Positions 1 through 32,000 of a DNA stretch of 32,000 bases are shown one piece after another. Below the pieces are notes generated by a model. It worked only from the letters and a program-made list of their open reading frames with translations, searched no databases and was not told the DNA's origin. Source of the DNA: Moraxella nasovis (GTDB lineage Bacteria > Pseudomonadota > Gammaproteobacteria > Pseudomonadales > Moraxellaceae). The first letter of the stretch is position 1. Each line of letters starts with the position of its first letter. The stretch is from the NCBI RefSeq assembly GCF_022701215.1, contig NZ_CP089976.1:330001-362000 (forward strand). The letters are read 5' to 3'. The position numbers and the translations under genes were made by a program.

Positions 1-41
1 CCTTTAAAAGCGTGTCGGTTCGAGTCCGACCACTGGTACCA
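1..41 (+). tRNA. 3-prime end of a tRNA gene (T-arm, acceptor strand, encoded CCA); the anticodon lies upstream of the window, so identity is unknown
   Basis: T stem-loop GTCGG-TTCGAGT-CCGAC, then 7-nt acceptor strand CACTGGT, discriminator A and CCA. Its last 17 nt plus the next base are repeated at 10534-10551. Confidence 0.7.
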
Positions 42-42
42 T
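25..42 (+). repeat. attL core (TCCGACCACTGGTACCAT)
   Basis: Exact 18-bp match to 10534-10551; overlaps the tRNA 3-prime end. Confidence 0.8.
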
Positions 43-164
43 TATGCTTTTTTAAAGCATTTCAAAAAAGCAAAAAATAGCCCCAAAGCCCCATAATATA
101 AAGGTTTTGGGGTTTTTTGTTATCTTAACGTTGTTGCATGGCTGTTCAAATTGTTGCATAATCC

Positions 165-183
165 TAGTACCTATTTTAGTACC
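165..183 (+). promoter_or_regulatory. Candidate arm-type integrase site TAGTACCTATTTTAGTACC (P-prime arm)
   Basis: Exact 19-bp copy also at 10454-10472 in the same orientation. It is an internal direct repeat of AGTACC. The two copies would flank the core in a circular attP. Confidence 0.45.
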
Positions 184-194
184 CAAAAATTTTC

Positions 195-1553
195 ATGTAC
201 CAAATCAAAACCGACAAACAAATAACCGCCCTAAAAGATGGCGATAAACCCTATTTTGCAGACATTTACGGCAAACCACGCTTATTCATCAAAGTAAGCC
301 CCACCAAAAAAGGCGCAAGCAAGGTATGGGTGTATCGCTATGCCAAAGATGGCAAACAGCCCAAAATCACCATCGGAGCTTACCCAACGGTTAGCATGGC
401 ACAAGCATTCACCAAATGGCAAGAGCTAAACGAGCTTATCGCACAAGGCATAGACCCCAAAGCCCATTATGATAAGATTGCCAAAGAACAAGAACGCCAA
501 GATAAAAACAAATTTAGCCTTATCTGTATGGCATGGGCTAAGACAAAAGGCTGGAAAGATAACAGTACCATAAGACGGCATAGGGATTTACAAATTTTTA
601 TTGATAGATTTGGGGATATGCCACTACACCAAATCACGCATACGGACATTGTGGAGCTGTTAAAGGACATTGAACAAAAATACCGCCAAAGGAATAATCC
701 AGAGCTACCAAGCGATAAAGCAGAGCGATGTAGGGGCTTTTTGGTTGATATGTTTGCATGGGCGTGTGTTAATGGCTATTGCATGGATAACCCCACCGCC
801 CACATTACCACCGCCAAAAAGAGCCATATTTTACAAACCGTAGAATACGGTAACCGTAAGGCATTAGTTAAACCGCTTGAATTTGGTAGGCTTATGCGTG
901 CAATTTTTGATGATGACCGCATGGACTATCATACACGCCATAACATGCTACTACTTGCCTACACAGGCGTTAGAAATGGGGATATACGGCGTATGAAATG
1001 GGCTGACTTGGATTTGGACAACGGCAAATGGGAGCTTACACCCATCAAAGGACAATCAAACAGTAATATCCGTATGATTGAAAAAATGACCGTGCCACTA
1101 TCTAGGCAAGTGATAGCCATTTTACAAGCCCAGCACCGCCTAACAGGGCAAAAAGCCCATGTATTTGCCAAAGATACCAAAGACGGCATAATATCAGATG
1201 GAGCGACCAATACCGCCCTAAAACGGCTTGGATTTCAAAATAAGCATTCATCGCATGGCTTTCGTTCAAGTGCCAAAACGCTACTGATGGGCGAGCTTGA
1301 TTATAACGACATGATAACCGAGATGATGTTAGGACACGTTATTAAGGGCGATAACCCCTATATGCGAGCGGATTTGTACGCCAAGCGGTGTGAGCTGATG
1401 CAGACATGGGCAGATTATATCGATGATTTGGCAATGGGCAAAGACACCACCCATTACAAGGGCGTGTATCGTGAAAAGCCGAGCGATATTTTGCAAGCCT
1501 TAATTAACATGATGGGTAAAGATGGGATTTTAAAGATGTTACAAGCCCCCTGA
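195..1553 (+). CDS. int: Tyrosine recombinase/integrase, P4 family
   Basis: N-terminal arm-binding-type region (ITALKDGDKPYF..LFIKVSPTKKGASKVWVYRY). C-terminal catalytic signatures LAYTGVRNGD (Arg), HGFRSS (His-x-x-Arg), MLGH. Lies directly beside the tRNA att site. Confidence 0.9.
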   Translation: MYQIKTDKQITALKDGDKPYFADIYGKPRLFIKVSPTKKGASKVWVYRYAKDGKQPKITIGAYPTVSMAQAFTKWQELNELIAQGIDPKAHYDKIAKEQERQDKNKFSLICMAWAKTKGWKDNSTIRRHRDLQIFIDRFGDMPLHQITHTDIVELLKDIEQKYRQRNNPELPSDKAERCRGFLVDMFAWACVNGYCMDNPTAHITTAKKSHILQTVEYGNRKALVKPLEFGRLMRAIFDDDRMDYHTRHNMLLLAYTGVRNGDIRRMKWADLDLDNGKWELTPIKGQSNSNIRMIEKMTVPLSRQVIAILQAQHRLTGQKAHVFAKDTKDGIISDGATNTALKRLGFQNKHSSHGFRSSAKTLLMGELDYNDMITEMMLGHVIKGDNPYMRADLYAKRCELMQTWADYIDDLAMGKDTTHYKGVYREKPSDILQALINMMGKDGILKMLQAP

Positions 1554-1567
1554 TGGGGGTTTTTTTA
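1546..1567 (+). terminator. Rho-independent terminator after int
   Basis: CCCCC-TGAT-GGGGG hairpin (the int stop codon sits in the loop) followed by a T7 run. Confidence 0.6.
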
Positions 1568-1601
1568 TGGGCTTATTTTTAAGTTTTCGCCAAAAAAGTG
1601 A

Positions 1602-1732
1602 GTAGTAACGGTAGTAAAGTAGTATAAGCCTTTATTTATAAGGGTTTAAGTATTTTTTAGAGTAGTAATTGAGTAGTAATTAGGGGGTTTAGGGTAGTAA
1701 TTGAGTAGTAAAAGTTAGTAATTAGGTAGTAA
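1602..1732 (+). repeat. Array of about 9 direct GTAGTAA / (G)AGTAGTAATT motifs
   Basis: Copies start at 1602, 1611, 1619 (variant), 1662, 1673, 1694, 1705, 1714 (variant) and 1726, in the non-coding gap between int and the brnTA promoter. Confidence 0.7.
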
Positions 1733-1830
1733 TTTTCTCTTTAAAAGTAAAAATTAAAGGGTTTTTGTTTAAGATTTTAGGACATAACGCCTTTTTAAAA
1801 AGTTGCAAATAAAAGATGATTGTTATAGAC

Positions 1831-1854
1831 TGTAATTATAAAAATGTAATTATA
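1831..1854 (+). promoter_or_regulatory. Direct repeat TGTAATTATA-N4-TGTAATTATA; candidate operator of the brnT-remnant/brnA promoter
   Basis: Two exact 10-mers about 10-35 nt upstream of the 1865 ATG. TTGCAA (1803-1808) and TATAGA (1824-1829) are a weak -35/-10 pair with only a 15-nt spacer. Confidence 0.35.
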
Positions 1855-1864
1855 AGGCTAGATA

Positions 1865-1981
1865 ATGCTTTTTGAATGGGACGAACAAAAGAACGCCATT
1901 AACCGCCAAAAGCACGGCGTAAGTTTTGAGACGGCACGCAAACTAAGCAAATCGGAGATTAAAAAATATGGCTATCGTTAG
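1865..1981 (+). pseudogene. brnT: BrnT-family (DUF497) toxin remnant, 38 aa, apparent in-frame internal deletion
   Basis: MLFEWDEQKNAINRQKHGVSFETA matches the conserved BrnT N-terminus. It runs directly into an RKxxKxExKKY-type C-terminal tail (RKLSKSEIKKYGYR). Full-length BrnT is about 90 aa. The ORF overlaps the brnA start by 14 nt. Confidence 0.6.
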
Positions 1982-2246
1982 AATGACCCTAGACCAAATC
2001 GCACAAACAGCGCTAAATCATGACGAGCTAGAACGGTTAAAAGCCCTAAAAGATGGCGATATTGATTACAGCGACATACCACCGCTTACAGATGAGCAGA
2101 TTGCCCATTTTAAGCCCACCAAGCAACAAGTAACCATGAGACTTGATAGCGATGTTTTGGCATGGCTTAAAAAAGACGGTAAGGGCTATCAGACCAAAGC
2201 CAATCGCCTATTAAGGGCGTTGATGTTGCAAGATTTACACACATAA
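1968..2246 (+). CDS. brnA: BrnA-family antitoxin
   Basis: 92 aa with DYSDIPPLTDEQ..F and VTMRLDSDVLAWLKK..GYQT..N..LR, typical of BrnA. Sits immediately downstream of the BrnT-like remnant. Confidence 0.75.
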   Translation: MAIVRMTLDQIAQTALNHDELERLKALKDGDIDYSDIPPLTDEQIAHFKPTKQQVTMRLDSDVLAWLKKDGKGYQTKANRLLRALMLQDLHT

Positions 2247-2294
2247 GAACAAAGCCCCATGATGGGATTTTTTATGTTGTTATCCCACGCCTGC

Positions 2295-2396
2295 CATGTT
2301 TACGTTTACTAATTTTTAAGTATAAGGCGATTATCATGTTTACGATATCAACATATCTATGCTATCATGTTTACGTTTTAGCAATTTTTAAACATG
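2295..2396 (+). promoter_or_regulatory. Three direct CATGTTTACG repeats plus an inverted TAAACATG upstream of fic; candidate operator
   Basis: CATGTTTACG at 2295-2304, 2335-2344 and 2366-2375. TAAACATG at 2389-2396 forms an 8-bp inverted repeat with the third copy. The block ends 10 nt before the fic ATG. Confidence 0.5.
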
Positions 2397-2406
2397 AGAT
2401 GGCATA

Positions 2407-3480
2407 ATGAGCTGGCAAGCAGATTTACCCTACAACGATTTACCGCCCCTACCGCCCATGCAAGACGTGGAAACCAAAGCCATTTTAAAATTATGCGTTG
2501 AAGCTAGGGCAAGCCTTGCAGGGCTAAGACAAGCAGGCGAGTTAATCCCAAACCAAACCATGCTAATTAACATTATTCCCTTGCTAGAAGCACAAGGCAG
2601 TAGTGAAATTGAAAATATCGTAACCACCACCGACAAACTTTTTCAATATGCCTATGATGATAACATAGCAGACCACGCCACCAAAGAAGCTTTAAGATAC
2701 CGAACCGCCCTTTATCAAGGCATACAGACAATCAAAGAACGCCCCTTAACCGCCCAAACCGCCTTAGACATTTGCCAAACCATCAAAGGCGTAAGCATGA
2801 GCATAAGAAACGGCAATGTAACCCTAAAAAACGCACTAGGGCAAACCATTTACACACCGCCTAATGACCCAAGTACTATTTTAGAACTGTTGGCAAACTG
2901 GGAGCAGTTTTTGCACGCAAATGATGACCTAGACCCCCTTGTTAAAATGGCAATTTTGCATTATCAATTTGAAGCCATACACCCTTATTTTGATGGCAAC
3001 GGACGTACAGGGCGAATATTAAATATTTTATTCTTGATTGATAAGGGCTTACTAGATTTGCCCATTTTGTATTTAAGCCGTTTTATATTGGCGAATAAGG
3101 CAGGTTATTATCATGGACTTTTGGGCGTAACCAAAAATCACGATTGGCAGGCGTGGATTAGCTACATTTTGCACGCCATCAAAGATACGAGCGAATGGAC
3201 AACCGCCAAAATTCTAGCCATCAAGGATTTGCACGCCCACACCGCCCAAACCATCAAAGACAAAGCAGGTGCTATTTATAGCCGTGAGTTGGTTGATGTG
3301 ATATTTGAAATGCCCTATTGCCGTATCACAAACCTAGTGGATAAAGGCATAGCCAAACGCCAAACAGCCAGTAACTACTTAGCTAAGTTGGTTGAAATTG
3401 GCGTATTGCAAGAAGTACGAGCTGGTAAAGAAAAGCTATTCATCAATCCTAGTTTGATTGAAGTTTTGCACAATAATTGA
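2407..3480 (+). CDS. fic: Fic family protein (class II, auto-inhibited AMPylase type) with C-terminal winged-helix region
   Basis: Canonical Fic motif [13 protein letters not shown]-terminal inhibitory motif SSEIEN fits [ST]xxxE[GN]. The C-terminal ~70 aa resemble a wHTH ([28 protein letters not shown]). Confidence 0.9.
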
Positions 3481-3578
3481 ACCACCCAAAAACCAAAATC
3501 ACAAAAACCGCTACAAGCTATTCATAGCAAGGCTTATAGCAAGAAATGATTTTAAAAATCTTACAGGAAAACCAAAAA
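3481..3578 (+). repeat. Copy A of a ~98-bp intra-island repeat (A/C-rich, carries a CCGCTACAAG..CTTATAGC palindrome)
   Basis: Roughly 90 percent identical by eye to 6653-6753, with 1-nt indels, so it is conserved at DNA level and not protein level. Confidence 0.8.
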
Positions 3579-3839
3579 ATGATACTTGACCTACCCCCAC
3601 ACATAGAGCAAGCCATTATCGCCAAAGCACAGCAACAAGGCTTAACAGTCAATGAGCTATTAGCCAAAGATTATGCAGGCGTGAATGATGATGATATTTG
3701 GCTAGAACTGGATAAGCACGGTTTAAACGCTGACAGCATGGATATTAACGCAGATGAAGCACGCCATTTAATGCAAATTCTAGATAACCCACCACCGCCA
3801 AACCCAAAGGCAAGAGCCTTGTTATTTGGGGATAGCTGA
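3546..3839 (+). CDS. DUF1778/TacA-like RHH antitoxin (the true start may be the in-frame ATG at 3579)
   Basis: The C-terminal ..ARHLMQILDNPPPPNPKARALL is typical of DUF1778 antitoxins. ATGA stop/start overlap with the downstream GNAT toxin. The first 11 codons lie inside repeat copy A. Confidence 0.7.
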   Translation: MILKILQENQKMILDLPPHIEQAIIAKAQQQGLTVNELLAKDYAGVNDDDIWLELDKHGLNADSMDINADEARHLMQILDNPPPPNPKARALLFGDS

Positions 3840-4291
3840 TGTTTGTATTACTAGACAAATCCCATGACCGACAAGCGTTTGATTGTGGCAATGAAGCCAT
3901 TAACCGCTATTTAAAAACAATGGCGAACCAACACGCCAAAAAGAACATAGCTAAAACACACGTTTTAAGCGATGGGGCAAAGATACAGGCATTTTATACG
4001 CTATCTAACGCCCATTTTGATAATGACGGCATAATCAAGGGCTATCCTAGACAAATCCCCATCATTACCATAGGGCGTATTGGTGTAAGTAGAGATTATC
4101 AAGGGCAAGGGTTAAGTAAAAAAGCCATTCGCCACGCCCTAGAAAAAATCAAAGCCCTTAGCACCGACACAGGCATAACGTTCGCCATGATAGACGCAAA
4201 AAATGAAGCATTAGCAAGCTATTATGAGCGATTGGGCTTTATCCGTATTAACAATGGCTTAAAATTAGCTTATCCAGTTAGTCAGATTTAG
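3839..4291 (+). CDS. GNAT-family acetyltransferase toxin (TacT/AtaT-like)
   Basis: 150 aa. Acetyl-CoA motif RIGVSRDYQGQGLSKKAI (Q/RxxGxG/A). Translationally coupled to the DUF1778 gene, the standard TacAT arrangement. Confidence 0.8.
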   Translation: MFVLLDKSHDRQAFDCGNEAINRYLKTMANQHAKKNIAKTHVLSDGAKIQAFYTLSNAHFDNDGIIKGYPRQIPIITIGRIGVSRDYQGQGLSKKAIRHALEKIKALSTDTGITFAMIDAKNEALASYYERLGFIRINNGLKLAYPVSQI

Positions 4292-4341
4292 TCTTTTTTA
4301 TAATGTAGAAAAACCCTTTTTATAACTAAGGAAAAAACACC

Positions 4342-4476
4342 ATGAGTAAACCCACCAACACCAAGCCAGTTATTATGCACTTAACAGGTGAAGCAGGAAA
4401 ACGCGTAATTTTAAACTCTGCCAAACGTGTTATAAATACCCATAAAAAAGAAATTAAGGCATTGGCGGATAAATGA
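4342..4476 (+). CDS. Small putative antitoxin (44 aa) coupled to doc
   Basis: Unlisted ORF MSKPTNTKPVIMHLTGEAGKRVILNSAKRVINTHKKEIKALADK. AAGGAAAAAAC lies upstream of the ATG. ATGA overlap with the doc start. I recognise no family. Confidence 0.5.
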   Translation: MSKPTNTKPVIMHLTGEAGKRVILNSAKRVINTHKKEIKALADK

Positions 4477-4838
4477 TTGATATAGATTTTGTGATAGCCA
4501 TTCATGACGAGATTTTGGCAAATGAAAAAGGCTTAAAGGGCATTGCAAGCATGGCAAGCCTTGAAAGTTGCTTATCACGCATTGACAATCAAATGAGTTA
4601 TGAGCCATTGGATAATGTATATTTGATAGGGGCATTTTATGCCGTAGCATTAGCCAAAGCACACGCTTTTAATGATGGCAATAAAAGAACCGCCCTTGTG
4701 GTTATGTTAACTTATTTGGATATGCAAGGTATTAACATTGCCCCCAATAGCGGATTAGATGATTTGATGGTAAAAGTGGCAAGCAGTGAAATGAATTATA
4801 CCCACCTTGCAGATATTTTAAAAGATTTAACAGTTTAA
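4473..4838 (+). CDS. doc: Doc (death-on-curing) family toxin, Fic fold
   Basis: Doc variant of the Fic motif, HAFNDGNKRTA. 121 aa, a typical Doc size. Confidence 0.85.
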   Translation: MIDIDFVIAIHDEILANEKGLKGIASMASLESCLSRIDNQMSYEPLDNVYLIGAFYAVALAKAHAFNDGNKRTALVVMLTYLDMQGINIAPNSGLDDLMVKVASSEMNYTHLADILKDLTV

Positions 4839-4922
4839 ACCCTTTTAGCAGGCTAGGAGTAATTAACCGAAAGGCGGTTATTTTTCATACCTTGAACCGC
4901 CACGCCTGCTATCTTTTTTGTT

Positions 4923-4954
4923 AAGGTATGAGATATGAAAGGTATGAGATATGA
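4923..4954 (+). repeat. Perfect tandem duplication of 16 bp (AAGGTATGAGATATGA x2) covering the RBS/start of the 256-aa ORF
   Basis: 4923-4938 equals 4939-4954. It creates an extra out-of-frame ATG at 4935 that opens an 11-codon uORF ending at 4970. Confidence 0.9.
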
Positions 4955-5721
4955 AAGGCATTACCAATGATGAACTATTTAAACTTATGGATAGATTAAG
5001 CATAAATGAAATAGGGGCGTTCATTGCAGGGGCAAGCCCTAGCGATGTTTTTTGTAGTTATCAGGATAAATATTACCTAAATACCAATGAGTCTATGCCT
5101 GAAAATGCTAGCGAAGTTTTTAGTATGATAACCAAAATTTTAACAAGGGCAATTATTGCAGGGGAATTAAAAGCCCAAATTGTCATGAATGATAATGGGC
5201 AAAATTTAATACAAAATGATTTAAATAAAGATTGGTTGGCTATTGGTACAATTAACACCGCACAAACCACCATAACTAGGAATGACATAAAACAATGGCT
5301 AGAAAATAGGGGCGTATTCCCCACCGCATTTTTCCCAAATGGGCGAAAAGATGATTATATGAACCCCAATCATGATTGTTACAGCCCTGACTTGGCATTA
5401 TGTGTTAAAGCTTGGGAAGTGGCACAAACCGCCCATTATGACGGCACAACCAAAGAATTTATGGCAAACTGGATAAAGCAAAATGCCCAAGCCTACAAAT
5501 GGGAAAATCACACAAACCCCAAAGAGCTAATGGGCGATACAAAAGCAAAGGAGTTAGCAAGCGTGGCAAATTGGAATAAAAAAGGCGGAGCGGCTAAGGG
5601 CAACCCCAACTTAAAACAACCTACCCCACCATTAGAACCGCCAATGCCAATTTATGATGAATTAAAAATAAATTTACCACAAAATAGTTCTTTTTCATCA
5701 TCTGATAATGTGCCATTTTGA
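4951..5721 (+). CDS. Hypothetical protein, 256 aa, no recognisable domain; low-complexity Pro/Asn/Ser-rich C-terminal tail
   Basis: Long ORF co-oriented with the cargo genes and followed by a strong terminator. No motif recognised by eye. Confidence 0.6.
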   Translation: MKGITNDELFKLMDRLSINEIGAFIAGASPSDVFCSYQDKYYLNTNESMPENASEVFSMITKILTRAIIAGELKAQIVMNDNGQNLIQNDLNKDWLAIGTINTAQTTITRNDIKQWLENRGVFPTAFFPNGRKDDYMNPNHDCYSPDLALCVKAWEVAQTAHYDGTTKEFMANWIKQNAQAYKWENHTNPKELMGDTKAKELASVANWNKKGGAAKGNPNLKQPTPPLEPPMPIYDELKINLPQNSSFSSSDNVPF

Positions 5722-5764
5722 TAACTTACCCCACCATTTAAAAGCCTTATAAAACCTAGCTTTT

Positions 5765-5797
5765 AGCCCTTAATTTGATATTAAGGGCTTTTTATTT
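5765..5797 (+). terminator. Rho-independent terminator closing the cargo module
   Basis: AGCCCTTAA-TTTGATA-TTAAGGGCT, a 9-bp stem, followed by TTTTTATTTT. Confidence 0.75.
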
Positions 5798-5899
5798 TGG
5801 CTAAATGGTAGGCTAGGTTAATCCCTACTTGCACCGCTATTTTTACTTAAAAATCACCCCTACAATACGCCCATCGCATTTCAAACAGGAGCGTATTAT

Positions 5900-6112
5900 A
5901 TGAAAGCCATTCAACCAACCCTACCCAAAGGCGGTTTATCCACCGCCAAAGCCATTTTACCGCTATTGCCATTTAGTCGCACAACGCTATGGCGTAAATG
6001 TAATGATGGCACATTCCCAAAGCCTATCAGATTATCAAGCAATAGCACCGCATGGCGTAATGATGACGTATTAGCGTGGCTAAAAAACCCCAACGAATGG
6101 GGGCAAGCATGA
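5900..6112 (+). CDS. alpA: AlpA-family phage regulatory protein / excisionase-like HTH
   Basis: 70 aa. LPFSRTTLWRKCNDGTFPKPIRLSSNSTAWRNDDVLAWL matches the AlpA/MerR-like excisionase pattern. Confidence 0.8.
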   Translation: MKAIQPTLPKGGLSTAKAILPLLPFSRTTLWRKCNDGTFPKPIRLSSNSTAWRNDDVLAWLKNPNEWGQA

Positions 6113-6351
6113 GACCAACAGACAGCCCACGCCAAAACTTTGAGACATTTTGTGAATTTCATGACGCCCACACACAAGCCACGCACGCCATTTTAAGGGC
6201 TGGTATGGCAGACAAGCACACCTTAGCCAAAGCCGAGCTTACAGATGAATTTATGGGGCTTAGTGATGATTGTATTGCCTATTATGAATGGCTATTAGGG
6301 GCAATCAAACAGACCAAAGACAACCTACAACCAAAGATAACATGGAGCTAA
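6109..6351 (+). CDS. Hypothetical protein (80 aa from the ATG at 6109)
   Basis: This ATG overlaps the alpA stop (ATGA). The ORF-track start at 6076 would overlap alpA by 37 nt. Confidence 0.5.
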   Translation: MRPTDSPRQNFETFCEFHDAHTQATHAILRAGMADKHTLAKAELTDEFMGLSDDCIAYYEWLLGAIKQTKDNLQPKITWS

Positions 6352-6355
6352 AACA

Positions 6356-6607
6356 ATGAGCCTAAAACAAACCCTTTACAACCACCTAATGACAGGGGAA
6401 ACAATAAGCCCATTACAAGCCTTAAAACTTTTTAATTGTATGAGCCTAGCACAGCGATTAGGTGAGCTTAGGCGTGATGATGGCATACCCATTCAATCAC
6501 GCTTGCACCATGAACCAAGTGGCAAGAAATACGGCATTTATTGGCTAGATAAAGCCTACATTGCAGGCGTGAAAGCTGGCAAGATTAAGGGCTTATATGG
6601 TTATTAA
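6356..6607 (+). CDS. Small helix-turn-helix/winged-helix DNA-binding protein
   Basis: 83 aa. ISPLQALKLFNCMSLAQRLGELRRDDGIPIQS resembles small HTH proteins common in satellite/P4-like replication modules. Lies 4 nt after the previous stop. Confidence 0.55.
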   Translation: MSLKQTLYNHLMTGETISPLQALKLFNCMSLAQRLGELRRDDGIPIQSRLHHEPSGKKYGIYWLDKAYIAGVKAGKIKGLYGY

Positions 6608-6652
6608 AACTACACAGGCAACCAAAACCGAACAGCCAAAAAACCTTACAAA

Positions 6653-6753
6653 ACCACCAAAAAACCAAAATCACAAAAACCGCCACAAGCTAGACATAGC
6701 AAGGCTTGTAGCAAGAAATGATTTTTAAAAATATGACAGGAAAAACCAAAAAA
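6653..6753 (+). repeat. Copy B of the ~98-bp intra-island repeat (carries the CCGCCACAAG..CTTGTAGC palindrome)
   Basis: Aligns with 3481-3578. Sits at the head of a ~560-bp stretch with no convincing gene, before the replication genes. Confidence 0.8.
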
Positions 6754-7165
6754 CTACACCGCCAAAAAAAACTACACAAAACCGAGCCAAAAAAAATACC
6801 GCCTAGCCAATCTATGCTAAGCGGTGTAACCGATAGGAGTATTCTACATGAATATAATTCAAAAAACAACGGCAAAACGTGAATTTATTTCACTTGCTAA
6901 AATCAACGAATGCTTGCAAAATAGCGTTCTCTCTCAAAAATGTAAAGCGGTTCGCCATACCGCCCAAACTGGCTTTTTTATTGCCTATTCACAGGGCAAG
7001 CCCACCATATCTAACGCCTTTTGGTGTTATTCTCTTATGGTGTGGTTGATACTACAAAATAAGCCATTTGGCGAATATGTAGAGCGGTTACTTTACATAC
7101 CGAGAGTGAGACCACACCACCCTTTTGCAGGGCTTTTACTCAAAAATTGTAAAGGAGCGTATTCC

Positions 7166-7402
7166 ATGAATACCAGCATTCTCAATCATTCCCTAACCGT
7201 CTTAACAGACGAATACCACCGCTATAATGAGCGACACGCACAAAACCCTTATCAAGGCTATTGTGAGCGTGCCAATGCCATTTATAACGCCATACACGCC
7301 CTAAAATCGCTTAATAACGCCCCTTTTGCTACCTATGCACCACCTAAGCCTAAAAGTACCTTAAAACGCATTCTAGGCGTATTTAAAGGGGGTGCAAAAT
7401 GA
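7166..7402 (+). CDS. Hypothetical protein (78 aa; internal start of the 184-aa track ORF)
   Basis: AAAGGAGCGTATT RBS 5 nt upstream of the ATG at 7166. The same AGGAGCGTATT RBS precedes alpA at 5888. The part upstream of 7166 looks non-coding. Confidence 0.5.
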   Translation: MNTSILNHSLTVLTDEYHRYNERHAQNPYQGYCERANAIYNAIHALKSLNNAPFATYAPPKPKSTLKRILGVFKGGAK

Positions 7403-7572
7403 GACACCAAGAAACCTATATCGTAATTAGCCATGAGCTAAACGTTCGTAAAGAGTTTGGCGATAAAGACACCGCCATTTTGTTTTATGAGCAGTTAAAA
7501 CAAGATTTCCCCAAAGCCAAAATAGACGGCTATACCAACATACAAATTACCGATGAATGGGGGCAAGCATGA
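7399..7572 (+). CDS. Hypothetical protein, 57 aa (unlisted ORF)
   Basis: MRHQETYIVISHELNVRKEFGDKDTAILFYEQLKQDFPKAKIDGYTNIQITDEWGQA. ATGA overlaps at both ends chain it into the operon. Confidence 0.5.
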   Translation: MRHQETYIVISHELNVRKEFGDKDTAILFYEQLKQDFPKAKIDGYTNIQITDEWGQA

Positions 7573-7871
7573 GTAACCTTACCCAATTTATTCGCCCCAT
7601 AAGACACAAAAAGCAATTTAATAAATCACGCCTGCCTACGCCAAGCAATCTTTATGGGCGTTTTGGCATTGTGATTAAACACACCAATTGGAATATGGCA
7701 CGTTGCCCCTTTCATGATGACAAGCACGCCAGCATGAGCGTAAACGGCACGCATGGCGGTTTTATTTGCCACGCCTGCCACGAAAAAGGGAGCATGATTG
7801 CGTTTTATATGCGTATGACTGCCAAAGACTACAAAACAGCCATGATTGATTTGGGGGCGTATGATGAATGA
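7569..7871 (+). CDS. CHC2 zinc-finger protein (DnaG/primase-type zinc-binding domain only)
   Basis: CPFHDDKHASMSVNGTHGGFICHACHEKG matches the primase zinc-ribbon pattern CxH..CxxC. The likely start at 7569 overlaps the upstream stop. Confidence 0.75.
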   Translation: MSNLTQFIRPIRHKKQFNKSRLPTPSNLYGRFGIVIKHTNWNMARCPFHDDKHASMSVNGTHGGFICHACHEKGSMIAFYMRMTAKDYKTAMIDLGAYDE

Positions 7872-9783
7872 TTTACTACAACAAGCCCTACAAGGGGCGT
7901 TAAGCCGTGATAAAGGGCTTTTAGGCATGGGGGCAAGCCTTGACGATTTAACCGCCACTTACCCTTATTATCAAGATGGGCAAGAATTGTTTGTCAAAGT
8001 ACGTTTTGACAAAGACGGCAAAAAGTGGATAAAGCCCTTTCACTTTAACGGCAAATACTACAAAATGGGCGAACCAAAAGCAATAGATAAAAAGCCCCTT
8101 TACCAACCAAAACCATTAGGCGATGTGGTGTATATCGTGGAAGGCGAAAAATGCGTTCACGCCCTAATTAATATTGGATTGACCGCCACAACAACAGGGG
8201 GAGCAACAAGCGTGGATAAATGCGATTTAACACCCCTACAAGGGCGTAAATGCGTGCTATGGCGTGATAACGATGACAGCGGTATAAAATGGCAAGGCGA
8301 ACTTGCCAACGCCCTAGATGGGCTTAATATCGCTTATAGCGTGATTGATATTGCAGGCGTGAAAATGCCAAATGGCGATGATTTACCACCCAAAGGGGAT
8401 TGTTACGACTTTATCAAGGCATTTGGCAAAGATGATGATGTAATATGGGAAGTGCAACACTTGCCCTTACTGGATTTGTCATTACTAAATACAGACAATG
8501 CAAATGACCTATTAGCCCTTGATGAGCAGGTAATACAATTGCAAAGCCACATTGCAGAGCTTGCAAACCTTGATGAAATGCGATTGCATTTGCTACTACC
8601 ACAGGTTGCCAAAAGGTACAGTATCAGCAAAGATAGGTTATTACAATGGGTGTATGAGTACAAGCAAGGCGATTTGGTAACAGACCCCACGCCATTTGAT
8701 ACAGCGGTAAGCCATGATGAGATTTATACCGCCCTTTATGAGTTGGTAAACCGCCACATTGTCATAGATGAGCCGTTAAAAGTTGCGTTTGTGTTATGGG
8801 TGATGTTTAGTTACCTTGTGGATATTAGCGACATTGCCCCTATTGCGTGGATTACCGCCCCTGAAAAATCATGCGGTAAATCTACCCTACTAGGGCTATT
8901 TGAACGTGTGGTAAACCGCCCATTTGTCACCCAAAACCCCACAATGGCGGTGATTTATCGTGTGATGGAACGCTACAAGCCTACATTACTGGTTGATGAG
9001 ATAGATACCAATTTAAAGCACAATGACAAGCTATTAGGCATTGTTAATAGCGGTTATTCACGCCATAACTCAAAGACTGCTAGAACGAACATGGATAAAG
9101 GGGGTGGATTTGATGTGTTTGATAGTTTTGGGGCAAAGGTATTTTGTGGTATTGGCGAGATGAAAGGCACATTTGCAAGCCGTGCTATCAGATTTGAGCT
9201 AAGACGAAAAGGCAAAGATGACAAAGTACACCGCCTAAACAAAGCCACCTTGCCCCACAGTCAAACCGACATTATTCGCCAAAAGTGCAAGCGATGGGCG
9301 ATGGATAACCGCCAAGCGGTTGCAGGCGTGCAAATTGAGCTGTTGCCCATTGATGATAGAAGTTTTGATAATTGGTACATACTGTTACAGATTGCCACCG
9401 TACTAGGCAAATATGACACCGCAAAACACGCTTGCCTTGCCATGTGCCAAATCAAGGGCGAACCGTCTATCAATGAGCAGTTATTGGCAGATATTAGGGA
9501 GATTTGGAATGGCGAACGCATGAGCAGTAAATTGTTGCTTGAAAAGTTAAACGCCCTAGATGAAGCCATGTGGCAAACCATCAATAACGGGCAAGAGATG
9601 ACCGCCCACCAATTCGCCAAAAAGCTAAAATCATTTGGTATTAAATCCAAAGATATGCGAATTAAGGATAATCCAACCACCATAAAGGGCTTTTTGAAAT
9701 CTGATTTTCAAAAAGTATGGGATAATTATTTACCACCGCCACAAGCTGATGAAAATCCGTTTTTATTGCCACAAATACAATAG
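7861..9783 (+). CDS. TOPRIM primase / P-loop NTPase (helicase-like) replication protein, P4-alpha-like in organisation
   Basis: TOPRIM signatures YIVEGEKC and WRDNDDSG. Walker A PEKSCGKST, Walker B LLVDEID. ATGs at 7861/7864 follow a GGGGG RBS (track start 7846). Overlaps the zinc-finger ORF by 11 nt in another frame. Confidence 0.8.
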   Translation: MMNDLLQQALQGALSRDKGLLGMGASLDDLTATYPYYQDGQELFVKVRFDKDGKKWIKPFHFNGKYYKMGEPKAIDKKPLYQPKPLGDVVYIVEGEKCVHALINIGLTATTTGGATSVDKCDLTPLQGRKCVLWRDNDDSGIKWQGELANALDGLNIAYSVIDIAGVKMPNGDDLPPKGDCYDFIKAFGKDDDVIWEVQHLPLLDLSLLNTDNANDLLALDEQVIQLQSHIAELANLDEMRLHLLLPQVAKRYSISKDRLLQWVYEYKQGDLVTDPTPFDTAVSHDEIYTALYELVNRHIVIDEPLKVAFVLWVMFSYLVDISDIAPIAWITAPEKSCGKSTLLGLFERVVNRPFVTQNPTMAVIYRVMERYKPTLLVDEIDTNLKHNDKLLGIVNSGYSRHNSKTARTNMDKGGGFDVFDSFGAKVFCGIGEMKGTFASRAIRFELRRKGKDDKVHRLNKATLPHSQTDIIRQKCKRWAMDNRQAVAGVQIELLPIDDRSFDNWYILLQIATVLGKYDTAKHACLAMCQIKGEPSINEQLLADIREIWNGERMSSKLLLEKLNALDEAMWQTINNGQEMTAHQFAKKLKSFGIKSKDMRIKDNPTTIKGFLKSDFQKVWDNYLPPPQADENPFLLPQIQ

Positions 9784-9805
9784 GGGGTATTTTAGGGTAA
9801 AAAAT

Positions 9806-10023
9806 CCGCAACACCGCAACAAGTCAATAAATACAAGGCTTGTAGCGGTTTTTTATCCGCAACATAACCGCAACACGAACCGCAACACCACCAAGAAAAA
9901 CCGCAACACACCCCAAAAATAGGCTAGGTAAAATTTAAGGTGTTGCCCTTTTTGTAGCGGATATGTTGCCCTTTTTGTTGCGGTTTAAAGCCTTATAAAT
10001 AAAGGATTGTTGCGATGTTGCGG
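9806..10023. repeat. Iteron field: 6 direct CCGCAACA copies followed by about 5 inverted TGTTGC(G/C) copies; putative origin of replication
   Basis: CCGCAACA at 9806, 9814, 9857, 9868, 9880 and 9901. TGTTGCCC/TGTTGCGG at 9941, 9964, 9977, 10008 and 10016. Lies immediately 3-prime of the primase-helicase gene. Bracketed by GGGGGTAT (9784) and ATACCCCC (10037). Confidence 0.65.
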
Positions 10024-10453
10024 TTTTTTTGGGGGAATACCCCCCTATTAGTTATGATATTATTTTTGCATTTTTTTGCTTATGGGAAAGCTGGCAAAAT
10101 TAGCCTTGCATGGGGTCGTTTCTCAAACGCCCTTTTTATCATGTAAAAATACGCACAAACCGCCCTATTTTGCATTTTGGCGATAAAGATGAGATAATTT
10201 ACCCATAAGCCAAAACACCGCTTGCATGGGGTTTGTTTTTCAACGGCAAGATTACGGCAAGTTTTTTATTTGGGTATTACACTAAGATTATACTAAGTTT
10301 TTTGTTAAACCACCCTAAGATTACCCCTAAGGTTTTTGGAACCACGAGATTACAACAAGATTTTTAAAACCCTAACATTACCCCAACTTTTATGTTTTTG
10401 ATGTAAAAATGAGCCTATTTTTAAATTAGTGAACAAGTGTGGACTTAACAACT

Positions 10454-10472
10454 TAGTACCTATTTTAGTACC
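10454..10472 (+). promoter_or_regulatory. Second copy of TAGTACCTATTTTAGTACC (candidate P-arm integrase site)
   Basis: Exact match to 165-183; lies 62 nt inside attR. Confidence 0.45.
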
Positions 10473-10533
10473 TAAAATCAATTTTCAAAAACAAGAACCT
10501 AATAAAATCAATGAGTTATATCTTTATTTATGT

Positions 10534-10551
10534 TCCGACCACTGGTACCAT
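10534..10551 (+). repeat. attR core (TCCGACCACTGGTACCAT)
   Basis: Exact repeat of 25-42. Followed by AACCCTT..AAGGGTT plus a T-run hairpin that would be the native tRNA terminator. Confidence 0.8.
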
Positions 10552-10672
10552 CTAAACGATTCATAATCGTTCGTTGATGTTCTAAAACCCTTGAAGTTAT
10601 TAGCTTTAAGGGTTTTTTATTTGTTCTTATCGTTCACTTAAATTCGTTAAAGTCCATTGAAATCTACAGATA

Positions 10673-10743
10673 ATAACAGTCCAATTAACAGTACACAAAA
10701 ACACTGTTAATTAAAAAACGTCTATACTGTTATATCACGCCAA
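10673..10743. promoter_or_regulatory. Nested palindromes ATAACAGT..AATTAACAGT-N10-ACTGTTAATT..ACTGTTAT; candidate operator
   Basis: Perfect 10-bp inverted repeat at 10683-10692 / 10703-10712, flanked by an 8-bp inverted pair at 10673-10680 / 10736-10743, in the AT-rich region upstream of the BCCP/pxp operon. Confidence 0.4.
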
Positions 10744-11036
10744 ACCAAGCCATTGCCCACTTCTTAAATAGATTGAATTAAAGTCAAAATAAAGCTTAAC
10801 GCCTATATAATAGCAATGACTGTTGCTAAATATTATCCCTAAAGGCTGTAAATTTGTTGGTATTTATAATACAAACACTCTCTAACCAAAACGTTCAAAT
10901 TGGGTGACCATATACTTACAATAAAAGTTGTTTTATGATGGCATTATTTGTCTATACAAGTAATTTTATTTCATATATAATAAATTTACAAATAACAGCA
11001 TGATAAAACAACGCCCAAATCACAAGGAGTACAAAA

Positions 11037-11558
11037 ATGAATATTGACTTTGACGCACTTGCCCGCCTAATTGAACTTACCCAAACTGCCAAAATCCACG
11101 CCCTAGAAATACAAGACGGCAATCAAATCATCAAAATTCAAAAATACGCAGACACAAGCCCTATGCCACAAAATGGCTTGCCCCAAAATTACTTATCCCA
11201 AAATTACTTATCCCAAAACCACTTGCCACAAACTCACCTAACAAAAAATCAAGCACCCCAAAATCACACACCACCTACCCCAACGCAAATTAGCCACGAA
11301 CCACAAAACCCCCAAGTCGGACACAGCATTTTATCGCCGATGCTTGGTACATTTTATCGTAAGGCAAGCCCAGATACGCCCAATTTTGTAGAGATTGGCG
11401 ACTTTGTCAAATCAGGCGATACATTGTGCATCATAGAGGCAATGAAAATCATGCACGAGGTGAAAGCAGATAAAGCTGGCGTGATTGACAAGATTTTGGC
11501 AAATGATGGCGACATGGTGGAATATGACGCACCACTATTTGTGATTGGGTCGCTTTGA
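11037..11558 (+). CDS. Biotin carboxyl carrier protein (AccB-like) with a Gln/Asn/Pro pentapeptide-repeat linker
   Basis: Canonical biotinylation site CIIEAMKIMHEV and an AccB-like N-terminus. AAGGAG RBS. The linker is LPQNY-LSQNY-LSQNH-LPQTH-LTKNQ-APQNH. Confidence 0.85.
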   Translation: MNIDFDALARLIELTQTAKIHALEIQDGNQIIKIQKYADTSPMPQNGLPQNYLSQNYLSQNHLPQTHLTKNQAPQNHTPPTPTQISHEPQNPQVGHSILSPMLGTFYRKASPDTPNFVEIGDFVKSGDTLCIIEAMKIMHEVKADKAGVIDKILANDGDMVEYDAPLFVIGSL

Positions 11559-11634
11559 ATGGTTTGAATGGGCAACTTAAAGCACTTAATTGATAAAAAT
11601 GCTCAAATAAAATCTTAATAAGGACAATGGATAA

Positions 11635-13056
11635 ATGAAACAATTAAACAAAATTCTTATCGCCAATCGTGGAGAGATTGCCCTTAGAATCATTCGTGCC
11701 TGCAAAGAGATGGGCATAAAATCGGTATTAGTGCATTCTACTGCCGACAAAGACAGCCTGCCTTGCCGTCTTGCTGATGAGACAGTCTGTATCGGTAGCC
11801 ACTTGCCAAAAGACAGCTATCTGAATCAGCGTGCCATCGTGGCTGCTGCCGAGCTGACAGGTGCAGATGCCATTCACCCCGGCTATGGATTTTTATCAGA
11901 AAATGCTGATTTTGCCGAATTTGTAGAAGAGCAAGGCTACATCTTTATCGGACCTACCGCCAGCAATATCCGCATGATGGGCGATAAAATTGCTGCCAAA
12001 GCCACCATGATGGCATCAGGCGTGCCATGTGTACCGGGATCTGATGGGGCATTGCCTAATGACGAGAATGCCATCATCGCCATCGCCAAGCAAGTTGGTT
12101 TTCCCATCATCATCAAAGCCGCCGCTGGCGGTGGTGGGCGTGGTATGCGAGTGGCACACACAATAGATGACTTATTGCCTGCGGTCGCCATGACCAAAAA
12201 AGAAGCGATGAGTGCCTTTGGTGATGAAGCGGTCTATATGGAGCGATACCTACAAAACCCACGCCATATTGAGATTCAAATCATCGCTGACAGCCACGGC
12301 AACGCCATACACTTAGGCGAGCGAGACTGCTCCATGCAACGCCGACACCAAAAGGTCATAGAAGAAGCTCCTGCTCCTTTTATCAGCCAAGCACAAAGAG
12401 ATAATATCGGCGTAGTATGTGCAAAAGCGTGCCTTGATATGGGCTATCGTGGCGTAGGTACGTTTGAATTTTTGTATGAAAATGGCGAATTTTTCTTTAT
12501 TGAGATGAACACTCGCATACAAGTAGAGCACCCTGTTACCGAATTGGTTACAGGGGTTAATCTGATTGCCGAGCAAATCCGTATCGCCGAAGGTCTGCCC
12601 TTAGCGTTTAGCCAAGATGCCATCGCCATGAATGGACACGCTGTTGAATGTCGTATCAATGCCGAACACCCTTTTACGCTCATGCCATCAGCAGGAACAA
12701 TCACCCACTGCCATCTGCCAGCAGGACAAGGCGTACGAGTAGATAGCCATATTTATACTGGCTATCAAATCCCTGCTTATTATGATAGCCTGATTGCCAA
12801 AATCATCGTTCACGCCCCAACAAGACAGCTTGCTCTACAAAAGATGAAATCCGCCTTATATGAGCTTGATATTCAAGGCATTTTGACCAATAAGGCATTG
12901 CATCAAGCGATGTTTGATGATGAAGCATTTGGCAAAGGCGGAGTCAGTATTCATTATCTTGGCGAGTGGTTGGCTCATTATAATCAGCATGATACTGGTG
13001 GATTGACTGCCAATCAGACCAATCCACCCAATCACACACAACCAAATCACAAATAG
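11635..13056 (+). CDS. Biotin carboxylase (AccC-like, ATP-grasp) with a ~25-aa Asn/Gln/Pro/Thr-rich C-terminal extension
   Basis: [13 protein letters not shown].., glycine-rich loop [25 protein letters not shown]. 473 aa versus about 450 for typical AccC. Confidence 0.9.
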
Positions 13057-13068
13057 CTAGGTCATCAC

Positions 13069-13770
13069 ATGGACATTCACACCCACTGGCAAGTATCATC
13101 AGAACGGACGCTTTCGCTATTCTTAGGCGACAAAATTAGCCTTCATCAACAAAAAATCTGCTGGGCTTTGTCATCTTATCTTGCCACGCCTGCCTGCCCT
13201 TTTGCTTTGGCAGATATTGTGGTGGGCATGAATACGTTAACGCTGTATTTAAAGACTGATGACGCAAGCATTCATACATTGATGGCAGATTTTGCGACAA
13301 AAAAAGCCCAATTAGACAAGATTACCCATGACTTTATTGTCAATTTTGATGATACCGACATCATCACAGGCAAACACATCAAAATCCCTGTTGTCTATGG
13401 TGGCGAGCATGGCGTGGATTTGGCAGACAGTGCCAAAAGACTTGGCATGAGTGTAGATGAGCTTGTGGCGTGCCACACCAGTCCTATTTATACGGTTTAT
13501 TTTATTGGCTTTATTGCAGGATTTCCCTATCTTGGCGGACTGCCCAAAGAGCTGTATTTGCCACGCCACGCCAAACCTAGAACCCATGTACCAGCAGGCT
13601 CGGTGGGCATTGGTGGGGCTCAGACGGGCATTTATCCGTTTAGCTCGCCTGGTGGTTGGCAACTTTTGGGGCGGACGGATATGGCGTTATTTGATAAAAC
13701 TCAAAATCCGCCCACACTACTAAACGCAGGCGACACCTTGCAATTTGTGGCGGTAGATATTTTAAAATAG
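13069..13770 (+). CDS. pxpB: PxpB / KipI family (5-oxoprolinase subunit B; carboxyltransferase C-D subdomain homolog)
   Basis: FIGFIAGFPYLGGLPKELYLPRHAKPRTHVPAGSVGIGGAQTGIYPFSSPGGWQLLGRT is the family hallmark. Starts 12 nt after the biotin carboxylase stop. Confidence 0.85.
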   Translation: MDIHTHWQVSSERTLSLFLGDKISLHQQKICWALSSYLATPACPFALADIVVGMNTLTLYLKTDDASIHTLMADFATKKAQLDKITHDFIVNFDDTDIITGKHIKIPVVYGGEHGVDLADSAKRLGMSVDELVACHTSPIYTVYFIGFIAGFPYLGGLPKELYLPRHAKPRTHVPAGSVGIGGAQTGIYPFSSPGGWQLLGRTDMALFDKTQNPPTLLNAGDTLQFVAVDILK

Positions 13771-13878
13771 TGTGTTGAACTTTTGTATTTATGATAAATC
13801 ATGAGCCATGAGCCAAATTGTGGATTTTAGGAAAAACCACAAGCGAATTTGTTACTGTTTTTGATGGGGATTTTAAAT

Positions 13879-13934
13879 ATTGTGGTTAAAATCATTGTGG
13901 TTAAAAGTGTGATTAAAAGTATTGTGGTTAAAGT
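13879..13934 (+). repeat. Four tandem ~12-15-bp units ATTGTGGTTAAAA(TC/GT) in the pxpB-pxpC gap
   Basis: Units at 13879-13893, 13894-13908, 13909-13920 (degenerate) and 13921-13934. A related TTGTGGATTTT..AAAAACCACAA inverted repeat lies at 13816-13842. Confidence 0.8.
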
Positions 13935-13949
13935 GGCATAAGGAATAAT

Positions 13950-14885
13950 ATGTTAAAAATCAATGAAATAACCGCCATTGCCAGTATTCAAGATTTGGGG
14001 CGTGTGGGCTTTTTAGGCTTGGGTATTGGCAGATGTGGGGCAATGGATAGCTTGTCGTTGCGACTTGGCAACGCCCTACTTGGCAATGATGATGGTGCCT
14101 GTGCTATTGAAATCACGCAGGGTAAGTTTGTGGCGACATTTGGCTGTGATGTGAGTTTTTGCTTGGTGGGGGCAACCGTCCAAGCCACACTTGACGACCA
14201 AAAAATTCATACAGGCTATCGCTACTTTGCCAAACATGGACAAACCCTAAATATCAAAGGCATGACAGCAGGTATGTACAGTTATTTGTGCGTACAAGGC
14301 GGATTTGATGTTGATGATGAATTGGGCTCAAAAAGCACCGATATAAAAATTCAACTCGGTGGGCTTGGGCGAATACTGATGGCAGGCGATGATTTACCTT
14401 ATCATCAGGGCTTTGAATTAAGCTTGATGGGCGTGCCAGACCCCCATCATCTTGATCAATACCGCCATCAAGCCACCTTAATTCATGCCACAAAAAGTAG
14501 CGAATATGCACACATCGTCCAAGACCAAGATAATTTTAGCACCCAATCCTACACGCTCTCACCCAACTCCAATCGCATGGGCTATCGCTTAGATGGCATG
14601 CCACTTGTTTTTGATAAAATAGAGATGAACTCGCATGGCGTGGCGTGTGGCATGATACAAATCCCACCAGATGGCAAGCCGATTGTACTGATGGCAGATG
14701 CTCAAACCACAGGCGGTTATCCTAAGATAGGGGCGGTGATTGACGCAGATTTGGGACGACTTGCCCAAGTGCGATTTGGCGGACAAGTACAGTTTGAGTG
14801 GGTAGATCCAGCATTTGCTTGGGCAAAAATACGCCATCAAAACGCCCACATCAAACAAGTTGGCGACATCGCAAAACGCTTTTAA
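13950..14885 (+). CDS. pxpC: PxpC / KipA family (biotin-dependent carboxyltransferase family, A-B subdomain homolog)
   Basis: SIQDLGRVGFLGLGIGRCGAMDSLSLRLGNALLGN and ADAQTTGGYPKIG are typical of the family. 311 aa. Confidence 0.85.
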   Translation: MLKINEITAIASIQDLGRVGFLGLGIGRCGAMDSLSLRLGNALLGNDDGACAIEITQGKFVATFGCDVSFCLVGATVQATLDDQKIHTGYRYFAKHGQTLNIKGMTAGMYSYLCVQGGFDVDDELGSKSTDIKIQLGGLGRILMAGDDLPYHQGFELSLMGVPDPHHLDQYRHQATLIHATKSSEYAHIVQDQDNFSTQSYTLSPNSNRMGYRLDGMPLVFDKIEMNSHGVACGMIQIPPDGKPIVLMADAQTTGGYPKIGAVIDADLGRLAQVRFGGQVQFEWVDPAFAWAKIRHQNAHIKQVGDIAKRF

Positions 14886-14918
14886 CATTCAATTTAGTCT
14901 TTTAACATTCAATTTAAT
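14879..14918 (+). repeat. 20-bp tandem duplication CTTTTAACATTCAATTTA(GT/AT) spanning the pxpC stop codon
   Basis: The first 18 nt of each unit are identical (14879-14896 equals 14899-14916); the two units differ only at their 19th base. Confidence 0.85.
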
Positions 14919-14930
14919 ACAAGGTATGTG

Positions 14931-15662
14931 ATGAATATTGATTTAAATGCAGACGTTGGTGAAGGCTTTGGTTTTGATCAAGACCTAATGGCAATCATCA
15001 GCTCTGCCAATATCTGTGCAGGTCTCCATGCAGGCAGTGTGGCAGATATGGTAAAAACGCTCGGCTTTGCCAAAACGCATGGCGTAAAAATTGGCATACA
15101 CCCAAGCTACGATGACCGCCAAAACTTTGGACGCACCCCCCAAAATCTGCCAGATGAGCAAGTACGTGCGTTGTTGTTTTATCAAATGGGTGCGGTAAAA
15201 TCGGTATGCCAAATGATGGGATTGTCTGCACGCTACGTCAAACCACATGGGGCGTTGTACAACCAAGCCAGCACAGACCCCAAACTTGCCCACACCATCG
15301 CCCAAGCCGTCTATGAGTTTGACCCAACACTGGCGTTGATGGGCTTGTCAGGCGGTGAGCTGATACAAGCTGGACAAAACATAGGGCTTGACACCATTTG
15401 TGAAGTTTTTGCTGACAGGCGTTACAATGCAGATGGCACACTGGTTGCTCGCACACAGCCAAATGCCTTGATTGACAATACAGACGAAGCCATCGCACAA
15501 GTGCTACGCATGGTAGAATACGGACAAGTAGTGGCGGTGGACGGCTCGGTGATCACGCTGGACGTGGACAGCATTTGTTTGCATGGCGATGGCAAGCACG
15601 CTTTGGTATTTGCCCACAAAATCAAAGACACACTACTCAATAAAGGCGTTCATATTGGTTGA
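14931..15662 (+). CDS. pxpA: PxpA (LamB/YcsF family, 5-oxoprolinase subunit A)
   Basis: IDLNADVGEGFG .. SSANICAGLHAGS .. IGIHPSYDD..NFGR is the hallmark. The ATG at 14931 follows AAGG (track start is the GTG at 14928). Confidence 0.9.
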   Translation: MNIDLNADVGEGFGFDQDLMAIISSANICAGLHAGSVADMVKTLGFAKTHGVKIGIHPSYDDRQNFGRTPQNLPDEQVRALLFYQMGAVKSVCQMMGLSARYVKPHGALYNQASTDPKLAHTIAQAVYEFDPTLALMGLSGGELIQAGQNIGLDTICEVFADRRYNADGTLVARTQPNALIDNTDEAIAQVLRMVEYGQVVAVDGSVITLDVDSICLHGDGKHALVFAHKIKDTLLNKGVHIG

Positions 15663-15708
15663 TTGTTAACCATGATTTTTTAATAATCTATAAGCTATAA
15701 GGAAATTT

Positions 15709-16893
15709 ATGAAAAATATCACTACCAATCGCTCTGCCATCTTAGGAGCGGCATTTTTGATGGCAACATCAGCGGTAGGGCCAGGATTTTTGACCCAAAC
15801 CGCCACTTTTACCGAAAAGCTTGGTGCAAGTTTTGGTTTTGTGATTTTGATGTCAATTATTATAGATATTGGCGTTCAGCTAAACGTTTGGCGAGTGATT
15901 TCTATTTCAAAAATGAAAGCCCAACAGCTTGCCAATCTTGTTTTGCCAGGCATGGGATATGTACTGGCAGCCTTAATCATCATGGGCGGACTTGCTTTTA
16001 ATATCGGCAATATCGGCGGTGCAGGTCTTGGGGTGCAGTCGGTTTTTGGCATTAATCCTGTTATTGGGGCGATAATCTCTGGCGTGATTGCTGTGGGAAT
16101 ATTTTTAAGCAAAGAAGCAGGCTCGCTCGTGGATAAGTTTGCCCAAATGATGGGCTTTGTGCTGATTGCACTCATCATCTATGTGGTATTTAATACCAAT
16201 CCACCTTTTGGTGAAGCGATTGCCCGTACGGTTAGCCCAGATAAGATTGATGCGATGGCAATTGTTACGCTTGTTGGTGGTACGGTGGGTGGTTACATCA
16301 CTTTTTCTGGGGCTCACAGACTCATTGATGCTGGTATTACAGGACGAGAAAATCTACCTGCTGTATCCAAAAGCTCCATTCAAGGTATTTTGGCAGCATC
16401 TATTATCCGAGTGTTCTTATTTTTGGCGTGTCTTGGCGTGGTCACCGCAGGCGTACCAATGATGACGGATAACCCTGCTCTTACGCCGTTTGTGCATGGT
16501 CTTGGCGATGTGGGTAGAATCATCTTTGGGGTTGTGATTTGGGCAGCGTCCATCACTTCTGTTATTGGTTGTGCTTATACATCAGTCTCTTTTATGACCA
16601 ATTTTCATGCAGGCATTGCCAAGCACAGTCGTTATTTTATCATCGGCTTTATTGCCATCTCCACATTGGTGTTTGCAACCATTGGTAAGCCTGCCCAAGT
16701 ATTGGTGTTGGTGGGTACTTTAAACGGCTTGGTATTGCCTATTGCATTGGTTGTTATTTTGCTTGCTGCTTATCGCAAAAATATCATCGGGGATTATAAA
16801 CACCCTGTATGGATGGCGGTGTTTGGTTGGCTTGTGGCAATAGCGATGTCAGTGCTTAGCATCATCACCATTTATAAATATTTGGCAGGATAA
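15709..16893 (+). CDS. NRAMP-family membrane transporter (YcsG-like)
   Basis: About 11 hydrophobic segments. N-terminal LGAAFLMATSAVGPGFLTQTA is typical of NRAMP/YcsG proteins. B. subtilis ycsG sits in the equivalent pxp cluster. Confidence 0.8.
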   Translation: MKNITTNRSAILGAAFLMATSAVGPGFLTQTATFTEKLGASFGFVILMSIIIDIGVQLNVWRVISISKMKAQQLANLVLPGMGYVLAALIIMGGLAFNIGNIGGAGLGVQSVFGINPVIGAIISGVIAVGIFLSKEAGSLVDKFAQMMGFVLIALIIYVVFNTNPPFGEAIARTVSPDKIDAMAIVTLVGGTVGGYITFSGAHRLIDAGITGRENLPAVSKSSIQGILAASIIRVFLFLACLGVVTAGVPMMTDNPALTPFVHGLGDVGRIIFGVVIWAASITSVIGCAYTSVSFMTNFHAGIAKHSRYFIIGFIAISTLVFATIGKPAQVLVLVGTLNGLVLPIALVVILLAAYRKNIIGDYKHPVWMAVFGWLVAIAMSVLSIITIYKYLAG

Positions 16894-16894
16894 T

Positions 16895-17308
16895 ATGATA
16901 GACATCAAACAAATTGAACAAGTAGTTACCATGTTTAGCCAAAGCTCGCTTGGTGAAGTTATCATCACTGATGGCAACCAAAGTATCCGTGTGGTAAATA
17001 CACCCAGCACTCTCTTACAGTCAACCGACACATTACAGTTAAGCGGTGGTACGCCACAACACTTGCCCCAAGAAACTAAGCCTAACAACACATCAACACA
17101 TACCATCAGCTCGCCTGCGGTGGGGTGGTTTTATACCCAAGTCAAACAAGGCGATAAGGTCAATATCGGCGATGTCGTAGCAAACATCAAAGCCTTAGGG
17201 GTTCTCACTCCTGTGCTTTGTGACAAGGCAGGTGTTGTGCATGAAATTTTGCTCAAAGATGGCGACCAAGCTCAGTGGGGGCAGATGCTCATGCATTTAT
17301 CCATTTAA
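16895..17308 (+). CDS. Biotinyl/lipoyl-domain protein (BCCP-like) lacking the canonical AMKM lysine
   Basis: GDKVNIGDVVANIKALGVLTPVLCDKAGVVHEILLKDGD aligns with AccB [34 protein letters not shown]. The biotinyl-Lys column holds Gly and a Lys sits 3 positions earlier. Starts 1 nt after the transporter stop. Confidence 0.7.
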   Translation: MIDIKQIEQVVTMFSQSSLGEVIITDGNQSIRVVNTPSTLLQSTDTLQLSGGTPQHLPQETKPNNTSTHTISSPAVGWFYTQVKQGDKVNIGDVVANIKALGVLTPVLCDKAGVVHEILLKDGDQAQWGQMLMHLSI

Positions 17309-17677
17309 CGACCACCACAAAATAAATATCCACCATACACCAAAGCTGCCAAAACACGATTAATAGACGATGCTTGGCATCAATCATCGTAGGCTTTGTG
17401 GTTATATTCCATCAAGTCTTTTAATTACTTTTTGGTAGCTTTGGTGCTTTAGCTTAATGCTATGACTAAAGCGGAACACATCTACCCTAAGCACAAAGCC
17501 ATCACATCACTTTATACCCATCAAACACCCAGACTTAGCGACAAAGCAAGAATTTTATAAAATTTACTCATGCCTATTTATTTTATCTATAAAGTTTGTT
17601 AGTATTTGTACGCCAAGTTTTGCTTGTGCGTTTTTATGTTGTTTTCTTGTTTACAAACCAACCAGTAAGGATACATT

Positions 17678-20626
17678 ATGGTAGCCAAAATCATCATCAC
17701 CAAGGACAATCTGGTTACGCCAGTTGAACTTACCCCACAAGCCACCACCATCATCAAAGCAGATGTCAACACCAATTACAGTATCAAAGACCCTACCAAC
17801 ATCGCCAAAAAAGTCAAAGTTCATCAATCAAACGATGATTTGTGGATTTTTGATGAAGATAATACCACCGATGTGCCAGATGTCATCATTGAAAATTATT
17901 ATGACTACTACCCAAGTCAAGTATCAGCAGATTCCTTGATGGACGCAAGTTTTGGTGATGTGCCAATGGCAGAAATCAGTGCCACAGCTCAGCCTGTAAC
18001 GGCAGACCTTACAAGCCAATCAGCAAGCCTGTCATCAAGTGCCGCTTACACCCCACTATGGAAAGTGCTATCAGCAGGTGGTCTGCTCGCAGGCGGTGCA
18101 TTCGCTCTTAAAAAACACAATAATGCAGACGACAGCAAAGCAGAAGGTAATAAAGCTGATGGTCATATTGACATCACCAAAATCGGCGACAACTTTGGTA
18201 TCAAAGCTGACAACGTAGGTCAAGCAGTGCGTATTGATGGCACGGCAACCTTTGTAGGCTATGAAGGCAGAAATGCCAAATTCGTGCGTACCGTGATACT
18301 ACAAATCGGCGATAAAACCTACCAAGTGGGCGTGGATAACGGCAAGTTTCATTTGGATTTAAGTCTTGAAGATGCCAAAGCGTTAAATGGCAAACCCATC
18401 ACGTATCAGTTTTTGGCAGAAAACTGGAGATTGGACGCAAACAATGAGCCAAAAAATCTGTCTGAAACCAACGACATCAAAATCAACCACATCAAACTAG
18501 ACAACAGCACCGTCAGCTCATTTGTCCTAGATCATCAAGCAACCAAAGACGCAAGTGGCAACTATACACTCAATGCCCATCACACCACCGAAGTGGCAGG
18601 CGTGGTTGGCGGTAGTGCCAAACAAGGCGACACAGTTACCGTGCAAGTCGGTGATAAAAGCTACACCACCACCGTAGATGATCATCTACATTTTAGCGTG
18701 GCTGTAGATACCGACACACTTAGCACCCTAGCAGGCGATAAAGCCAAAATCACAGCAACCCTAACTACCACAGACAAAGCAGGTCAAGCCATCACAATCA
18801 GCGATGAGCAAGGCTATGCCAAACATGGCTTGGCACAGACGGACAATCCTTTTGTGTCTGGGCATGACATCAATACCGACCCAAGTGCTTATTTTGTCAA
18901 AGAATTGGGGCAAGCAAAACTGTACAATCCGTTCTTTAAACGCTTTACCCCAGAAACCTATCATGTGTATGACATTCCTGTAGGTGGCTATGAAGATGGA
19001 CATACGCCGACCATCAAATACTATTTTGCCAAAGGTCTACAAGATTATCAAACCCTGCTAGATAATCCCCAAATCACCAAAGACAACCATCTTAAATTTA
19101 GCCCAAGCGGTGATAGAAAGCGTGCAGAAGCCTTCTTTAATTTAGAGACGACCGAAGAGATGCCTGAACACAGAAAGGCTAATTTGCGTAGTGCTTATAA
19201 GAAAATCGGTGAGTTTGTTAATGTAAATTTTGAAGAAACAGACGACATCACCAAAGCCAATACACACCTGTTTTATACCGACTTTAAGAATGGTTCTTTG
19301 GGTGTTGCTGCACACGGCAGTTATTTGTGGCTCAACAAAACGCCTAATTTGACAGGTAAGGAATATTTGGCAGAATATACCGCCTTGCATGAGATTACTC
19401 ATACATTGGGTATGCACCACAGCCATGAGTCCATTCAATTTTCACAGTTGCCAAACAAGCCTGAGCATATCCATTATTATGAAGAAACGCCTGAATTTAC
19501 TGACATGAGCTATCACTTATATGCCAATGAGTCAGGGTATTCTACATTTGGCAATCTAAGAATGTACGATTTGGCGGCATTGCATTATCAGCTGGGTGTC
19601 AATAAAAATGTGCGTGCAGGCAATGATGTCTATACATTTAAAGAATACGACCTGTACAGCTCTGATGCCAACCGCTATATTTGGGACGGTGGTGGTGTAG
19701 ACACCTTTGACGCTTCGCTAGAAAAGCAAGGCGTGAATGTCAATCTCACCCCCGGTAGTTGGATTTATGTTGGCGATACTAAGCCATATAACTTTGCGGT
19801 GGCTGAGCAAACTCGCCATAACTATGAAGATTCTGGGCGTAAAAAGAGCCACTATGAAGGCGTATGGGTAGAGAACACCTATACAGACGGTCAAGCATTT
19901 ATCGGCTATGGCACACAAATTGAAAATCTCATCGGTACTGCCTATAATGATAAGCTTACAGGCAACAATGCCGCCAACAACATCTATGGTGGTGATGGTG
20001 ATGACCGCATTGATGGTGGTCTTGGCATTGACTACCTAGAAGGTGGTAAGGGCAATGATACCTATGTGGTGGATAATAAAGCCGATATTATCTTTGAGAC
20101 CAAAGATGGTGGCACAGACACTGTGGAGACCAGCACTCACTATACACTCGGTGCAAACTTAGAGAACCTAAAAGCCATTGGTAAGACATCTGTACTCATC
20201 TATGGTAATGAGCTTGATAATACCATCACTGCCAATATAGCAGGTGATACCATCTTTGGTATGGCAGGTAATGATAGAATCATCGGTGGTGCAGGTATGG
20301 ACTTGATGACAGGTGGCGATGGTAATGATGTATTTGTGTTTAATAGCAGACTTGGTGATAAGCCTGCCATTGATACCATCACCGACTTTATAGTAGGTCA
20401 AGATAAGCTTGAGCTGTCTGCCAGTGTATTCAAAGGTTTAGAGAAGTTCAAAGGCGATGCTGATAAGAGTACGCTATTAAGCGAAGGCTATTTGGTGTAT
20501 AACAAAGACACAGGTATGCTGTCTTATGATGCAGACGGCAATGCAGAAGATAAGAGCAAGCCGATTGATTTTGCAAACATCGGTGCAGGACTAAACATTG
20601 ACCCATCGTCTTTTGTGATTGTTTGA
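17678..20626 (+). CDS. RTX-repeat metzincin (serralysin/M10B-like) with a long adhesin-like N-terminal extension
   Basis: Zinc motif HEITHTLGMHH (HExxHxxGxxH). Met-turn DMSYH. Nonapeptide repeats GGDGDDRID-GGLGIDYLE-GGKGNDTYV and GNDRIIGGAGMDLMTGGDGNDVFVF. N-terminus DLWIFDEDNTTDVPDVIIENYY resembles the BapA-prefix region of T1SS adhesins. Two Ig-like repeats (..IGDKTYQVGVDNGKFHL.., ..VGDKSYTTTVDDHLHF..). Confidence 0.85.
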   Translation: MVAKIIITKDNLVTPVELTPQATTIIKADVNTNYSIKDPTNIAKKVKVHQSNDDLWIFDEDNTTDVPDVIIENYYDYYPSQVSADSLMDASFGDVPMAEISATAQPVTADLTSQSASLSSSAAYTPLWKVLSAGGLLAGGAFALKKHNNADDSKAEGNKADGHIDITKIGDNFGIKADNVGQAVRIDGTATFVGYEGRNAKFVRTVILQIGDKTYQVGVDNGKFHLDLSLEDAKALNGKPITYQFLAENWRLDANNEPKNLSETNDIKINHIKLDNSTVSSFVLDHQATKDASGNYTLNAHHTTEVAGVVGGSAKQGDTVTVQVGDKSYTTTVDDHLHFSVAVDTDTLSTLAGDKAKITATLTTTDKAGQAITISDEQGYAKHGLAQTDNPFVSGHDINTDPSAYFVKELGQAKLYNPFFKRFTPETYHVYDIPVGGYEDGHTPTIKYYFAKGLQDYQTLLDNPQITKDNHLKFSPSGDRKRAEAFFNLETTEEMPEHRKANLRSAYKKIGEFVNVNFEETDDITKANTHLFYTDFKNGSLGVAAHGSYLWLNKTPNLTGKEYLAEYTALHEITHTLGMHHSHESIQFSQLPNKPEHIHYYEETPEFTDMSYHLYANESGYSTFGNLRMYDLAALHYQLGVNKNVRAGNDVYTFKEYDLYSSDANRYIWDGGGVDTFDASLEKQGVNVNLTPGSWIYVGDTKPYNFAVAEQTRHNYEDSGRKKSHYEGVWVENTYTDGQAFIGYGTQIENLIGTAYNDKLTGNNAANNIYGGDGDDRIDGGLGIDYLEGGKGNDTYVVDNKADIIFETKDGGTDTVETSTHYTLGANLENLKAIGKTSVLIYGNELDNTITANIAGDTIFGMAGNDRIIGGAGMDLMTGGDGNDVFVFNSRLGDKPAIDTITDFIVGQDKLELSASVFKGLEKFKGDADKSTLLSEGYLVYNKDTGMLSYDADGNAEDKSKPIDFANIGAGLNIDPSSFVIV

Positions 20627-20771
20627 TGAATTTGCCTTAGTTTAATTAGTCTACAAGCCCTGCACTGTGTGTGGGGTTTTTTATTTAGGGTTTGGGTTTG
20701 GGTGAAAAACTAAGTATAAACACCCTATTAGGACAATGACACAATCTTTTAAAACGCAAGATTGTTACCAA

Positions 20772-20802
20772 TAAAAACACCGCTTTATTTGGGCGGTGTT
20801 TA
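20772..20802 (-). terminator. Rho-independent terminator downstream of the PRTase-like remnant (minus strand)
   Basis: AACACCGC-N9-GCGGTGTT stem. On the minus strand it is followed by TTTTTATT. Confidence 0.5.
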
Positions 20803-20843
20803 ACTATCATTTTTAATCCATTTTTATCATCTGATGATAGGCA

Positions 20844-21185
20844 TCAATTTTGCTTTGTCTTAAGGATAATATCTCGGACTTCGTGAGCGGTCTTACTTAA
20901 ATTGATGATGAATTTTGCTTCCCATTGCGTAAGTTTGGAGAAATCGTAGCCGAATGTGGTTTGCCCGAAGTGTTCAAGTTCGCCATATTTACTCTTTAAT
21001 TCATTTAACACATCATCAAGTCTTAATTATGATAAATATTGTTTAGCTGTCAAAGCATAACTAACGATAACGACACTTTGACCTTGTTCAATATACCCTT
21101 TAAAAGCAGCAAATGTACCGCCTTGCGTTTGGGTGTCATCAATGATTATAAATTGTAACACATCGCCAAACGCCCTATCAAAGCC
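20844..21185 (-). pseudogene. 5-prime-truncated, stop-interrupted remnant of a phosphoribosyltransferase-fold-like gene
   Basis: Minus-strand frame reads FDRAFGDVLQFIIIDDTQTQGGTFAAFKGYIEQGQSVVIVSYALTAKQYLS*LRLDDVLNELKSKYGELEHFGQTTFGYDFSKLTQWEAKFIINLSKTAHEVRDIILKTKQN. IIIDDTQTQGGT resembles a PRPP-binding loop. In-frame TAA at 21027-21029. No start codon; the frame is closed upstream by TAG at 21186-21188. Confidence 0.45.
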
Positions 21186-21441
21186 CTAGGGTGTATTACC
21201 CTAATCTTGTCAAGTGTTCTAGGCTTAAAGTTCTTATCCGATGCAGTGTTCGTGTCATTTTTGCCGTGTTTGATTATTTTTTTGATACTTGTTTAAGATA
21301 ACGGTTTTGAAGGTTTTAAGACTTACCGCTGATTTTATGATAAAATAGCCAAATAGCAAGCTTAAACATTCAAAAATTTAGGCTTAACTTATTGTTTATT
21401 AAGACTAACCCTAAACTTATAGAGTAGCATAAGGAATAATC

Positions 21442-21930
21442 ATGCCATCATTTGACGTCGTCTCAGAGCTAAACACCCAAGAAGTTCGCAATGCCATTGG
21501 TAACACCGATAAAGAAATCGCCACACGCTTTGATTTTAAAGGTTCAGACATTACAGTTGAGCTTAATGACAAAGCCAAAACCATCACCATCACAGCCGAT
21601 AATGAGTTACAAGTTGATAACGTCTTTGCCATTTTAGAAAAACAGCTTATCAAGCGTGGTGTGGATTTGCAAACGCTAGACCCCCAAGATAAAGCCCAGT
21701 CAGGCAAACACAGCAAACAAATCATCAACCTAAAAGATGGGCTTGACTCAGATAACGCCAAAAAAATCTCTAAAGCCTTAAAAGAATCTGATCTAAAAGT
21801 ATCAGCCAGCATACAAGGCGATAAAGTGCGTATCAGCGACAAAAAAAGAGATAATCTACAACAAGCAATGGCGTTTTTAAAAGAAAAATCTTTTGGCATA
21901 CCACTTCAATTTAACAATTTTAAAGATTAA
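21442..21930 (+). CDS. yajQ: YajQ family (UPF0234) nucleotide/c-di-GMP-binding protein
   Basis: MPSFDVVSE..QEV.NA......EI..RFDFKGS is the conserved YajQ N-terminus. 162 aa. Confidence 0.9.
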   Translation: MPSFDVVSELNTQEVRNAIGNTDKEIATRFDFKGSDITVELNDKAKTITITADNELQVDNVFAILEKQLIKRGVDLQTLDPQDKAQSGKHSKQIINLKDGLDSDNAKKISKALKESDLKVSASIQGDKVRISDKKRDNLQQAMAFLKEKSFGIPLQFNNFKD

Positions 21931-21965
21931 ATAAGCAAAAGATTTAAAAAAATATTAAAAAACTC

Positions 21966-21993
21966 TTGACTGGGCTAAAATATTTGATATAAT
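21966..21993 (+). promoter_or_regulatory. Sigma-70 promoter for tRNA-Glu (TTGACT-N16-TATAAT with extended -10 TG)
   Basis: TTGACT at 21966-21971. TGATATAAT with TATAAT at 21988-21993. About 75 nt upstream of the tRNA. Confidence 0.65.
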
Positions 21994-22069
21994 AGCCGCA
22001 CTTTCGGAAATAACGGTGAAAGCGTCCGATAAGTTGGTAAAACGATATTAAATCAGTTTTACGTCCTGC

Positions 22070-22145
22070 GTCCCATTCGTCTAGAGGCCTAGGACACCGC
22101 CCTTTCACGGCGGTAACAGGGGTTCGAATCCCCTATGGGATGCCA
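22070..22145 (+). tRNA. tRNA-Glu (anticodon UUC)
   Basis: Close match to canonical bacterial tRNA-Glu (..TCGTCTAGAGGCCTAGGACACCGCCCTTTCACGGCGGTAACAGGGGTTCGAATCCCCT..). Anticodon loop CTTTCAC. Encoded CCA. Confidence 0.95.
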
Positions 22146-22156
22146 CTATTTTTAAG

Positions 22157-22188
22157 AACACCTTAAGTGATTGCTTAAGGTGTTTTTT
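22157..22188 (+). terminator. Rho-independent terminator after tRNA-Glu
   Basis: AACACCTTAAG-TGATTG-CTTAAGGTGTT, an 11-bp stem, then a T run. Confidence 0.85.
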
Positions 22189-22275
22189 AATTTCTAGTTT
22201 ATTAATAGCCTATCTTAACGATTTATCATATTACCAAATACCGCATTTAGGCGATATTTGGTAGCTTTATCTAAA

Positions 22276-23148
22276 TTACTGACGCACAAGTCTCCCTGTC
22301 TTTGTTAAATCACAGCCATATACTCGCACAGGATTAATATCAATACCGCCTCGACGAGTGTAGTTTGCGGCAACCTTAAGGGTTGTTGGCTTTAAGTAGG
22401 TCATAAAATCAGCAAATATCCGCTCTACGCACTGCTCATGAAAACCATTATGCTTGCGAAAAGATAAAATGTATTTTAAAATCTGCCCAAAATCTAAATC
22501 ATATTCTGTGCTAATTTCAACTTGTACCGTCCCCCAGTCAGGCTGGTTGGTGACAGGGCAATTAGAGCGTAACAGATTGGAATAAAATTGATGGGTTTTT
22601 AATTCACTCTTTTTGTCATGTTGCATGACAGTTTTTAAAAAGCTATTATCAATATCATCACTTAAGGCAATCTCTTGATTTAGCTCATTTAAACACTCAT
22701 CAATACAAATTCCCATCGGTTTGAAGATAGTTAGTTCATCAGAATCTAAATCAATGATTTGTGCTTCAATATCCACGCCCACGCAATTTGATAAATCTTG
22801 TTTAATGGTGTTTTGAACATCAGTAATATGATTAAATTTGGTAAAGTTGAGACTATTTAGATACAATTTTAAAGACTTGGATTCTACAATATTAGGCGAA
22901 TCACTAGGGATAAAAAATCGTGCCATAGCCACTTGTGATACACCAATGGGGTTTAGCCAAGAGATTTCAAAGGCTTGCCAAGCGTCTAATCCATTAACTT
23001 TAGCTTTAAATTTATGATGATTAAAATCAAATCCTGTTTCTTTTAAAATCTCATCTCGCCCAATTTGCCGTGAGATGGGGTATAAAATAGCAGGATTATA
23101 AGTTTTAGGATAGGTAGTATTTTCGCCAAGCACGCCGTGAATGCTCAT
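22276..23148 (-). CDS. queF: NADPH-dependent 7-cyano-7-deazaguanine (preQ0) reductase, two-domain type II QueF
   Basis: QueF motif ESKSLKLYLNS. 290 aa, the size typical of the YqcD/QueF type II form. Confidence 0.9.
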   Translation of the reverse strand: MSIHGVLGENTTYPKTYNPAILYPISRQIGRDEILKETGFDFNHHKFKAKVNGLDAWQAFEISWLNPIGVSQVAMARFFIPSDSPNIVESKSLKLYLNSLNFTKFNHITDVQNTIKQDLSNCVGVDIEAQIIDLDSDELTIFKPMGICIDECLNELNQEIALSDDIDNSFLKTVMQHDKKSELKTHQFYSNLLRSNCPVTNQPDWGTVQVEISTEYDLDFGQILKYILSFRKHNGFHEQCVERIFADFMTYLKPTTLKVAANYTRRGGIDINPVRVYGCDLTKTGRLVRQ

Positions 23149-23373
23149 GCTGTCTCCTTAAAATTACAAACATGATCAGATATATAATAGATAACAGAAG
23201 TATCATGTTTAATAAAATTCATATTTATATCATCAATTGACATACGATTGATTTTTGCTTTTAAATTACCATGCTTATCAAGCAATGCTAAGGCATAAGT
23301 ATCAAATTTTTCTTGGCAATCTTAATAAAAACTCACTTCAACATCGCATTAAAATACCAAAAAATATTTCATA

Positions 23374-24147
23374 TTAAATTCTAATCCGCTTGCCGTCCTT
23401 TAAAAGCCCGTACGCCACGACATAAAAAATCACCGTAAACACACCAATGGCAGCAAGCGATGCCCACACATTAACATCAGAATATCCCAGCACCCCAAAA
23501 CGAAAGGCATTCACCATGTAGACAATGGGATTTAGTAAAGATAAATTTTGCCAAAATGGCGATAGATTATCAAGCGAATAAAATACACCGCCCAAATAAG
23601 TCAAAGGGGTCAGCACAAAGCTTGGAATGATTGAAATATCATCAAAAGAACGCGCAAAAATCGCATTAATCATGCCAGCAAGCGAAAATAATGTCGCTGT
23701 CATAACCACAGTAAATACCGTCACAAAGGCATGAACCAAGCTTAAATCAGTAAAAAATAACGCCAAAGCCGTTACAATCGCACCGATTGCAAGCCCACGG
23801 AATAAGCCCCCTGCTACAAATCCAAGCACAATCGTATGCTTAGAAATCGGACTTACTAGCATCTCTTCGATATTGCCATGAAATTTAGTACCAAAAAACG
23901 ATGATACGACATTAGAGTAGCTGTTGGTAATTACTGCCATCATAATAAGACCCGGCACGATGAACTGCATATAACTGACGCCGCCCATCATACCGACACG
24001 CTCCCCTATCATCTTACCAAAAATCACAAAATACAAGCTCATGGTAATGGCAGGTGGTAATAATGTCTGTGGCCAAATGCGTAAAATACGTTTTACTTCT
24101 TTATAGACAAGCGTCATAAACGCTATCCATTGTTTTTGTAGGGTCAT
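23374..24147 (-). CDS. ABC-2 type transporter permease (YadH-like)
   Basis: 257 aa, about 6 TM segments, paired with the upstream ABC ATPase. Confidence 0.8.
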   Translation of the reverse strand: MTLQKQWIAFMTLVYKEVKRILRIWPQTLLPPAITMSLYFVIFGKMIGERVGMMGGVSYMQFIVPGLIMMAVITNSYSNVVSSFFGTKFHGNIEEMLVSPISKHTIVLGFVAGGLFRGLAIGAIVTALALFFTDLSLVHAFVTVFTVVMTATLFSLAGMINAIFARSFDDISIIPSFVLTPLTYLGGVFYSLDNLSPFWQNLSLLNPIVYMVNAFRFGVLGYSDVNVWASLAAIGVFTVIFYVVAYGLLKDGKRIRI

Positions 24148-24272
24148 ATACAGCTCTTTTTATTTTTTATATCGTGTTAGACATTAGGGCATATTGGACT
24201 TAAATAACACTATTTATATAGCAAAAATGCTTTACTAGTCATAAAAGCTTTTTGTTAAAAGTGTCAATATGG

Positions 24273-25220
24273 CTATGAATTTGTCAGTTTTTCGGTTAAA
24301 TTATTCTCAACAATACCTAAAAATAACTCTTCTAAGCGGTTCGCCTTATTTCGCATGCTAGCGACATTTACACCTATGGCGGTAAGCTGAGCAAAAACAT
24401 CGTTCAAACTCTCGCCTTTTTTTAGGGTCACTTCTAAGGTTATATCATCTATTTTTGCCGTTTTTACCACATTATTTAGATGAATATCTTCATTTAGCGG
24501 GTTTGTTAAATCAAGGATAAAAGTTTCTACATCAAGACTTGCAAGCAAACTTTTCATATCGGTATTAATACGAATCTCGCCATGGTCAAGAATAGCGATA
24601 TTTTTACACAGCTGTTCTGCTTCTTCAAGATAGTGCGTGGTTAAGATAATGGTCGTGCCTTCATTCACGTTAATTTGCTGCATAAAATCCCACATAGAGC
24701 GACGCAGCTCAATATCCACGCCAGCTGTTGGCTCATCTAAAATCAGTAGCCTTGGCTTATGCATTAAGGCACGAGCAATCATCAATCTGCGTTTCATACC
24801 GCCCGATAATGAACGTGCTTTCTCATGGCGTTTCTCCCACAGACCTAATGCCTTTAATAGATGTTCGGCTCGTGGTAAGGCGACTTTCTTGGTAATACCA
24901 AAATAACCCGCTTGCGTGATTAAAATATCAATAACTTGCTCAAACTGCATAAAATTAAACTCTTGGGGCACAACACCTAAGAATTCTTTTGCCTTACTAG
25001 GGCTTGATAATAAATCCACACCAAAAATCTCAACCGAACCAGCAGACGGTTGAAATAACGAGCTGATGATGCCAATGGTAGTGGATTTACCCGCACCATT
25101 CGCCCCTAATAAAGCAAAAAAACCGCCTTGTGGCACGGTTAAATCAATGCCTTTTAGAGCAGTAAAGCCGTTAGAGTAAGTTTTAGTTAAGTTTGTGAGT
25201 TTTAAGGCAGGTATGGTCAT
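24273..25220 (-). CDS. ABC transporter ATP-binding protein (YadG-like)
   Basis: Walker A GANGAGKST, signature LSGGMKRRL, Walker B LLILDEPT. Confidence 0.9.
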   Translation of the reverse strand: MTIPALKLTNLTKTYSNGFTALKGIDLTVPQGGFFALLGANGAGKSTTIGIISSLFQPSAGSVEIFGVDLLSSPSKAKEFLGVVPQEFNFMQFEQVIDILITQAGYFGITKKVALPRAEHLLKALGLWEKRHEKARSLSGGMKRRLMIARALMHKPRLLILDEPTAGVDIELRRSMWDFMQQINVNEGTTIILTTHYLEEAEQLCKNIAILDHGEIRINTDMKSLLASLDVETFILDLTNPLNEDIHLNNVVKTAKIDDITLEVTLKKGESLNDVFAQLTAIGVNVASMRNKANRLEELFLGIVENNLTEKLTNS

Positions 25221-25370
25221 GTTGTTACTAGGTTTTTGATGATTGGTTGGTAATTAATGGGTGAGTTTTTGATAAATTAAAGTTAATTTTTTTAATCTGT
25301 GGATTTGATAAAACTGACCGTGATTTAAGGTGGGTGGTCTTTAAAATTAACGTGTTAATATGGCTTTATG

Positions 25371-25418
25371 ACAAAAAGACCAACGAACCTAAGCTAAAGT
25401 TGCTTAAGTTGGTTGGTC
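25371..25418 (-). terminator. Rho-independent terminator after the cytochrome c gene (minus strand)
   Basis: About 17-bp imperfect stem GACCAACGAACCTAAGC / GCTTAAGTTGGTTGGTC. On the minus strand it is followed by CTTTTTGT. Confidence 0.6.
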
Positions 25419-25441
25419 ATTAGACGATGTTATTGGCAATC

Positions 25442-26023
25442 TTAGCTTGATTGACCAACCATATAATCAACCGCATTCTTAACTTCATCGTCAGAAATGT
25501 CAGCACCGCCACGAGCAGGCATGGCATTAAAGCCATTGGTAGCGTGGTCATATAAAGTGGCCTTGCCTTTAGCAATACGAGGACCCCAGTCACCTGCATT
25601 ACCAACTTTTGGAGCACCAATCAATCCAGAGTCATGACAAGTTGAACAGATGGCTTTATATAAACTTTCGCCATCACGTGCCTGACCTTCTACCGCAGGG
25701 GCTAGGACGGTGATGTTAATATCACACTCTTCACCCTCAAAGCATACCTTACCATGTGGAGCAATACGAGCCACTAGATTTGGGTAAAGTGCGATTAATT
25801 TTTTAACTTGCTCGCTGTCTTCAGGGATTGGTTCTGATGGTGCAACAGGAGCGGCTGGCTCTGCTGATGCATCCGCTTGTGCGTCAGCGGCGGCTGCATC
25901 TGCTTGTACTTCAGGAGTAGCGGCAGCGTCTGCTTGCGTCTCAGTTTGAGCGTAAGTTGTGATGGTAGAAAACGCCAACAACGTGGCAATGGATAATGCT
26001 GTAAATCTCTTCATTGTCATCAT
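25442..26023 (-). CDS. Cytochrome c5-family c-type cytochrome with signal peptide and an Ala/Asp/Gln/Pro low-complexity linker
   Basis: Heme motif CSTCH followed by GLIGAPKVGNAGDW, typical of c5. N-terminal signal MKRFTALSIATLLAFSTITTYA. Confidence 0.85.
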   Translation of the reverse strand: MMTMKRFTALSIATLLAFSTITTYAQTETQADAAATPEVQADAAAADAQADASAEPAAPVAPSEPIPEDSEQVKKLIALYPNLVARIAPHGKVCFEGEECDINITVLAPAVEGQARDGESLYKAICSTCHDSGLIGAPKVGNAGDWGPRIAKGKATLYDHATNGFNAMPARGGADISDDEVKNAVDYMVGQSS

Positions 26024-26220
26024 CTCGTCTTAGCCTTGAGCAGTGCTCTGGGTAACTTGAATTTAAAATCGCATAACGATTACAAATTCAAAACGTAAAT
26101 TTATCCCTAATATTATAAGGGAAAAGCAGGATAAAATGCCATAGTTTTTTACAATCTGGCAAAAATAGCTTAAAAGTTATTAAAAATTAGATAAATAACA
26201 CTCAAACCACACTTACTGTA

Positions 26221-26249
26221 TGGCAATTTTAACAAAGTTTTGGTATAAT
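26221..26249 (+). promoter_or_regulatory. Probable promoter for tRNA-Arg (TGGCAA-N17-TATAAT with TG extension)
   Basis: TGGTATAAT with TATAAT at 26244-26249, 12 nt upstream of the tRNA 5-prime end. The -35 is weak. Confidence 0.45.
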
Positions 26250-26261
26250 CTTTACCAATTT

Positions 26262-26338
26262 GTGCTTGTAGCTCAGTTGGATAGAGTGTTGGCCTCCGAA
26301 GCCAAAGGTCGTGGGTTCGATTCCCGCCAAGCACACCA
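26262..26338 (+). tRNA. tRNA-Arg (anticodon CCG)
   Basis: Acceptor GTGCTTG/CAAGCAC, D-arm TAGCTCAGTTGGATAGAGT, anticodon stem-loop TTGGC-CTCCGAA-GCCAA, T-arm GTGGGTTCGATTCCCGC, encoded CCA. Confidence 0.95.
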
Positions 26339-26344
26339 CACAAA

Positions 26345-26375
26345 AACCGCCCACGATGTGGGCGGTTTATTTTTT
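26345..26375. terminator. Bidirectional terminator shared by tRNA-Arg (+) and guaB (-)
   Basis: AACCGCCCAC-GAT-GTGGGCGGTT, a 10-bp stem, with T-runs on both strands. Confidence 0.85.
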
Positions 26376-27846
26376 AGTTTTGACGATAGTTTGGGGCTTC
26401 TTTGGTAATCTGAACATCATGCACGTGTGATTCTTTCATACCTGCTGATGTTACTTTTACGAAAGTTGGCTTGGTACGCATCTCACCAATGGTTGCACAG
26501 CCTGTATAGCCCATAGACGACTTTAAGCCACCTGCTAGCTGATTGATAATACCTGCCACAGGTCCTTTATAAGGGACACGACCTTCAATACCCTCTGGCA
26601 CAAGTTTTTCAACACCGTCTTTAGCATCTTGGAAGTAACGATCAGATGAGCCATTTTGCCCACTCATCGCACCTAGCGAACCCATGCCACGATAAGCTTT
26701 GTAATAACGCCCTTGGAACAGCTCTACTTCACCAGGCGCTTCTTCTGTACCTGCCAAAAGACTGCCTACCATGATACAGCTTGCCCCTGCTGCGATTGCT
26801 TTTGCCATATCACCACTAAAACGGATACCGCCATCAGCAATCAATGGAATGCGATCTTTTAGGGCGGTTGCCACACTGTCAATGGCAGAAATCTGAGGTA
26901 CACCAATCCCTGCGATAATACGGGTTGTACAGATTGATCCTGGACCAATACCTACTTTAACAGCATTTGCTCCTGCGTCTGCTAATGCTAAGGCTGCATC
27001 GCCTGTTGCGATATTACCGCCAATCACTTGTGTATTTGGGTAATTTTTCTTAATCCATGCCACACGATCAATAACGCCCTTAGAATGCCCATGAGCAGTA
27101 TCTACAATAATCACATCTACATTGGCATCAATTAACGCCTCTACACGAGCTTCGGTATCAGCACCTGTGCCAACCGCCGCACCCACACGCAAGCGACCTT
27201 TTTGGTCTTTACAAGCATTTGGGTTATTTTCAGCTTTGGTAAAATCATTCACCGTAATCAAGCCTTTTAGGCGAAACTCATCATCAATGACCACAACCTT
27301 TTCAATACGGTGTTCATGCAGTAGTGCCTTGATTTGCTTTTGGGGCGTGCCTTCTCTTACGGTAACCAGCTTTTCTTTTGGCGTCATTACTTGACTGACT
27401 TTCTTATCAAGATTAGTCTCAAAACGCACATCACGATGGGTTACAATACCCACCACCTTATCTGTGCCAGCCTCCACAACAGGAACACCGCTAATCTTAT
27501 GCACACGAGTTAAGTTCAGCAGATCGCCAACAGTTACATCAGGGTGCACAGTCACAGGATCTGCAACCGTACCTGCCTCGAACTTTTTCACATGGCGAAC
27601 TCGGCTTGCTTGATGTTCGATATCCATATTTTTATGAATAATACCCAATCCTCCAAGCTGTGCCATGGCGATTGCCATCTTAGATTCGGTTACAGTATCC
27701 ATTGCCGCTGAGATGATGGGTAGGTTTAGATTAATATCGGTGGTCAGTCTGGTAACAAGGCTAGTCTGCTTAGGCAAAACTTCAGAATAGGCTGGAAGTA
27801 GCAGAACATCATCGAAGGTCAATGCGTCATAGTCAATGCGTAGCAT
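26374..27846 (-). CDS. guaB: IMP dehydrogenase
   Basis: Active-site loop [11 protein letters not shown], a CBS pair region, and ..[12 protein letters not shown]. 490 aa. Confidence 0.95.
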
Positions 27847-28059
27847 AGGTTATTTTCCTTGGGGTGGGCAGCCTGTGATTAAAAAGCGACATTACGCAAT
27901 CAGGCTTGTAAAATAACGCTGTATTGTATCAAAAATTACGGCTTAAAATCAATGAATTTATCAAAATTATTATCCAAACTACTTACTTGCCTAATAAAAA
28001 CTGGTAAATAATCATAAACTTTGGCATAATACGCAAAAAATTATCATTGGTCAATTTAA

Positions 28060-28866
28060 ATGAAAAAACTAACCTTAGCAACTCTTGCTGTTACTTGCTC
28101 ACTACTAGTCGCCTGTAATAACGCTTCATCAACCGATACCGCATCTAAGCCAGCTAAGACTCAGACGACCTCTGCTAACATCGCCAAAAATACCACAGAT
28201 AAACAGCTTAGCGACGTTGCCAAAGCCTTGCAAGATAATTTGGATAAATCAGGCATTGACATTACAGTAACCTCTGCTGTAGCGACCGCCATGCCTGGCA
28301 TGTACTGGGTTAGCTTTGAAGGTGCACCTGCTATGTTCACTGACGTAAATGGCGAACACTTAATCCAAGGTCAAATCGTCAAGCTTGGTGATGGTGCACC
28401 AATTGACATTACATCAAGCATTCAAGCAGACATCGCCAAAGATAAGCTGTCAAACGTTGATAAAAAAGACATGATTATCTACCCTGCTGTAGGCGACACT
28501 AAGGCTGCTATCTATGTCTTTTCTGATCCAACTTGTCATTACTGCCAAAAGCTTCACAGTGAAATCAAGCAAATCACTGCTGGCGGCATTGAAGTTCGTT
28601 ACTTGGCGTGGCCAAGAGGCGAACAGACGATACCACTAACAGAAGCGATTTGGTGTAGTGCTGATCGCCACAACGCCCTAACTCGTGCCAAAAAAGGCGA
28701 AAACATTACCGCCCCAACGTGTGATAATCCTGTTCATTCACAGATTAATCTTGGGCATTCACTCGGGGTAAATGGCACGCCTGCAATATTTGCCGAAAGT
28801 GGTGTGCAGATTGGTGGATATTTGCCAGCAGACCGCTTAATCCAAGCAGCAATTGACAATAAATAA
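28060..28866 (+). CDS. DsbC/DsbG-like thiol:disulfide interchange protein, predicted lipoprotein
   Basis: Thioredoxin-fold CxxC motif DPTCHYCQKLH. ..GVNGTPA.. cis-Pro loop region. Lipobox LLVAC at residues 15-19. Confidence 0.8.
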   Translation: MKKLTLATLAVTCSLLVACNNASSTDTASKPAKTQTTSANIAKNTTDKQLSDVAKALQDNLDKSGIDITVTSAVATAMPGMYWVSFEGAPAMFTDVNGEHLIQGQIVKLGDGAPIDITSSIQADIAKDKLSNVDKKDMIIYPAVGDTKAAIYVFSDPTCHYCQKLHSEIKQITAGGIEVRYLAWPRGEQTIPLTEAIWCSADRHNALTRAKKGENITAPTCDNPVHSQINLGHSLGVNGTPAIFAESGVQIGGYLPADRLIQAAIDNK

Positions 28867-29307
28867 TTGTGGTTTAACAACCAGATTATATCTTACAAGC
28901 ATATCTAATTTAAAATGCGGCTAAATTAAGATAAATCATTAACAAAATAAGACAAATTGCTTGATATAAAATACTATCAAGCAATTTAATGAAATTTTGT
29001 AAGATTTAGCCATGTTTAGACCGTTAAAATATAGTTGGTTTAGATTACAGTTAGTTTAGATTAAGGATACGCTTTAACAATTTGGCTTTATTCTAAATCT
29101 GCCTATAACGACCAATCAACCCCATAGAGCTAACATAAACGACAATTTAACTTTATTTTTTTTAATCCCAATACAAGTTGATATTGATAAATGTTAATAA
29201 ATTTAAATACGCAAAAAATTATGCAAAAGCACTAGCAAGTTTGCTGAAGTTATGCTAAGTTAATCATCTTAAAAATATCCCATCTATCAAAAAGTTGAGA
29301 ATCTCTT

Positions 29308-30612
29308 GTGAATAAATCCATCAATCTTGCAGTGCTAGGACTTGGCACAGTTGGGACGGGTGTTATCCATTTATTAAAAGACAACGCCAAAGAATTGGCT
29401 CGCCGAAGCGGTCATAACATCGCCATCACTCATGTCGGCACTCGTCGCCAACGTGATGATATCGACCCCACCATCAAACAAAGTGCTGATCTTATGGCGA
29501 TCGCCGCAGCTCAAGATGTTGATATCGTCATTGAGGTTATCGGAGGCACTACCGTTGCTAAAGATGTTATTCTGCATGCTATCCGCCATAAAAAACATGT
29601 AGTTACCGCCAATAAAGCCCTACTTGCCAAGTATGGCAATGAAATCTTCACTTTAGCTGAAGAATGCGGTGTCCAGGTGCGTTATGAGGCGGCGGTAGCA
29701 GGTGGCATTCCTATCATCAAGGTTATTCGTGAAGCTCTAGCCGCCAATAAAATTGACTGGCTTGCAGGCATTATTAACGGCACAGGCAACTTCATCATGA
29801 GTGAAATGCAGCAAAAAAGCCGTAAATTTGACGATGTACTTGCCGAAGCTCAGGCTTTAGGTTATGCTGAAGCTGATCCGACATTTGACGTAGAAGGCAT
29901 CGATGCTGCTCATAAGCTATCACTACTTGCGTCCATCGCCTTTGGTATTCCCATTCAATTTGATAAAGTGTACTGTGAAGGCATTACCAAAGTCAGTCTG
30001 CAAGATGTCGTATACGCCAAAGAATTAGGCTATAACATTAAACACTTAGGTTTTGCTTTTCGTCGAGACAATGGGTTTGAACTGCGTGTTCACCCAACGC
30101 TTATCCCCGATAACACCCTACTTGCCAACGTTCACGGTGTAAAAAATGCCGTCATGGTAGATGCCCACCCACTAGGTCAGTCACTGTATTATGGTGATGG
30201 AGCAGGTGCAGGGGCGACCGCTTCTGCGGTGATGGCGGACGTGATGGATCTTATCTACGTCATCACAGCTGCCACACCAAGCGATGTACCGCATTTGGCA
30301 TTCGTTCCAGAAGAGCTGTCTGATGCTCGCATCTTATCAAGTGATGAAATGACTTCTGGCTATTATCTGCGTTTGACCGTTAAAGATGAGCTTGGCGTGC
30401 TATCTAATGTCACTCGTATTCTTAGTGATAACGGTATTAACATTGATGCCATCTTACAAAGAGATGCCCATAAATCAGGGCTTGTGCCTGTCATTATCCT
30501 AACTTTACCTGTCATCGAAAAGAAAATGAGTACTGCCATCGCACAAATTGAAGCACTCAATGCTGTGACAGAGCCTGTGGTGCGTATCCGTCTAGAAAGC
30601 TTAGATGAATAA
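29308..30612 (+). CDS. hom: Homoserine dehydrogenase (GTG start) with C-terminal ACT domain
   Basis: N-terminal Rossmann LGLGTVGTGV. ..VVTANKAL.., ..EAAVAGGIPII... 434 aa. Confidence 0.9.
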   Translation: MNKSINLAVLGLGTVGTGVIHLLKDNAKELARRSGHNIAITHVGTRRQRDDIDPTIKQSADLMAIAAAQDVDIVIEVIGGTTVAKDVILHAIRHKKHVVTANKALLAKYGNEIFTLAEECGVQVRYEAAVAGGIPIIKVIREALAANKIDWLAGIINGTGNFIMSEMQQKSRKFDDVLAEAQALGYAEADPTFDVEGIDAAHKLSLLASIAFGIPIQFDKVYCEGITKVSLQDVVYAKELGYNIKHLGFAFRRDNGFELRVHPTLIPDNTLLANVHGVKNAVMVDAHPLGQSLYYGDGAGAGATASAVMADVMDLIYVITAATPSDVPHLAFVPEELSDARILSSDEMTSGYYLRLTVKDELGVLSNVTRILSDNGINIDAILQRDAHKSGLVPVIILTLPVIEKKMSTAIAQIEALNAVTEPVVRIRLESLDE

Positions 30613-30645
30613 AAGTAAATCAATGGCACATCATCTCATTAAAAA

Positions 30646-30669
30646 TCCGCCTTCATTTGGCGGACTTTT
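30646..30669. terminator. Bidirectional terminator between hom (+) and cysS (-)
   Basis: TCCGCC-TTCATTT-GGCGGA stem, flanked by AAAAA on one side and CTTTTA on the other. Confidence 0.65.
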
Positions 30670-30685
30670 AATGGCCTAAACCAAT

Positions 30686-32000
30686 CTACACCCGTCGCCA
30701 CGTCGTGCCTTGGCGAGTATCTTCTAACTCCACGCCTTGCGATTTTAAGTCTTCACGAATCTTATCTGCCAAAGTAAAATTCTTATTTATTTTGGCTTGT
30801 TTACGTTCTTCAATTTTGGATAAAATTTCATTCTTTGACAGACCTTGCTCTTCACCAATGATGGCTTGTAAAAACTCATTGGGATTACTTTGAGCGATAT
30901 TTAACGGCTCGGCTAGGGTTTTTAGCAGTTTGGCAAACTGTTTAGCTTGTTCATAATCGCCATTTTTTACGGCTTTATTAATCTCACTTGCCGCGCCAAA
31001 CAGCACGCTGGTTGCTTTGGCGGTATTAAAATCATCATTCATCGCATTTGTGAATGTTTGTCCAAACTCACTTGCCCAAAACTGTGTTTTTTCATCATTA
31101 TTAATTAAAATGTCATTTTTATCAAATGGTTTTAGGGCGTGATAAAGTCTTGATAAAGCGGTATGGCTTTCTTTTAATGCCGTATCCGAAAAGTTAATCG
31201 GACTGCGATAATGGCTTGATAAGATAAAAAAGCGAATGGTCTCGGCATGAAAATCTTTTAGTACATCACGAATGGTAAAAAAGTTGTTCAACGATTTACT
31301 CATCTTTTCACCATCTACATTAACAAAACCAACGTGCAGCCAGTTGTTGGCATAAGTTTTACCTGTCGCTCCTTCAGATTGAGCAATCTCGTTTTCATGG
31401 TGGGGAAATTGCAAATCATGCCCACCGCCATGAATATCAAAGGTCTCTCCCAAGCAACAAGTACTCATAGCAGAACATTCAATATGCCAACCGGGGCGAC
31501 CCACGCCCCAAGGCGATTGCCATTTCGTTTCAGATGGCTCGTCTGCTTTAGCGGACTTCCACAGCACAAAATCAAAAGGATTTTTCTTATCGGTGGCTAC
31601 ATTGGTACGCTCGCTTGCCCCTGCTTGCATCTCATTAAGTTTGCGTTTGGATAATTTACCGTAGTCAGCAAAATTATCCACCGCATAGTACACATCACCT
31701 GTTGCCCCTTGATAGGCAAAGTTTTTACTTTCAAGCGTTTTAATTAATCCTTGCATTTTATCAATAAAATCGGTCGCTTTTGGCTCAAGTGCAGGTCGCA
31801 GACAGCCCAAATTATCGGCATCTTCGTGCATAAATTTGATAAAACGGTCAGTCAAAGCAAAGATACTCTCGCCATTTTCATTGGCACGAGCAATGATTTT
31901 ATCATCAATGTCGGTGATGTTTCGTACATAATTGACATCAAAACCTAAGTGTATAAGCCAGCGATAAATCACATCAAAGCTTACCATCACCCGAGCGTGT
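30686..32000 (-). CDS. cysS: Cysteinyl-tRNA synthetase, partial (N-terminus beyond the window end)
   Basis: KMSKS motif ([12 protein letters not shown]), WHIECSAM zinc/cysteine-binding region, FPHHENE. The ORF stays open to the window edge. Confidence 0.9.

Follow-up and report, generated by a model that had tools for sequence, protein, structure and literature searches.

The interval between the integrase and alpA genes of a mobile island in Moraxella nasovis carries a dense row of toxin- and antitoxin-like genes, which raises the question of whether they constitute one cooperating anti-phage system or a set of separate modules gathered at the same site. A preliminary description of the window (the whole 32,000-nt stretch of DNA analysed here) had proposed a candidate anti-phage locus whose modules may act together, and the ORFs that it listed are all present on the + strand at the coordinates claimed. 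We consider it likely that the modules accumulated stepwise and are self-contained, that the toxin-antitoxin pairs act independently while a SoFic protein provides defence, and that orf256, the gene preceding alpA, is not cargo. Positions below refer to the window, and features lie on its forward strand unless otherwise indicated.

The island and its cargo slot

The cargo is carried by a 10.5-kb mobile island that is integrated at a tRNA and has int, alpA and primase. Its 18-bp att core, TCCGACCACTGGTACCAT, is an exact repeat with just two occurrences in the window, namely attL (25-42), inside the tRNA 3' end at 1-42 where the window start cuts the gene, and attR (10534-10551). Neither ARAGORN nor Rfam gave a tRNA call for the 1-42 fragment; its T-arm and acceptor sequence suggest a tRNA end, probably of tRNA-Leu judging from the ACCA terminus. 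An arm-type repeat, TAGTACCTATTTTAGTACC, is found at 165-183 and 10454-10472. The tyrosine integrase of 452 aa (195-1553; Pfam Arm-DNA-bind_3, Phage_int_M and Phage_integrase; phrog_1) has a terminator-like hairpin at its 3' side (1543-1562) and another lies 3' of orf256 (5765-5789), in agreement with the flanking terminators reported earlier. The latter precedes the AlpA-family regulator/excisionase of 70 aa (5900-6112; Pfam Phage_AlpA; phrog_2790) and orf83, a winged-helix backbone gene of 83 aa (6356-6607; Pfam HTH_39) that is kept beside alpA in related islands (tblastn matches in L002-L021). The primase consists of two overlapping ORFs (7557-9783), the first with a CHC2 zinc ribbon (7557-7871) and the second with Toprim and DUF3631 domains (7846-9783), and is followed by a field of CCGC[ACT]ACA iterons on both strands (9801-10035) that may represent the replication origin. 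This field also holds a partial third copy of a direct repeat of ~100 nt, of which copy A (3480-3580) includes the sequence upstream of the TacA-like gene and copy B (6652-6752), with 92% identity to it, is part of the backbone and is flanked by orf83 and orf184.

The cargo slot between the integrase and the alpA-linked region covers ~1554-4842 and is recombination-prone. At its left edge there are seven same-strand GTAGTAA repeats (1602-1732), a motif with 8 matches in the window, a number reached in 0 of 100 shuffles; the array was not found after int in 13 related loci. DNA homology does not serve to map this edge, the integrases being just 27-38% identical over aligned segments. The right boundary is formed by backbone DNA common to sister islands (4843-4930), which contains the terminator-like hairpin located 3' of Doc (4864-4880). 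Since blastn homology starts from 4850 in L002, from 4839 in L006 and from 4843 in L020 (85% identity), we place the cargo end near 4843.

To evaluate how variable the slot is, a small sample of related islands was compared, 26 in all, from Moraxella and Psychrobacter. Between int and the next conserved gene there are 3397 nt in the window, about 200-270 nt in L006-L010 and L018, where the slot is empty, and 300-500 nt in L001, L011, L016 and L019, where it has an ORF of 62-80 aa. Other islands contain a HicB remnant (420 nt; L014/15), HicA plus HicB (933 nt; L012/13) or an AAA ATPase (1317 nt; L002-5), and the loci anchored on the TacA-like protein show the order int, RelA_SpoT, TacA-like, GNAT, an unrelated gene of 327 to 391 aa and alpA, their RelA_SpoT protein matching PADLOC PDC-S33 (E = 1.6e-123). 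Because the interval after int is either empty or filled with different cargo in related islands, the slot is genuinely variable, with a bias towards toxin-antitoxin and defence genes; the variability predicted for the int-alpA interval is thus borne out for its post-int part.

The same does not apply to orf256 (4951-5721, 256 aa), which travels with alpA. The impression of a protein devoid of recognisable motifs stands, as no match was found in Pfam, NCBIfam, PADLOC or PHROGs, but its inclusion in the cargo does not, for the blastn homology of related islands resumes at ~4840-4850 and runs through orf256 into alpA. This apparent constancy is partly circular because orf256 itself was the query that retrieved 19 of the 26 loci, and islands found via another anchor have unrelated genes at its position. 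The protein is predicted to have two helical domains and then a disordered tail ending in ...DNVPF. Orf256 could be viewed as the main novelty of the interval, an island factor with an SSB-like C-terminal tip engaging host or phage proteins that bind SSB tails, and with a role in island replication, helper-phage sensing or defence/counter-defence. We regard this as rather doubtful. The gene sits immediately 5' of alpA in 19 loci with integrases ~28-32% identical to that of the window over most of their length, and its family comprises 945 cluster representatives at E <= 0.001, all without annotation. An [IVLM]-P-F end is present in 61 of 163 family members (chance expectation 0.07), 56 of the 61 having acidic residues just before it, and is reminiscent of the SSB hexapeptide DDDIPF, a known protein-interaction hub (PMC5872125). 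Yet the tip-binding role is putative, the tip of the window protein, SDNVPF, is a weaker variant, and the tail is entirely missing in about 47 of the 163 members. Moreover, no structural homologue was found with a model of moderate quality (pLDDT 65), and unrelated genes replace orf256 in sister islands.

The four modules of the slot

Four modules, all in the same orientation, would have entered the slot, probably one after another. The first begins with a BrnT remnant of 38 aa (1865-1981) whose match to Pfam BrnT_toxin is confined to positions 1-24 of the 77 in the profile (30.2 bits; cutoff 34.5); when compared with PDB 7vd7, its residues 1-24 align with 2-25 and its C-terminal 13 aa, weakly, with 79-91. 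On the basis of these alignments, the remnant is the product of an internal in-frame deletion in which the catalytic core has gone while 24 aa at the N-terminus and ~13 aa at the C-terminus are kept, a change that would have inactivated the toxin. The antitoxin BrnA (1968-2246, 92 aa; Pfam BrnA_antitoxin, 59.3 bits; phrog_4692, antitoxin) is intact and its start overlaps the remnant stop by 14 nt; gene order and overlap are conserved with respect to other BrnT/BrnA systems. In contrast with these, the BrnT of the window is without about 53 internal residues, and BrnA is therefore an orphan antitoxin with no working pair. Besides this broken pair, the slot holds SoFic and two intact pairs, TacA-like/GNAT and orf44/Doc.

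The second module is the gene previously described as a stand-alone class II Fic, an AMP-transferase of 357 aa (2407-3480; Pfam Fic_N, Fic and SoFic-like_C) now identified as SoFic by Pfam, by a full-length equivalog match to NCBIfam NF046030 (score 581; cutoff 550) and by the PADLOC SoFic model (E = 2.6e-115). Its translation contains the inhibitory motif SSEIEN at residue 65 and, read directly, the Fic motif HPYFDGNGR. The 5' region (2295-2375) contains CATGTTTACG as three exact repeats, together with a promoter-like site (2339-2368). The cassette is common to L003/L004, with homology that starts at 2336 and ends at 3458, inside the 3' end of the gene; in those islands SoFic (81% aa identity) is located after the primase, beside McrBC-like genes. 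According to published work, the family is a standalone defence gene (bioRxiv 10.1101/2022.05.11.491447) and an abortive-infection AMPylase that is toxic when expressed (PMC12249575). The window gene shares with the SoFic single-gene system (Millman et al. 2022; EcSofic, PMC12249575) the three-domain architecture and the combination of inhibitory-helix motif SxxxEN and Fic motif, but differs in having Tyr instead of Phe as residue 3 of the latter and no evident conserved downstream small 'AS1'-like antitoxin gene. By analogy with the members studied in other species, it would function as an auto-inhibited, single-gene abortive-infection system that AMPylates host proteins upon phage infection and would protect this host from phage. 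The proposal of an anti-phage locus is supported in that the slot holds one experimentally validated anti-phage family; for BrnA, GNAT and Doc, no match to a validated system was obtained with PADLOC.

The third module combines a TacA-like antitoxin of 86 aa (3579-3839; the likely start, ATG 3579, is that of NCBI, the longest ORF running from 3546) with a GNAT toxin of 150 aa (3839-4291) of the AtaT/TacT/KacT family, their genes overlapping by 1 nt. As in the TacAT, AtaRT and KacAT systems, the antitoxin gene is upstream and the toxin is homologous to the AtaT, TacT and KacT structures (E down to 2.4e-17), retaining the conserved Tyr (that of YYERLGF aligns with FYKSLGF of AtaT), even if it is ~20 residues shorter than AtaT. 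The antitoxin departs further from these systems in falling under the Pfam DUF1778/TacA1 threshold (TacA1: E = 0.011, 16.1 bits; cutoff 21), although its family profile matches TacA3 (E = 0.003) and its five best Foldseek matches are TacA3, AtaR and KacA. Its N-terminus appears to be ribbon-helix-helix-like and its C-terminus is similar to the part of TacA that neutralises the toxin, matching TacA3 and TacA1 neutralising peptides; the TacA-like label is based on this C-terminal segment only. The family comprises 11 sequences, all named members being from Moraxella, and the gene is paired with a GNAT gene in every locus of L020-L031. GNAT toxins of this family acetylate aminoacyl-tRNA, which would be the activity expected here.

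The fourth module contains orf44 (4342-4476, 44 aa; phrog_11529, E = 6e-16), a putative antitoxin absent from the NCBI annotation, and the Doc toxin of 121 aa (4473-4838), with a 4-nt overlap (ATGA). Doc carries the Fic-fold kinase motif HAFNDGNKR and is similar to P1 Doc (E = 6e-18); it resembles the Phd/Doc system of P1 in scoring above the TIGR01550 cutoff (64.2; cutoff 38.65), in its kinase-type motif HxFx[DN][AG]NKR and in its small overlapping upstream gene. The partner, however, has no Phd/YefM similarity and is too short for a separate DNA-binding domain. Homologues of orf44 were found on 24 plasmids and, among the matches listed, 11 of 12 abut or overlap an annotated Doc-family toxin. 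Doc phosphorylates EF-Tu, and the window protein would be expected to do the same.

Accretion, cooperation or addiction

Could these modules form a single cooperating multi-toxin locus, in which the Fic-fold enzymes and GNAT are co-regulated and jointly stop translation upon infection? The seven ORFs share one orientation and lie within 3.3 kb, with hairpins on either side (1543-1562 and 4864-4880), and the three intact effectors, Doc, GNAT and SoFic, are each expected to arrest host growth; defence-type genes are also recurrent in the same slot of related islands. Because all genes are co-oriented and SoFic is not separated from the TacA-like gene by a strong terminator, they may be co-transcribed and, with that, functionally coupled to some extent. 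We nevertheless judge a single locus very improbable. The modules occur alone or in other combinations, such as TacA-like/GNAT without Doc in L020/21 and, in L022, at a non-island chromosomal site. The segment 4313-4842 with orf44/Doc is missing between two segments contiguous in L020, and this module is therefore an insertion relative to the sister island. Every toxin comes with an antitoxin gene that overlaps its own, such overlaps being typical of toxin-antitoxin operons, and BrnT is already destroyed. PADLOC yielded no multi-gene system match for GNAT/BrnA and weak partial matches of Doc to candidate systems. The occurrence of each module alone elsewhere argues for stepwise accretion and against the modules acting together, and the presence of two Fic-fold enzymes, regarded before as unusual, is not supported as such in a mechanistic sense and looks like chance accretion.

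Under stepwise accretion, the two intact pairs would independently stabilise the island, serve as abortive-infection switches, or both. A reading that largely overlaps with this one, its sole difference being no phage phenotype for the pairs, takes them as purely island-stabilising addiction modules or selfish passengers, with SoFic as the sole defence and the orphan BrnA as an anti-addiction antitoxin or regulator. We consider it a reasonable possibility, though short of probable. It is in line with the orf44/Doc pairs on 7-13-kb Acinetobacter plasmids, small mobilizable plasmids being a classical addiction context, with the presence of TacA-like/GNAT at a non-mobile chromosomal site, with the lack of any validated PADLOC system matched by the BrnA, GNAT and Doc modules and with recurrent toxin decay (BrnT here, the HicB remnant of L014/15 and GNAT genes truncated to 90-106 aa in L024/26/29). 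Conversely, toxin-antitoxin modules can in general act by abortive infection, as ToxIN, DarTG and CapRel do, and those of the slot adjoin genes recognised as defence or as defence candidates (SoFic, PDC-S33); such guilt by association has earlier predicted defence genes.

The accretion of separate modules can be compared with the anti-phage hotspots of phage satellites, known from P4 (int-psu; Rousset et al. 2022, PMC9122126), from PICI-encoded immune systems (Fillol-Salom et al. 2022, as cited in PMC10803314) and from PICMI (prim-fis; PMC10803314). The element had been called P4-like, yet only int, alpA and primase are detectable: psu, delta, sid, terS and capsid-remodelling genes were not detected in the island by Pfam and PHROGs searches, and three core markers give only the rank of 'Type C PICI', a class excluded as ambiguous by the authors of SatelliteFinder (PMC10085698). 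Unlike those satellites, the island resides in a Moraxellaceae host and is integrated at a tRNA, and it is only a putative satellite with respect to helper phage and packaging. Like them, it is integrative, small and equipped with int, alpA and primase, and it has a slot, defined by its flanks, whose content turns over between relatives and is rich in genes for defence and toxin-antitoxin systems. A further slot, located behind the primase in the sister islands L003/L004, resembles the PICMI prim-fis site. The slot is an ordinary example of this known pattern rather than a new combined system.

Island ends and the variable slot 3' of int

The window begins inside a tRNA-like gene, whose final 41 nt it contains (T-arm, acceptor strand and ACCA). 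The 18-bp sequence TCCGACCACTGGTACCAT occurs at only two sites in the window, 25-42 and 10534-10551, and the 19-bp sequence TAGTACCTATTTTAGTACC lies just within both island ends, at 165-183 and 10454-10472. The cut tRNA-like gene and the two pairs of repeats thus delimit an integrated island of 10.5 kb, at the right end of which G+C drops to 32% and beyond which ordinary chromosomal genes follow. (Of these chromosomal genes, the one at 17678-20626 encodes a 982-aa protein whose translation combines a zinc-metalloprotease HExxH motif with C-terminal GGxGxD repeats of RTX type.) All recognisable island genes lie on the + strand, namely int (195-1553), alpA (5900-6112), the winged-helix gene orf83 (6356-6607), several ORFs without assigned function, and a primase encoded by two overlapping ORFs, one carrying a CHC2 zinc ribbon (7557-7871) and the other Toprim and DUF3631 domains (7846-9783); a field of CCGC[ACT]ACA iterons occupies 9801-10035. 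The primase ORFs (7557-9783) share 26 nt, which they read in different frames, and, since the related locus L019 has the identical split (4222-6470), this is probably a native arrangement or a programmed frameshift rather than a pseudogene. An Rfam scan of the island (E <= 1) found no ToxI-like or retron RNA, returning two spurious snoRNA matches and leaving the cut tRNA uncalled.

Every ORF named in the preliminary description, which had proposed 1865-5721 as a candidate anti-phage locus on a satellite whose cargo genes may act together, was found in place, as were the hairpins followed by T-runs at 1543-1562 and 5765-5789. A third hairpin with T-run lies at 4864-4880. DNA homology with related islands restarts at 4850 in L002-L005, at 4839 in L006 and at 4843 in L020 and L021 (85% identity), only a few bases 3' of the stop codon of doc (4838), and takes in the third hairpin; in L002-L006 it continues across orf256, the 256-aa gene at 4951-5721, towards alpA. 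The variable interval therefore extends from about 1554 to 4842, and orf256 belongs with the region that travels with alpA, not with the cargo to which it had been assigned.

To delineate the slot we gathered 19 loci with a profile of orf256, from Moraxella and Psychrobacter genomes and metagenomes. In all 19 loci orf256 follows int and, where the sequence extends far enough, an alpA-type gene comes after it, with the winged-helix gene next in most of them. In L006-L010 and L018 int and orf256 are separated by about 200-270 nt that carry no gene. In the same interval L001, L011, L016 and L019 have an ORF of 62-80 aa with an ILDNPF motif like the TacA C-terminus, L014 and L015 the N-terminal remnant of a HicB, L012 and L013 HicA plus HicB, and L002-L005 a 348-aa AAA ATPase. 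Because this sample had been drawn with orf256 itself, the TacA-like protein of the slot was used as a separate anchor (a homologue search with orf83, another non-circular anchor, returned the query alone). In L024-L028 the order is int, a RelA_SpoT protein of 347 aa, TacA-like, GNAT, an unrelated gene of 327 to 391 aa, alpA and winged helix, the full length of the RelA_SpoT protein (e.g., L025 355-1398) matching PADLOC candidate PDC-S33 (E = 1.6e-123). In L020 and L021 TacA-like and GNAT are followed by an unrelated 263-aa gene and alpA, and the primase is of the DUF927 type.

The suggestion that the interval might vary among related islands is thereby borne out, the slot being empty or holding a small ORF, HicAB, a HicB remnant, an AAA ATPase, PDC-S33 with TacA-like/GNAT, or the seven ORFs of the window, which form the largest gene array of the slots sampled. 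The slot is truly variable, with toxin-antitoxin or defence-type genes as its usual tenants. It has the same flanks with differing content, as defines a defence or cargo hotspot, and its right boundary falls at 4839-4850 in three comparisons. A second slot was observed 3' of the primase in L003 (13440-17658) and L004 (13587-17807), reaching chromosomal lpxC; in these two loci it carries a SoFic gene 81% identical to that of the window, beside fragmented McrBC-like genes. Just 3' of the int terminator, the heptamer GTAGTAA occurs seven times on the same strand within 130 nt (1602-1732), a count that none of 100 shuffles attained; the array is missing 3' of int in 13 related islands and may be protein-binding.

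Toxin modules of the slot

The modules follow one another as BrnT/BrnA, SoFic, TacA-like/GNAT and orf44/Doc. BrnA is intact, and its sole PADLOC match is marginal and partial (DndH, E = 0.0029). The BrnT ORF matches the Pfam profile at positions 1-24 of 77 only, below the gathering score, and aligns with the 94-aa toxin 7vd7 at residues 2-25 and, weakly, at 79-91; with both ends of the toxin kept, it has therefore lost about 53 internal residues by deletion in frame. Unlike BrnT/BrnA systems with a full-length BrnT ribonuclease, the window thus retains a remnant, and BrnT is already inactivated.

SoFic scores 581 bits against the NCBIfam equivalog NF046030 (cutoff 550) and matches the PADLOC SoFic model over residues 10-355 (E = 2.6e-115), being the only slot gene to match a validated defence system in the PADLOC check. 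Its architecture comprises three Pfam domains, Fic_N, Fic and SoFic-like_C; the class II inhibitory-helix motif [ST]xxxE[GN] is present as SSEIEN at residue 65, N-terminal to the core, and the Fic motif reads HPYFDGNGR, with Y instead of F as its third residue. Phage protection by SoFic, and its toxicity on de-repression, are documented from other members of the family only (bioRxiv 10.1101/2022.05.11.491447; PMC12249575). The cassette common to the window and L003/L004 spans 2336-3458 by blastn. Overlapping the promoter-like site 5' of SoFic, CATGTTTACG occurs in three exact copies with spacings of 40 and 31 nt (2295-2375), two of which lie inside the shared cassette; these repeats are candidate operator sites. 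An AS1-like antitoxin 3' of SoFic was sought and discarded, the sole candidate ORF (3458-3589) lying in a repeat of about 100 nt and being missing from the SoFic cassettes of L003/L004.

This direct repeat occurs between SoFic and TacA-like (3480-3580) and again in backbone DNA flanked by orf83 and orf184 (6652-6752), the two copies being 92% identical, with a partial third copy at the iteron field (9801-9846); the motifs CCGC[ACT]ACA and GGCTTRTAGC are common to all three. One reading considered is that the copies at 3480 and 6652 mark a cassette which recombination has excised or duplicated; no related locus was found to carry the repeat.

The GNAT toxin resembles AtaT (6gts, E = 2.4e-17), TacT (6g96, E = 9e-17) and KacT (5zgn, E = 2e-16), and keeps the catalytic, conserved Tyr (YYERLGF aligned with FYKSLGF of AtaT); its gene has no match in PADLOC. 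Its partner, for which NCBI places the start at ATG 3579 to give 86 aa, scores 16.1 bits against Pfam TacA1 (PF08681, DUF1778/TacA), below the 21-bit cutoff and over the C-terminal 32 residues only, and a profile of 10 of its homologues matches the toxin-neutralising peptides of TacA3/TacA1 (E = 0.003-0.05). AF2 yields a weak model (pLDDT 63.5) of strand-helix-helix-like order, whose top five Foldseek matches are to TacA3, AtaR and KacA, all at E >= 0.18. The label TacA-like is the weakest of the gene calls, and the N-terminal ribbon-helix-helix and C-terminal toxin-neutralising segment of the protein are putative. The two-gene pairing is conserved, GNAT coming next after the TacA-like gene in L020-L023, L025, L027, L028 and L031, and it occurs without Doc in the same slot (L020/L021, L025-L028) as well as at a chromosomal site outside islands (L022). 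A tblastn search of plasmids with the TacA-like protein gave no match.

Several variants of this pair were observed. GNAT is truncated to 90-106 aa in L024, L026 and L029. The ILDNPF small ORFs (62-80 aa; L001 9693-9896, L011 285-473, L016 1507-1749, L019 1415-1603) have no GNAT partner and, with a motif resembling the toxin-neutralising C-terminus of TacA (Pfam TacA1 on the L001 ORF, E = 0.024), may be orphan antitoxins. In L030 (4379-4540) and L031 (1087-1248), both metagenomic contigs, TacA-like/GNAT is preceded by an ORF of 53 aa that has a match to Pfam TacA1, an arrangement suggestive of a split antitoxin or of a variant with three genes. Three paralogues of the TacA-like antitoxin elsewhere in M. 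nasovis (LU293_04885, LU293_00135 and LU293_04875; P0170, P0173 and P0174) hint that this toxin-antitoxin family, or related islands, may be present in further copies in the genome.

Doc scores 64.2 bits against TIGR01550 (cutoff 38.65), matches P1 Doc (E = 6e-18) and carries the motif HxFx[DN][AG]NKR as HAFNDGNKR at residue 64; PADLOC gives weak partial matches to candidate systems. The 44-aa ORF preceding it, orf44, is a conserved gene (phrog_11529, of unknown function, E = 6e-16) with no match in Pfam or NCBIfam. It thus differs from the Phd/YefM antitoxins of Phd/Doc systems, yet its pairing with Doc is conserved, since plasmid homologues of orf44 nearly always abut a Doc-family gene, including pairs on Acinetobacter plasmids of 7-13 kb. 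Searches of phage genomes with orf44-Doc (blastn) and orf44 (tblastn) gave no match. The segment 4313-4842, comprising orf44 and Doc, is missing between segments that are contiguous in L020, which indicates the insertion or deletion of exactly one module.

The proposal that these modules act as a unit is not supported by the comparison: each is found separately elsewhere, SoFic travelling alone and having its own promoter-like site; orf44/Doc is an indel relative to L020; every toxin gene overlaps an antitoxin gene of its own; and BrnT is already inactivated. The evidence thus points to independent modules over a cooperating unit, and the two intact toxin-antitoxin pairs may serve stabilisation of the island, abortion of phage infection, or both. 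What stands of the anti-phage defence locus is a variable slot that contains defence genes; the cooperating unit, the P4-like element and orf256 as cargo fall away.

The orf256 family and its C-terminal tip

The orf256 protein of the window, 100% identical to LU293_01665 on the 2.03-Mb contig of Moraxella nasovis, has no significant match in Pfam and none in NCBIfam, PADLOC or PHROGs; Pfam searches with ten distant relatives produced noise only. The family is large, for a profile search retrieved 945 cluster representatives (50% identity) with E <= 0.001, of which 565 reach E <= 1e-10. The AlphaFold model (pLDDT 65) shows a pair of helical domains, predicted with moderate confidence, and from residue 207 onwards a disordered tail; Foldseek with this model found no match in PDB or BFVD. 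The position of orf256 is held by unrelated genes in L020 and L024-L028, the upstream regulatory DNA being conserved in L020. A 16-nt tandem duplication, GGTATGAGATATGAAA in two copies, was noted across the start codon (4920-4953), with a second, out-of-frame ATGAAAGGTAT upstream.

The C-terminus of the family ends in [IVLM]-P-F in 61 of 163 members (the window protein and relatives P0002-P0163), and in 56 of these 61 at least two of the preceding five residues are acidic (chance expectation 0.07), as in DDDIPF, DDDLPF and EDDLPF; the window protein ends in SDNVPF (C-terminus encoded at 5560-5718), and about 47 other members stop directly after a GGAPKTP motif. The conserved C-terminal hexapeptide of bacterial SSB (DDDIPF) is a known site at which many proteins of replication and repair dock (PMC5872125). 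The family tips copy this hexapeptide, which we regard as a lead and not as a result. That orf256 founds a large, unannotated family of mobile-element proteins, many of which have a long disordered tail with an SSB-like tip that could plug into the host SSB interactome, is a tentative proposal that we hold to be rather improbable. Partners in that interactome include PriA, RecQ, ExoI, DnaG and the chi subunit. If the proposal were true, orf256 might titrate replication or repair proteins away from an infecting phage or recruit them to the island; it would then be a novel type of island factor, and the toxin modules next to it ordinary cargo. As a lead, this by-product of the analysis, a large unannotated family encoded beside alpA whose C-terminus resembles the SSB tip, is of more interest than the slot.

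Comparison with known satellites and defence islands

The core of P4-like satellites has seven components, int, psu, delta, sid, alpA, epsilon and alpha (PMC10085698). In the island we recognised int, alpA and primase only, with no match to Psu, Sid or Delta in Pfam or PHROGs, and the P4-like label was dropped. The same databases returned no terS or capsid genes on the island. For PICIs, the definition of SatelliteFinder calls for four or more of five core components, genes for packaging or capsid hijacking among them (PMC10085698); the island has three markers only, corresponding to 'Type C', and would rank only as a member of the 'Type C PICI' class that the authors of SatelliteFinder term ambiguous (PMC10085698). 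A profile scan found no relatives of orf256 on IMG/VR viral contigs, which has little weight for or against satellite nature.

In size and content the island comes closest to minimalist satellites such as PICMIs. The defence hotspot of PICMIs lies between prim and fis (PMC10803314), and the integration site of the island differs from theirs. The slot is a new case of an already known pattern, in which small integrative islands carry hotspots of defence and toxin-antitoxin genes, and its interest as such is modest. The two slots, 3' of int and 3' of the primase, are places to mine for new defence genes of Moraxella and Psychrobacter, and the slot of the window provides a clean natural case of stepwise accretion and decay of modules, with the insertion of Doc, the internal deletion in BrnT and the HicB and GNAT remnants of sister islands. 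Small islands with int, alpA, primase and a slot in which defence and toxin-antitoxin genes turn over are well described in Enterobacteria and Vibrio; to our knowledge, small integrative defence-hotspot islands have received little attention in the Moraxellaceae, bacteria of animals and cold environments, to which the present comparison extends the pattern.
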